Of a stretch of DNA of 64,000 nt, positions 1 to 64,000 are shown piece by piece; position 1 is the first letter of the stretch, and the number at the start of each line of letters is the position of its first letter. The translations under genes and the position numbers were made by a program. Source of the stretch: a virus; IMG/VR virus record IMGVR_UViG_3300029305_003442. The stretch is one strand, 5' to 3'. The notes below the pieces were generated by a model, which did not search any database, was not told the origin of the DNA, and was given only the letters and a program-made list of their open reading frames with translations.

Positions 1-3000
1 ACTTTAGATACTTTAACATATTCAAGAAAAACAGAGCCCTTTATGGATAATGCTAAACGAATTGATTTGCGTTGGATACATAAAATGCCAGATGGTTCAT
101 TTAAATCAATTACTAAAGCAGATGCCGCAAATTATAATTTTAAAATTTAGTGGTATAGATATCAATTAGGTTCTCCATCATCTGACCAATATTCAGATAA
201 AGAGTGGATTTGGTTATCTGACCAAGAAACAGAAAATGGAAAAAATTATTATACAATTTAGGATGAAGATTGGTTAAATAATAATTAGCAATATAAAGGT
301 AGTGAAAAATATCCCGGTTTCTTTAACACTTGGTTAATTCCAGATGTAGCTTTAAGTACGGAAATGGTTAAAGCAATTATATTTTTTAATGGAAAACCAA
401 TTAGAAGTAATATTGTTATTTTAACAAATGAAAATGAAGTTGTAAGTCGTCCAACAGTAGATGCTTTAGAAGCACTTACAATTCATTGTAATAATGGATT
501 AGATGAAGCTGGGAATCCAATTTATTCTGAAAATTATTTAATTTATAATGAAGGTAATGAATTAATTGATGAATCTTAGGCAAAACAACCACGGCAATTT
601 GAATTAAAATTTGACCCAGAAGTTCCAACAGAAGATGATGAAACTGAAGGTTTAAAATATGCTAGATATGTGGAATGGCGCATTCCAAAAAAGAATACGA
701 TGATTGTAATGCCGCCAGATTATAAAGATAATAATGCTTTAGAAGATATTACAGACCCAAATTATTATATTATTAGACGTAATGGTGTTTTAAACGCAGA
801 TAATAAATATGTTGTTTATAACAAACAATCTTTTAGAATAGATAATTATTATTCTGCTGAAAAATCAAATAATACTGTTTAGTGTACTATTGAAAAAGAA
901 CCAAATACTTTTTATATAGCAACTGTTGATTTATTGTTTGGAGTTGCTGGTACTACTGGAACAGATACAACTTTAGTAATTAATTTTGATGATAGTAGTC
1001 TTGGAGCAATTGATTCTGCTATATCTGGTAATACAATTATTACTGCTAAATTATATGATAGTGAAAATAAAGATATTACACAAACAGTTATTAATCAAGA
1101 TTGTGTTTTTGAATGGAAATGGAAAGGTAAAGAAGAATATCCTCATGAAAAAATACAAATACTTTCTCCGGAAGATTATTCAAATGAATTAAAAGAACAA
1201 GTACAAAAAAATCAATGCGTTATTAGTAATACAAATAATCTACCTTTAGAACTTAATGAATGGAATATTCTTTAGTGTACTGTTACAGGATGGCAAGATT
1301 ATCCTTTAGTAGCTTATTTTGCTATTCCATTAAAAAGAGACCCTGATAATGCAGAAAAGCGCACTTTATTTATGGAGGGCGCCACAAGAATTATCTATGA
1401 TTCTGCTGGTACGCCTTCTTATTATAAAAATCCATATAAATTATTTTATTCTGAAGATATGACAGGAGAAAATCAAGAAGGTGAAATAGAAACTATTAAT
1501 CAAATTAATCAATATTTAGAAGATTAGGATATGATTAAAGATGATTATAGTATACGTTGGTAGCTTTCTTATCATCCAGATTTTTAGACTCTAAATTACT
1601 TACCTTCTATTGGAATTTCTAAAAATTATAATGATGGTTTTAATTATAATATTGGATTAAAAGCTATTAATGTATATGTTAAAGGTTGCGAAGATTATAT
1701 TACAATTAATTGTATAGATAAAAATGGAACTATATTATGGTCTTAGCCTTTATTAATTTTACAAAATAAATATCCATCATCTATGCTAAATAAATGGGAT
1801 GGTTCATTATCTATTGATGAAACGGAAAATGCTATTTTAGCAGCTAAAATTGCCGCAGGTAGTAAAGATTCTGAAAATAGATTTAGTGGTGTTATTATTG
1901 GTGATTGGGGCAATAAAAAAGAATATAAAGAAACTACTAATGCTTCTGTAGCGGAAATTGGAGTTTATGGTTTTCATGAAGGAGCTATGAGTTTTGGTTT
2001 CAAAGAAAGTGGAAAAGCTTTTATAGGTAAAGATACTCGCGGACGTATTCATTTTGATGGAAATGATGGTTCAATTTATTCTTCTGCTTGGATTGCTAAT
2101 TCAGAAGATAATCATAGAGGATTGTATTTGGATATTGATGATGGTAATATTCAAATGCGATAGGAGTATGGTTCTGCAAATATAACCACCTTTATACAAG
2201 TACCTGTAAATACTATTAATTTTAAATCTAATATATATTATGCTTTTCAAGAATATATATTAAGTAAAGAAGGATATAGTGCCAGTAAAACTTATTATGA
2301 ACCATATGGATATAAATTAGTTGATATTGAAGCCGGTGGATATGAACCTGGTATATATTATAAAAGAATAGAATCTTCATCTACTACTGGTTCTGGTGAT
2401 AATGCTGAAAATATTAAAATAACAGAATATGTTTTAGATAATGAATCTTTTAATCCAACTAAAAATTATTATTATGTATCTGCTTTTAAAGAAAGTTCAG
2501 TGAGTGCTTCTTCTTATTAGATTAATAAATATTATATTAAACAAGAGCCAAATAAAGATGAAGCAACAGGTCAAATTTTAATAAATTCATTGATTCCAAA
2601 AGAACAGACAACTTATTATAAACCTTTTTTAACTTATTATGAATAGACAGAAATTTCTCCTAATAAATATATTGATTTAGCAACTAGTTCTAATGAAACT
2701 GATTATAGAAACGTTTATCCTCTATCTATTGGATATGAAAAAAATGTTTATGAGCGTGCATTTAGAGTAAGTTGGGATGGAACTATTTATGTAGAAAATG
2801 GTGAATTTAATGGTGAAATTCATGCTACTTCTGGAACTTTAGGAGATTTGGAAGTAACAGGAACGCTTATAGGTGGAACAATTGTTGGTGGTGATATTTC
2901 TGGTGCTTGGATTAGTGGTAGTACTATTGAAGGTAGTAGAGTATACGCTGATGATTTAATCTGTTATAATGGTAATATTGCTGGTTGGCGCATTACTGAA

Positions 3001-4362
3001 AATTATTTAAGAAATAGTAATGGAACAATTGTTTTATATTCAGATGGTGAGCGTGGAGAATTGGCAAAATTTGGTGGATGGAAAGTTACTAAGCTTGGTT
3101 TTGAAAATCGTCTTGGAACTTATAAAGATGCGAATAATATTCGCACCACAAATAATTTTAGTTATTTAAAAGGCGGATTGATTAGTGGTAGTATTTTAGA
3201 TACGCCATCTGGAGGTATGCTTTTAGCTGGTAAATTTAAATTAGCTTAGAGTTTAAGCCCTGGTTTTGATACTAATACTGGTATTGGAAATTATTTGCTT
3301 ATTCCTGGCACTATTGGTGTTGTAATGTCTGATATTGAAACTAGTCCAGATGCACCAGAATATTATGGTATAGGATTAGAATATGGTGAACCTGTTAAAT
3401 CTTAGATAAAAGCTACAGCTGTTAATGTTGGTATGCGTTATGGAGTTAATCAATCTATATGGATTACTGATAAAACAATCGGTTTAGCATCTAATGATGG
3501 TGATTTGTCATTACATTCAAAAGATACTATTCATGAATATTCAGCTACAAATGTTAATATTGGTGTAAAAACTGGTTCAGGTAATAATGTTGAGTTATAT
3601 CCTTAGTTTGAATCTTATTATAATGGTGGATAGCAAACAGTAACATTAGGAATTTATGCCAATGATGCTATTACTATTGGTCCAGTAGAAAATGTAGGGG
3701 CTTCTTCTTGTAATTTAATTAGAATAGGAGAACAGTCTTTAACTATGGATATTGGAGCATGGACTACTAATTTAAATATTGGATAGAATGCATAGAATAT
3801 TAAAATAGGAGAATTTGCTAAAACTATCATAGAAATTGGTAGTTCGGTTCCAGAGATAAAACTTGGAAGTACTTCCACACCAAAAATAACTATTGGTAAT
3901 ACGGGAGCCGCTGTTACAATATAGAATAATTTGTTGACACCAAATTTATATATTACAAATGGTTTTGAAGCTATTGATGGTAATTATGCTGGAACTATAG
4001 TTATGAATCCTTCAGGTTTTTAGTTATAGGGCGGTTCCTTTACTTTAGGAAAAGATGGAGCTTCTGTTAGTGGAAATATTTATTATAATGGTTCTATTAA
4101 TCTTGAAAATGGATTTAATGTTACTAGTGGTTCAATAAATATTGGCGGCGGAGAAAATGAAGCAATATTTGGTTCTATATATTATTCTGGTAGTGTTAAT
4201 TTAGGTAATGGTTTATAGATAACTACTGGTGATTTAAATATTAAAGGTGGTAGTGCTACTTTTGATAATAATTTAGAAGTAAAAGGAACTGTAACTATTG
4301 GAAGCGGATTGACGGTTGCGGAAGGAGCTACTGTTACTGGAGTTTATGCTACTTTATTATGA
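1..4362 (+). CDS. Large tail-fibre-like virion protein, 5'-partial (starts upstream of window); TAG read as sense codon
   Basis: Frame 1 is open from nt 1 to TGA at 4360-4362; track ORFs 364-579, 670-882, 934-1275, 1783-2163, 2848-3249 are all in frame 1 separated only by TAG. C-terminal Gly-rich beta-repeat motifs (TGTLIGGTIVGGDISGAW; NIGGGENEAIFGSIYYSGSVNLGNG) typical of phage fibres. Confidence 0.6.
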
Positions 4363-4372
4363 GGTATAATAT

Positions 4373-5284
4373 ATGGCAACAATGAGTAAAATGACTTTAA
4401 TTAAACCTGTTGGTGATACAACAGTATCTTATGAAGGAGAATATATTAAAGATGAATATGGAACAGAATCTAAATCATCAGCCTCTAGCGGAGATAGAGT
4501 AAGACGAGAAAGAAATTTTGTAGCACAACGAAAAGGACCTATAGATGAATGGGATGATGGAACTACTGGAAATTATGCGCGAATTGAAGGTGGTAATGGC
4601 TCAGAAACCCAAACTTTATATGGAAGATATAGATATTAGTATAGAATTGGAAAATGGTATTGGAAAATTACACAATCATCTGAATTTAACGATCGTACTG
4701 GTACAGTAAGTTCTTTAAATGAAATTCCAGATGATTATACAACAACTTCTAATGGTAATAGATATACTTATACTTATACATGGGATTCTCGTACAATAAA
4801 AGATGGATATTGGAAAGATGATATAGATGAACCTTATGAAGATGAAAATGGAAATATTGTATAGCCAGAATGGATTGATACCAGCTATAAGGTTTATGAT
4901 TGGGAGGAATATTTACAAATAGAAACATTAACTATTGATTGGGATTCTTGGACTCCAGAATATACAAAAGAAGATATGAGTGTAGATTTTTATCCGCGTC
5001 CTAAAGAATTTTATTTTATTAATTGTGAACCAGGAAAGCAATGGAGAGTTGATTTAGGTCTTTAGACTTTAATTACTAATATTTATGAATTTCAAGAATA
5101 TGCTAATTAGTGGTAGGCTTGGAAAAAATAGGAGGAATATAGCAATACTCCATCATTTGATTCTCCACTTTCAGCTGCTAATATTAATTCAATTTATTCT
5201 TCTCTTGGTCATTCAGGAGGATATTCTTCAGGAAATGAAGTTAGAGCTAGTATATTTAAAGGATTGGAATCTATCATTAATTAA
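4373..5284 (+). CDS. Hypothetical virion-module protein (303 aa, about 6 in-frame TAG)
   Basis: ATG 4373 10 nt after upstream TGA; frame 2 open through TAGs to TAA 5282-5284. Confidence 0.5.
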
Positions 5285-5318
5285 TAAAAAAATAATTGAG
5301 ATAAAGGAGATATATATT

Positions 5319-5492
5319 ATGACTTATGAAGATATTCAAATATTAGTAAATATTTATAATACATTTTTAAGCGTTCATACATGTGGTGAAGATAGTTTTG
5401 CTATGACAGATTGTATGCGTGCTTTATATAAATTTATTGAAACTAAACAAAAGGAATATATAGAAAAGCAAAAAGAGAATAAGGAGGCTTAA
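5319..5492 (+). CDS. Small hypothetical protein (57 aa)
   Basis: AAGGAG 9 nt upstream of ATG 5319; ends TAA 5490-5492; stop overlaps next gene's SD. Confidence 0.45.
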   Translation: MTYEDIQILVNIYNTFLSVHTCGEDSFAMTDCMRALYKFIETKQKEYIEKQKENKEA

Positions 5493-5493
5493 T

Positions 5494-7740
5494 ATGAGCA
5501 AATTATATCCTCCAGTTATAGAGGGAATTATTCCAGCTTTTTATGCTAATGATGATGGGACAGCTAATTTAGTTGTCCCATTTTCTATGAATCCAACGGT
5601 TTCTTGGAATGAAGTTGGAAATATTAGATTACAATTAAAAACAGTTCAAAATTTAAATACTAGATTAGTTGATACTGGATATTATACAGATTATTCTCAA
5701 AAAGATAAAGTAATATTTTCTTTTACAGAGCAAGCAGTAAAAGAAAATTTAAATATTGGTTAGCATTATAAAGTATAGATAGCTTATCAAGATATTGATG
5801 GTGATGTCGGTTATTATTCTACTGTTGGTGTAACTAAATTTACAACAAAACCTACAATATATATTGAAAAATTAAATGAAGGAATAAAAAATTATCATCA
5901 GTATACTTATATTGGAGTATATTAGAATATTGATGATAAAACTGAAAAAGTTTATTCTTATGAATTTAATTTATATGATGAAAATGATAATTTAATTAAA
6001 GCATCTGGTGAATTAATTCATGACAATACTTAGAACACTTAGTTGGGTTCTTCTGAAGATAAATTTGATATTATGAATGATTTAGAAGAAGATAAAATTT
6101 ATTATTTGTAGTATAAAGTAACTACAATTAATGGATTAATTGAATATTCTCCTAAATATAAAATTGTCCAAAAGTAGAGTATTAATGTAGATATTGAAGG
6201 TAAATTGACTGCGGAAATAGATAATGAAAACGGGTGTGTGCGATTATTTATTAATACTGATAATTCAGTAATTGGTGATTTTAGTATTTTACGCTCTAGT
6301 ATTAAAGATAATTTTACTGAATGGCATGAACTATATAAATTTAGATTGTAGAGTCAATTAACACATAGTTTAGAATGGATTGATTTTAATGTAGAACATG
6401 GTGTAGAATATAAATATGCTTTATAGCAATTTAATTTGCATGGAATAAAATCAAATAAACAATTTTCTGTTAATATTATTCCATATTTAGAACATTCTTA
6501 TTTATATGATGGTGAGCGTTAGTTAAAAATTAAATTTAATCCTAAAGTTTCTTCTTTTAAAGATATTTTATTGGAACAAAAAACAAATACTATTGGTGGT
6601 AAATATCCTTTTATTTTTAGAAATGGAAATGTTTATTATAAAGAATTTCCAATATCAGGATTAATTTCATATCAAACAGATGAAGATTTTTTCTTTATTA
6701 AGCAATAGGAAGAATATAACCCAGTAACTGATTTAACTTATGAAAATATTAATAATGAAAAAGATTTTAAACTTGAAGTATTAAAATGGTTAAATAATGG
6801 AAAACCTAAACTATTTAAGTCGGCAACAGAAGGTAATTATATCGTAAGATTAATGAATGCGTCTTTGTCACCGACCGATTAGCTTGGCCGCATGCTCCAT
6901 ACTTTTAGTACAACTGCTTCTGAAATCGCAGATTATACATATAATAATTTATTAAAGTATAATATTGCGAGAATAAAAAATCCTATTTATTAGAATCTTA
7001 ATTGGAAAACTATTGATATTGCTACTGGATTAAGAGAAGATTATACTGTTAATTTTAATGAAAAAGAAATGTTATCTTTATTAATTGAGGATGGAACCCC
7101 AGAAGATTTAATTTTAATTATAAATGGTTAGAATTATGGTGATGCTAATCCAAATAATAATACATATATTGATAGTGACAGTAATGAAGTAGAAGAAGAA
7201 ACTGATGATGGATTAGATGATTCACATGAAAATACTTGGGTTGAAGGTGTCGGCACTAATAATTATGGTTTTATTGCTTAGTTAGATAAAAATGGTAAAT
7301 ATTATATAGATTTAAAAAACAATAATAAAATTACAGCAGTGCGTTTTATAGATAAATCAATTTAGCATAAAGGTTTATTAACATATGCTTATAATAATAT
7401 TGAAAAAAGTAATTTTGATTCAATTATTGATTATAGTTTAGAAAGTTTTTCAAATTCTTATGAAAATTAGATTTATGATATAATATCTGAAATTGAAGAT
7501 GAAAATACTACAATACAAAAAATTAATTATATTTATGCTACTGTAACTAGTTCCAATAGAGACACAACATTAAATTTTGATGGAAGAATAATTGATGTTA
7601 AAGATATTGGAGAATATAAGATGTATGATTTTGATAGAGTCAATTCTTTAATTTGCGGTGACGGACTTAGAGTTGATATTATGTGCGATATTCAAAAAGT
7701 TATTTATGAAGGAGGAGAAAATAATGAATCCTCTACTTGA
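5494..7740 (+). CDS. Virion structural protein (748 aa), tail/baseplate module, TAG-recoded
   Basis: AAGGAGG SD, ATG 5494; frame 1 open through about 20 TAG to TGA 7738-7740; 17-nt overlap with next gene. Confidence 0.6.
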
Positions 7741-10534
7741 TAAAGATTTTTTAATTAAATTAGATGAATAGATTAATAAAGAGGTTTATGTCAGATTAAT
7801 TACAATGACATATGATGAAGAACCTCTTGAATAGATTGAAGGTGTAGCGACCGGAGGTTCTATTAATATTGATGGAACCTCTGCGGTCCGCCGCACTTGC
7901 TCTATTAGTTTAGTTACTAAAGAATTAAATATTAATTAGTTTTATTGGGGCTTGAATAATAAGTTTAAAGTTGAAGTAGGATTATTAAATTTAATTGATA
8001 CCAGATATCCTGATATTATTTGGTTCCCGCAAGGAACATATATAATTACTAATTTTAATATTAATTATACTACTAATAATTTTACTATTAGTATTAGTGG
8101 CAAAGATAAAATGTGCTTATTAAATGGTGATATTGGTGGTAATTTAACAGCATCAATTGATTTTGGAGTTGAAGAATATGTAGATTTAAAAAATAATATT
8201 ACATATTATAATCATATTCCAATTAAAGATATTGTGCGTGAAGCAGTCCATACATATGCTAGAGAGCCTTACCATAATATTATTATTAATGATTTAGATG
8301 AAACAGCTGTTGAACTCTTGGAATATCGTGGTGATACTCCTTTATATTTATTATATAATGAAATAGCTGGTGTATATGAAAATTATATTTTAAATGGAGA
8401 TACGCCTTGCTGGATATTATATGAAGATAATAGTGTTAGTGAAGAGATTACTTTAGCCACAATTGAAAGTATTGGTGGTTCTTATGATTCTAGAGTAGAA
8501 CTTGCCCCGGATGAAAGCCGAGGAAGTAGTATAATTTTTGATAGTAATAAATTTCCAATATATAGAATTGCTAAAATAACATATGGTTAGACTGTTGGAT
8601 ATAGAGCAACTGATTTAACTTATGCTGGTGAATTAATTAGTAATACTGGAGATAGTTTGACTTCTATTTTAGATAAAATTATTCAAATGCTTGGTAATTA
8701 TGAATATTTTTATGATTTGGAAGGTAGATTTACGTTTTAGAGAAAAAAGACTTATTTACAAACTTCTTGGAATAATATAAAAAAAGTTGGTGATGAAGAA
8801 TATGCGGATAGCGCAGCATATACTTCATCTACTATCTATAATTTTACCGATAACAAATTAATCACATCTTTTTCTAATCAGCCAAATTTAACTAATTTAA
8901 AAAATGATTATTCTATTTGGGGAATGCGAAAAAGTATATCTGGTATTGATATTCCTATTCATTATAGATATGCGATTGATAAAAAACCAAAAGCATATAG
9001 AAAAATTACAGTTACTGAAGAAGATATTAGTGGTTATAATGCTGATAACCCTGAAACGCCAATGAAACCTACAGAATGGGAAACAATAGAAAATGCGCAA
9101 GTTTATCTATCTAAAGATTATGATTGGCGTGAATTAATTTATCAAATGGCTTTAGATTATTATGCTTATAATCAATTAGAGAATTTTACTGCTAAAATAA
9201 TTGAAGCAAATAAAGATTATGCTAATGAAACTGGAAGCTATTTAGATGGTACTACTGGATATGAATAGTATTATATTGATATATAGGGATTCTGGCGGCA
9301 ATTATATGACCCACAGTATAATGACCATCCAGAATATATATTACATAAAGATGAAATAAATAATGAATTTAGTTTAGACGAAGAAAAACCTCTTTATACT
9401 GTTGGTCATTATGTTAGAGTTAATGAAGAAGATGTTATAGATAGAAATTAGGTATTTACTTTATGGAAAAATTCAGAAACAAATAAATATGAATTACAAC
9501 CATTATTAAATGTATATCCTATAGATTTTGAAGGTTCATTTAAAACAGATGAAGATGGTAATTATTTACCTTCTGATACTTTCTATATTGCGAATATAAA
9601 TGGCACATTTTCACCTATTGCTTACGAAAAAAAACAATGGGTAGAGAAAGGCGAATTATATATAAAAAATCCTAATCAAAATGAAACTGATACACGAGAA
9701 TATATTTTATTAATTGATTCAATCTCTTCTATAGATTATCCTTTCTATGTATATAAAGATAAAGAAGAGAAAGATGGTATATAGGTTGATTTAATGATAG
9801 ATATTACCACAGAGGCAGATATTGAATTATAGTCACTTTATTATGATAGAGAGAGTAAAAAATATCAAAAATATTTAGTAAGAAATTATTTAGATATTAG
9901 TGGAACAAAAATTGTAGAAGGTTCTGTTCCTGATTATATTAAAATTAATTATTATGAAAAAGATGATAAATTTATTTCTAATGTAGATAATTCTGAAAAA
10001 TATGGAGAATATAAAAATTGGAATAAAATGATAATTGATGAACCTTCATCTTTAAATTTTTGGTTTGATTTTTTAGATGCTGAAAGTGAATTAGGGAAAT
10101 ATTCAGTTTCAATGATTGGAGATAGGACAAAAGTTATAAATGATAATACAATAACTGCGATATATTTTAGAGAGGTTCCTAATTTAATATTTACTACTTA
10201 TGAAGATTATAAGAAAAATAATTTAAAATTTATGTCTAGTTATTTACCAGTATTTGTTTAGAGTAATCTTGAAAGTTTGTTTAATATAAGCTCACAAGGT
10301 AAATCTGCAAAAGATGAATTAGATTAGTTACTTTATAATTATTCATATTGTATTGAAAATATAACAATTCAGGCTTTACCAATTTATTATTTGACTCCGA
10401 ATACAAGAATTTTTATTTCAGATAATGAAAGTCAGATTAATGGAGACTATATAGTTAGTAAAATTTCTCTTCCATTAACTTATAATGGAACGATGTCTAT
10501 TACTGCGACTAAAGCTCCAAAACGATTGCTTTAA
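7724..10534 (+). CDS. Large tail-associated structural protein (936 aa); N-terminal region reminiscent of Firmicute prophage tail hub/Tal proteins (low confidence)
   Basis: GGAGGAG SD, ATG 7724; track ORFs 7952-8590, 8924-9268, 10028-10261 all frame 2 joined by TAG; TAA 10532-10534. Motif GGSINIDGTSAVRRTCSISL near N-terminus. Confidence 0.55.
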
Positions 10535-10551
10535 TAGAAGGAGGAATTAAA

Positions 10552-10887
10552 ATGGCAAAAACTATTATGTAGTTTAGATATTATAATGAAACTGATAAAA
10601 CAAAAAATTATCCAAAAAATTTAGCAAAATCGCAATTAACATAGGGAAGTGTTTTTAAAGATTATTTACCTTTTACATATATGAAAATTTATGCTCCTAC
10701 TGGAACAAAATTTTTTTTAAATGGAAATAATAATTCTCCTATTTTGATTGGCACATCTGGAATATATGAATTAGACTTAGAAGGTATTGCTGAAATTACG
10801 AGTTTAAAATTTGATAATACTTCTATTGAGAATATTAACAATAATGAAAATAGTTATTTAACTATTGATGTTATTTGTAATAAATAA
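10552..10887 (+). CDS. Hypothetical protein (111 aa, 2 TAG)
   Basis: AGGAGG SD; ATG 10552; frame 1 to TAA 10885-10887. Confidence 0.5.
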
Positions 10888-10912
10888 AAATTATAAGAAA
10901 GGAAAATATTAA

Positions 10913-11941
10913 ATGGCAGATATTGTTTATAATTATGTAAAATTTATGCGCGGTACACCTACTGCGTTTAAAAATCTTGCCTCTAAGAATAAAGATACTT
11001 TATACTTTATTCATGAAGAAGATGCTATTACTGGTTAGCTTTATATTGGTGATATTTTAATTTCTGATAATTTAGAAAATGATAGTAGTGCTATAGTTGC
11101 TAAATTATCTGATTTAGAAGATGTAAATATTACTGGTGTTATTGATAAACAAGTTTTAGGTTATGATGCTAATACTGGTAAATGGATTCCTGTAACTTTA
11201 GAACAAGCTATTGATGTTGCTCCAATGATTGGTGCGACTGCTGATACTGATGGTATTGAAGGTCTTGTTCCTGCTCCAAAAGCTGGAGATGAAGGAAAAT
11301 TCTTGCGTGGTGATGGTACTTGGGCAGAAGCTTTAACAGAATCTGGTGAAACTATTACTATCATTCAAGAAGATGTTTCTAATTTAAAAGAGCTTTTAGG
11401 AGCTCCTGCTTCTGAATCAGAAACAGCAACGGGTATTTATTAGATTTTAGATACAAAAGCTAATACTTCAGATGTTGCTAATTTAATTGCTGCTGAAGTA
11501 GCAAAGTTAGACCATTTAAAAAGAATAACTGTTAATTCTATTGACGATATAGATATTTCAGCTGAAAATGCTGAAGAATATATCTATATGGTTCCATCTA
11601 ATGATTCAGAAGATAAAAATGCTTTTGAAGAATATATGGTAATTAATGGAAAACTTGAAAGATTAGGAACTTATTCTATTGGTTCAGTTGGTGAAGAAAA
11701 TTTAATTAATGCTATTAACACTAACGAATTTGTTATTTCAACTGATGGAACAAAAACTTTAAATTTATTAGAAGTTCCAGCTACAAAAATCGTTGATTTA
11801 GAAAATAATTCTACTTTCACTGTTTTATAGACAGAAGTTGGTACATTAACCACTGAATTAACATAGGTGAATACACGCGTAGCTAGTATTGAAGAAGCAA
11901 TTGCTGAATTACAAGAAAATTCTTCTTGGGGTTCTATTTAA
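10913..11941 (+). CDS. Tail fibre protein (342 aa)
   Basis: ATG 10913; frame 2 through TAGs to TAA 11939-11941; contains the widespread phage-fibre motif GLVPAPKAGDEGKFLRGDGTWAE. Confidence 0.6.
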
Positions 11942-11966
11942 TTTAATATAAAGGAGATAAAAAATT

Positions 11967-14096
11967 ATGGCTAACGTAATGTTTAAAAGAGGCCTATCTA
12001 CTGTCCTTCCTTGGAATAATGCGCAAGATGGTACTTTTTATTTAACTAGTGATACTAATAGATTATATGTTGGTAATGGTACAACTCTTGCTGAACTTAA
12101 TCGTTATGTAAAAACCGTTCAAACAATTAATGATTTAAGTAATTTAAATGCTCATGAAAATGATTTTGCTTATATTCTTGATAAGAATATTTTAGCAGTA
12201 TACGCACCAAATAAAGATAATTCTAATGTATTAGAATGGCATCAAGTAAATGTAAATACTAATACTGATACTTCTGTTACTGAAGTTTCTTTTAGTGATG
12301 GTACTGTTGTTGATGCTACTGATGATAGAGAAAAATCTATTAAAATTGATATGACTTTAATCCAAAAGAATAAAGATGTTCTTACTGGGGTTACAAGTGA
12401 TGCTGGTTCAATTACTCAATCTTTCTATATTCCAGCTTCTGCTTTCTCTACAATGGAAACTAATGCTGCTGTTACTGCCACTGTAAATGTAAGTGATGGT
12501 GTAGCTACCATTAAAAATACTGGCACTGGAGCCGCAGGTGAAGGCTTTACTGTTAGTGGTGGTACTAATATTACTATTAGTGGAGATAGCGCTGGTATTA
12601 CAATTACAAGTAGTGATACTACATATGATGTAAAAGTTGAAGGCACTGAAATTAGTTTAATTGATTCTAATGATAGTCAATCTATTACTAAAGTAAGTAT
12701 TGTAGGCGATAATGATTGGATTGAGACTTCTAATGAAAATGGTAATATTAAAATTACTCATGCTTCTAAAGAAGTTTCTAAACCAACAGCAGTTAACGGA
12801 GGAGAGCTTACAGAAGATAAAAAGTTCACTGTAATTACTGGTTTAACTGTTGATGATAATAATCATGTTACTGGTATTGCTACTACAGAATATGAAGCGA
12901 AAGATACAACCTATGCTCCTGAAATTGGTTTAAATAGTGATAAAGAATTATATGTGTCATTAGTAAATCAAGATGATTTGATTTGGGATTCAGAATCACT
13001 TGATATTTCTCATAAAATTACTATTGATGGCCAAGAATATAACGTAAAACCTGGAGATAATCTTGGTGAAATTTATTCTAAAGGTGAAATTGATAGACAA
13101 TTAAAAGCACTTAATGGTATGACTTATAAAGGTGTGGTCAATAGTGAATCTGAACTTCCAGATGTTGCGCATATTGGTGATACTTATAAAGTTGGCACAG
13201 CTTTTGATATGTCAATTAATGGCATTACCATCAATCTTAAAGTCGGAGATTTATTAATTGTTAATAATTCTGATGAAAATGATGATGGCCAAATAACTGC
13301 TGATATTGCATGGGATAGAATTGAATCTGGTGAAGCTGCTGATACTACTTATGATTTAACTGCTACTAATAATACCATTACTTTAACTGATAGTCATGGT
13401 GCAGCAGATATTATTCCAGTTTCTGGCGATGAAATTATTACTTTAACTGCATCTGATAATGAACTTATAGCAACTCATAAAGAATATGATGAAGCTACTG
13501 CCACTGATGGTGGTGACGAAACTATTAGTGCTGGTGGAACATTTACTGCTGTTACTGGTATTGCTACTGATGGTTTTGGTCATACTACTGGTTTTACTAC
13601 TAAAGATTTTACTATTCCAGGAGCCGATAAAGTTACTGCTGATGCTTCTCTTGTAAAACTTACTTTAAAAGATGCTAATGATGTTGAATAGGGTAGTATT
13701 GATTTAGATGCTGGTGCAGAATTAACTATTACTGGTACTTCTACTGATAGTAAAAATTTAGTAGCTACAATTGCTCATAATAAAGTAACTAAAAATAATA
13801 CAACTGGAACTGTTGCTCCTGTTCATGGTACTGGAACATTTGATGTTGTTGAAAGTGTTACCTATAATGATTATGGTCATGTAACTGGTGTAAAGACTAC
13901 AACAGTGACTCTTCCTGCTGAAACTACTTATTCAATTCATGGTGTGACTGCCGCAGATAATGTTGCTACTTGGGAATTAAAGAATAATTCTGATGAAGTA
14001 ATGGGTAATCCTATTGCAATTACTTCTAGTAGTTTAAAGGTTGCTACTAATGCTAGTTCCTAGGCTACTATTGAACTTGAATGGGGTTCATTTTAA
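11967..14096 (+). CDS. Tail fibre / receptor-binding-like protein (709 aa)
   Basis: AAGGAG SD; ATG 11967; N-terminus MFKRGLSTVLPW...GTFYLTSDTNRLYVGNG resembles the conserved prophage tail-fibre N-terminal domain; frame 3 through TAG 13689-13691 to TAA 14094-14096; followed by strong terminator. Confidence 0.6.
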
Positions 14097-14156
14097 TAAA
14101 TAAATTGGACAAATGATATTAGTTTCTTTGAAAGAAAATTGAAATTTAAAGAAGAA

Positions 14157-14195
14157 AAGGGATGAAGAATTAATTTCTTCATCCCTTATTTTAAT
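14157..14195 (+). terminator. Rho-independent terminator
   Basis: AAGGGATGAAGAA-ttaat-TTCTTCATCCCTT followed by ATTTTAATTT. Confidence 0.6.
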
Positions 14196-14217
14196 TTGTG
14201 CGAAAGGAGAAATTAAT

Positions 14218-17200
14218 ATGGGAAACAATGCTGTTTTTCGTGTTGCTCGTGGATTAGATGAAAAAATAAATCAATTACCGTATGATGATGGTAAAGTTTA
14301 TTTTGCTATTGATACTAAAAAAATTTATTTAGATGCGAATGAACAAAGAACACCAATGGGTGGAAATACTGGTATTTATTATGGTAAAGCCGATTTTACT
14401 GGTGAAATTGGACCAACTTTTATCTTTAAATTTGAAGATATTGATGGTGATAATTTACCTAATATTAATGATTTAATTTTAAATAGCGATGGTAGTTTCT
14501 ATAAAGTTATATAGATTTTAAATGAAGATGGTGAAATCTTTACCGAAAAATTAACAATTGCTGGTTCTGGTGGAGGAGGAGCTAATCCAGATGAACCTAG
14601 AGGAGAAATTAGTGTTGATATAAAATTTGATTCTACTGTAATTGTTGGTGAAAAAATTTTATTAAAAATTAAATTATTAGCAACAGATGCAGAGGGCCAA
14701 AATACTGGTGATGGCCGATATGAAATTAAATTATAGAATATATTAAAAAAGAGCGGTACTTTAATTAATTCTGCAGGAGAAGATGAAGCTATTGAAAATT
14801 TAATTGATATTACTGATTTGTGTGTATTACCTGGAGATTATACTTTTAGAGTGAATTGCTATGCAGATACTGGTAATCTTGAACCTGAAGTAGTACCAAG
14901 AAACATTAAAATTAAAGTAGTTAATTTTACTACTACTTGGAATTATACAGATACTACTATTAATAGTGTTTATTCTGATTTTACTATGACTTGGAGTACT
15001 AATGTTCAAGATGATAGTTATAGAGCTTATATTGTAATTGATGATATTTATCCTTTTGATATTAAAGGAACTTCACTACATATTGCAAAAGAAAATTTAG
15101 CTGATTATGGTTTAAAACATGGCGCTCATAAAATTGAATTACAATCTTTCGCTAAATTTGGTAATAGTTTAACTGAAAAATCAAGTAATAAGATTATAAA
15201 AAATGTAATCTTTTATGATAATGATCCAAATATAACAAATTATATTATTGCTTGTGATTTCTTTGAAACTAATGTATAGCAATATAATACAATTCAATTA
15301 CCAGTAATGATTTATCATGCAAGTAATATAAATGGTACAGCAACAATTACATTTAAAACAAATAATAAAGTAACTGAATTAACAAATTGTAAAAATTTAA
15401 CTAAATATATTTTTACTTATACTCCAGATAAAGCAGGATTTATTCCATTACAATTTTTAAGTGGTGGAACGACATTAGATTTAAATTTAAATGTAGAAGC
15501 TTTAGATATTAATGTTCAAGAAGTTTCTGGTTATGAATTTAAATTTAAAGCAACAGATTTTGCTAATGATGAAGAAGTTAAACAATGGACTTGTAAGAAT
15601 AAGCAAATTGAATTTTCTGAAAATTTTGACTGGATTAATGGCGGTTTAAAAAATGGAGATAATGATATCGGACCTTATTTTAGAATACAAGCTGGACATT
15701 GGATGAAAATTCCTTATAAACTTTTTGAAGAAGATTTAAAAAATACTGGTGCTTGTTTTAAAATGGTTTTTAAAGCTTATAATTGTAGAGATTATGATGC
15801 TACATTTATTAATTGTTTATCAAATGATAAAGGATTGGAAATGAAAGCATAGGGTGCTAATATCATATTAAATTCTAAAAAATCATTAAATACTCGTTAT
15901 TGTGAAGATACATATATTGAATATGAATTTGATATATGCAAATTTAATGAATCTAATAGAAGTGACCAATATTATACAATTTGGTTAGATGGTATACCTG
16001 CCAATGTTGATAATATGGGTATTACAGATTCATTTTTACAAGCTAATGCGCAAGATTTAATTATTGGTTCAGAAGATTGTGATGTATTTATTTATTTAAT
16101 TAAATTTTATAAAAAACATTTAACATTTAATGAACATTTATAGAATTTTATTATTGATGTACCAAATGCTAATGAAATTTTATCAAGATATGTACGTAAT
16201 GATATAATTCTTAAAGATTCTTATGGTAATGAATATATATCTCCTGAATTATTAGCTGAAAAAAATCCAGAATGTAATGTCTATTTGCTTGAAGTGCCAT
16301 ACATTCCAACTTCCAAAGATGATGTAAGTATTCCTAATCCAGATGATCCAAATAATCCTAATAAAGAATGTTGTACTTTTTCTCATTTAAAAGGTAGTAA
16401 AAATCATTTACGTGATTATAGTGGTGTTAAAGTACGCGCGCAAGGTACATCTTCAATGGACTATGGCATAGCGGCTTATAATATGGATATTAAATTTCCA
16501 GAAAAATGGAGTATGGATGAAGAAGCAATTCCAGTAAATTATATGAATATGAAAGTTAATGTTGCTTCTTGTGAAGGAGCAAATAATGCTTTAAATCAAG
16601 AATGGTATAATAGATATTAGCCATATAAAACTCAAAAACGTTTAGCTAATAAAAATGCTCGTGATACAATGGAATTTAAAAATGGCGTTGTATTTATTAA
16701 AGATAATAATACAAGTACAAATAGTGCTCCAACAAATAATAATGCTTTTGTTGAAATTGAAGGATATGTAAATAAACCTTATCATCGTATGTATTCTATT
16801 TGTAATTTAGGTAATTCAAAAAAGAATATAGATGTATTCCATGGTCAAGGTAATTAGTATGAGTGCTGTGTTGAAGTAAATGATAATAATACTAGCGGAC
16901 AACGTATGGTTTCACTTAATGGTTTTTATGAAGCTAATAAAGACTTAGGTGTTGAAGAACATGAAGTAGAATTAAATTTAAGTGATGATTTATTTGATGA
17001 AAACGGTTTTGTTAAACCAGGAGTTGATTGGGGAAAAACCTATGATGCCCAACTTGAAGGCAATGAAAATTTTACTGAAGAATAGAGATGGATTGATAAT
17101 AAAATGCTATGGAATAATGCAATAATAAAAGAAGGTATTTATGGTTTTAGATATTGCATTGATAAAGATGATTTTATTGCATCTGAAGAATTTCCTACTT

Positions 17201-20200
17201 ATGATGATTATGAATAGGAAATTAGTAATAGATTTTTAAGATTAGTTAGATGGTTTGTAAAAAATAATCCTTCTCAAGCTACTAACGCTCCATTAGAAAA
17301 TCCAATTGAATTTCCAACTTATATAATTAAAGGTATTAAAGAAACCGCTTATGCTAACTATAATGCTACTGAAATATTAGCTGGTACAGAAGTTAAAGAA
17401 GGACTTACATTTACAGTAGATTCTTCTGCCTATAGAGTTGCAAAAATGCTTAGAGAGAGTGAAAATTATTTAATTTTAGACTCTATTTTCTATCATTATA
17501 TTTTTATTGAACGACACAGTATGTTAGATAATGTTGCTAAGAACACGTTCTGGAATACTGAAGATGGTATTCATTGGGAATTAACTAAAAACTATGATAA
17601 TGATACAGCGGATGGAATTAATAATAGTGGACATTTAGCACTTGATTATGGCGTTGAAATTATGGATAATACAACTGATGGAAAAGAAATATTTAATGCT
17701 AGACCTTCATCATGGTTACATTTCGCACACGGATGTTTATCATTAAGAGAAAAAATGTATTCTGCATTATTTAATACAAAGGATGATACTAATGCTTGGT
17801 CTGCTAATAAATACTTAGAATTATTTGAAAGTTGGCAAAATGCTATTCCAGAAATTTGTTGGATTCAAGATTTTTATAGAAAATATTTTAGACCTAATGA
17901 TATTTATGGTGATGCATCTTATTTAGCGCGTTTAGCGAGTGGTAAAAAAACACATCAAAGAAAATAGTATGAACTTTATCAAGAACAATATCTTGATTCT
18001 GAATATAAAACATGTGCTAGACGTGGTGAAGCTATTTCCTGGCGTTCTATGTAGCCAAGTGATCCTGAAATTATGATTGATAATAAATATGTTTTAGGAG
18101 CTACTGTAAAAATGTATGCTGATGGATATTTTGCTATGGCTCTTGCTAATGGAGCTGGTACAGAAGAATCTGTAAATATTCATATAAGAGGTAAAAAAGG
18201 TTAGTTAATTAATTTCTCAAAATCTTAGGAAACAAATTTTAATGATGCGACTTGTTATATATATGGTCCAAGTTTATATCAAGAATTTATTCATGCTGAA
18301 TCAATATATCCTAGTTATATTACAGCTACAAATGCAACTAAATTAAGAAAATTTAGTCTTGAACCAATGTATAATAGTTAGAAAATTATGCTTAAAACTA
18401 GCTTATCTTTTGGAGATAATTTAGAAGAATTAATTTTAAAAGATTGTTTAAGTATTCTTGATGAAACTAGTGGAAAACCAACCAGTATTGACTTAAATTT
18501 AAAGAATTGTGTACGCTTAAAAAAGATTGATACAACTAATAGTACTTTATTTGCAAGTTATGAAATTGCAGATGGTGCTCCATTAGAAGAATTTTATATT
18601 CATCAACCAACTGGTTTATATTTATAGAATTTAAGATATTTAAATAAAAATAAATTCAATATTGAAAATTATGATTCATTAACATCTATTTAGATTAATA
18701 ATATTGATTATAATGATATTAATAGTATTGATATTTTAAATAATGTTTATAGACATAATAATTCAATTATATATAATTTAGAAAATGTAAAATGGAAGTT
18801 TAATAATGAAGATAATATCACCGATACTAATATTCCACTATTGGATTATTTGTTAACTCAATCATTAGCAATTGCTGGCAAAACGAAAGCTTTATCTTTA
18901 ACAGGTTCAGCAATTATACCATATGAAGCATATGATGGAATTAACTTATTAAGTTTATATGAAAAATATGGATTAGATTCTGGTGAAAAAGATAATACTT
19001 ATCCAAATTTAATTTTAAATTTCCTTGATAATAATGAAAATTCTAGATTATATACTATCAATATTGAAAATGGTGATGGTTAGATTGTTTGGACAAGATA
19101 GGTAGATAATTTTAATACATTAACAAATGAGATTTTATCCAATAGTGCTTTGGGAGCTTTTGACGCAACTGCTGCAATTGCTAAATCTTATAGCAATGAA
19201 TTTGTTTATAATTTTGCCAATTCTTGGGAATATATAATTAATAATGAAATTAAACCTATAGAACCATTAGATGAATAGGGAATGTATTAGTATTTAGATA
19301 TGTCTAAATTATAGAATGTTAATGAATCTAATATTACTATTCGTCCAGTATATATAACAGATACTCGTTATTATACAATTCAAATATATGATGTGTGGGG
19401 AGAAAAAATTCATGAAGCAAAAGTTGAATATTTAGCTTCTTTTGATGAAGTGCGTCCTCCAGTTCTTCCATTAATGAATGATTCTAATTTGGAATTAGAA
19501 AAGACATATTATTTAAAAGGATATGGAACTGTTAGAACTGATAATAGTATCATTAATGAACAAGATTGGAAAGCCACAGCTGATTTAATTTTATATACAA
19601 AATTTGAAGAAAAAAATGTATATGATATTGATTATTCTTCTTATTTAGATATAGATACAACTGGTACTGTATTAAATGGTTTAAAGAAAAATAAAAATGA
19701 TGAATATATTTATTAGGGGCAGAAAATTGTAATTCCAAAGTCTATTCAAACGATAGCAACTAAGGCTTTTGGTTTTGAACAAAACGATAAAGCACAAAGT
19801 AGTAAAACTAATTTAACAAAAGTTTTTTTTGAAACAAATAGTAATTTAATGTATATTAATAAAGCTGCTTTTGGTTATTCTAACCTTGAATATTTTGAAT
19901 TTGTTAATTCTATTGAAAGAATTGGTGAACAAGCTTTTAGAGGATGTAATTTATAGGCTATTAATTATAATGGTATATTAAAATTACCAACTTCTTTAAA
20001 ACAAATTGGTTAGCATGCTTTTAATAGTTCTTTCGGTTCAATAACATAGAATGTAGAATTATTCGTGCAGATCCCATCAACTATTATAGAAATAGATAGT
20101 TATGGTTTAGCTCACTGGGGACCAATAAAAGCTGATATTGCTATTGGTTCTTCCAATAGTTTTTCTAATTTAAGTTTAGAAAAAACTCAAGGTGGAGTAC

Positions 20201-20370
20201 CAATTATAAGTAGTAACTATGGTAATGATAAAGATATTTGTAATATTTATTTTTATACTAAAAATTATAAAGATAATAGCATTATTAATGGTATTCTTAT
20301 TGGTGAATTTTTTGATGATAAAAATTTAAGTAGTAATTATAATATTACTGTTCATTATATTGATTCGTGA
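14218..20370 (+). CDS. Giant virion protein (2050 codons, about 25 in-frame TAG) with central CotH-like (atypical kinase fold) domain and C-terminal BspA-type leucine-rich repeats
   Basis: GAAAGGAG SD; ATG 14218. All ten track ORFs 14218-20370 are frame 1, and every inter-ORF gap was translated and contains only TAG; TGA 20368-20370. CotH-like motifs: VKVRAQGTSSMDYGIAAYNMDIKF and FIERHSMLDNVAKNTFWNTEDGIHWELTKNYDNDTADG. LRR_5-like repeats: KAAFGYSNLEYFEFVNSIERIGEQAFRGC...LKQIGQHAF. Confidence 0.6.
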
Positions 20371-20379
20371 GGTAAGAAA

Positions 20380-20583
20380 ATGAAAAAAACAAAAATATAT
20401 ACTTATTTAGGTACAAATGGAACAATAACTTCTCCTATTCATTTAGAAAATATTTATAGTGTAGTAAAATATAATTTAATACCACAAGATGGTTATAAAT
20501 TAACTAATGATGGTATTAATTTTTATAACTATAAAGTTATAAGTGAAAATGAATTAGATCAATGGTATGAGGTTAAAGTTTAA
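20380..20583 (+). CDS. Small hypothetical protein (67 aa, no TAG)
   Basis: GAGGTAAGAAA SD, ATG 20380, TAA 20581-20583. Confidence 0.45.
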   Translation: MKKTKIYTYLGTNGTITSPIHLENIYSVVKYNLIPQDGYKLTNDGINFYNYKVISENELDQWYEVKV

Positions 20584-20588
20584 GGACA

Positions 20589-20612
20589 AAAATAATTAAA
20601 ATAAATTATTTT
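20589..20612 (+). terminator. Weak AT-rich hairpin (possible terminator of 20380-20583 gene)
   Basis: AAAATAATT-aaaata-AATTATTTT inverted repeat. Confidence 0.25.
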
Positions 20613-20637
20613 AATTGCATATAATATAGAAATAAAT

Positions 20638-20678
20638 ATTGATAGAGAATAATTTAAATTATTCTCTATCAATATAAT
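20638..20678 (+). promoter_or_regulatory. 36-bp perfect palindrome abutting a TATAAT -10 element, 23 nt upstream of gene 20701
   Basis: ATTGATAGAGAATAATTTAAATTATTCTCTATCAAT (20638-20673) then TATAAT 20673-20678; candidate operator/late promoter. Confidence 0.35.
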
Positions 20679-20700
20679 TCTATAGAAAGGATGAATATAA

Positions 20701-22605
20701 ATGATTACAAAAGTAACGGAACAAAATTCTGTAAAATATCAAAAATTATTCAGAGAAGCTGAAGAATTATTAAAAAGTACTGGTACTGAAGATATTGTAG
20801 TTGGAGAAACAATTGACGATTTATATGAATATTTTATTGCTTTTCCTTCAATCTTAAATGCGGCCGCTATTAAAGATGCTTCTGATGATAATAAAACTGG
20901 TGATCCTGAATATTACCAAAAGTATTTTACTATATTACCTTTAGATGAACCAGTATTTGAAATTAATGCTGATACTCGTGCGATTACAATTCCACAGCAA
21001 TTTAAAAGTATTGGTGTAACTGGTGATAATATTGCGGAAATTGTTTTCTTTTCTATTGATAGATTCTTTGATGCTGTTGATTTTGGTGCTCCTGAAATTG
21101 AAGCTGTAATTGAATGGCATCGTACTACCGGAGATAATCAAGATACTTATGTTGATAAAGCTTATATAAAAGAATTAACATTAAAAGAAAATAAAGTTTT
21201 AATTGGATGGGTTATTGATGAACGCATTACTGAAGAGCCTGGTACAATTGAATTTGCTGTAAGATTGGTTATGAAAGACGAAAAAAATGAAATTATTTAT
21301 AGTTTTAGTACATCAGCAGCAAAAGTAAATATTAATAAAACACTTAATTTTTATCCAGATGCTACTGAAATTGATAATACGGCGATTGCGCAAGTTAAAG
21401 CTCGTATTTTAGCAACTAATTCGCCTGATGTATCAAATGAAAATTCTTTAAATGCTCCAGCATATAATATTATAGAAGACGATGGTGATGAAATATCTAC
21501 AAATATTGATTCTATGGTTGATGATGAAGGAAAACCATTAACATATTCTTATACTTCTACTAATGATTTTTATGCCGATTTTAATGATGAAGATAATGCT
21601 TTAGTAGTAAATGTTAAAGCTAGAAGTACTAATGGTAATGGAGATGAACGTCTTCTTTATCGTTGGTTTAAATGGAATGAAAATGATAAAAACTGGCAAG
21701 CTTATCCTATTGGAGCTGTTGAAGCAGTTGATGGAAATCAAACTATTATTGATTCTATTGGTAAATTTAAATGTGTAGCAATAGATAATGTTGGTATTCG
21801 TAGAGCGACAAAAGATAGCCAAATTCTTCATATTCTTGGTCCATAGAAACCAGAAGTTAAAACTGCTGATGAAGGAGTTTATACTTCTATAATTTTAACC
21901 AATGAAGCAGATGGTATGGAATTAAATGTAAAACCAGGTCATGAAAATGATGTATTTTATGTTGATAATTATGATATTAATAATAAAACAAAATTATCTT
22001 ATGAATGGAAAAAGAGCAATAATCTTAATGATACTATTAAGATTGATATTGAAGATGCTTATGAACAAAAATATCAAGCAAAAGAAGAGGGCTATTATTA
22101 TGGTTATGCTATAACTTAGCGTAATTTAAAAATTGAAACATCTGATGAAGCTAGTATATATCGTGTAACTAAGCCTTTAATTCAACCTACTTTATAGTAT
22201 ACTGTATTAGGATTATAGAATGGTACTAATGGTAAAATTGGAGAAACTATTGAAATTGATTTTAGCACTTATGATGATGAAGGCAATGTATTAACAACTT
22301 ATGCTTATGATACAATTGATTATTAGTGGTATCGTTCTATGAATCAAAATCAAGGTGATAGTAGTTATCAAAAAGTTGAAGATGAAGACTATAATCAAGG
22401 ACATCTTACAGCTACTGATAGAAAAATTTTATTTACACCAAAAACTCCAGCAGCTTATAGAATTAAATTATTGGTTAAACGTAATGGATAGAGTATTCCT
22501 GAAAAAGATTTTGATGAAAATGATTCATCCACTTGGCCAATGTTAAATCAATTATAGACCAATGGAACTTATGATGAATTAACTATTTCAATGAGCATAG
22601 ATTAA
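20701..22605 (+). CDS. Virion-associated protein (634 aa) with Ig-like C-terminal region
   Basis: ATG 20701; 381 codons TAG-free, then frame 1 continues through 8 TAG (track ORF 21916-22119 same frame) to TAA 22603-22605. Confidence 0.55.
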
Positions 22606-22627
22606 TCAATAAAGGAGGTTATAAGAT

Positions 22628-23242
22628 ATGATAACCAATCCGGTTGATTATTACAATAAAATATTATAGATAAAAGATTTAAATAAACCTCAATATGCGC
22701 TTTTGCTTCCAACAGATGAAACAATTTATGATATTGATTTATCTACAAGAGAAGTTAAAGCACCTAAATTTTTAAGTTTACACAAAGATCATTATGCGGA
22801 AACCATTTATTTTAAAGTTGATAGATTTTTTGATAATATGGATTTAGCAGATACAGTTTGTACTATTTAGTATGTAAATGATGGTGTAAAAAAACTTACA
22901 GGTGAAGCTGATGCGGGTCGCATTTATTTAGTACCATTTTTTGATATTTTTACATATCGTGATGACAATAAAATGCTTATTCCTTGGCAAATTAGTGGTT
23001 TAGTAGCTAGAGCTCCTGGTAATATAACCTTTTCATTTAGATTTTATAAATTAAATGAAACAGGAGATTTTATTTATTGTTTAAATACTTCTCCTGCTAC
23101 AAGTAAAATTCTTAATGGATTAGATTTAAAACTTCCAGAAAATGATGAAGGTTATATGGAAGCAGGAATTGTAGATGATATTTATCATTAGATAGATATT
23201 GTGAGTAAAGCTACTGATTTATATTGGATTGAAGTTGAATAA
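22628..23242 (+). CDS. Hypothetical protein (204 aa) sharing a DRFFD-containing N-terminal domain with the preceding gene (paralog)
   Basis: AAAGGAGG SD; ATG 22628; frame 2 with track ORF 22973-23191; TAA 23240-23242; AETIYFKVDRFFDNMDLADTV vs AEIVFFSIDRFFDAVDFGAPE in 20701 gene. Confidence 0.5.
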
Positions 23243-23246
23243 AAAT

Positions 23247-23275
23247 TTGACATAAATAAAAATTTATGTTATAAT
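23247..23275 (+). promoter_or_regulatory. Perfect consensus sigma-70/sigma-A promoter
   Basis: TTGACA (23247-23252) - exactly 17 nt - TATAAT (23270-23275), 35 nt upstream of ATG 23310. Confidence 0.6.
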
Positions 23276-23309
23276 AATATAAAAGAAAAGAAAGGTTAGG
23301 TATTTAATT

Positions 23310-23615
23310 ATGGCAACTACTTTAACAATTAATTATTCTGTAAATGGAGTAGAAAAGAATCTTATATTAACTGAAATTACTAGATGTTCTGAAGATTTTA
23401 AATCTGAATATGTTTCTTTAAATATTTCTTGTAATGATATTGTTGAAAATAGTATTTTAGGTGAATTAATGAATTCTATAATTTCTGATATCATTTTTAT
23501 AGAAGACTCTGAAACTACCACTTTTACTAATTATACTCGTCTTTATAATATTAATCGTTCTTATAAAGGTGAAGGTTCTTCTTTAACTTTTAATTTAAGA
23601 GAATATTTTAATTAA
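23310..23615 (+). CDS. Hypothetical protein (101 aa, no TAG), first gene after consensus promoter
   Basis: Track ORF; TAA stop. Confidence 0.5.
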   Translation: MATTLTINYSVNGVEKNLILTEITRCSEDFKSEYVSLNISCNDIVENSILGELMNSIISDIIFIEDSETTTFTNYTRLYNINRSYKGEGSSLTFNLREYFN

Positions 23616-23651
23616 TTTATTAAATTAAAATGAATAAAGGAGGAATAATTT

Positions 23652-24821
23652 ATGGCAGCTGATGATAAAATATTAGCAACGTAGATTAGTACAAATTCTT
23701 CTTCCTGGTATCAAAGATTAAGAGCTATTTAGGCAAATAATAAAACAGGTATAGGCGGGTCTGCTTTATAGCAGACCGCCGACCCTGGTATCACTTCAGG
23801 AACGAAGATGACAGCAACACATATTAATAATTTTATTAATGCTTTAACAGCTTTAAAATCAAATGTATTTTTAGCTTATGCGGATTGGACTAATTATACT
23901 CCTTCTACTGTTTCTAGTGGTGGAAAAGCTAATGCTTCTACTACATAGACTAAAATTAATAATATGTTAACATCACTAGAAAGTATATGTAGTAATTGTT
24001 AGACATATAGTACAAATAGTTATTCTAATACTTGTTCAAATAATGCTACAACTAGTTATTCAACCTATTCGGAAAGTATTGATAAATATAATTATTCTAA
24101 TACATGTAAAACTACTTATAATTCCACAGAATCTACAAACTCTACTTGGAGTGAAAGCTGTAAAACAACTTCTAATAGTACTAATAGCTATTGTTCTGAT
24201 GCTAATTGTAGCGCTTATAGCGAGAATGAAACTTGTGCAGAATTTTATGTTGGTAATAGCACTTATTCTACAGATAGCACTAGCTCAAATTCTACTTATG
24301 GAGTTGGAGATTCTACTTAGGCAACAGATGCTACTTCTGTTTGTGCTACTTTATCAACTTATAATGATGAAATATCTTATAGTACAGATTGTAGTGATGG
24401 TTGTTGGGATTGTACTTTTCATTCTTATTGTCCTGCAGCTGAAGTAGCTACTTATAGCGTCGGAGAGTGTTCAACTAATGCTACTAATTCTGAAAATTCA
24501 ACAGAAGGAGTTTGTAGCACTTGTAGTACTAATTCTACTGATTTTTATTGTAATGAAAACTCTTGTACTGAACATACAAATAGAGGTACATATTCAAATC
24601 ATTCACAATGTAGTACTTATGGAAAAAACAGTACATATAATGATACTTGTCAAACTTGTGAGACTGATTCAACCACATCAAATACAACTTATACTTAGTC
24701 AAATTCTACATATACTAACACTAATGATGGTTATAGTACATATTCAAAAAAAGCTACATATGGAACATATACTAATACAAGTGGTAATTCAACATATTAG
24801 ACTTATACGGTAAAAAATTAA
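23652..24821 (+). CDS. Cys/Ser/Thr/Asn/Tyr-rich low-complexity protein (389 aa, 22 Cys, 9 in-frame TAG); candidate substrate of adjacent radical-SAM enzymes
   Basis: AAAGGAGG SD; ATG 23652; frame 3 verified codon by codon to TAA 24819-24821 with only TAG interruptions. Track ORFs 24043-24447 and 24478-24813 are other-frame shadows of this low-complexity gene. Confidence 0.6.
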
Positions 24822-24851
24822 TTGAAATGAGATAAAGGAGAAAATATTTTA

Positions 24852-26210
24852 ATGTTACAAGATAGAGAAACAATTATTTTATATACTACAGCAGTATGTA
24901 ATTTAAATTGTACTTATTGTTTTATTGATAAAAATCCAAGTTTAAAAAAGATAGATCAATGGCTTGATGATAGTTTTTTAAAAACTCCAGATTATTATTT
25001 TGAATATGCAAAAAAAGCCGTTTTACAAGAAAAACTAAAAGAAGTATAGATTTGGGGTGGAGAACCTTTTTTGGGTATGCATAGAGCCTATGCAACAATA
25101 GATAAATTTATTAATTATTTTCCAAATTTAAAAAATTTTATGACTTCTACAAATTTTGTATCTCATTGTTTTTTTGAAGAATTTTATGGACTTCTTGATA
25201 TTTTTAGAAAGCATCCAAATAGAAATTTTACATATAGTTTATAGTTATCATTAGATGGTGTAAAGGAAATAAATGATATTAATAGAGGTAATGGAGTTAC
25301 TGATCGTTTTATTATTAATTTTGAAAAATTTGTTAAAGAATTACAAACTTTATTACCAAACAATTTAACATTAAAAATGCATTTAAAGCCCACTATTGAT
25401 ACAAATTCTTTGAAAAAATTATAGACTAAAGAACAAGTTTTTGAACAATTTATCTTTTTTGAAAGCTTCAATGAAGTATATTTGAAATATAATAAAAAAA
25501 ATAATTTACTATTTTCACTTCCAATTCCTAATACAGCTTGCCCATCTCCTCATACTCAAGAAGATGGAATAATGTTTGCAAATTATTGTAAAATAACAAG
25601 AGAGCTTGAAAAAGAAAATAAAAATAATAAAATTTTTAAATTTTATAATAATATTACAAGCTTTACTCCAAGAAGAAAAATTCAATATGACAAACTTTCA
25701 TTATCAGGATATTGTCAAGGTCATTGTGGTAATGGAAAAAGAGCTATTGGTCTTTTACCTAACAATATGGTTTCTTGTTGTCATAATGGTTTTGTTGATT
25801 TGCTAGCTGAATATAAAAAGAATGTATTAACAAATAGTGAACATATGGATAATGTTACTATTGAAAAAAGTTTATTTAAAAATAAACGTAATACTTTAAT
25901 TTTCCCTTATGATAGTAAAGAATTTGAAATGTATCAAAAACAATTAGAAGTTTTTTATCAAAATGATGATACTGCCAAAATTTCTAATTGTGCTTCTTTA
26001 ATTAAATTATTGGCTGATTTTGAACAAATTGATAAAAAATATCAAGATAAAAAAGAAGCTGTTAAAGGTGCTTATTTTATTTTTAATACTACATCATATT
26101 GTGTTAGAGATAATTTAGGTGTGACTGGAAGCATCTATATGTATCCTGTTGGTTTAATTAAATTATTGCTAAATGGAGCTAGAGAATATATTGAGGAAGG
26201 ATGTAATTAA
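24852..26210 (+). CDS. Radical SAM / SPASM-domain enzyme #1 (452 aa, 3 in-frame TAG)
   Basis: AAAGGAG SD; CNLNCTYC (CxxxCxxC) at residues 16-23; IWGGEPFL; SLDGVKEINDINRG (anSME-like). C-terminal Cys cluster CPSPH...CQGHCGNGKRAIGLLPNNMVSCCHNGF consistent with SPASM/twitch auxiliary cluster. Track ORFs 24852-25049 and 25482-26210 share frame 3. Confidence 0.75.
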
Positions 26211-27599
26211 ATGGCAAAGTGTTTAAATTTTTAGGAAGAAAAAGATGTTATTTTATGGTCATTAATTAATGATACATTTGGAAGACTTTTTTCTAAAGAA
26301 AAAAAAGAAGATATTGAACATGATATGGGGTTAGAAATTTATATAACCCCTGAATGTAATTAGAATTGTTCTTATTGTTATTTATGTAAAAATGGTGATG
26401 AACTTTATCCTAAAGAATTAAGAAATCCTACAATAATTTTAAATAATTTAAAAATTATGTTAGATTATTGTATTGATAATAATTGGAATCCTGGAAGATT
26501 TGATTTTTTTTCTGGAGAAATTTGGGATACTGATTTAGGTTATAATGTTTTAAGCATTACAGAAGAAGCAATAGAAAGAGGTTTTCACCCTAGACTAATT
26601 GTAATTCCATCAAATTTTAGTTTTATTTTAAATGAAGAAGCTAAAAATAGAGTTGAAAAATTTATGGAAAAATGTAGACAATTTAATATAAAGCCATGTT
26701 GGTCTTGTTCTAATGATGGTTTATTGTTAGATTTAGAGACAAGACCATTTAATTCAGATGAATTAAATGCAAAAAAAGATACTGAAGATTATTATAAAAA
26801 ATTATTTGAATTTTGTAAAAAATGGAATTTAGGTTTTCATCCAATGGTGGCAGCACACGGAATTGAAAAATGGTCAGAAAATTTTTTATGGTGGATGTCA
26901 GAATTAAAGAAATATAAATTTGAAAGAAATTCTTCAATAATGTTTTTAGAAGTTAGAAACGATGATTGGACAGATGATAAAATTTATCATTATTTAAAAT
27001 ATTTAAATACTAGTATTAATTATTTAAATGATGAATGTATTAATTTAAATACATTGTCTTTTGAAGATTATGTTAGAAAAACTAATAAAAATATTAAATA
27101 CAATTATACACCTGTTATTTTAGAAAAATCAAGTTTATAGCCTGGATGCACTATTCATAGATCTTTAGTTATTCGTTTAGGTGATTTAGCAATAGTTCCT
27201 TGTCATAGAACTTCTTATGAAGAATTTATTATAGGACATTTTAAAGTAGAGAATAATAAAATTATAGGAGTTACAGCTAAAAATATTCAAATAATGAATT
27301 AGGTATGGCTAAATAATATGAGTGGTAATGCTAAATGCACTAATTGTCCTTATAGCAATTACTGTATGAAAGGATGTTATGGTTCTTAGTTTGAATCTAC
27401 TGGAGAATTATTATATCCAATAGAATCAGTATGCAATTTATATAAAGCAAGAGCAATATTTATTTTTTATAAATATTTAAAAATGGGTATTTATAGAGAA
27501 GATAATCCCGAGGATAAAAAATATTTTGATTTTATTCAATCAATTAAAGATACGAAGGAGTTTAAAAAATGGTACAAAATTGTTTAGGAATTGATTTAA
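26211..27599 (+). CDS. Radical SAM / SPASM-domain enzyme #2 (462 aa, 4-5 in-frame TAG)
   Basis: ATG immediately after upstream TAA (translational coupling); ITPECN(Q)NCSYCY CxxxCxxC; C-terminal CTIHRSLVIRLGDLAIVPCH...AKCTNCPYSNYCMKGCYG SPASM-like Cys motifs; frame 3 with track ORF 26457-27140; TAA 27597-27599 if TAG 27585 is read through. Confidence 0.7.
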
Positions 27600-28168
27600 T
27601 TAATATTTATGAAAATCTTATCATAAATGGATTAAATGTAGAATTAGCAAAAGATATTGAAAAATATTTGATTTATTTTTTAGACAATAACACTAATGAA
27701 AATTAGTTATTATTATATAATTTATTAAATATTTTAAAACGTCAATAGAATACATCAATTCTTCTAAATTTTTTAATTCAAGAAGTTGAATTAAAGTTAT
27801 TAAGATTAAGTTTTTCTAATAATGATATAAAAAATAATAAAGATTGTTATAATATTTCATCTTGTCAAAAAAATGAATCTAAAGAAGAATTAAAGAAAAT
27901 TTTAAAAGTAACTAATAAAGATTTATTCCCTCCAAAAGGGACTACAACTCGTATTATTAATAAAAGAAAAGAAGAAAATGAAGAACATGAATATGTTTTA
28001 GAGATAGATGATCAAGGTAATGTTTTAGAAATTTTAGAACATTATATAACAAAAAATGATGCAGATTCTATTGATATATTAAATGATTCTCCTTTAAGCA
28101 AACTTAAAGAAAAATATCTTAAAGAAGATAAAGAAAATAATTCTTTAACAGAAAATGATTTAGAATAA
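27569..28168 (+). CDS. Hypothetical helical protein (199 aa, 2 TAG) within rSAM cassette
   Basis: AAGGAG SD 27555-27560; ATG 27569; frame 2 to TAA 28166-28168. Confidence 0.45.
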
Positions 28169-28193
28169 TATTAATAATTTAAATATTTCTAAA

Positions 28194-29270
28194 ATGGGAT
28201 TAGGAATTATGCGTCATAATTCTAATCAACAATATACAAAACAACTAATAGAATATGCTTTAAATAATAAAATTAATTATTTTGAAGCTTGTGATTTCTA
28301 TTTACAAAACGCTTGTGAAATACGTCTTGGGGATGCTTTAAAATAGCATCCTCGGACTTCATATAAATTATGTGATAAACTTCCATTATCTACAATTCCT
28401 TATTTTATTCAAAAAAATAAAAATTGGAATTTAAATGATTATTTTAATAATCAATTAGCAAAATGTAGAACTGATTATTTTGATGTTTATTTGATTTAGG
28501 CTTTAGATGAACGTAATTTTAATTACTTGGAAAAATATCAAATTATTGATTTCTTTTTAAAACAAAAAGAACAAGGAAAAATTAAATTATTGGGTTTTTC
28601 TTTTCATGGAAAAGTTGATATTTTAAAAAAATTATTAGAAATGAAATGTTGGGATATCGTTTAGTTTCAATTAAATTATTATGATTGGATTTTAGGTGAG
28701 GCGAAAGAATTATATTTTTTAACAAAAGAATATGATTTACCTATTATTACAATGGGACCAACTAAAGGCGGATTATTAATAAATAATTTACCTAAAAAAT
28801 CATTAGATAGATTAAAAGAAAACAATATTAATCCAGTCTATTTATGTTATTCTTTTTTAGAAACTTTAGACAACGTTAAAATTATTTTATCAGGAGCAGA
28901 AACTTATGAAATGATTAAAGATAATTTAAATTATTTTGAAAATGAATCTCATAAATTAACTCCAGAAGAGTGGTAGCATATTAAACAAAATATTCAAGAT
29001 TATCAAGAATAGAGTTTAATTCAATGTACGGGATGTCGTTATTGTGTTCAAAGATGTCCTGCTAATTTACCAATAGATAAAATTTTTAAAGAATATAATA
29101 ATTTTATTCAATCTAAAGATTTATAGTCAAGAGAATTTTTATATTAGAATATTCATAGTTCTAACTCTACACAGAATTGTAAAAATTGTGGTCAATGTGT
29201 AAAAATTTGTCCGCAACATTTAAATATTCCAGAAATTTTTCATAAACAAATTTTCCCAGTAAGGAGATGA
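28194..29270 (+). CDS. Aldo/keto-reductase-family oxidoreductase fused to C-terminal 2x[4Fe-4S] ferredoxin domain (358 aa, 8 TAG)
   Basis: ATG 28194 in frame 3 with track ORF 28752-28976; C-terminal CTGCRYCVQRCP and CKNCGQCVKICP ferredoxin motifs; TGA 29268-29270. Confidence 0.6.
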
Positions 29271-29274
29271 AAAA

Positions 29275-29685
29275 ATGGTAGTATCTGAATTAGTAGCTAC
29301 AATTTTTCAAGTTTGTATAATTCCATTATTGGGTGTATTAACTACTTTTTTTGTAAAATGGGTTAATTCCAAAAGCGCAGAAATCTCAAATAAAATTGAT
29401 GATGAAACATTAAATAAATATTTAAATATGCTTACTGAAACAATTAATACTTGCGTTTTAGCAACCAATTAGACATATGTTGAAAGTTTAAAACAACAAG
29501 GAAAGTTTGATGCGGAAGCGCAGAAAGAAGCATTTAATTTAACTTGTTCAGCAGTAATGGATATTTTAAGTGAGGACGCAAAAGAATATTTAACTTCTGC
29601 TATTGGAGATTTACAAATTTATATTACAAAGAAAATTGAAGCTGAAGTACATACAAATAAAGTTACACCTTGTGTAAATCAATAA
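29275..29685 (+). CDS. Putative holin (136 aa; N-terminal TM helix then amphipathic region), LL-H/phiLC3-holin-like
   Basis: AAGGAG SD; MVVSELVATIFQVCIIPLLGVLTTFFVKW TM segment; one in-frame TAG 29470-29472; TAA 29683-29685; last gene before terminator. Confidence 0.5.
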
Positions 29686-29695
29686 AATAAATATA

Positions 29696-29735
29696 GGGGA
29701 ACCTTTAGTATAATCTAAAGGTTCCCCTTATTTTT
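29696..29735. terminator. Bidirectional rho-independent terminator between convergent holin (+) and LytTR regulator (-) genes
   Basis: GGGGAACCTTT-agtataatct-AAAGGTTCCCC with T-runs on both sides (TTATTTTT on +; TATATTTATTTT on -). Confidence 0.6.
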
Positions 29736-29742
29736 GTTTATA

Positions 29743-30447
29743 TTAAATTCTATTATAAGTAAGCCAACGTTCACGAATTAAATCATGAGATTTTTTGGGA
29801 AAATATAATACTTCATCATTTTCAAAAGTTAAATGGTCAGTATCAATAATCTTAATTTCACTTAAATTAATCAATAAACTTGGTGCTAAAAATAAAAATT
29901 GCGGATGTTGGTTCAATGGAGTTATTGCTTTTTCAAAAGATGAGCGCAATGACTAACCATCAAACATTGTTCCATTTTTTAAATGATAACATAAACAACG
30001 TTTTACAATGTTAATATAATTAACTTGACTTGAGCGTATTCTTCTTTCACCTTCCGCAGTTTTAATTACCAAACTATCTTCTCTTATCTCTTTTTTAATT
30101 ATATTAAATAATTCAAACAATTCTTCTTTTTCTATTGGTTTTAAAAAATAATGATCTGCATGCACTTTATAAGCAGGATAAGCGAGAGAAGGATCTTCTC
30201 CAATAAAAATAAAATAACTATTTGGGTCTATTTTATCCATGCGATGACTTAACTCATATAGATTTTCTGATGAATCAGTGTCCATAATATAAACATCAAA
30301 ACTTGCAGGAACAACAAGTAAATCTTCTGATTTATCAAAAATTGATACTTTTGCCACAGACTTAGATTCTATTAAATATTCTTGAATCATCTCACGCAAT
30401 TCATTTAAATATGTTTTGTTGTCATCATAAATAGCAATAGAGAGCAT
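29743..30447 (-). CDS. LytTR-family two-component response regulator (REC + LytTR DNA-binding domain; AgrA/ComE-like), orphan; one in-frame TAG at 29953-29955
   Basis: Track ORFs 29953-30447 and 29743-29949 are the same frame separated by TAG+1 codon; REC features (IAIYDDN, VYIMDTD, YFLKP) and LytTR pattern (IKTAEGERRIRSSQVNYINIVKRCLCYHLKNGT...FLFLAPSLLINLSEI); AAGGAGG SD. Confidence 0.7.
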
Positions 30448-30482
30448 ATTTAAACTCCTCCTTTAAAATTTTTTACAATATT

Positions 30483-30511
30483 ATTATAACATAAATTTGT
30501 GAGAAAATCAA
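30483..30511 (-). promoter_or_regulatory. Consensus sigma-A promoter for LytTR regulator gene (member of repeated promoter family)
   Basis: Minus strand TTGATT-17-TATAAT (fwd aatcaa 30506-30511 ... attata 30483-30488). Confidence 0.5.
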
Positions 30512-30759
30512 ATTTTTTTGTGTAAAAAGTGTAAAAAATTTTAATTTTTGAGTATTTGATTTTTAAATTTACTTTTTGACATTCGGATTTTAAAAATAAA
30601 ATTGTAATTTTGAAAAATTGAATAAAAATTGTAAGGATGAAAAATCAGACAAAAAATGTGTGAGTGTTTCTTGTTTAAAAATCTGAAACAATTTTTATAT
30701 AGTAATGGAAGGGTAAGAGAAAAATAAAAAAAATGAATAAATACCTTGGAGGTGAATAT

Positions 30760-31236
30760 ATGAATTATCAATATAATCAGTAGCAGGTGAGTCCACCGCA
30801 GAATTAGACGACTCAGCAGTATTCTTACCAACGACAAGTTCCTTATACTTCTGGAACTTGGAATGCGAGAGTCAGACCGGTTTCTTCAATTGAAGAAGTA
30901 AGAGCATCTTCAATTGATTTTGATGGCTCAATTTTTTATTTCCCAGATGTTGCTAATAAAAAAATCTATACTAAATTTATTAATTTAGATGGCTCTGTGG
31001 CAATTAATGTATATGAGTTAAAAGAAATGCCAACAGGTTAGGCAGCAGATTCATCTTACATTACAAGAGAAGAATTTGAAAACGTAATTATGTAGTTAAA
31101 AATGATGTATAATAATTCTTCTGCGCCTTCTACTCCAATAGAAGAATAGCAATAGGTATAGTAGTAGATGAATAGTAATTAGTTTGCGGCACCACCCGCA
31201 CAATAGCAACATAATGTTTCGCCATTACAATTTTAA
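30760..31236 (+). CDS. Gln-rich protein (158 aa, 11 TAG codons clustered in poly-Q tracts)
   Basis: GGAGGTG SD; ATG 30760; frame 1 verified to TAA 31234-31236; GAA-TAG-CAA-TAG-GTA-TAG-TAG-TAG-ATG and CAA-TAG-CAA runs. Confidence 0.55.
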
Positions 31237-31249
31237 GGAGGTATGAAGA

Positions 31250-31495
31250 ATGGCACAAGTTGATCCGAGACAATTAATAGCTATGATTAGAAATGGTCAA
31301 AATCCTCAACAACTTATGTTAAGTGTTTTAGAGACGATGCAAGATACTCCTTTTGGAGCCAATTTATTGAATCTCGCTCGCAATGGTTAGACTGCGGAGA
31401 TTGAAAAAATTGCTCGGAATATCACATCTCAAAGAGGTATGGATTATGATAAAGAGTTTAATGCCTTTAAACAATAGTTTTTTGGCTTTAAATAA
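31250..31495 (+). CDS. Small hypothetical protein (81 aa, 2 TAG)
   Basis: GGAGGT SD; ATG 31250; TAA 31493-31495. Confidence 0.45.
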
Positions 31496-31532
31496 ATAAA
31501 ATATTTTTTTTAATTAAAGGAGGGTTTCTTTT

Positions 31533-32327
31533 ATGTTTAATTCTAATGGTTACAGTTTGGCAGATATCGTTGCCGCAACAGGTGGCGGTAGAGAGAATTG
31601 CGGCGGCTTCGGCGGCTGGGGCGGAGATGGATGGTGGATTATCCTCTTATTCTTGCTCTGGGGTAACAACGGCTGGGGCGGCAATCAAGGTGGACGTGGA
31701 ACAGTTCGTGAAGAAATTGCTTATGGTTTTGATATGAACGGTTTAGAAAATAGCGTCCGTGGTGTTCAGCAAGGTATTTGTGATGGTTTCTATGCCATGA
31801 ATACTGGTATGTTAAATGGATTTAGTAACATTCAAAATACTCTATGTCAAGGTTTCTCTGGTATCAATCAAGGTACAGCTCAGTAGACATTTGATTTATC
31901 TACTCAGTTACATGGTATGGCAGCTGATAATGCGGCTTGTTGCTGCGAAACTCAGCGCGCTATTGAAAGAGGATTTGCTGAAACCAACTATAACATGGCA
32001 ACTCAAGCTTGCGATACTCGTAGAGCAATTGCTGATAGCACTCGTGATATTATTGACAGTAATAACGCAGGTGTTCGTTCTATTTTAGATTTCTTAACTC
32101 AGGATAAGATTGCTACTCTTACCGCAGAAAATCAGAGTCTAAAATTCGCAGCTTCTCAGGCAGCTCAGAACGCTTTCATTGCAGCTAATCAGGAAGCTCA
32201 AACCGCAGAACTTATTCGCAGACTTGATACCCCATGTCCTATTCCCGCTTATGTAGTTCCTAATCCTAATTGTTGCTATCCATCTTATGGATATGGGTAT
32301 GGCAACACTGGATGCTGCGGTGGTTAA
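31533..32327 (+). CDS. Gly/Trp-rich membrane protein with Cys-rich C-terminus (264 aa; GGFGGWGGDGWWIILLFLLWGNNGWGG ... CCYPSYGYGYGNTGCCGG); GC-rich codon usage
   Basis: AAAGGAGGG SD; track ORFs 31533-31886 and 31917-32327 same frame joined by one TAG. Confidence 0.55.
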
Positions 32328-32352
32328 TTAACAAAGGAGGTAAAAAATCTGT

Positions 32353-32772
32353 ATGGAAATTATTGCTAATGCTTTATAGACAGTTCCAGCAAATCAGACT
32401 GTTTATTTCACAGATACCGCCGTATGCGGTGGCCCATCTATGACTCATAGAGCTGGTAGTGGTTTAATTACTCTTAGAGGAATTACTAATCAATGTAGAG
32501 CAAGATTCCGCATCACTTTTGGAGCAAATATTGCTGTTCCAACAGGAGAAACAGTTGGACCAATTTCATTGGCTATTGCGATAGAGGGTGAACCTCTTCA
32601 AGCTACTATAATGATTGAAACACCAGCGGCTGTTGAAGAGTTCTCAAATGTTTCAAGAACTACCTTTATTGATGTTCCTCGTGGATGTTGTGTAAGTGTA
32701 AGTGTAAGAAATGTAAGTGATATTCCAGTAAATGTACAAAACGCAAACTTAATTGTTGAACGTGTTGCTTAA
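32353..32772 (+). CDS. C1q/TNF-like jelly-roll protein resembling BclA C-terminal / spore-appendage (DUF3992-like) domains (139 aa, 1 TAG)
   Basis: AAAGGAGG SD; ATG 32353 in frame with track ORF 32440-32772; alternating beta-strand pattern, CC pair near C-terminus (PRGCCVSVSVRNVS). Confidence 0.45.
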
Positions 32773-32790
32773 TGAAAGGAGGTCTTATAA

Positions 32791-33438
32791 ATGGAGAAAA
32801 GATTAGAACATATGAAAGAATCTTTAATGGCTTGCGTTGAAAGTCAATTAACTCATTTAGATACAGTTGATACTAAAGAATTAGGTGAAGCCATTGATAT
32901 GATTAAAGACCTTGAAGAAGCAATCTATTATTGTACTATTACAAAAGCAATGAAGGAACAGGATAAAGGAGAAAAAGAATCTCATAAATATTATCCAGTA
33001 ATGTATAATAGAGATATGGATAGAGATATGGGAAAAATGTATTATGAAAACCCAAATTATATGGGTGGTAATGATACAAAACGTCAATATTCATCTGGAA
33101 ATGGAGGAGGCAACTCCTCCTCCATGAGTAATTCTTCTGGAAGCGGAGGAGGTAATTCATCCTCTGGAAATACTGGTTCAAAACAATATAGTGAAACAGA
33201 ATATAATTTAATGCGCGACCAGCGTGAAGGACGTAGTCCTCAGTCGCGCCGCATGTATATGGAATCAAAAGAAATGCATTCAGATAAAGCAACTCAAATG
33301 CGTGAATTAGAAACTTATATGCAAGAGTTAACTCAAGATGTAGTTGAAATGGTTGAAGGTGCAACTGTTGAAGAAAAGCAGTATTTAAGTAAACGAGTAG
33401 CAGCTCTTGCAAACAAATTGGCTCAATTAAATGATTAA
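32791..33438 (+). CDS. Hypothetical protein (215 aa) with central Gly/Ser/Asn-rich linker; no TAG
   Basis: AAAGGAGG SD; track ORF. Confidence 0.5.
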   Translation: MEKRLEHMKESLMACVESQLTHLDTVDTKELGEAIDMIKDLEEAIYYCTITKAMKEQDKGEKESHKYYPVMYNRDMDRDMGKMYYENPNYMGGNDTKRQYSSGNGGGNSSSMSNSSGSGGGNSSSGNTGSKQYSETEYNLMRDQREGRSPQSRRMYMESKEMHSDKATQMRELETYMQELTQDVVEMVEGATVEEKQYLSKRVAALANKLAQLND

Positions 33439-33694
33439 CATTAATGGTGAACAATGGAGAGTGTTTTTAACCTCTCCATTTCACCCTGCTTTAAAACGCA
33501 GTGATGGTGCTTATACTCTAGGATGCTGTGATGATGTAACAAAAACAATTTATATAAGTAATGATGTAAGTGATAAATATTTAAAAAAAGTTTTATGCCA
33601 CGAACTCACTCACGCCGCAATGTTTAGCTACAACGTAGATTTGACTTATGAGCAAGAGGAAGTTCTCGCTGATATTATAGCAACATATGGATAG
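33431..33694 (+). CDS. Small HExxH metallopeptidase-like protein (87 aa; HELTHA), ImmA/IrrE- or SprT-like
   Basis: Track ORF; overlaps upstream stop; CHELTHAAMF motif. Confidence 0.45.
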   Translation: MININGEQWRVFLTSPFHPALKRSDGAYTLGCCDDVTKTIYISNDVSDKYLKKVLCHELTHAAMFSYNVDLTYEQEEVLADIIATYG

Positions 33695-33763
33695 GAAATT
33701 ATTCATATGGCAAATCTTCTCTTTAAGAGGTTAAAAGATGAAAGAGAAGAAGAAAGAAAAAAT

Positions 33764-33800
33764 GGGAGTATCTAATAATTTAGATACTCCCATTTTTTTT
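33764..33800 (+). terminator. Rho-independent terminator ending the + strand island
   Basis: GGGAGTATCTA-ataatt-TAGATACTCCC followed by TTTTTTTT. Confidence 0.6.
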
Positions 33801-33801
33801 G

Positions 33802-34239
33802 TTATATATTACAATCTCGTACTTCTAACTTCATCGCACTTTCATAATAATTTTTAGCTTGACCATTGCCGCCCAAAGAAGTATATAATTTATAAAATTC
33901 AGTTAATTGGTCATACTAGTCGGGAGTCATAAATCCTTGTCTAATAAATCCTTTGCATAATTGAACTAAACGGAAACGATAAGAAGAAATAATTAAATTC
34001 ATGTGATTCTTTTCTACTTGACCCACATTATAGATATAAGACCTTAATTCTTCAAGCTCCTATTGAATTGGTTCAATTTTACTGTCAATTGTTTCATTCA
34101 ATTTGTCAGTCTCTTGGTCTGCTAAAAGCTTTTTATAATTTTTCATTTGACTATGCATATATTTACAAAAAGCTAAAGCACCAGCAGAAATTAAACCAAA
34201 AATAATTTCAATGAAATGTTCAGTTAAAAAAGCTAACAT
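33802..34239 (-). CDS. Small membrane protein with N-terminal TM helix and coiled coil (145 aa, 2 TAG); BhlA/UviB/XhlA-like lysis-accessory candidate (low confidence)
   Basis: ATG 34239 (SD AAAGGGGA); frame verified to TAA 33802-33804; 438 nt = 146 codons. Confidence 0.4.
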
Positions 34240-34305
34240 TATAACAAATCCCCTTTCTTAAAATTTTTTCTCACACTATATCAATTTTAAGTAAGGGGAT
34301 TTTAT

Positions 34306-34797
34306 TTATTCAGACCAATCAAATGATTTTGCCTAAGAGTTTAGATACCAGTGACCAATACATATTGCGTCACTTTCATCTTCTGTAGCTTGTTTATTAT
34401 AAAGCGTTTTTATTAATAACTAAGCTTCTTTTTTCTACTCTGGACGAGTTCTACTTTTTATACCGATTTTACTTTTCCATACTGTAGCTAATACAGCTTC
34501 AACTGGTATATCTAATTCTACAATCAATTCATAAATAACACCAAATACTTCTGCTAATGTTTTAAAGGTTTGAACATTTCCTGTTACATTAGATTGAAGT
34601 TGTATATCTTCCATTATAACTTTATTAATAGAATAAGTATCAATTAATTGATGAACATTTTTTCTAATATTAAGCAATCTATCTCCTAAATCGGATTGAT
34701 TACAAGTAAAATGTCCATAATCAATTAATTGATTATCTTCAAATATAGCATATCCAGTTATTTTAGAAGACTAATCTAAAGATAAGATTCTGCTCAT
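34306..34797 (-). CDS. RuvC-like Holliday-junction resolvase (163 aa) with 4 in-frame TAG
   Basis: MSRILSLD(Q)SSKITGYAIFE N-terminus and DAICIGHWYL C-terminal motif; ATGA overlap with dut stop; track ORF 34435-34677 is its middle. Confidence 0.6.
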
Positions 34798-35489
34798 ACT
34801 GATTCAAAAACATCTGCTTTTAATCCAAGAGAATTAAAAACATCAAGTAATTTTTCATCAATTTTAATTTCGTTATTTAAATTAATTGATTGTAAAGAAG
34901 TAGAACCAAATCCGCCTGTTCGTAAGCCAATAGCTACATCATCTTCAATGGTATAATAAGGTTTAATAATTCCTTGACCAATAATATCTCCTCGTTTTAA
35001 TTGAATATCAAATGGAGATAAATTAATTAATTGAAAGAAAATTTCACCTTCATTATCAGGATTATTATAATAATCAGCGTCAATAATACCAACTCCATTA
35101 GCAAGAATAAGCCAATATTTTAAAGGAGTAGAAGACCGCACGCTTAATTCAAGATAAGTATTTGGAAGTAATTCACATTTCATTCCAGTAGAAACTAAAG
35201 AAGGTTTAATTTTTGATGCTTTAGTAACAGCGGCAACATCTTCAAGAGTATAAGGTTTACTCATCTTTTGCGCAAGCTCATATTCAGCCTTCTTCTTTTC
35301 TTCTGAGTCAATTACATTCTAATGTAATTGGAATAGTTCATATCTACCAAGCCAATTCAATTCTTCAGAACAAGATGGAATTATAATATCTTCAGCTACA
35401 ACAAAATCATATCCAGCGCTCTGTTCTGTTTTTCTAATTGGTAAAGGTAAATCAATATCATTAAATCTACTTACTTTTTCAAATTTCAT
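34794..35489 (-). CDS. dut: dUTPase with extended N-terminal region (231 codons, 1 in-frame TAG at 35319-35321)
   Basis: Motif 1 SAGYDF in upstream segment (ATG 35489), then GIIDADYYNNPDNEGEI, GDIIGQGII, RTGGFGSTS in track ORF 34794-35264; both segments same frame. Confidence 0.7.
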
Positions 35490-35734
35490 TATTCTACCTC
35501 ATAATTAATATTAACAAAACTTATCGGGTCTTTTTCATCATTGAAATGTTTGTTTAAAGTAACTTTATACCAACTATCAATAACTGCACCTTTAGATTTT
35601 CTTTCTTTAAATTCACTAGAATATTTTGCTAATGAAAATTCAGTAGCATTCTTAGCTTCATCAATAATTTCTTTTACTTCATTTTCATTATCTACTCTAT
35701 ATACTTCAATTGTACTTACAAGATATTTTGACAT
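35489..35734 (-). CDS. Hypothetical protein (81 aa)
   Basis: Track ORF; TAATG overlap with dut start. Confidence 0.45.
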   Translation of the reverse strand: MSKYLVSTIEVYRVDNENEVKEIIDEAKNATEFSLAKYSSEFKERKSKGAVIDSWYKVTLNKHFNDEKDPISFVNINYEVE

Positions 35735-35735
35735 T

Positions 35736-35996
35736 TTAATTTACCTCAATATTAATTTTTTTAGTATTATAATTTTTTACATTATACATTTGAATATCTT
35801 CAATAAAACCTTCAAGATATCCTTCATTACCATATAGGTGAATATTGTATATATCATATGTATAACAACTACTAACAATTACTTCTGCTAAATTATCAAT
35901 AGTTGTTGAAGCTATTTCTCGCTTACCATTATCATCATAAATAAATATATACTAATCAGTATTAAATAAATTAACTGAACTAACAATATAACTCAT
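35736..35996 (-). CDS. Hypothetical protein (86 aa, 1 TAG)
   Basis: ATG 35996 adjacent to upstream TAA; verified 87 codons to TAA 35736-35738. Confidence 0.4.
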
Positions 35997-35997
35997 T

Positions 35998-36396
35998 TTA
36001 TCCTCCATATGAAACCATTAAACCTTCACAATCAAATAAGCACATACATAAATTTTCATCTTCATTTGTCCGCACCCAAATTTCAATTGTATCAGAAGCT
36101 TCCATATAATCAACAGTAATAATCTTACCAATATCTAAAGCGCAAGTAAGAACTGCTTTTCCTTTATTTTCAAAATCCGATTCGTTTGCTTTTGGATAGA
36201 AAATAGTATAATAAGAAATTTCTTTACATAAAAGCATTAAATTTGAATAATTTTTCATTTTATCATTAATTAATTCAATATAAGGGTCTATATTATCTGC
36301 TATTGGAAGCTATGAAACAATAGATTTATTTAAATCATATAGATTCATAGAAATATTTCCATAATCTTTAGATTCTTTTTTTAAATTACACTTCAT
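35998..36396 (-). CDS. Hypothetical protein (132 aa, 1 TAG at 36310-36312)
   Basis: ATG 36396 with AAAGGAGA SD; in frame with track ORF 35998-36258. Confidence 0.45.
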
Positions 36397-36426
36397 TATT
36401 TATCTCCTTTTTTATTTTATATAATA

Positions 36427-36455
36427 ATTATATCATATTTTTTTATTTTTGTCAA
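36427..36455 (-). promoter_or_regulatory. Perfect consensus promoter TTGACA-17-TATAAT on minus strand (overlaps nrdG stop)
   Basis: fwd tgtcaa 36450-36455, attata 36427-36432. Confidence 0.55.
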
Positions 36456-36915
36456 GATAAATAATACGTTGATTGCGGCTTCCTCTCATAGGAAGTGTAA
36501 TGTCTCTTTCAGCTTCAATATAAGGTCCATCAATTAAACAAGTAATTAATTCTAAAATTTCTTTTATATTTGGATTATGAGGTAAATCATCGTAAGTATA
36601 CCCTGTCCATAAATAAATTTCTGTATCTGGTAATTTTTCTTTAACAGTTTTTATTACCAATAAAGTCAAAAAAGTATTTTCAGGACATAAAGGTTCTCCA
36701 CCCAAAATACTTAAAGAACGCTTAATACCATTAGCTTGAAGAGCTTCAATTATTTCATTAATTACATCAGTAGTAAATTCTAGTCCTCCGTCATAATCCC
36801 AAGTTTCGGGATTATGACAGCCAAGACAATGATGCGGACATCCTTGAGTATAGAAAGAAACTGATACACCAGTTGCCGCAGAAAAATCATTTTTAATTAA
36901 ACCTGCATATCGCAT
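36433..36915 (-). CDS. nrdG: Anaerobic ribonucleotide reductase activating protein (radical SAM)
   Basis: GCPHHCLGCHNPETW CxxxCxxC motif; 160 aa. Confidence 0.8.
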   Translation of the reverse strand: MRYAGLIKNDFSAATGVSVSFYTQGCPHHCLGCHNPETWDYDGGLEFTTDVINEIIEALQANGIKRSLSILGGEPLCPENTFLTLLVIKTVKEKLPDTEIYLWTGYTYDDLPHNPNIKEILELITCLIDGPYIEAERDITLPMRGSRNQRIIYLDKNKKI

Positions 36916-37544
36916 TATTCTTCCTCCTCTAAGTCTAAATCATGAACATCATCTGGATTAGCTACTTCGTAATAAAATATACATCTACAACTGGGATGAT
37001 ATGGTGGGAGATTAACATCTTCATCTGGCGGATATTCTCCGCCTTCACACATATCACATCCACTTTCAATTACTAATAAAGTAGCATTAATAGGTCTTTT
37101 ATTTTTCTTTACTGCATTTTCTACATTTTTAGTTTCTGTATTTAAAATTCTTTCAAATTTATAAACTAAATTATCTCTTATTTCTTTATAAGTTTTTTCT
37201 TTTAAAATATCTTGTCTTGTCTCTTCCCAAATTAAAGACAATCTATCTTGAATTGTTTTTCCATCTTCTTTATAAGTTAAATCAAAGATATTTTTGATAT
37301 TAAATTCTTCTACTTCTTCATATAATTTTTCTATATATTTACTTGTAATAAGATATGTTTCAGTTAATGATTCATAAAATAAATCTTCAATTTTTTTATA
37401 TGCTTTATCCCAAAGTTTAATATTAAAATTATTTGAATATTCTCTGACAGCTTTTAAAGATTTATTTATAATTTTTTCAAAATATTTATCTTTAGATTCG
37501 TCAATTAAATCTTCTAATTTAAGTATTTCTTTTCTGATACTCAT
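36915..37544 (-). CDS. Hypothetical protein (209 aa) inserted between nrdD and nrdG; C-terminal CxxC...HPSCRC zinc-binding motif reminiscent of Mu F/SPP1 gp7 C-terminus
   Basis: Track ORF; GCDMCEGGEYPPDEDVNLPPYHPSCRCIFY. Confidence 0.45.
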   Translation of the reverse strand: MSIRKEILKLEDLIDESKDKYFEKIINKSLKAVREYSNNFNIKLWDKAYKKIEDLFYESLTETYLITSKYIEKLYEEVEEFNIKNIFDLTYKEDGKTIQDRLSLIWEETRQDILKEKTYKEIRDNLVYKFERILNTETKNVENAVKKNKRPINATLLVIESGCDMCEGGEYPPDEDVNLPPYHPSCRCIFYYEVANPDDVHDLDLEEEE

Positions 37545-37549
37545 AACAA

Positions 37550-39841
37550 TTATCCATGTTTAACCCTTCGCTCTACCTCATCTTGTTTACCAAGGTTAAA
37601 AGCAGTTTTATAATTACCAGTTAAATAACCAGTAACTCTACGCAATTGTTGAATTTCTTTACTTCCGCATTCTGGACATTCATCATTAAATTCATCAGTA
37701 TATCCGCATTTAAGACAAGTATCATTTGGAACATTTACTGCGAAATAAGGAATATCTTTATCCATAGCATAATTTACTAAAATTTCTAATGCCTCAAGAT
37801 TATTTTTAATTCCACTATCCAATTCAACATAAGTAATACATCCAGCAGAAGAATAACAGGTTAATTGAGATTCAATATCAATTTTTTCAAATGGAGACAT
37901 CTCTATCCACACAGGTACATGCATAGAATTAGTAAAGAATTCTTTATCGGAAACATTCTCAATTACACCATATTTATCTTTAAATTTCTTTAAAGCAGTA
38001 TGACATAGGTTTTCCGCAGGTGAATAATAAACACCAAAATTTAATTTATATTCATTTTTAAATTGAGCACAACGAGTTTTAAACAATTCTTCAATTCGTT
38101 TTGCTAATTCCATTCCTTCTGGAGTAGTATGATTTTTTCCAATAAGAATTTGAAGCGTTTCAGCAAGACCTAATTGTCCAAGAGCAAGGGTACCATGCTT
38201 AAGAGCGGAACGTATTCCTTCTTCTGGAATATATCCTGCCATAAGTCCATTTTCATACATAAACTTAGCAGAATCAGGAGATTGACTACAAATCCATTCA
38301 AATCTTTCAATAAGCATATCTTTAGCATCATATATTGCTTTATCAAGAATTTCCATAAAAATATCTACAAGTTCAGTAGTATATTTATATTTATCTGTAA
38401 ATTGATTTTCCCACTCTTCTTTTGCTTCCATGGCTAATGTAGGAAGAATAATTGTTACAGGACAAATATTACCTCTACCATCTTTGAGTTGACCAAAACC
38501 ATTAATATCCCAACCATTTGCTGTGCGGCATCCCATCGTTGAGAAATAAGTTCTTGGGTCATTAATATCATATCCAGCATTACCAGACCAATCAACATTT
38601 GCGTAATTGGGATATAGTCTTTGAGCGGTTGATTTTAAAGCCAATTGGAATAAATCATAATTGGGGTCTCCAGGTTTACGATTTACACCTTTCATACATT
38701 GAAAGATTCCACAAGGGAAAATAGATGTTTTATGTAAAGCTCCAATACCTTCAATGGATACTTCAAGCAAAGCTTTAGTCACCATTCTACCTTCTGGTAA
38801 AGTACAAGTACCATAATTAATAGAAGTAAATGGCAACTGATTGCCTGAACGAGATTGAAGTGTATTAAGATTATGATACATTCCTTCTACGGCTTGATGT
38901 GTTTCTTTTTTTGTTTCAAATAGAGCTGCTTGACTTAAATATTTATCAAGATTAACAATATTACTAAAAGTGAAATCTTCATATTTAAGATTAAATTCTT
39001 TTAAATATTTTTCTTTATGATTTTCAACCCAATTATCTAATTCTTCATTTGGCATATCCAAAAGAGACAGAGCTAAAAATTCGTCAGTATGTTTTACATA
39101 TTCTAATACATAATGTTTAAAAAATGATTTGCGTATATAAGGCACCATGGTCCAGTCAATATGTGTCGCAGAAACACCACCAAATTGTTGTAAACTTTGT
39201 AATTGGAAAATAACCGCTACAAGCTGAAATGCTGTATTTACAGAACCTGCGGGACGCACATCTGTTTGTCTGGTATTAAATCCTTTAGCAAGCAAATCAT
39301 CAAAAGGAATAGATAAGCAATTATGTGAACCAACATAATAACTATTTAAGTCATGAATATAAATACGATTATTTAAATGATTTTCTCTTGCTTTTGGTGA
39401 TACAATAAAATCTAATGCTAATTGTTTCGTGACCACATCTCCAGCTTCACCTGTGCGGCCTCCAAAAGATGCTTCATCTACATTAGCATTTTGGTTTTGG
39501 ATATTTGTAGCATTTAATTTTTCTTTAACTGCGTCAATAAAATCATTTTCATAATGTCTAGCAACTTCTTTTTTATATCTATAACGAATATATTCTCTTG
39601 CTACATCACTGCGTTCAGAACGCATTAAATATTCTTCAACTTTATCTTGAACTTTTTCAACAGTAAATGGTTTATCTGAATTATGTACAGCATCTTTATA
39701 AATAGCTTCCGCTATATCAGCAGCTGTATCTGTTTCATAAAGTTTTCCATCAACTTCAAGAAAAGCTTTATTTATTGCGGTAATAATTTTACCTTTATTA
39801 AAAGGAACAAGTGTTCCATCTCTTTTATAAATTTGTACCAT
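37550..39841 (-). CDS. nrdD: Anaerobic (class III) ribonucleoside-triphosphate reductase
   Basis: 763 aa; C-terminal glycyl-radical region RRVTGYLTG; Cys-rich zinc ribbon CLKCGYTDEFNDECPECG; no in-frame TAG. Confidence 0.85.
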   Translation of the reverse strand: MVQIYKRDGTLVPFNKGKIITAINKAFLEVDGKLYETDTAADIAEAIYKDAVHNSDKPFTVEKVQDKVEEYLMRSERSDVAREYIRYRYKKEVARHYENDFIDAVKEKLNATNIQNQNANVDEASFGGRTGEAGDVVTKQLALDFIVSPKARENHLNNRIYIHDLNSYYVGSHNCLSIPFDDLLAKGFNTRQTDVRPAGSVNTAFQLVAVIFQLQSLQQFGGVSATHIDWTMVPYIRKSFFKHYVLEYVKHTDEFLALSLLDMPNEELDNWVENHKEKYLKEFNLKYEDFTFSNIVNLDKYLSQAALFETKKETHQAVEGMYHNLNTLQSRSGNQLPFTSINYGTCTLPEGRMVTKALLEVSIEGIGALHKTSIFPCGIFQCMKGVNRKPGDPNYDLFQLALKSTAQRLYPNYANVDWSGNAGYDINDPRTYFSTMGCRTANGWDINGFGQLKDGRGNICPVTIILPTLAMEAKEEWENQFTDKYKYTTELVDIFMEILDKAIYDAKDMLIERFEWICSQSPDSAKFMYENGLMAGYIPEEGIRSALKHGTLALGQLGLAETLQILIGKNHTTPEGMELAKRIEELFKTRCAQFKNEYKLNFGVYYSPAENLCHTALKKFKDKYGVIENVSDKEFFTNSMHVPVWIEMSPFEKIDIESQLTCYSSAGCITYVELDSGIKNNLEALEILVNYAMDKDIPYFAVNVPNDTCLKCGYTDEFNDECPECGSKEIQQLRRVTGYLTGNYKTAFNLGKQDEVERRVKHG

Positions 39842-39911
39842 TAATAAATCCTCCGAAAATATTAATTTGGGGCGACCCTATTATATTTAATAGTTGTTTT
39901 TTTATGGTTAA

Positions 39912-40466
39912 TTACTTCTGCCCAATGATGCTTAAAATTGTCTTTACGTTCTTCATTAAGTCTAATGTATTATCATTTTGTAATTCAATATATTCAAAAG
40001 GTAAATCTGAAAAATCTTTTTTATCAGTTCCATAACGTCTAACAATTTCATCAACATTTGGTTCATCTTCTCTATTTAATTGTCTTAAAAGTCTTTGTTT
40101 ATCAGAAGCTTTTATATAAAAAATAGTTACATCAATTTGAGGGTCTGATAGTAAAAATTCAACACGAGATGGGTCAAATACTCCTATATTTATAACATCT
40201 GAACGTAAACATTCATAATCAGTTCCATAAAACCAATCATTAAAAGTTGCCATTTCTACTAATTCATTATTAATAGCTTTTTGCGCAAATTGCTCTGGTG
40301 TTATAAAATAGTAATTAATACCTTCAATTTCATTATCTCTACGAGGACGTGTAGTATAACTAATAATAGAATGAACATCATTAGTATTTTCTAAAATCAT
40401 TCTTAATAATGTATCTTTACCAGAACCAGATTGCCCAATTAAAGCAATTATTTTATACTTCTTCAT
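39912..40466 (-). CDS. Guanylate-kinase-family nucleotide monophosphate kinase
   Basis: IALIGQSGSGKDTL P-loop; TTRPRRDNEIEGINYYFI guanylate-kinase signature. Confidence 0.6.
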   Translation of the reverse strand: MKKYKIIALIGQSGSGKDTLLRMILENTNDVHSIISYTTRPRRDNEIEGINYYFITPEQFAQKAINNELVEMATFNDWFYGTDYECLRSDVINIGVFDPSRVEFLLSDPQIDVTIFYIKASDKQRLLRQLNREDEPNVDEIVRRYGTDKKDFSDLPFEYIELQNDNTLDLMKNVKTILSIIGQK

Positions 40467-40692
40467 TTATGTCAATAGCCTCATCTTCATATTCATATTT
40501 TAATTGATTAGGTAATTCATTACGATAAAAAGTATATTTCCTTTTACAGGTAGGACAAAAATAAACATACTGTTCAGGATAAGTACATAAAACTTTACCA
40601 GTACTTTTTATTTCTTCATTACAATCTTCACAATAAAAGCTATCTATATAGATAGCTTTTACATATCGTCTTTTAATTTTCATCTTCTTCAA
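40453..40692 (-). CDS. Small zinc-ribbon protein (79 aa)
   Basis: CEDC...CPTC pairs. Confidence 0.4.
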   Translation of the reverse strand: MKKMKIKRRYVKAIYIDSFYCEDCNEEIKSTGKVLCTYPEQYVYFCPTCKRKYTFYRNELPNQLKYEYEDEAIDINEEV

Positions 40693-43180
40693 TTCCTCCT
40701 TGATAACGTTCCGAAGTTAATTTTAAATCAGTTTTATTTACAATTTCTTCAATTTTATACAACTGATGACCTGGCGTACTATTGTATTTTTTAACAATAA
40801 AATTATCTCCAGAACGAATACCCATAACCGCAATCATATTACCACGATTAAACCAAGATTTTTCTACAATCTTTTTAGTTCCATCAGGATTTTTGATAGA
40901 AATTTGTTTATCAAATAAAGAAAAATATTCTTTTCTAAATTTAACTTCTACAACTCCATGAGTTGTTAATAACGTTACTGTGCTTTTAACCTTATTTTTT
41001 GCTATACAGGTTCCGCAAATTTTATGAAGTTTAAACATATGAATTTCTTTTCCTCCACGAGCAAACACTTGGTCTACTATTGGTTCTTCTGGCAAAGCAA
41101 AGAAATCAACAAATCCATATTTATTATGATTTACATCAATTAATTCATGTTCGTGATAATAAAAACATAAAACTTCCATCTCCCAAGCAGAAATTGTACC
41201 TGAAGCATATTTCTCCCAATCTTCAAGAAAAACAGCATCATTTATTTTTACTAAGATTTCATCTTTATTTTCATTAATCCATGTTCTAAAAATATCCATC
41301 CAATTTTGATAAATTTTTTCCCATTGCTTAATATTCATAAAGAAAATTGTATCTTTTGTTATAATCAAATTATCACAATGTACTTCAATAAGAAAATTAA
41401 TAGCTCTTTCATCTAATTTATATAATTCATTATTAAATTTACAAATTGCTTTTAAATAACGATTAAATTCATATACTCTTCTTGCTAAAATTTGTTCTTC
41501 AGTTTCAGATGGAAGTAGATTATATTTAATTAATCCACCCATATTTTGTAGAGTAATTCTTTTTTTTCTATCGCAAGTTTCCCAAATATACCAAGCCATA
41601 CAAGTTTTACGTTCCATCATATCATCAAAAGCTCCACCCTTAATCAATGAAATCATAGCTTGCTTGCCTGGATTTACTTTATTCAAAAAATCTCGCGGAG
41701 ATACATAAGGTCTATGTTCAATGATAGATGCTACGACATCATCACCAACATTTAATAATCCTTTTAAACCAAAAAGAATTCTATTGTTCTCAGCATCTGG
41801 CGCAAAGCCATATTTAGATTTATTAATATTTGCTAAACTAACTTTAATACCAGCAGCTTGAATATCACCAATAGCTTTCGCAATTTTACCATAATCAGTA
41901 CTTGCGCCAGCTTCTTCATCAGTTGCGCCACTATTAACAATTAAACAAGCTGTATTCCAATAGATAGGATTAAATTTAGTTGCCAATAAAATTGTTTGAA
42001 TACCAACAAATGAATAAGGTAATGAATGATTTAAACTAAAAGCATATCCAAGTTGTGGAGCGACCGCAACTTCCCAGACATAATCTGCTATATTAGAATT
42101 TCCAATTTTTTCATACACTTGCGCTTTTAATTCCGGAATTTTTGACATCTGTTTTTTTGCTACTATTTTACGAGCAGCGTTTGCTTCACCTAAAGTAAAA
42201 TTAGCAACCTCCATCAAAATTTCCATCATTTGCTCTTGGATAGGACAGCAACCATAATATTTATCACAATGTTTATGCATTAACTCAATCATTTTTTCAG
42301 GCAAATGATTAAATTTCATTTCTTTATCAAAAATATTAATTCCTGATTTTTGAATGCGAGCATATCTATCTTGCTGACTTTCTTTACCTTTTTCAGACAT
42401 AAGTCTCATCATAGCATTTGCGGCAGTCATCTCTAAAGGATTTTGTGGTTTAAGTTTTTTCGCAATTGCTAATCCAACACCACCACTAAACTGAAATACA
42501 TCCAATATATCACCTGCGGCTAAATGATTCCAAATATAATTTTCAGATGTGTCAATTATTTCTGGATGAATATATTTATTATAAGTTTCTCTTAAACCAA
42601 TATTTTCAATTAAATTATCCTCATGTAACATTTCAAAACATTTAATAATTTTATCAGAAACTTCAGTTACAAGAAAATCATATTTAGTATCACCTGCTGC
42701 TTCCGCCGCATGTAAGTCAAAACAAGTAATTAAATCTCCATTTGGTGCTCTCATAAAAGATGCTGTATCAAATGGATTTTTATCATAAAGAATTACACCA
42801 GAAGCATGAATGCCACGTTTATTTACTAATCCCTCTATTGAAATGATAATATCAACCAATCCAGGATATTGATTAACTTCTTTTATAAAAGTTGTAACTG
42901 GTTTTCTATCTTTTTCTTCATCACCATATAATACTTCTGAAATAGACCATAAAAATCCACGTTCTTGAGGAATTAATGATGACATATATTGCGCTACATC
43001 TACATCTATTCCTTCTGGATATTCTTCACTTCTATAACCACGACAAGCTGTAAGAACAGCTGATTTAGTTCCTTCAGTTCCAAAAGTTGCTACCTGAACC
43101 AAACCAAATTCTCCACGTTCTTTACGAATTGCTTCAAAAATCGCTGGTCTTTTACTTGGAGCCAGGTCTATATCAATATC
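40673..43180 (-). CDS. dnaE: DNA polymerase III alpha (DnaE-type) exon 2 (835 aa; polymerase core), begins DIDIDLAPSKR...
   Basis: Reading frame of track ORF 40673-43102 is open upstream to 43180, where DIDID follows the exon-1 motif RFLNKERAELP; RGIHASGVIL palm motif; no TAG. Confidence 0.75.
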   Translation of the reverse strand, partial: DIDIDLAPSKRPAIFEAIRKERGEFGLVQVATFGTEGTKSAVLTACRGYRSEEYPEGIDVDVAQYMSSLIPQERGFLWSISEVLYGDEEKDRKPVTTFIKEVNQYPGLVDIIISIEGLVNKRGIHASGVILYDKNPFDTASFMRAPNGDLITCFDLHAAEAAGDTKYDFLVTEVSDKIIKCFEMLHEDNLIENIGLRETYNKYIHPEIIDTSENYIWNHLAAGDILDVFQFSGGVGLAIAKKLKPQNPLEMTAANAMMRLMSEKGKESQQDRYARIQKSGINIFDKEMKFNHLPEKMIELMHKHCDKYYGCCPIQEQMMEILMEVANFTLGEANAARKIVAKKQMSKIPELKAQVYEKIGNSNIADYVWEVAVAPQLGYAFSLNHSLPYSFVGIQTILLATKFNPIYWNTACLIVNSGATDEEAGASTDYGKIAKAIGDIQAAGIKVSLANINKSKYGFAPDAENNRILFGLKGLLNVGDDVVASIIEHRPYVSPRDFLNKVNPGKQAMISLIKGGAFDDMMERKTCMAWYIWETCDRKKRITLQNMGGLIKYNLLPSETEEQILARRVYEFNRYLKAICKFNNELYKLDERAINFLIEVHCDNLIITKDTIFFMNIKQWEKIYQNWMDIFRTWINENKDEILVKINDAVFLEDWEKYASGTISAWEMEVLCFYYHEHELIDVNHNKYGFVDFFALPEEPIVDQVFARGGKEIHMFKLHKICGTCIAKNKVKSTVTLLTTHGVVEVKFRKEYFSLFDKQISIKNPDGTKKIVEKSWFNRGNMIAVMGIRSGDNFIVKKYNSTPGHQLYKIEEIVNKTDLKLTSERYQGGIEEDEN

Positions 43181-44362
43181 CGTTTATTGGACTATATTTT
43201 TCATAATGACTTACTAAGAGCATTTTACTTCAGTCATTACTAGAACATCTTTCAGACGGTGCTTATCTCCGCCTTACATAAATAGTCTCTACACATTTAA
43301 TCTTATTTTTCTATTTGTTTCCAATAATAGCCTTTATATAAAGTTCCATTTTTAATCGCTTTATCTAATTGAGTGTGTCCTTTCATTCCTAAGAATTGTA
43401 AGACTGCGGTTTTAGCATTAAATATTTGAATTAAATTGTAATTTTCATCATACATTTCAATTCGTTTTCCATTTAATGCTTGATTACCACTTTTACCATA
43501 CATACCATTTTTTTCGCCAGCGGTTTTACCTTTACTATTTACAGACATTTTCTACTTAGACTCTTCTGTATGTTTTTTACCATACATTCCATTATTAGAA
43601 CCTTTTGTTTTTTCACTCATTTTTTGTTTAAACTCTTCAGTTCTATAAGGAGAGTTGTCTCTTTCAAATTCTGCCCAATAAGATAAAAATGCTTTAGTTT
43701 TTTCACTATGGTATTTTCCATACATTCCATTATTCTTACCACGATTTACTTCACTTAATTTTCGGCACAAAACTTCTTTTTCTTCTGGTGTATATCCTGC
43801 GGTAGTGTTTCCTCCACAACCGCCCTCATGAATATTATAAAACAATGGATTTGATGTGGCATTATATAAGGCAATAAATTGTTTTTCTTTTTCACTATTT
43901 TCTAAATCATTTTTAGAAACAAATAAAATGGACTTTGTAAAACAGTCTTTTCCATATTTGGCAATTTCTTTTTTCAATTCTTTTCCGCTGCCTAAATATG
44001 AATCATCTAATTCTCCATAATGTTTTCCGATATATTTCATACCATTTATATTATTAGTAGTTAAATAAATATAATGTTGTTTCATTTAAACAACCCCCTT
44101 TCATATATATTTAACTTTTAGAATTAGACAATGACCTGACTTTGTCCAAGATTTTTAGCACGGTATTCCCAATCTAACCTTTTTTAGGTCATAGGGTCTC
44201 TTAGTCAGTTGATTCGCATTTATATAACATAAATCTTATTTCGCTGATACCGTTAGCCTGCGGTTACTCGTCTCGCCGGTCGGATGACCGGGCCGCCGCA
44301 GACACCCATTAAGCAATGGTTAATGTTCTTTTTTTACAACTGCCCAATATCAATATTAGACT
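43181..44362 (-). ncRNA. Group I self-splicing intron (about 1182 nt) in dnaE, carrying a homing-endonuclease ORF
   Basis: 5' exon ends ...GAACUGCCU (44363); intron-internal guide GGGCAGUU (44345-44338) pairs with AACUGCCU giving U.G at the splice site; intron ends with G (43181) before exon-2 GAUAUUGAU; GC-rich structured segment 44150-44330 and 43200-43300 flanks the ORF. Confidence 0.65.
43303..44085 (-). CDS. Intron-encoded GIY-YIG homing endonuclease with NUMOD3-like repeats and C-terminal DNA-binding region; in-frame TAG at 43552-43554
   Basis: YIYLTTNNINGMKYIGKH GIY-YIG motif; repeated NNGMYGK(K/Y)H; track ORFs 43552-44085 and 43303-43548 are in the same frame separated by TAG + one codon. 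Confidence 0.7.
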
Positions 44363-45733
44363 AGGCAGTTCGGCTCTCTCTTTATTTAAAAATCTCCAAT
44401 AAGGGAGACCCCAACGAATTGGGTCAAGTTGAGTAATACCAAGCAAATAATTTGAAAGAAAACCGGTCGCAGAACCTCGTCCAGGTCCAACAATTGAACC
44501 GCATTCCCAAAACAAATCAATATAATGTTTAAAAGTATTGAAATAAGCGAAAAGACAATCATCAAGTTTTTCTCCAATAAACTTAATTACATCTGCCTCA
44601 ATTTCAATACGATTAATATATTCTTCATTAAATAAATTTTTATTTATTAATTCTTGTAGACATTCATTAATCCAATATCTTTCTTGAGATTCATCAGATA
44701 TTAAAAGTGATTTAATAATCGGCCAATTAGTATCTAATTCATCTTTTAATGAATTATTAATACCAAAATAAGATAAAGTTTTAGGATAATCTTTTACTTT
44801 TACTTTTGGAATAATTTGTTTTCTTTCAATTGAATAAAATTCAATTTTATTTTTTATTTCATTTGTATTATTTAAAATCCATTCTGAAATATCATCATCT
44901 TGATAAGCATATGTTAATAATTCTTTAGCTTCATTATAATCCATTAAACGAGCAAATTCATAAAATGAATCAACTTCTCGTTCTCCACCTTTAGAATTTA
45001 AATAAGCTTTATGAACCCATCTATCTTGACTTGTATAATAATGAGCATCAGTTCCTGCGACTAATTTAATTCCAAAAGATTGAGAAATAGAGTATAATTT
45101 TTTATTAACCAATACTTGGTCTTTTGTAGTTGCTGGGGCGCATTCTAAATAGAAATCATCACCAAATAATTCAAGACAATAATTAATAAAATCAATTATT
45201 TTTGAATAATATACTTTCATTGTTTCCATGTCTTGAACTTCTTCAGCTAAACAAAATTGTAATAAATTTGATGATAATTCTCCACCAAGACAAGCTGTTG
45301 TAGCTATTAAATGTCCTTTATATTTATTAACAATAGTTGATAATTCTTTTTTTAAAACTGGAACTCTTTCCATTTTTCTATCAACATATAAATTATACCA
45401 AGCTATTGAACTTAATTCTTTTAATGCCATATAACCAATTTTATCTTTGGCAATTAAAATAAAGTGATAATATTTTTGACCACTACTTCTATCATCTGTT
45501 AAATAAATTTCATTACCAAGTGCAATTGTAAAATCTGGATTTGTCTCTCTCAATTTCTTAGCATATTGATTTACTTCCATGTGCGCAGATAAACATTCAT
45601 GGTCTGTAATTGCTATACCGTTTAAACCCAATTCAATTGCTTTATCAATTAAATCTTTAGGTCTATTTATACAATCAAGTAAGCGAATATTTGAATACAT
45701 TGTATGATTATGACAATTAAAATAACTGTTCAT
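44363..45733 (-). CDS. dnaE: DNA polymerase III alpha (DnaE-type) exon 1 (457 codons; PHP domain)
   Basis: MNSYFNCHNHTMYS...GIAITDHE PHP motifs; WRFLNKERAELP at exon end; track ORF 44309-45733 runs on into intron for 17 codons. Confidence 0.75.
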
Positions 45734-45770
45734 ATATATTCACTCTCCATTTTTATTTTTTCATATAAAT

Positions 45771-45799
45771 ATTATACCATATTTTATATGAAAAATCAA
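45771..45799 (-). promoter_or_regulatory. Promoter-family member upstream of dnaE (TTGATT-17-TATAAT)
   Basis: fwd aatcaa 45794-45799, attata 45771-45776. Confidence 0.5.
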
Positions 45800-45990
45800 G
45801 TTGTATATTCTTGAAGTACAGAAGCTAATGTACGCCTAAAATCTTCATTTCTTTGAACTCGTAATTTTAAATCATCCATTTCAGCTTTTTCTTTATCTAA
45901 TTGTTTTGCCATAGCTAATAATGAATGAGCGGCTGCTTCTAAATCGCGAGCAGCTTGTGTTAAGTTTTTTGAAGTTTCGTTTTCATCCAT
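45796..45990 (-). CDS. Small hypothetical protein (64 aa)
   Basis: Track ORF. Confidence 0.35.
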   Translation of the reverse strand: MDENETSKNLTQAARDLEAAAHSLLAMAKQLDKEKAEMDDLKLRVQRNEDFRRTLASVLQEYTT

Positions 45991-45993
45991 AGA

Positions 45994-47184
45994 TTAACTA
46001 CTCCTTATTAATACTAATTTATCTTTAGCTCTTGTGATTGCTGTATATAACCATTTTTGATGTTCTTCTTTATTGAATGGAAATCTTTCTTCAAATACTA
46101 AAACTTTATTCCATTCACTACCTTGTGCTTTATGACAGGTAATAGCATAAGCATATGCAAAATCATATGGTGGCTCTAAATCACAATTTTTATTTTTTTT
46201 CATTTTATATATTTCAATTGGAGTTAATGTTGAAGTATTATTAACTAAATAATTATAATCAATTGGAATATTCATAAAAGTATCATCTTCAAAATCCATA
46301 TGAGTCATCATATATTCAATTGGTGCCGTTCTAATATATCTAAATGTATATTTATTTTGTTTAAAAAAAGAATCTATTGTTCCAATAGAGCCATTTGTGA
46401 GTGGCCAATTTCCATTAGCAGAATAGAATTCCCAATGATTAGATAGACTGATAATCTTATCTCCGACACATGGCTCTGGGCCATATCCCTTTTTTTCTCT
46501 AATAAAATTATTTATGTAATTTCTTGTATCATTAGTGGCGCAAAGAATTTGGTCTGCCCAATCATACATTCCAGTACAAATTTCGTTTTTAGAAAATAAT
46601 TTTACTTGTTCTCCTAATGCTTGAAAGCTACTTAAAGGCTTACCCTCTCTTACATGCATTGATAGTCTAATAATTTCACTATCTTGCGCTTGCCGCATAA
46701 TTTCATCAAGAAAAATATGCGGATTATCTAATACATGATTATTGTCTTCTGGATTTACAGGTGGTAACTGGCCGGGGTCGCCGCAAGCTAATACATATAT
46801 TTTATGACTTAATAACAAATCCCACATAGGCTTAGGTAACATAGATACTTCATCAACAACAATTACTTTATAAGCATCTTCTAAGTTTTTCCGTGGTTCA
46901 TGAATAAACTTTCCACTTGGTAATTGTTTAGAATAATAAAGTAATTTATGCGCAGTAGTAGCATTATAGCATCCTTTTTGTTTAAGAACAGTAGCTGCTT
47001 TACCAGTAAAAGCTATATAACAAACTTCAGTTACTGGGTCTACTGGTAAAGCTGAAATAATATATTTAATTAAAGTACTTTTACCACTACCAGCATATCC
47101 TGAAATTATAGTATATGGTTCTTTATCAAAATATCTTTTAATAGAAATAGTTAAACCTTCTGTTTGTTTATTTGTTAATATCAT
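45994..47184 (-). CDS. RecD/Dda-like SF1 DNA helicase
   Basis: GYAGSGKST Walker A; VVDEVSM; C-terminal ITCHKAQGSEW. Confidence 0.7.
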   Translation of the reverse strand: MILTNKQTEGLTISIKRYFDKEPYTIISGYAGSGKSTLIKYIISALPVDPVTEVCYIAFTGKAATVLKQKGCYNATTAHKLLYYSKQLPSGKFIHEPRKNLEDAYKVIVVDEVSMLPKPMWDLLLSHKIYVLACGDPGQLPPVNPEDNNHVLDNPHIFLDEIMRQAQDSEIIRLSMHVREGKPLSSFQALGEQVKLFSKNEICTGMYDWADQILCATNDTRNYINNFIREKKGYGPEPCVGDKIISLSNHWEFYSANGNWPLTNGSIGTIDSFFKQNKYTFRYIRTAPIEYMMTHMDFEDDTFMNIPIDYNYLVNNTSTLTPIEIYKMKKNKNCDLEPPYDFAYAYAITCHKAQGSEWNKVLVFEERFPFNKEEHQKWLYTAITRAKDKLVLIRSS

Positions 47185-47186
47185 TT

Positions 47187-47420
47187 TTAATCCTCTTTAT
47201 TATTTACATGAGCATGTACTAATTGTTCTAAACAATTATAAAAGTGCATTTTTTGAGTTTCTGCTTGATTATGTTCTTGTTCATAATCATGACTACGCTC
47301 TGCTTTTAATCTAGCAACTTCGTCACAGAGAATAGCATATCTAAAATAAATGCTATCAAAACCAAAATCTAATCTATCTTTATATAAATTTTCTAATGCT
47401 TTTTCCTCTATTGTAATCAT
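47187..47420 (-). CDS. Small hypothetical protein (77 aa)
   Basis: Track ORF. Confidence 0.35.
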   Translation of the reverse strand: MITIEEKALENLYKDRLDFGFDSIYFRYAILCDEVARLKAERSHDYEQEHNQAETQKMHFYNCLEQLVHAHVNNKED

Positions 47421-47776
47421 AAGTTAAACTCCTTTATAAAATTTTCGTACCATTTATCAATTTGCTCAAAAATTTCTAAATCACTTTTTTCTTTTGGTTT
47501 CTCGGTCTCAGCTTCCAACACCGGCCGGAGCAATTTTTCCTCCATTAAATAGACAGTATTCATTATATGGTCATATGTAAGCAATTTATTTTCAGTATCA
47601 TTAATCCTAGCATCTAAATTTCTCACCTAATCTTCTATTGTGTCTATACGACCGTAACGACCAAGTGCTTTAACTATATCTGTAACTTCATATAATGAAA
47701 TTCTATATTTATCTTCAAATTGATTTTCAAACCATGTGAAATTATCTTCACCAAGCTTTATTTGAGTTTGTATCAT
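47417..47776 (-). CDS. Hypothetical protein (119 aa, 1 TAG)
   Basis: ATG 47776; in frame with track ORF 47417-47626. Confidence 0.4.
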
Positions 47777-47815
47777 AAATATATTTACCCCTCACTTATT
47801 ATTATTTCTATATAT

Positions 47816-47844
47816 ATTATATCATATTTTTTTATAAAAATCAA
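47816..47844 (-). promoter_or_regulatory. Promoter-family member (TTGATT-17-TATAAT)
   Basis: fwd aatcaa 47839-47844, attata 47816-47821. Confidence 0.5.
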
Positions 47845-47846
47845 AA

Positions 47847-47869
47847 AGGGAAGATTTTATTCTTCCCTT
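47847..47869 (-). terminator. Hairpin terminator immediately upstream of promoter
   Basis: AAGGGAAGA-ttttat-TCTTCCCTT, T-run on minus strand. Confidence 0.4.
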
Positions 47870-48687
47870 ACAAAATATTCATATGCTTTTAAAGCATTTG
47901 TTTTTCTTACAGAATAATAAGCAGAATTGCAACGTTCATAACTTTTAGCAAAAGCTAGTGCTACTTCTTGAGCATCTTGTAATGCTAAAAACTTTTCATA
48001 TGAAAAATCTTTTTGATAAGCGCGCCCAAAAGTATTAATTTCATATTCAATAGTATCTCTTAAAAAATCACATTGCTCTTGTAAACTTCCACCCACAATA
48101 GAACTATAATATGTGGTATTCCATTGGCACATTCCATAATGAACTTTGCCACCATATAGCCAATATTGAATATCTAAAGTATTACCTCCAACTTCAGCCA
48201 TTATATTTCCTAAAATACCAGCAATTACATAATTATTATATCCTAAATTTTTTAAATATAACCAAATTTCTGTTGCTACTGGATAATCTGTTTTTCTTTC
48301 TAACCAGAAATTATAATCATTTGTATATTTAGTATATAATTCATGTGCTTCTTCCCATTCTCTTTTGGCTAATTGAATAATTAAATGATTATCTTCATAT
48401 CTAAGAGCCCGAGCCATTTCTGCCATTTGATGAGCAATTTCTTTTTTATCCTGATAGTAAGAAATTTTTGTTGTTAAAATTTCTAAATCATCGGTTTCAA
48501 TATATTCATGTGGAATAGTTTTTTCTGTTGAATATACTGGTTCACATTCTTCAGCCGGTACATCAGCTACACAAGTTGAAACTGGTGATAATATAATTGG
48601 TTCATCAGCTTTAATTAAAGTAGTATTTGGATTTATGTGAAAGAAAATAGATAAAGTTAAAGTGAATACAATAATATATTTTTTCAT
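47857..48687 (-). CDS. Secreted lysozyme-like protein (signal peptide MKKYIIVFTLTLSIFF; tail-tip-lysozyme-like motif AGILGNIMAEVGG ... GMCQWN); candidate endolysin
   Basis: Internal ATG 48687 with AGGAGA SD chosen over track start 48816, which overlaps the RecJ-like gene. Confidence 0.5.
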   Translation of the reverse strand: MKKYIIVFTLTLSIFFHINPNTTLIKADEPIILSPVSTCVADVPAEECEPVYSTEKTIPHEYIETDDLEILTTKISYYQDKKEIAHQMAEMARALRYEDNHLIIQLAKREWEEAHELYTKYTNDYNFWLERKTDYPVATEIWLYLKNLGYNNYVIAGILGNIMAEVGGNTLDIQYWLYGGKVHYGMCQWNTTYYSSIVGGSLQEQCDFLRDTIEYEINTFGRAYQKDFSYEKFLALQDAQEVALAFAKSYERCNSAYYSVRKTNALKAYEYFVREE

Positions 48688-48725
48688 AATTTTTCTCCTA
48701 ATATTTCTATTAGGTCTATCGTGTT

Positions 48726-50297
48726 TTAAAAATAGTATGTTTGTTTTCCTGTAATTTCGTAATCTTCTATAATAATTTGCGGACTTACAATACCATTCCA
48801 AATATTTCGCTCGCATTTGCCAACGATATTAATTGTTACACAACCTAAATTAGAATATAAAGATTCATATTCTTCTTTAGACGACCTGAATTTAATTAAA
48901 CTCATCCCATTTGGAAGTGTAATCTTTAGAGTAGGATTTTTATCTTCAGACATTAACTTTAAATTTTCATTATTAATTTTAATATTTTCAATCGCAATTA
49001 ATGGTTCTTCTACTCCTTGACCCCAAATTGTTTTTAAGTTGGCTAATTCTAAAACATCATTAACATTCATGTCATTATGATTAAAAATATAATCAACTTT
49101 ATAACTAGGGATAAACTCAAAATCCTTTAAATTATCATTAGCATATTCAATAAACTTATCAATTCTATCATTTGTAAAAGCGCATCCAAAGGCTTGAGCA
49201 TGACCTTCCGCAAATTCGTCAAGATGGCTTGATATAATAAATTCTCTAAAATTATCAAATTTAGAATTACTTAAACCTCTACCAGAACCTTCCCAAGAAT
49301 TATCATCTTGTTCATTTAAAAGTAATACTGGCTTTTGATATTTAGACATTAATTGATTTGCGATTAAGCCTGTTAAATTCTTATCAATAGAATATTTTTT
49401 TGGTAATTGAATTACTAAAATTTTATTTTTTAAAAGATTTTGTTCTTGAATGAGATTTTCAATTATTTCCAAGCTCGTGTCTCTTGCTTTAGTTTGTCTA
49501 TTTTTAATATTAGAGCAATTACGACAAGCTTGTTCTACCCTTGTCTCTGTTTGACCTTGACATCCACGCTTAGTTGAAGAAATCATTTTATAACCTAAAT
49601 GGTCTAACATAGATTCAAATAGAATTAGCTTTTCATTTTGCGTGCCAACCCGAATGGTTGCGTTGACATAAGGAGCAATATAAAAAGCTATACCGAATGG
49701 TGTTAACTCACCTTTTAATGAAAAGGCTTGTTTATCTACCATTCCTTTAAAAAATGGATTACGAACTTGTTTAATACCACATCTAATTAAATGTGTAGTT
49801 TCAAAATCTCGTAAATCCATCATATCTGCTACCATACCAAGAGCAACTAAATCAAGAAATTGATTAGCATAATCTACATCTAAAAGTTCATCAATATATG
49901 AACAAAATTTATAAACCATACCAACACCAGACAGTGATTTTGTAGGATAATCACATAGTTGATTATTAATTACGCAGGCATCTTCACATTCATATTCAGC
50001 TTCATGATGGTCAATAACTAATACATCTATATTTTTAGATTTTAATTCTTTACATTCATCATAGCTATTGGAACTAGAATCTGGAGCAATAACTAATTTA
50101 ATGTTATTAGTAATAGTTTCTGGAATTATACCATGCTGTTTTCCAGTATGTAATCTATAGTAGATATGATTTGACACAAAAGATGGAAATAAACAATTTA
50201 AATAGTTTATAAGAGCGGCAGCGCTTGTGAAGCCATCAGCATCACTATCTACTTGAATCATTATATCATCATTTTGTGCTATATGTTTAATAAGCAT
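48726..50297 (-). CDS. RecJ-like DHH-family ssDNA exonuclease
   Basis: DSDADGFTSAA and VIDHHEA DHH motifs. Confidence 0.65.
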   Translation of the reverse strand: MLIKHIAQNDDIMIQVDSDADGFTSAAALINYLNCLFPSFVSNHIYYRLHTGKQHGIIPETITNNIKLVIAPDSSSNSYDECKELKSKNIDVLVIDHHEAEYECEDACVINNQLCDYPTKSLSGVGMVYKFCSYIDELLDVDYANQFLDLVALGMVADMMDLRDFETTHLIRCGIKQVRNPFFKGMVDKQAFSLKGELTPFGIAFYIAPYVNATIRVGTQNEKLILFESMLDHLGYKMISSTKRGCQGQTETRVEQACRNCSNIKNRQTKARDTSLEIIENLIQEQNLLKNKILVIQLPKKYSIDKNLTGLIANQLMSKYQKPVLLLNEQDDNSWEGSGRGLSNSKFDNFREFIISSHLDEFAEGHAQAFGCAFTNDRIDKFIEYANDNLKDFEFIPSYKVDYIFNHNDMNVNDVLELANLKTIWGQGVEEPLIAIENIKINNENLKLMSEDKNPTLKITLPNGMSLIKFRSSKEEYESLYSNLGCVTINIVGKCERNIWNGIVSPQIIIEDYEITGKQTYYF

Positions 50298-50487
50298 TTT
50301 AGCTCCATTATTAATATTTTTAATTAAAGAAGGAGATAAAATGTCATTATCAGTTGTATTGAGGTAATGCTATACCTCTGCCAGAGGAATTCCTCTATTT
50401 GTTAATACTCTCTATACCGCAGTTAATTTTATTTTTTGTGGAATAGATGAATCTATAAGCTTATATTCCATATTTATCACTCCTATT

Positions 50488-50790
50488 TTAATAGAAATTA
50501 TAAGCAGTAAAAGGAGGAGCGCTTGTACTAGGTCTAATGATATTATGTCTTATTTCTACTGGAATATTATTATCTATATAAGATATATTACATTTAACGC
50601 CACGACTTAATTCAGTAGCTTTTTTTACCATCCAGTAATCGCCATTAGTAAAATGTACTTCATATTTATATTTATTACATTGTACATCTTCAATAATATT
50701 TTCACCATAATATCGTACATAACTGTCTATAATTTCAGTTAATTTATTACAAGCATATTCAAATGTATTTCCCCAAACTATACCTTTCAT
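50488..50790 (-). CDS. Hypothetical protein (100 aa)
   Basis: Track ORF, ATGA overlap with primase stop. Confidence 0.4.
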   Translation of the reverse strand: MKGIVWGNTFEYACNKLTEIIDSYVRYYGENIIEDVQCNKYKYEVHFTNGDYWMVKKATELSRGVKCNISYIDNNIPVEIRHNIIRPSTSAPPFTAYNFY

Positions 50791-51887
50791 AAAATTATTC
50801 TCTCCTTAAACAATTGTAAAAATTTATCCATTCCTTCATCTATTGGACTTGCTTTATAATTAGTTATCATATTTTTATCAAAAATAAATGAAATATTTAC
50901 AAAATTCTTATATTTAGAATATAATTGTAATAAATTCTTTTTTAAGTGTTTAAATTCATCATCGCCTATTTGTTGAAATTGTCTGTCAAAAGCAACAATA
51001 ATTTCTTGCACTCCCATTTCTATTAATAATTGAATTTGATAAGATGAAATACTACTACCACAACAAGAAACACTAATATCATTTTCTTCACCGAAATAAG
51101 AACGATATAAAAGATTAGATTTTTCGCCTTCAAACACAATAGCTTTTTTCATAATTTTAATATTATCTTTACTGTGATTTAAATTGTATAAATTCATTCC
51201 AAGAGGATGATTATATAACTGTTTATTAACTTTAATTGGCCTATATTTTCCATATCGTTCAGCATCATCGGCGCAAAGTGTGCGGCCGCGCAGCCCCACG
51301 AATCTATTATCTTTATCAAAATGAGGAATCGTGATTTGGTCGCCTCCTGGATAATAACCAATACGAGCATTTTTCATTGTCTCTAAACTAATTCCTTCTT
51401 TAATCCAAGGACTAATTATTACATTATAATTAAATCTATCAAGAATATTATTATCATATTCTTTTAAAATAATATTATTAGTTTTTAATTCAATTTCTTG
51501 AATTCGTTCATAATTAGAAAAATATTTCCAATCTTCTAAATCAGATTGATTATCTTCTTCTATAGAACCAGAAATACCAAATTTTTGAGCAATCCAACGA
51601 ATAGCATCATTTAAATCAAATACTTGATTATGTTGAATTTTCATAATTTTTATAACTAATTCAAAAATATCAAAATAAGCATCACAACCAGTATAACATT
51701 TAAATAAATTACTATTTTCATAATAATATAATTTTCTACTTCCTTCTCCGGGGTAATTATGGCAAATGGTGGAGGATAAAATGCCAAAATTTGAATATTC
51801 TGGTTCTCCTCCCCATTCTTGTAATAAATCATATATATTATGAATTGTTAAATTATCTCTAATTTCATTCTTATCAAATACTATCAT
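50787..51887 (-). CDS. DNA primase (zinc-binding CHC2-type finger + TOPRIM)
   Basis: CHNYPGEG...KCYTGCDAYFDIFE; IVFEGEKS / VAFDRQ. Confidence 0.65.
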   Translation of the reverse strand: MIVFDKNEIRDNLTIHNIYDLLQEWGGEPEYSNFGILSSTICHNYPGEGSRKLYYYENSNLFKCYTGCDAYFDIFELVIKIMKIQHNQVFDLNDAIRWIAQKFGISGSIEEDNQSDLEDWKYFSNYERIQEIELKTNNIILKEYDNNILDRFNYNVIISPWIKEGISLETMKNARIGYYPGGDQITIPHFDKDNRFVGLRGRTLCADDAERYGKYRPIKVNKQLYNHPLGMNLYNLNHSKDNIKIMKKAIVFEGEKSNLLYRSYFGEENDISVSCCGSSISSYQIQLLIEMGVQEIIVAFDRQFQQIGDDEFKHLKKNLLQLYSKYKNFVNISFIFDKNMITNYKASPIDEGMDKFLQLFKERIIL

Positions 51888-52060
51888 TAAAAAGTTAATA
51901 CGCGGGTAACAGGTCTAAGAAGACCATATTGCTCATTGACTACCTTACAAAGATATTCATTAGGACGCATTTTCTTATCAAGCCCATCACGACTTCTTAA
52001 AAGTTCCTTAGCTAATTCTTCAGGCATCTTATACTCAAAATAAGCATTCTTGTTTTCCAT
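51887..52060 (-). CDS. Small hypothetical protein (57 aa)
   Basis: GAGGT SD; ATG 52060 to TAA 51887-51889. Confidence 0.3.
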   Translation of the reverse strand: MENKNAYFEYKMPEELAKELLRSRDGLDKKMRPNEYLCKVVNEQYGLLRPVTRVLTF

Positions 52061-52074
52061 AATTATTACCTCTC

Positions 52075-53616
52075 TTATTCATTATATTCAAAAGCTGATT
52101 CTTCATCTAATTTAATTTTGATATCTTTCATATCTATTAATTCATAATCATATGAAGTACAAAACATAGGTTGAATTCTACAACAACCCAAATCTGCTTT
52201 ACACCATAAATAAACACCTTTATAACGTCCTCGTCTATTTTTATAAACAGACAATTTAATTGTGGGTTTATCAAAAACATTAGTTGCTAAAATTGTTTCT
52301 AAAGCTTGAATATCTTCTTCTTTTACATTTAATAAAATCGCACCCACGTCAATTTTATCGGCAATTGCTTTAGCACCTCTCAGTAATGTTTGGTCTGGAG
52401 TTTTTGATTCGGCAAAATCACCATTTAACTGCGTTGCTGACATAATAAACACTCCATATTGATTACAAATATCTTTTAATCGTGTAGATAACATAAATAA
52501 AATATTATCTTCACGCAATTTAATACCGCCACTTCTTCGCGTTATTTCTTCAAGAATTTTTAAACTTGTATGAATATAGTCATGAAAAATATAATATACA
52601 TCATGGTCACGAATATTTCTTTTAATTGTATTTTCTACATCTTTTAAAGAAAAATCTGGCAATTCTTCTACATAAAGTGGAGCATTAGATAAGATTTTAG
52701 CTGCTTCTAAAACCCTTTCTTCTTCATTACCATCATATTGACCATTTAAAATATGCTCTTCATTAACATTAGATATAAAAGCTAACATCATAGTTTGAAC
52801 TTCTTCAAGTTCCTGTTCTGTTGTAATGAACAATACTGGTCTATTAACACCACAACTAATCCATCCAAAAGATTCATCATAAATTTTATTACAAGCAATA
52901 TAACAAGCATCAGCTATCATACTTCTTGTTTTTCCAACACCTGTAGCTGCTGAACGCAAATAAAATTTTTTTAATCTTGCTCCACGAGTAACTGTATTAA
53001 TCAATGGTCCATATAATGGAACACCAACTTCTGGATGTTGTTTAAATTTATCAATCAATTCAAAAATTCCATCGGCGGCTTGACTGGCTTCTCCATCACT
53101 ATCATCCACATATTGAAGTCTAATATTATCAATTTTTTTATCAACTTGGTCAGCAATCTCTTCAAGATTTACATTATCCAACCAATCTTCTTGAATTTGT
53201 TTCTTTTTTACATCAAGAATATTATTTGGGTCATATAAATCAGAAATATCAATGCCGCAATTATCATAAGCTCTTAAAAGAGTGAACTTTTTTAATCTAT
53301 TATAATAATAATCAAATGTTGAACTCATACAAGTTTCAGCAGCTTTTAAAATCCACTCTTCACCTTTTTGTTGTTTATATATTGCCGCACTTTTTGGTCT
53401 ATTGGATAGAAAATCTGATATATTTTCTAATGTAATTTTTTTTGCTCCCAATTCATAAATTTTATAAATTGCTCCAAAAATTATACGATGGAATTCATCT
53501 GGAAAATCTTCATCTGTAATAATATATTTATCAGTAAAATCTAAAATTTGCGGTGTATTATATACACATCCAATTACTTGAATAATTGCTTGTATATCTA
53601 CATATTGTGATGCCAT
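52075..53616 (-). CDS. DnaB-family replicative helicase
   Basis: N-terminal DnaB-like helical domain; ATGVGKT Walker A; 513 aa; no TAG. Confidence 0.7.
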   Translation of the reverse strand: MASQYVDIQAIIQVIGCVYNTPQILDFTDKYIITDEDFPDEFHRIIFGAIYKIYELGAKKITLENISDFLSNRPKSAAIYKQQKGEEWILKAAETCMSSTFDYYYNRLKKFTLLRAYDNCGIDISDLYDPNNILDVKKKQIQEDWLDNVNLEEIADQVDKKIDNIRLQYVDDSDGEASQAADGIFELIDKFKQHPEVGVPLYGPLINTVTRGARLKKFYLRSAATGVGKTRSMIADACYIACNKIYDESFGWISCGVNRPVLFITTEQELEEVQTMMLAFISNVNEEHILNGQYDGNEEERVLEAAKILSNAPLYVEELPDFSLKDVENTIKRNIRDHDVYYIFHDYIHTSLKILEEITRRSGGIKLREDNILFMLSTRLKDICNQYGVFIMSATQLNGDFAESKTPDQTLLRGAKAIADKIDVGAILLNVKEEDIQALETILATNVFDKPTIKLSVYKNRRGRYKGVYLWCKADLGCCRIQPMFCTSYDYELIDMKDIKIKLDEESAFEYNE

Positions 53617-53630
53617 TAAACATCATCCTC

Positions 53631-54146
53631 CTATTCTTCATCCAAAAACGTAAATAATTTTCTTTTTGGCTTAATTTTTCGTTTTGGAATTGGAATAATT
53701 ATTTCTTGTACTTCCGGCACATATTCTTTAATTACTTTATTTTCATTTTTTTGTTTAGCTTCCCATAAGCTATAATAATAATTAAAAGCATTTTGATACA
53801 CATATGGAACTATACCTATACCACCATTTGCTTTTTCAATATCACCATTTTTAACTTCATAATGATAAACTAATGCTTTTTGAATTCCAGAATATGTATA
53901 TTTATAATTATTTATATATTCATTAATTTGTTTACGAATACGAGCATCCACATATGAAATATTAAATAATTTCATAATATAATTTTCTAAATCATTTTTT
54001 TCTTTTTCAAGTTGTTCTTGTTCTTTTTGCTTTAAATCAAAACAATTTTTATGAGCATACCGACGAGAACTAGTATTTATATATTGTTCTGTATTAGCAT
54101 CAAATTGCTAACCGCAAATAGAACATTTTACTAAATGTTTAGCCAT
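53631..54146 (-). CDS. Hypothetical protein (171 aa, N-terminal CSICG zinc motif, 1 TAG at 54108-54110)
   Basis: ATG 54146 with GAAAGGAG SD; in frame with track ORF 53631-53975. Confidence 0.4.
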
Positions 54147-54181
54147 TGAATACTCCTTTCATTTTTATATTTTATATAAAT

Positions 54182-54210
54182 ATTATACCATATTTTTATA
54201 TAAAAATCAA
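54182..54210 (-). promoter_or_regulatory. Promoter-family member (TTGATT-17-TATAAT)
   Basis: fwd aatcaa 54205-54210, attata 54182-54187. Confidence 0.5.
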
Positions 54211-54236
54211 GGCAAGATTTTTCAACCTTGCCTTTT
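54209..54236 (-). terminator. Hairpin terminator directly upstream of promoter
   Basis: AAGGCAAG-atttttcaac-CTTGCCTT. Confidence 0.35.
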
Positions 54237-54243
54237 ATATTTA

Positions 54244-55233
54244 TTAACCAAGTAATTCGTCTTTAATTTCCAAAACAATCAAATGAATAAATTCAGCTTG
54301 GTCTCTAGTTGTTTCAGCAATTTTCTTACCCTTACCAAGATATTTATCAATAATCTGAGTAATACGAGGACCAAAGAAATTGGGGTCTTTATTCATTAAA
54401 TCACCGACAATAGCTTGGAATTCAGCCATAAGAGCATCGTAATCATATTCATTAAGAATTACATCAGCATTTCTCTCATTTGTAACATAAGCATTGTTGG
54501 TTGCGGCGGCTTCCTTATCAATAGCCTCAGTAAGAGCAGCGGTAAGTGCGTCATAAGTAAAATCAATTTCAGAAGCAATATACTTAAAACGACAACCACA
54601 GCGGACACTATTATCACTAGAACGAAGCGTTAATACCATACGAGTATTTCCGTTATCATCAACTTTAGGATGCGCATAACCAATAATGTCACTCATATTT
54701 TCAATAATAGCAAGAGCAGAAGACTGGATAGAAGAACCAATTTGCTGATATTCTTTAGAATTCTGCGGAGAAATTGTCTTTTCTTTATCATGAGAAATAA
54801 ATACTACCGCATAACCCAATTGAGTTAAAGTTCTAAAAACATCTTCAAATTCTTTCTTATACTTAGACCAACCATTGGTACTCCAACCGCCATCACCAAT
54901 ATTTTCAATACCAAGCTGATTACAGATATATTTCTGACAGCATTCAGCAGCAATATCGGCAGTATCAACAATAATACTCTTATAAACTTCCTTTACTTCT
55001 GGCCTCTTTAATTCACGAACTACCTACTTCATATCGCCCCAGCTAGTAATATCCTGAGCGATTACACCAGGTAGAGCATTATATCCTCGCTCAAAAGCAA
55101 GAAGTAGTGCTCCAGGCATCTTTGAGCCAAATGTGGTTTTACCACACTTGGCAGGCCCATAAATAAAGGTAATATAGCCACTCAAATCGCGGCTTACTTT
55201 GTGAGGAGTCAAACCTAAAAGATTAATAGCCAT
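54244..55233 (-). CDS. Sak4-like RecA-family ATPase (AAA_24), ssDNA-annealing/recombination; 1 TAG at 55024-55026
   Basis: ITFIYGPAKCGKTT Walker A; track ORFs 55024-55233 and 54244-54819 are the same frame (990 nt). Confidence 0.6.
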
Positions 55234-55253
55234 TTTTAATTACCTCCATTTAA

Positions 55254-56186
55254 TTAAAACTTAAAAGTATCATTAGAAGCAGCCTGCGGAATCGCATTCT
55301 GACTAGCCTTATATTCTTCCTGACGCTGCTTAACAGTAGCCAGATAAGTTTCACGAGCAGCCATTGCTTCCTTCAATTCAGTAGCAGTAATACCACTATC
55401 ATCATCCCAAAGATAAGGCTCCTTGGCAGCACCAGTAATTACAAAATCACGATGAGAAGTAGGCGTTTCCTTAACGAGAGTATCACCAAACGCAGATTCC
55501 TCAGTAGTCTTTTTTACAATAGTTTCAGAAATCTAACGACCCCAAATCTTTGTAAACACAGGATTACTCTTAGAAGCATTCAAATCTTCAAAATAATTCA
55601 TTGCATTAGGATTAAGTGCAGTAAATTCAAAAGGAAGAAGTGCCTTACTAAAATCAAAAATATAACCCTTAACAACTACCTTTTCAGGCTGCTCCTTTTC
55701 AGGATTTGCTTCAATACGTGCCGCACCCTCAATAAGCATATCGCATTCAAAAGTATTGCGAGTCTTTTCATCTTCTGCCAAACTATCAGTAAGATGTACA
55801 AAACCGCCTTCATTGCGCTTAGCACTTACCAATTCATCTGTTCCATTTCTATTGGAATAAAATTCATTCAGTCCAAGAGCAGAATCAATTCTTACCTTAC
55901 CTGCCTTATCAGGACCATCCTTCATATAAGTTCCAATAGCACCATCAATAATTGCTTTAAGAGTTGTATAGGTGGCATTCGGAGAACCCTTCTTTGTAGT
56001 TGCAGTTACATATGAAAAATGAACAGGAACAACATTAGTTACTGCGTTATCAGTTGCTACACTCAAAGTACCGGAAATAAATTCAGTTCCAGGATTCTTA
56101 GACTGCTTTCCAGAAACCTTAACTTCAAGAGCGTGTTCATAAATAATACCTTCAATATGTGTCTTATTAATAAGATTAGCTTTCAT
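55254..56186 (-). CDS. Putative ssDNA-binding protein (SSB/DUF2815-like), 310 aa, 1 TAG
   Basis: Track ORF 55533-56186 continues in frame past TAG for 92 codons to TAA; acidic DDDSG tail region; adjacent to Sak4. Confidence 0.4.
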
Positions 56187-56217
56187 AATTTAATTTTCTC
56201 CTTAATTAATACATTTT

Positions 56218-56583
56218 TTAATTAATTTCAATATTTTTTCCATTTTCAGTTAAAGAATAAATTGTGGGGTCTTGACCTACTTTTTCTACAAAGCCATCTG
56301 TTACAAGTTTTCTCATAGCTCCTGAAACTGTTTTTGAAGAAATAAAAAGTCCTTCTCCAATATCCTTTGCTTTCCAATTTTCAGTATCAAGATTATCTTT
56401 CATATACTGAAGAACAAGTTTACCATTGTCTGTAAACATTGGCTTCTCAGTTACCTCAATATTTTTAAATACTTTCCAATAAGCCAATGCTTCTTCGTTC
56501 ATTGGAGTAGGATATGCTTCAATTGCCATTTCAACATACTTAATAAATTCTGCTTTTTTAGACATTTTAAAACTCACTTTCAA
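56218..56583 (-). CDS. Hypothetical winged-helix-like protein (121 aa)
   Basis: Track ORF. Confidence 0.4.
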   Translation of the reverse strand: MKVSFKMSKKAEFIKYVEMAIEAYPTPMNEEALAYWKVFKNIEVTEKPMFTDNGKLVLQYMKDNLDTENWKAKDIGEGLFISSKTVSGAMRKLVTDGFVEKVGQDPTIYSLTENGKNIEIN

Positions 56584-56609
56584 ATTATCTTTTTTAATTT
56601 TCTATAAAT

Positions 56610-56638
56610 ATTATATCATATTTTTTTATAAAAATCAA
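56610..56638 (-). promoter_or_regulatory. Promoter-family member (TTGATT-17-TATAAT)
   Basis: fwd aatcaa 56633-56638, attata 56610-56615. Confidence 0.5.
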
Positions 56639-57463
56639 TTAAGAGTTTTTTAATTCATCAATAAAGATAAATTGTTGAGCATATGGAAGTGAGCGAGCCA
56701 TTTTAATAAAACTTTCAGTTATAAAATCATCTCCATCGCCAGACCATTCAGTTAATTTGTGAAATCTACGCTGACTAGGAGAGCACATTGCATAAGCATT
56801 TTCATATGTGAATGTACAAGTGCGTGTTTGAAGCCATGCTTGAGAATTCCATCTAACTAATTCTTTCCAATATCTTTTATCATTTGTATCATTATATCGC
56901 TGACGTAAAAATTCAAGAAATGGAATTAAATGATTCTCTGCCATTAAGGCAATATCTGTATCTTCAATTTGAGGATTATAATCATCAGTTTCAAAGCAGT
57001 CAATTGTAATTGGTTTGCTCGTAAGTTTATGCATAGTGCTTGTTGAATTAGCTACCGTTCCTACTTTGTAGGTGTCATATTCTTTCCACCAATATAGAGG
57101 AGCAGTAATGTCAACACAAACCATGATTTGCCGCATAAATTTACGGTGTTCAGAACCTGCTTTAATCAAAGTTTGCGCAAGTTTCATATCTTTTGGTCCA
57201 ATAGCAGCATATTCATAAAGACCTCTATCTTCATATATAACTACATCTTTTAAAAATTTATCTAAATCTACAGAAGTAATAGTAGAACATTGTAATTCTT
57301 CATTGTAATTATGCTTATTTAAGACATCGGTTGCTACATCTACTACATTATCCCAATTACCTAAACCAAACTAACTATCACTTAAATGCCAAGACTCTTT
57401 AGGGTTGCGCATTCCACGCAGTGCGCCTTCAAAATTAAATACTCTAATATTTTCAAATTTCAC
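56639..57463 (-). CDS. ThyX-like (flavin-dependent thymidylate synthase family) protein, 274 aa, GTG start, 1 TAG at 57371-57373; RHR motif not evident
   Basis: GSEHRKFMRQIMV...APLYWWKEY resembles the ThyX core (ETPFEHIVFTF...APIFVARQW) but the RHRxxS signature is replaced. Confidence 0.35.
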
Positions 57464-57465
57464 TG

Positions 57466-57768
57466 TTAATCATCCTCACTTAAAGTATATCCAGCAATAG
57501 AATTTTTATAACAATAATGTTGAGTTAAACGTTTCATAAACATTTCTAATTCATCAATATAAAAAATTTTATCTTCTTCCCATTCATCTAAATGGTCTTC
57601 AATAAAATCTGAATAAGAAACAAATTCAATACCAATGATACCATAAGCTTTAGCCTTTTCACTTAAAGCAATTGGATTTGCGCAAATAATTGCGCCATTT
57701 GTTTCTTTTGCTTTAAGCATAAGCTTTTTTGTCTTTCCACTTCCGCGGGAATCAATAACTCTAAACAT
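57466..57768 (-). CDS. Hypothetical protein (100 aa)
   Basis: Track ORF. Confidence 0.4.
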   Translation of the reverse strand: MFRVIDSRGSGKTKKLMLKAKETNGAIICANPIALSEKAKAYGIIGIEFVSYSDFIEDHLDEWEEDKIFYIDELEMFMKRLTQHYCYKNSIAGYTLSEDD

Positions 57769-57769
57769 A

Positions 57770-58759
57770 TTATTTGTTACCTCGTGTCATATTATAACCA
57801 AATGTTTCACTTTGATAATATTTAATCCAAAATTTTTCTTTTTCATTAAGTTGCGTTCTATCACATTCTTCAAGAATTTCAAAAGAGAAATTTTCTACTT
57901 TATCACTTTTCATAGCAGTATATAATTTATTGTTTGAACCATCAATACCTAAACCAGCTTTAATATGTGTTTTAAATCTATCAGCAATATTAACTGATTG
58001 TCCTATATAACACATTTGATTATTTAAATTAGTAATTTTATAAATACCAATTTTATTTTCTGTACCTATTAATCTGCCAATTAAATCACTTGTAGGTTTT
58101 TCATAATAAGTTTTCCAAATAATTTTATTTAATGGTTCTTCATTTCTTAAATAAGGAATTATTGAACGCAATTTTTCAATTTCATTTTTATCTGTATCAG
58201 ATAATTGTATTTTATAAAATTCTTTTTTATTGTTTTCTTCTAAAGTTCTTTTATTCGCTTGAATAGCCGCATTTACAATAGAAGTCTAATCATTAATTTT
58301 TTGTTCCAAAAGAGATAAAGTATCCTAATGCTATTTTATAGTTTCTGCGGTTTGCTGCGCAAGTTCTTCCATTAAATTAAAATATTCTTCTTCACATTGC
58401 TTTTTATTCTTTTCAAATTCAATTCGCATATTTTCAGTAGATAATTCAAATTCTTTTTCCGCAATCTATTTACTTTGTTTATAAATAACTTCTCCAGCTT
58501 GCTTTGCCTATTCTTCAATTAACATAATACTTTTCTATGTCTCTTCTCTTTTGGATTCTAAAAATTTTATATTTCCTTTTAAATTTAAAGAATCTAATTT
58601 TAATGATTGATTTTCATTTGTCAATATTTCATTTTCTTTTTGTAATTCTTCGTTTTTAAATGCTATTTCTTTATTATAAGTAATATTTTTTTTACCTTTT
58701 AATAAATAAAAACAAAGCATTCCAAATAGAAAACTTAAAATACATAAAAATATTGTCAT
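57770..58759 (-). CDS. TM-anchored coiled-coil protein with C-terminal GIY-YIG nuclease domain (329 aa, 6 in-frame TAG)
   Basis: Track ORFs 58535-58759 (TM + coiled coil) and 57770-58171 (IGIYKITNLNNQMCYIGQSVNIADRFKTH) are in one frame (990 nt); intervening 122 codons verified open except TAG. Confidence 0.5.
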
Positions 58760-58814
58760 ATTTTAGAAAAATTAAGGGATAGATGTTTAGTCTATCCCTA
58801 TATTTATATTATAA

Positions 58815-59084
58815 TTATTCTGCTTCCTCAGCATCAGGGTCAAAACTCATACCTGCAGGAGTAAGGGACAAGAACTTAACTGCCTTGTGAGTACCATCAT
58901 CCAACTCAATTTCAGCAGGAGTACGAAGACCAAGACCCTTTCTCTGGATAGCAGAGGTAAAAATGCCATCTACCTAACGCTTTTCAATACCAAGTGCCTC
59001 TGCAACATCAGCAGCAGTAACATTAGCACCATTAACTTCCTTCAAATAATTAAGAACCTTCTTAGAATTTTCCTTCATAGCCAT
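58815..59084 (-). CDS. Hypothetical protein (89 aa, 1 TAG), GC-richer
   Basis: AGGAGA SD; ATG 59084; verified to TAA 58815-58817. Confidence 0.4.
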
Positions 59085-59161
59085 AATAGTAAAATCTCCT
59101 TTAAATTATAAATATTTTTTTAATTTTAAATTTTTTAATTAAGCTTTTTGCTTATGTAAAT

Positions 59162-59190
59162 ATTATACCAAAAAATTTTTTAAATGTCAA
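59162..59190 (-). promoter_or_regulatory. Perfect consensus promoter TTGACA-17-TATAAT (minus)
   Basis: fwd tgtcaa 59185-59190, attata 59162-59167. Confidence 0.5.
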
Positions 59191-59383
59191 ATTTTTTTGA
59201 CGATAAAATCTCTTGAACCATTTCATCAATAATGGTCATATCTTCAAGTTTATCTACATGACTTGATAGATTAAAAATTTCTGCTTCTGCTTTTTTTACT
59301 TTTTGTGGGTCATTACTATTTTGAATAATCCATTCAGCTTTAGCAATTTTATTTGCGAGATTTTTACGTTCTTTATTTTTCAT
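59180..59383 (-). CDS. Small hypothetical protein (67 aa)
   Basis: Track ORF; GGAAGAA SD. Confidence 0.4.
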   Translation of the reverse strand: MKNKERKNLANKIAKAEWIIQNSNDPQKVKKAEAEIFNLSSHVDKLEDMTIIDEMVQEILSSKKFDI

Positions 59384-59414
59384 AAAATTTTCTTCCTTAA
59401 TCTTTACTATATAT

Positions 59415-59443
59415 ATTATATCATAAATTTTTTAAAAAGTCAA
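59415..59443 (-). promoter_or_regulatory. Promoter-family member (TTGACT-17-TATAAT)
   Basis: fwd agtcaa 59438-59443, attata 59415-59420. Confidence 0.5.
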
Positions 59444-59454
59444 AAAATTTTGAT

Positions 59455-61407
59455 TTATTTTAAAAAATTTTTTTCAAATTCTTCTTCCGTAATAATCGGA
59501 ATACCAAGCTTTTGAGCAGATTGATTTTTTCCAGTAGTAGAAGCAATATCATTATTAATTAAATAACTTGTATTTTTGCTTACACTATCCATTACTTTTC
59601 CGCCCATATTTTCAATAATTAATTTTAAATCATCACGTTTTTTATAATTATTTAATTTACCAGTAATAACAAACTTTAATCCATCGCAAGTTTTTTCAAT
59701 TTCTTCATTAATTATAGTATTTTGAATTGGAGGACAAATATATTTTTCATATATTTCATCTGCTTCACTATAATCAAAATTCCAAATAGCTAAAGTTTTT
59801 GATTCCGCAAAACCATCTAATTTAGAAAAATCAAATTTTTCATTTATCATATTCCTAAAGTTTAAATAAGTAGAACATTTCTCTATTAAAATTTTAGCTA
59901 CAGAATTTCCAATAAGAGGAATACCAAGAGCAGATATAAAAGAAACATCATCACATATCTTAGCTTCTTCAATCGCATTTAAGATTTTATCCACAGAAGC
60001 GATTCCAAAACCTGGTTTTTCAATCCATTCATCTCTATAATCTTTTAATGTAAAAATATCTTTTATATTTTCAATCCAATTCCAATCAATTAATTTTTCT
60101 AAAGTAGCTTTAGACAAACCTTTAATATTTAAACCTTTTTTTGAACAAAAATGGTCTAATTTATTAAGAAATTTACCTTCACAATTAAGATTATTACATA
60201 CTAATACAGTGGAACAATTTTCTGTAACTGTAATAGTTTCTCCACCACAAATAGGACATTGTCTTGGAATATCAATAATTAAATCTTGAATATAACAATT
60301 ATCACTTTTTTCTGCTCGTTCAATTTGAGGAATAATCATATTTCTTTTAGAAACCCAAATTTTTTGATATACTTGCGGCATATCACCTAAAGTTTCTTTA
60401 AGAATACTAAGATTATGAAGATTTGCTCTTTCCACCATTGTACCATCAATTTCTACTGGATTAAATACTGCTACTGGTGTTAATACTCCTGTACGACCCA
60501 TTGTATATTCAATATTTAATAATGAGGTTTCATATTCTTCATCATAGAATTTAAATGCCATAGCATTTTTAAAATGGTGGTCAGTAGCTCCTAAACTTTT
60601 TCCATATTCAATATCATTAAATTTAAAAACTATTCCATCAATAGGATAATTTAAATGATGTGCGGCTTCAATAATTTCATCATCAATTGTTTCCCAATTG
60701 AAATCATTGTCATATCTATAAGGAACAATAGAAAAATTTAAAAAAGATAATTTTTTTAATTTTTCTGATAATAATTTAATATCATTAAAACCTTCAATAA
60801 CATCCCAAGCAATAAAACATAAATTACGTTTAGCACATTCTTTGGAATCAAGTAATCTAATACTACCTGCCGCAAAATTACGAGGATTTTTATACATTGT
60901 TTTAAATAATTCATTAAAAGTATCAAGAGGGCAAATAATTTCTCCATCAACAATTAACTCATCTTTATAATCAATATATTTAGGGATATTATCAACAACC
61001 CAAGCATTATGAGTTATATCTTCTCCCTCAACTCCATTACCACGAGTTTCTGCGGAAACCAATTTACCATTTAAATATCGTAATGAACAAGTTAAACCAT
61101 CCATCTTAAACATACATAAATAATTTTTATTTTGTTTAAGAAAATTTTTAATTACATTAATATCTTTAGTCTTATCAAGTGAAAGCATTAAATGATTATG
61201 TTTAACTTTTTTTAATTCATTTATTACATTATAAACGATTTTTTGTGTGGGTGAATCATCATAAATAATTCCAGTCTTTTCTTCTAAATGAATTAATTCA
61301 AAAAACTTATCATCATATTCTTTATCAGAAATAGTTGGATGACCTTCATCATATTCTTTTGTTCTGGCATTTAAATAATCAATCAATTCTCTGATAATTA
61401 ATTCCAT
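59455..61407 (-). CDS. ligA: NAD-dependent DNA ligase
   Basis: 650 aa; adenylation KMDG motif (CMFKMDGLT), OB/Zn/HhH and C-terminal BRCT-like region; no TAG. Confidence 0.8.
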   Translation of the reverse strand: MELIIRELIDYLNARTKEYDEGHPTISDKEYDDKFFELIHLEEKTGIIYDDSPTQKIVYNVINELKKVKHNHLMLSLDKTKDINVIKNFLKQNKNYLCMFKMDGLTCSLRYLNGKLVSAETRGNGVEGEDITHNAWVVDNIPKYIDYKDELIVDGEIICPLDTFNELFKTMYKNPRNFAAGSIRLLDSKECAKRNLCFIAWDVIEGFNDIKLLSEKLKKLSFLNFSIVPYRYDNDFNWETIDDEIIEAAHHLNYPIDGIVFKFNDIEYGKSLGATDHHFKNAMAFKFYDEEYETSLLNIEYTMGRTGVLTPVAVFNPVEIDGTMVERANLHNLSILKETLGDMPQVYQKIWVSKRNMIIPQIERAEKSDNCYIQDLIIDIPRQCPICGGETITVTENCSTVLVCNNLNCEGKFLNKLDHFCSKKGLNIKGLSKATLEKLIDWNWIENIKDIFTLKDYRDEWIEKPGFGIASVDKILNAIEEAKICDDVSFISALGIPLIGNSVAKILIEKCSTYLNFRNMINEKFDFSKLDGFAESKTLAIWNFDYSEADEIYEKYICPPIQNTIINEEIEKTCDGLKFVITGKLNNYKKRDDLKLIIENMGGKVMDSVSKNTSYLINNDIASTTGKNQSAQKLGIPIITEEEFEKNFLK

Positions 61408-61440
61408 AATAAAATCCTTTATGATTTATTTTCTATATAT

Positions 61441-61469
61441 ATTATATAATATTTTTTTAAAAATATCAA
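61441..61469 (-). promoter_or_regulatory. Promoter-family member (TTGATA-17-TATAAT) upstream of ligA
   Basis: fwd tatcaa 61464-61469, attata 61441-61446. Confidence 0.45.
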
Positions 61470-61482
61470 TATAAGGAAGCTA

Positions 61483-61755
61483 TTAAGCTTCCTTATAAAT
61501 TCCATATTTCATATCCTCTAATAATTGTTTATAAAAATTACAAAATGGAGAATCTGAAAAAGATATAACACTATCATTTATAAATAAAATACCTTTTATA
61601 TTAGCATTCCCATTTGTAATAGTTACAGATTCTGAAGTAATATATTTATTTTTTATTTCTAAAAAAGAAATATCGTCTTTGTAATTAGGACAATTGTCTT
61701 CCCACAAATCTAAAATATGACGAAAATCTTTATTTGTATAAATTATTTTTATCAT
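61483..61755 (-). CDS. Hypothetical protein (90 aa)
   Basis: Track ORF; stop lies in hairpin AAGGAAGCT-atta-AGCTTCCTT. Confidence 0.35.
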   Translation of the reverse strand: MIKIIYTNKDFRHILDLWEDNCPNYKDDISFLEIKNKYITSESVTITNGNANIKGILFINDSVISFSDSPFCNFYKQLLEDMKYGIYKEA

Positions 61756-61757
61756 TT

Positions 61758-64000
61758 TTATACTTTACTCACTGAAATAATTTTATTATTTTTGATAATT
61801 TGATTACCAACTGAAACCCTTCCAAGAGTTGGAATTTCATTAGATTTTATACAAATTGAATTTTTATCACCGCAGATTAAAATGTTATCTTCATTAGATA
61901 ACAAGGCGGCCGCAGATACAAAACCTGTCGTTGTGGTAGGTTTATAACATAACAAACCTTTACCACCCTTCTTTTGGATAGGAGTTTCACTAATTAAGTA
62001 TTTTTTACCTAATCCATTTTCAGTAAAGATAGCAATCATATCTTTTTCATCTCTAATGACAAGAGTAGTAATTACATTATCATCTTTACTTAAATTAATT
62101 CCTTTAACTCCTTGAGTTATGCGTCCCATAGCTCCAACTTCCATAGAATTAAATTTAATTGTATAACCATTTTTCGTGACAATAATGACAGGTTCATCTT
62201 TAATTAAATTGACAGAAACTAATTCATCATCATCTTTAATATTAATTGCCGCAATTCCACTCTTTTTTGAAGTTTTAATATATTCGTCAAGCGCAGTTTT
62301 CTTTACTAAGCCATTCTTTGTCGTAAATAATACATATTTAGCATCAGTATCTCTATAAATAGAATAAATTACTGTAGGATTTTCATTTGGTTCCATTGTA
62401 ACCAAAGACTTAATAGATTGACCTTTTGCCGTATTATTTCCAACAGGAATATCGTTAACTAATAAACGATACATTCTTCCTTTATCAGTAAAAATCATTA
62501 GAGAATCAATTGTATTAGTGCGGATTACCATTGAAGTAATATCATCTTGCGTGCGCACTCCTACACCATTTCTTCGTTGTGTACGGAAAGAAGAACTAGG
62601 AACTCTTTTAATTAAGCCACTTTCTGTCATAACAACTACACATTTTTCAGGCTCAACAAATTCAATTTCTTTTTCTTCTTTATTTTCAGAAATATTATTT
62701 AACTTTGTCCTTCTGGCATCACCATATGCGTCCCGCAAAGAAGATATTTTTTTAATTAATATTCCATCACGATAAGATTTATTTCCAATAATACGATTAC
62801 ATTCTTCAATAAAAATTTCCTTTTCTTGCTTCTCTTGGATAAGTTCATTTTTATCAATACGAGTTAATTTTACTAATTTCATATCTAAAATAGCATCTGC
62901 TTGAATTTCATCTATATTCAAGAAAGAAACAAGACTTGTACGAGCAATATTTTTATTTTCTGAATTTTTAATTAATTTAATTACTTCATCAATTTTATCA
63001 ATAGCAATAATTAAACCTTCAATAATATGTAATCTTTTTTCAGCTTTATCTTTATCAAAATATGTGGCATTAAGTAATACATCTTCTTGATGAATTACAT
63101 AATATTTAATTAAATCATAAAGAGAACAAAGCTTTGGTGTTCCATTTACAATAAAATTCATATTAAATGATAGAGTTGTCTGTAAATCAGTTAAAGCAAA
63201 TAATTTACTTAAAGCAGTTTGGATACATCCTTCATCTTTTACTGTGAATACAAGTCTATTAATACCAACTGATGATTCATCATCAAAATCAATAATACTT
63301 TTTTCAAGTTCTTCAATATTATCGTTAATTTGTTCTTTAATTTTATTTCTATATGTTCTATATGGAATTGAATTAAAAATAATTTTATTATTTTCAATTT
63401 CATAATCACCACGAACTTTTAACGAAACATTTGATTTACCAGTAGCATATGCTGAACGCACTTCTTTAATATTGATGATTTGACCTCCTAAAGGAAAATC
63501 CGGTCCAGGAATATCTTTCATTAATTCATCAATATTAATATTTCCTTCATTTTCAATATAATGAATAATAGCATTACAAACTTCTGTTAAATTATGAGGA
63601 AGTGAATTGTGTGCCATTGAAATACCAATAGCCTGTCTACCATTACAAAGAGCATTTGGGAATAAACCAGGAAGAACTACAGGCTCCATAAATTCACCAT
63701 TATAAGTCTCTTTTTCTGGAATAACTTTCTTTTTATAATCATTCATCATTAAATCAGTATATAAAGAAGGTTTTGCTTCAGTATATCTGGATGATGCTAC
63801 CATATCATTAGATTCTTGAGTTCCTAATGAACCTTGTCCTTTAACAAGTGGATATCTCATTAAAAACTCTTGTGACATTTTACATAAGACTCCATAACAA
63901 GAAATATCACCATGAAAATATGATGTTGCTAACGTGCTACCAACGATAGCATTACATTTCTTTGTTTTTCCTTTAGAATCCATTTTAAGATAATCTTCCA
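61758..64000 (-). CDS. Type IIA topoisomerase A subunit (GyrA/ParC / T4 gp52-like), N-terminus beyond window end
   Basis: YFHGD, MRYPLVKGQGSLG, GRQAIGISMAHNSLPHNL motifs; frame open upstream of 63983 to window edge. Confidence 0.75.
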   Translation of the reverse strand, partial: EDYLKMDSKGKTKKCNAIVGSTLATSYFHGDISCYGVLCKMSQEFLMRYPLVKGQGSLGTQESNDMVASSRYTEAKPSLYTDLMMNDYKKKVIPEKETYNGEFMEPVVLPGLFPNALCNGRQAIGISMAHNSLPHNLTEVCNAIIHYIENEGNINIDELMKDIPGPDFPLGGQIINIKEVRSAYATGKSNVSLKVRGDYEIENNKIIFNSIPYRTYRNKIKEQINDNIEELEKSIIDFDDESSVGINRLVFTVKDEGCIQTALSKLFALTDLQTTLSFNMNFIVNGTPKLCSLYDLIKYYVIHQEDVLLNATYFDKDKAEKRLHIIEGLIIAIDKIDEVIKLIKNSENKNIARTSLVSFLNIDEIQADAILDMKLVKLTRIDKNELIQEKQEKEIFIEECNRIIGNKSYRDGILIKKISSLRDAYGDARRTKLNNISENKEEKEIEFVEPEKCVVVMTESGLIKRVPSSSFRTQRRNGVGVRTQDDITSMVIRTNTIDSLMIFTDKGRMYRLLVNDIPVGNNTAKGQSIKSLVTMEPNENPTVIYSIYRDTDAKYVLFTTKNGLVKKTALDEYIKTSKKSGIAAINIKDDDELVSVNLIKDEPVIIVTKNGYTIKFNSMEVGAMGRITQGVKGINLSKDDNVITTLVIRDEKDMIAIFTENGLGKKYLISETPIQKKGGKGLLCYKPTTTTGFVSAAALLSNEDNILICGDKNSICIKSNEIPTLGRVSVGNQIIKNNKIISVSKV

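What the first reader, a model, noticed from the sequence alone, without database searches (positions are those of the whole stretch)
57770..58759. Membrane-anchored coiled-coil GIY-YIG nuclease (6 TAG)
The N-terminal TM helix + coiled-coil ORF (58535-58759), a 122-codon linker and the C-terminal GIY-YIG domain ORF (57770-58171) form one 990-nt reading frame interrupted only by TAG. This predicts a 329-aa membrane-tethered nuclease. Free-standing phage GIY-YIG enzymes (such as T4 EndoII-type, and Slx1/UvrC-like enzymes) are soluble, so a TM/coiled-coil tether is an uncommon architecture. Possible roles are host-DNA degradation near the membrane or superinfection exclusion.
Basis: partly seen in the sequence, partly recalled or inferred. 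Interest (0 to 1): 0.5.

Follow-up and report, generated by a model that had tools for sequence, protein, structure and literature searches.

The report
TAG-gated membrane-tethered phage nuclease
A gut phage that reads the stop codon TAG as glutamine encodes one 329-residue protein made of a membrane anchor, a long helical stalk and a DNA-cutting head; it is a conserved, uncharacterised core gene, and it is the one gene in the replication module packed with TAG codons, so the nuclease can be made only after the phage has switched the genetic code.

Summary
Window 57770-58759 (-) is one 329-codon frame interrupted only by six TAG codons, in a phage that reads TAG as a sense codon. It is a single gene: relatives that do not recode TAG encode the same protein as one ordinary ORF, and recoded relatives carry TAGs even inside the nuclease domain.

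The protein has four parts:
- an N-terminal transmembrane helix (predicted N-out, C-in);
- an alpha-helical stalk of about 160 residues;
- a conserved helical module of about 70 residues;

The family has about 1,000 clusters at 50% identity, all unnamed. It always sits in the same place in an SPbeta-like replication module, so it is not a mobile homing endonuclease.

New here: in the window and in 15 of 15 recoded relatives it is the most TAG-dense gene of its neighbourhood, and a conserved terminator precedes it.

The closest known system is SNIPE (PD-lambda-1), a membrane-bound GIY-YIG nuclease that cuts phage DNA as it is injected. The layout is the same, but I found no detectable homology, no DUF4041 and no T5orf172.

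My best guess (0.4) is a code-switch-gated, membrane-tethered nuclease for superinfection exclusion. Function is untested.

The parts
57770..58759 (-). Complete CDS of the membrane-tethered GIY-YIG nuclease (329 aa with TAG read as Gln; ATG 58759-58757, TAA stop 57772-57770)
   Evidence: frame and stops. (full-length homologues). (a single ordinary ORF in non-recoded relatives). (public gene calls already hold a 316-aa product, 99.7% identical, started at Met14).
58700..58756 (-). N-terminal transmembrane anchor (residues 2-20, TIFLCILSFLFGMLCFYLL) followed by KGKK; predicted N-out, C-in
   Evidence: the 19-residue Kyte-Doolittle mean is 2.46, and 61 of 64 family members have such a segment starting within the first 6 residues (two more have it after a longer called N-terminus). 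There are about 0.4 Lys/Arg on the N side against 3.1 in the 12 residues after it; 234 of 262 members have the N-terminal TM.
58217..58699 (-). Cytoplasmic alpha-helical stalk with likely coiled-coil stretches (residues about 21-181)
   Evidence: AlphaFold2 gives one continuous helix, residues 2-168 of P0001, which are residues 15-181 here; pLDDT is mostly above 90; residues 25-182 contain no proline, are 34% charged, and show hydrophobic periodicity of about 6.75 residues; a/d enrichment has z=2.5 against shuffles; the TM-to-GIY spacing is conserved, median 218 aa, IQR 209-223.
58286..58537 (-). Six in-frame TAG codons (58535-58537, 58508-58510, 58466-58468, 58331-58333, 58325-58327, 58286-58288; codons 75, 84, 98, 143, 145, 158), all in the stalk
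   Evidence: Gln makes up 27% of homologue residues at these six columns against a 6.6% background, and codon 84 aligns with Gln in 49 of 63. Density is 18.2 per 1000 codons against 1.24 per 1000 in the other 28 genes of the - strand block 36433-64000; Poisson P=4e-6.
58055..58267 (-). Conserved pre-nuclease module (residues about 165-235: AAIQANKR...FYKIQLS..D..EIEKLR...PYLRN.EPLNKIIWKTYYEKP.SDLIGRLIG), made of one short strand and two helices packed before the nuclease
   Evidence: invariant Y182, K212, R229 and nearly invariant R171, F181, D190, E193, I214, W215, Y218, Y219, D225, L226, G232; strand at about 183, helices at about 188-198 and 208-230. No Pfam family matches it.
57779..58054 (-). 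C-terminal GIY-YIG catalytic domain of the I-TevI type (residues 236-327)
58775..58799 (-). Intrinsic-terminator-like hairpin (9-bp stem, then TTAATTTTT), ending 15 nt before the ATG of the nuclease gene
   Evidence: fold energy -16.5 kcal/mol, z=-2.7; a hairpin plus T-tract of the same kind, with different stem sequences, lies between the g58815 homologue and the nuclease gene in 20 of 21 related loci.

Best explanation
The locus encodes one single-pass membrane protein. A short N-terminal helix anchors it in the host cytoplasmic membrane, with the N terminus outside and the rest inside. A helical or coiled-coil stalk of about 160 residues (about 24 nm if straight) and a small conserved helical module hold an I-TevI-type GIY-YIG nuclease head in the cytoplasm near the membrane.

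The protein has no sequence-reading DNA-binding domain. What it cuts must therefore be set by where it sits and by any partners it has.

Translation past codon 74 needs TAG to be read as Gln. A conserved terminator also precedes the gene. So the nuclease head should be made at a low level, and only once the infected cell decodes TAG.

My preferred mechanism is inferred by analogy and is not shown. Like SNIPE, the tethered nuclease would cut DNA that appears at the inner face of the membrane, chiefly the incoming genomes of competing phages, which amounts to superinfection exclusion. The phage's own replicating DNA would be spared by distance. Delayed translation would keep the nuclease from meeting the phage's own genome while that genome is still entering the cell.

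Shown here: the single ORF, the domain architecture, intact catalytic residues, conserved position in the genome, and selective TAG enrichment. Inferred: membrane topology, timing of expression, substrate and biological role.
For: Single gene and architecture:
- Searches support one ORF with this layout.
- The AlphaFold2 model has mean pLDDT 90.7.
- The TM helix and positive-inside charge pattern hold across the family.

Active-type nuclease:
- Tyr, Tyr, Arg, His and Glu are invariant.

No DNA-recognition domain:
- Only PF01541 is found in 64 of 64 members.
- The true homing endonuclease of this same window carries NUMOD3 repeats.

Translational gating:
- Density is 18.2 TAG per 1000 codons against 1.24 per 1000 in the rest of the - strand block 36433-64000 (P=4e-6).
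- In 15 of 15 recoded relatives it is the most TAG-dense gene of its neighbourhood, at 20-50 per 1000 against 0-7 pooled.
- This matches the published model in which recoded stops delay late, lysis and nuclease genes (10.1101/2021.08.26.457843).

The terminator is conserved in 20 of 21 loci.

Precedent for the mechanism: SNIPE has an N-out TM helix, an elongated helical body and a C-terminal cytoplasmic GIY-YIG nuclease. It cleaves phage DNA during injection, and it is toxic when the TM is removed (PMC13190303). The SNIPE copy I retrieved lies inside a lambdoid prophage, so phage-borne versions of this strategy exist.
Against: - There is no detectable homology to SNIPE. hhalign gives probability 1.9% against the SNIPE sequence and 12.7% against a 32-sequence SNIPE alignment, and only over a helix.
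- DUF4041, which in SNIPE binds DNA and probably the tape measure protein, is absent, and the nuclease subtype differs.
- Exclusion genes are usually accessory and expressed early. This gene is a fixed core gene of the replication and recombination module and looks late-translated.
- No experiment, expression data or host is available.
- The window contains no suppressor tRNA, so the timing of the code switch in this phage is unknown.
- Topology rests only on the positive-inside rule.
Confidence: 0.4

Rival explanations
1. The nuclease serves the phage's own DNA metabolism at the membrane. It could be a late-acting, structure-specific nuclease that debranches or resolves recombination and replication intermediates before packaging, or one that processes concatemers, tethered where replication and packaging take place. 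This would be an RmuC-like layout with a GIY-YIG head.
For: - The position is fixed between topoisomerase and NAD-ligase on one side and YorF-like, Sak4-like annealase, YorH-like and DnaB genes on the other, in more than 30 viral contigs and in a 183-kb contig.
- Core-gene behaviour and a tightly conserved stalk length fit a housekeeping role.
- Late translation matches the timing of known phage debranching enzymes such as T4 endo VII and T7 endo I (my own knowledge).
- GIY-YIG enzymes such as Slx1 are structure-specific (my own knowledge).
- RmuC has the same TM, coiled-coil and C-terminal nuclease layout (my own knowledge), and 11 of 64 members give weak N-terminal hits to a PADLOC RmuC-type model.
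Against: - I know of no membrane-anchored resolvase as a precedent.
- The head is most similar to the non-specific I-TevI catalytic domain, not to Slx1 or UvrC.
- The RmuC-type hits fall in TM and coiled-coil regions of biased composition, and Pfam RmuC is not matched.
- There is no evidence that this lineage replicates at the membrane.
Confidence: 0.2
2. The nuclease degrades host DNA. It would nick or cut the host chromosome, as T4 EndoII does, to shut off the host and recycle nucleotides, with the tether limiting damage to phage DNA.
For: - The head is of the catalytically active type and has no sequence-recognition domain.
- The gene lies next to nucleotide- and DNA-metabolism genes.
Against: - Host-DNA degradation is normally an early, soluble function. 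This gene is TAG-gated and sits behind a terminator.
- A tether of about 24 nm would reach only a small part of the nucleoid.
- In the SNIPE study, host DNA brought to the membrane was not cut.
- I saw no DNA-modification genes among the proteins scanned that could protect the phage genome, though the scan was not exhaustive.
Confidence: 0.15
3. The protein acts in lysis or the end of infection. It would be a late membrane protein co-regulated with lysis genes, for example clearing unpackaged DNA or acting at the membrane at lysis time.
For: - The TAG density resembles that of late genes.
- Strongly recoded TM-domain proteins and lysis genes are the classes reported as preferentially recoded.
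Against: - The gene is not in a lysis cassette. It lies in the replication module in every relative examined.
- A holin- or spanin-like role does not explain an invariant nuclease active site.
Confidence: 0.08
4. It is a mobile GIY-YIG homing endonuclease, a selfish element, that happens to have an odd N terminus.
For: - The best sequence-family hits are homing-endonuclease models: TIGR01453, phrog_314/7168/5123 and PADLOC HEase.
- The closest structure is I-TevI.
- Recoding of a homing endonuclease inside an early gene has been described.
Against: - The domain order is reversed, with the nuclease at the C terminus.
- There is no NUMOD, IENR or HTH DNA-binding module.
- The TM helix and stalk are conserved.
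- The locus is the same in dozens of genomes whose neighbouring proteins are only 35-67% identical. That is vertical inheritance, not homing.
- The window's genuine homing endonuclease (43303-44085) looks quite different, with an N-terminal GIY-YIG followed by NUMOD3.
Confidence: 0.03
5. The pieces are separate genes, or the 133-aa nuclease is made alone from an internal start under the standard code, and the long frame is incidental.
For: - GenBank annotates the Phass-1 homologue as two separate CDSs of 47 and 144 aa.
- A TTG-initiated 133-aa ORF exists.
Against: - The chance probability of the frame is about 6e-5.
- Non-recoded relatives have one ORF.
- Recoded relatives carry TAGs inside the nuclease domain.
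- Protein-level conservation runs across all six TAGs.
- There is no ATG and no obvious Shine-Dalgarno sequence at the TTG.
- Promoter-like matches in the region are no more frequent than in shuffles, 18 against 14.4.
Confidence: 0.02

Closest known systems
SNIPE / PD-lambda-1 (E. coli, DUF4041 plus T5orf172; Saxton et al., Nature 2026, PMC13190303)
   Same: It is a single polypeptide with a single-pass TM helix near the N terminus (N-out), an elongated helical cytoplasmic body and a GIY-YIG-superfamily nuclease at the C terminus. Specificity is set by membrane location rather than by DNA sequence. The copy I retrieved is phage-borne, inside a lambdoid prophage.
   Different: There is no detectable sequence homology (hhalign 1.9% and 12.7%). 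The window protein has no DUF4041 and no T5orf172 or MUG113 match; its head is the canonical I-TevI type. It is 329 aa against 500 aa. Its stalk length is tightly conserved, whereas SNIPE N-terminal regions vary. It is a core gene of a large phage's replication module rather than a moron or defence gene. In recoded members its translation is gated by in-frame TAG codons. Its function is untested.
I-TevI catalytic domain and free-standing GIY-YIG homing endonucleases (TIGR01453; PDB 1ln0, 1mk0)
   Different: Homing endonucleases have the GIY-YIG domain at the N terminus, followed by a linker and a DNA-binding domain. They are soluble and mobile. Here the nuclease is C-terminal, there is no DNA-binding module, and the protein is membrane-anchored and syntenic across genomes.
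Phage T4 endonuclease II (DenA; PDB 2wsh)
   Different: It is soluble, small and expressed early. It has 18% identity and no TM helix or stalk.
RmuC family (TM, coiled coil and C-terminal PD-(D/E)XK nuclease; from my own knowledge)
   Same: The overall design is the same: an N-terminal anchor, a long coiled coil and a C-terminal nuclease, in a DNA recombination context.
   Different: The nuclease fold is unrelated. Pfam RmuC is not matched, and only weak hits to a PADLOC RmuC-type model were seen, in regions of biased composition.
Uzume (UzuA) and PD-T4-3, single-gene defence systems with GIY-YIG domains
   Different: The hits cover only the nuclease domain and are weaker than the hits to homing-endonuclease models. 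The window protein itself does not hit UzuA. I could not establish the UzuA N-terminal architecture.

Membership tests
GIY-YIG nuclease superfamily (I-TevI-like catalytic domain) | Sequence match to the GIY-YIG catalytic domain above the curated cutoffs | tested here: met
   PF01541 scores 38.6 bits against a cutoff of 22.6. TIGR01453 scores 68 bits against 56.05, covering only the catalytic part of that model, positions 1-88 of 215.
GIY-YIG nuclease superfamily (I-TevI-like catalytic domain) | GIY-YIG fold with the catalytic Tyr, Tyr, Arg, His and Glu (and Asn) | tested here: met
GIY-YIG homing endonucleases (I-TevI / Seg type) | An N-terminal catalytic domain followed by a linker and a sequence-tolerant DNA-binding domain (NUMOD, IENR1 or HTH) | tested here: not met
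   The nuclease is C-terminal, and no DNA-binding module appears in any of 64 members. The window's true homing endonuclease at 43303-44085 does have NUMOD3.
GIY-YIG homing endonucleases (I-TevI / Seg type) | Mobility: sporadic presence, or insertion within or between conserved genes | tested here: not met
   The locus is the same in more than 30 related contigs whose neighbouring proteins are 35-67% identical.
SNIPE / PD-lambda-1 | A DUF4041 (PF13250) central domain | tested here: not met
   There is no PF13250 hit for the window protein at E up to 1. It is not among the 25 families that most of the 64 members match. hhalign against SNIPE aligns no DUF4041 region. True SNIPE homologues all carry PF13250.
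SNIPE / PD-lambda-1 | A T5orf172/MUG113-type (PF10544, PF13455) C-terminal nuclease, and a match to the PD-Lambda-1 model | tested here: not met
   The head matches PF01541 instead. No PD-Lambda-1 model hit appears for the window protein or for 10 members scanned singly at E up to 10.
SNIPE / PD-lambda-1 | An N-terminal single-pass TM helix with the N terminus outside and the nuclease in the cytoplasm | tested here: inconclusive
   The TM helix is present and conserved, and the positive-inside rule predicts N-out, C-in.
SNIPE / PD-lambda-1 | Cleavage of incoming phage DNA at injection sites, and protection of the cell | not testable with these tools
   This needs expression, plaque and labelled-DNA assays.
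Genetic code 15 (TAG = Gln) phage gene | In-frame TAGs fall at positions where homologues have Gln, and the phage uses TAG as sense genome-wide | tested here: met
   Gln accounts for 27% of homologue residues at the six TAG columns against a 6.6% background, and codon 84 aligns with Gln in 49 of 63. Genome-wide use is shown. Many database homologues were themselves called with TAG=Gln, so part of this support is circular. Non-recoded relatives show Gln or Glu at the aligned TAG sites of recoded ones.
Genetic code 15 (TAG = Gln) phage gene | A suppressor tRNA(CUA) in the genome | tested here: inconclusive
   No tRNA is found in the 64-kb window. The genome is probably 120-185 kb, so the tRNA may lie elsewhere. 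The relative Phass-1 has tRNA-Sup(CTA) genes about 400 nt downstream of its homologue.
RmuC family | The Pfam RmuC (PD-(D/E)XK) nuclease domain | tested here: not met
   There is no RmuC Pfam hit. The nuclease here has the GIY-YIG fold.

The most novel reading that the evidence does not exclude
This may be a widespread family, specific to gut phages, of code-switch-gated membrane-tethered nucleases. It would have evolved independently of SNIPE, from an I-TevI-type catalytic domain, a rigid stalk of fixed length and a membrane anchor, and would destroy DNA entering the infected cell. In-frame TAG codons plus an upstream terminator would act as a safety lock. The lock would keep the nuclease from being made until the phage's own genome is fully inside and the cell decodes TAG as Gln. 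If so, spatial self/non-self discrimination by a membrane nuclease would have arisen twice, and stop-codon recoding would be used to time a dangerous enzyme located outside the structural and lysis modules.
Probability: 0.3. Interest if true: 0.75.

Novelty: new variant of a known kind. Interest (0 to 1): 0.58.

Why it matters
Membrane-tethered nucleases that tell self from non-self by location were shown experimentally only in 2026, for SNIPE. This locus shows the same design in a sequence-unrelated family that is much larger than a curiosity, at about 1,000 clusters at 50% identity. The family is fixed in the replication module of large, uncultured gut phages, and databases label it only as 'GIY-YIG'.

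The locus also gives a clean natural example of selective stop-codon recoding of a single gene inside an otherwise standard-code module (15 of 15 relatives). That makes the proposal that recoding times the expression of hazardous proteins directly testable.

There is a practical point as well. Standard-code annotation splits this gene into fragments, as in the GenBank record of Phass-1, and so hides the architecture.

Tried and rejected
- Nucleotide search of 55-62 kb against 50,697 phage records found nothing. tblastn found only Phass-1 beyond the nuclease domain.
I used P0001 instead, which is identical except for one residue and lacks the first 13 aa, so half of the TM helix is missing from the model.
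- SNIPE homology was rejected. I recovered a SNIPE sequence by searching E. coli genomes with a published mutagenesis primer. Profile-to-sequence and profile-to-profile comparison then gave no significant match.
- DUF4041, T5orf172, PD-Lambda-1 and RmuC models gave no hits. PADLOC hits to ZorA, JetC, LmuB and similar models lie in the coiled coil and I treat them as compositional.
- The UzuA hits cover only the nuclease domain. I could not find a description of the UzuA N terminus.
- A suppressor tRNA next to the gene is found only in Phass-1, not in 21 other loci, so I dropped the idea of a general link.
- Bacterial, non-phage homes for the family were rejected. All full-length hits in genome collections are on MAG contigs of 2.8 to 176 kb (several of 120-176 kb), binned to inconsistent taxa that even include Methanobrevibacter. 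These are most likely mis-binned phage contigs. Isolate genomes match only the nuclease domain.
- Rfam at gathering thresholds found nothing in the window.
- Sigma-70-like promoter matches around the gene are not above chance, so I make no claim of an internal or dedicated promoter.
Full report
**1. The observation**

The reverse-strand frame 57770-58759 translates into 329 codons followed by TAA. It is interrupted only by six TAG codons, at codons 75, 84, 98, 143, 145 and 158. The piece between them is 121 codons, not 122.

In this 28% G+C sequence, TAA or TGA occur at 6.3% of triplets. A 330-codon run without either has probability 4.6e-10 per position, or about 6e-5 over the whole window.

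The window is from a phage that uses TAG as a sense codon:
- Treating TAG as sense raises the summed length of long ORFs from 15.6k to 22.8k residues.
- + strand genes from 1 to 29.7 kb carry 11-23 TAG per 1000 codons.
- No tRNA gene lies in the window.

**2. One gene, not three**

A search of 5.8 billion proteins returned 2,757 hits. The best 120 are mostly full-length proteins of about 290-355 aa, 39-60% identical over most of the query; two of the 120 are shorter fragments of 226 and 229 aa. One is a 316-aa public gene call, 99.7% identical to the window protein but started at Met14.

An exhaustive profile search found 1,018 clusters at 50% identity with E of 1e-30 or better.

In IMG/VR I found related loci of two kinds:
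- Non-recoded phages, in which the same protein is one ordinary ORF with no TAG (L002, L003, L006-L009).
- Recoded phages, in which it carries 6-16 in-frame TAGs.

In several recoded relatives, TAGs lie inside the GIY-YIG domain itself, for example LLE*C, FWI*MY and NIA*RWK. Standard-code translation therefore cannot yield a nuclease in those phages.

At the six TAG columns of the window gene, homologues have Gln 27% of the time against a 6.6% background. Codon 84 aligns with a Gln conserved in 49 of 63. Part of this is circular, because many database homologues were themselves called with TAG=Gln. The non-recoded relatives show Gln or Glu at the TAG sites of recoded ones.

The 136-kb code-15 phage Phass-1 has the same gene with eight TAGs. 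GenBank splits it into two 'hypothetical proteins'.

The alternative of a 133-aa nuclease made from an internal start is therefore not supported. There is also no ATG at that start, and the conserved pre-nuclease module extends upstream of that TTG start as far as the TAG at codon 158.

**3. Anatomy**

*Membrane anchor.* Residues 2-20 form a strongly hydrophobic segment (Kyte-Doolittle 2.46).
- In 61 of 64 aligned members such a segment starts within the first six residues; two more have it after a longer called N-terminus.
- There is almost no Lys/Arg before it and about three in the 12 residues after it. This predicts N-out, C-in.
- In a wider set, 234 of 262 members have the N-terminal TM helix.

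*Stalk.* AlphaFold2 with a 64-sequence alignment gives mean pLDDT 90.7 and one continuous helix covering residues about 15-181.
- The stretch from residue 25 to 182 has no proline and is 34% charged.
- It shows hydrophobic periodicity of about 6.75 residues, with a/d enrichment at z=2.5 against shuffles. I read this as a helical rod with coiled-coil stretches, about 24 nm long if straight.
- The TM-to-GIY spacing is tightly conserved: median 218 residues, IQR 209-223.

*Pre-nuclease module.* Residues about 165-235 form a conserved strand-helix-helix module with invariant Y182, K212 and R229. It matches no Pfam family.

*Nuclease head.* Residues 236-327 are a GIY-YIG domain.
- Sequence: PF01541 at E 1.4e-9, and TIGR01453 at 68 bits against a 56-bit cutoff.
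- The equivalents of I-TevI Y6, Y17, R27, H31 and E75 (Y240, Y251, R261, H265, E308) are invariant in 64 of 64 members.

None of the 64 members has a NUMOD, IENR, HTH or other DNA-binding module.

**4. Genomic setting**

The gene lies in the replication and recombination block on the - strand. The order is: topoisomerase subunit, NAD-ligase, two small genes, the nuclease, a 100-aa gene, phrog_6721, a winged-helix regulator, a YorF-like protein, a Sak4-like annealase, a YorH-like protein and DnaB. A RecJ-like exonuclease, a helicase and a split PolIII alpha lie further along.

The order topoA, ligase, g58815, nuclease, g56639, wHTH, g55254, Sak4, g53616, DnaB recurs in more than 30 viral contigs whose neighbouring proteins are only 35-67% identical. 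It also recurs in a 183-kb metagenome contig. This is a vertically inherited core gene, not a homing element.

Contigs that carry it range from under 3 kb up to 185 kb; the longest are 120-185 kb. Full-length hits in 'genome' collections are all on MAG contigs binned to inconsistent taxa, most likely mis-binned phage. Isolate genomes match only the nuclease domain.

Three things point to a Bacillota host: Pfam families named after SPbeta (YorF, YorH), consensus sigma-70 promoters with extended -10 elements, and AGGAG ribosome-binding sites. That host assignment is an inference.

**5. New finding: the gene is selectively TAG-gated**

*In the window.* The other 28 genes of the - strand block 36433-64000 contain 10 TAGs in 8,093 codons, or 1.24 per 1000. 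The large replication enzymes have none. This gene has 6 in 329 codons, or 18.2 per 1000, which is like the late structural genes (Poisson P=4e-6).

*In relatives.* In 15 of 15 recoded related loci it is the most TAG-dense gene of its neighbourhood of about 8 kb. It has 20-50 TAG per 1000 codons against 0-7 pooled for the neighbours. In two loci the neighbours have no TAG at all while this gene has 11.

*Terminator.* An intrinsic-terminator-like hairpin (58775-58799) ends 15 nt before the ATG. It follows a small, strongly promoted gene, g58815. An equivalent hairpin plus T-tract, with different stem sequences, is present in 20 of 21 related loci.

Taken together with the published model that recoded stops delay late, lysis and nuclease genes until the code switch (10.1101/2021.08.26.457843), this suggests that the full-length nuclease is made at a low level and only after TAG suppression is established. 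The timing is inferred, not shown.

**6. Comparison with known systems**

The closest characterised system in design is SNIPE (PD-lambda-1). It has an N-out single-pass TM helix, a central DUF4041, a helix and a C-terminal GIY-YIG nuclease in the cytoplasm. It cleaves phage DNA during injection, and it is toxic without its TM helix (PMC13190303). HHpred in the original screen gave DUF4041 at residues 197-252 and T5orf172 at 357-448.

I tested membership directly:
- The window protein and its relatives match neither PF13250 nor PF10544, and no PADLOC PD-Lambda-1 model.
- I recovered a SNIPE sequence by searching E. coli genomes with a published primer. The hit is WP_109866709, a 500-aa 'DUF4041 domain-containing protein' in a lambdoid prophage, next to ren and P.
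- I then built a 32-sequence SNIPE alignment.
- hhalign gave probability 1.9% against the sequence and 12.7% against the alignment, and only over the helix that precedes the nuclease.

So this protein is not a SNIPE family member. It is an independent or very distant protein with the same overall layout.

It also fails the definition of a homing endonuclease, on domain order, DNA-binding domain and mobility. It fails RmuC on nuclease fold. Hits to the Uzume UzuA model cover only the nuclease domain.

**7. Mechanism**

Shown here:
- a single-pass anchored protein with an active-type, non-sequence-specific nuclease head on a stalk of fixed length;
- core-gene status;
- selective TAG gating and an upstream terminator.

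My preferred reading (0.4) is a SNIPE-like guard. It would cut DNA arriving at the inner face of the membrane, which amounts to superinfection exclusion. Distance would protect replicating phage DNA, and delayed translation would protect the phage's own genome while it is still entering.

Rivals:
- Late, membrane-localised processing of the phage's own branched or concatemeric DNA (0.2). The neighbourhood and core status favour this.
- Host-DNA degradation (0.15).
- A lysis-time role (0.08).
- A homing endonuclease (0.03).
- Separate genes or an internal start (0.02).

Points against the preferred reading:
- DUF4041 is absent.
- The gene has a core rather than accessory character.
- Expression appears late, whereas exclusion functions are usually early.

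**8. Verdict**

The observation and the architectural interpretation are correct. The family is large but uncharacterised. Its design has one experimentally studied analogue, to which it is not detectably homologous. Its selective recoding is a robust new observation.

Novelty: a new variant of a known kind. Interest: 0.58.

Noticed in passing
window 43303-44085 (-), flanked by 44309-45733 (-) and 40673-42985 (-): A classical free-standing GIY-YIG homing endonuclease (N-terminal GIY-YIG plus NUMOD3 repeats, 260 aa, one TAG) sits between two ORFs that look like the N-terminal (PHP) part and the remainder of a PolIII-alpha/YorL-type DNA polymerase. The polymerase gene therefore seems to be split by an endonuclease insertion or an intron. 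Rfam at gathering thresholds finds no group I intron there.
   Followed up: partly
window 58815-59084 (-), promoter 59162-59190 (-), terminator 58775-58799 (-): A small acidic 89-aa protein with weak Z-alpha / winged-helix similarity and one in-frame TAG. It has a perfect extended sigma-70 promoter (TTGACA-17-TATAAT with TG), an AGGAG ribosome-binding site and its own terminator. It is conserved (46-67% identity) directly upstream of the nuclease gene in most relatives, but not in Phass-1. It looks like a highly expressed DNA-binding protein.
   Followed up: partly
window 30733-31236 (+): This is the most TAG-dense ORF of the window: 11 TAGs in 167 codons, including three in a row, with Gln-rich ends. 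It lies at the junction between the + strand late block and the - strand block. Its function is unknown and I did not check whether it is a real gene.
   Followed up: no
L001 (Phass-1, OQ749652.1) 4467-5447 and 5749-6010: The GenBank record of Phass-1 annotates the homologue as two separate hypothetical proteins (47 and 144 aa) although it is one frame with eight TAGs. A tRNA-Leu and two suppressor tRNA(CTA) genes lie 300-570 nt downstream on the same strand. No tRNA is near the gene in 21 other related loci.
   Followed up: yes
L128 (E. coli 118UI, NZ_CP032515.1) 1276-2778: The SNIPE (DUF4041) gene recovered with a published primer lies inside a lambdoid prophage, between a P22AR-type antirepressor-like gene and ren/P/O. 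Of 5,426 complete E. coli genomes, 131 carry the primer site, always on the chromosome.
   Followed up: partly
window 57466-57768 (-): A 100-aa ORF starts 1 nt after the nuclease stop codon (TAA-T-ATG) and is probably translationally coupled to it. It has a GSGKT P-loop-like motif and matches phrog_1828. tblastn finds no counterpart in the IMG/VR relatives, although a 90-100-aa ORF occupies the same position in the closest contigs (L129, L131).
   Followed up: no
whole window; L131; L051-L127: The replication module contains Pfam families named after Bacillus phage SPbeta (YorF, YorH) and a RecJ-like exonuclease, which suggests a distant SPbeta-like lineage with a Bacillota host. Contigs of this lineage are binned into MAGs of many unrelated taxa, including Methanobrevibacter and Melainabacteria, which looks like mis-binning of low-G+C phage DNA.
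   Followed up: partly
window 1-64000: There is no tRNA gene and no Rfam family at gathering threshold anywhere in the 64 kb, although TAG is used heavily as a sense codon. The suppressor tRNA, if the phage has one, must lie in the part of the genome not seen here.
   Followed up: no
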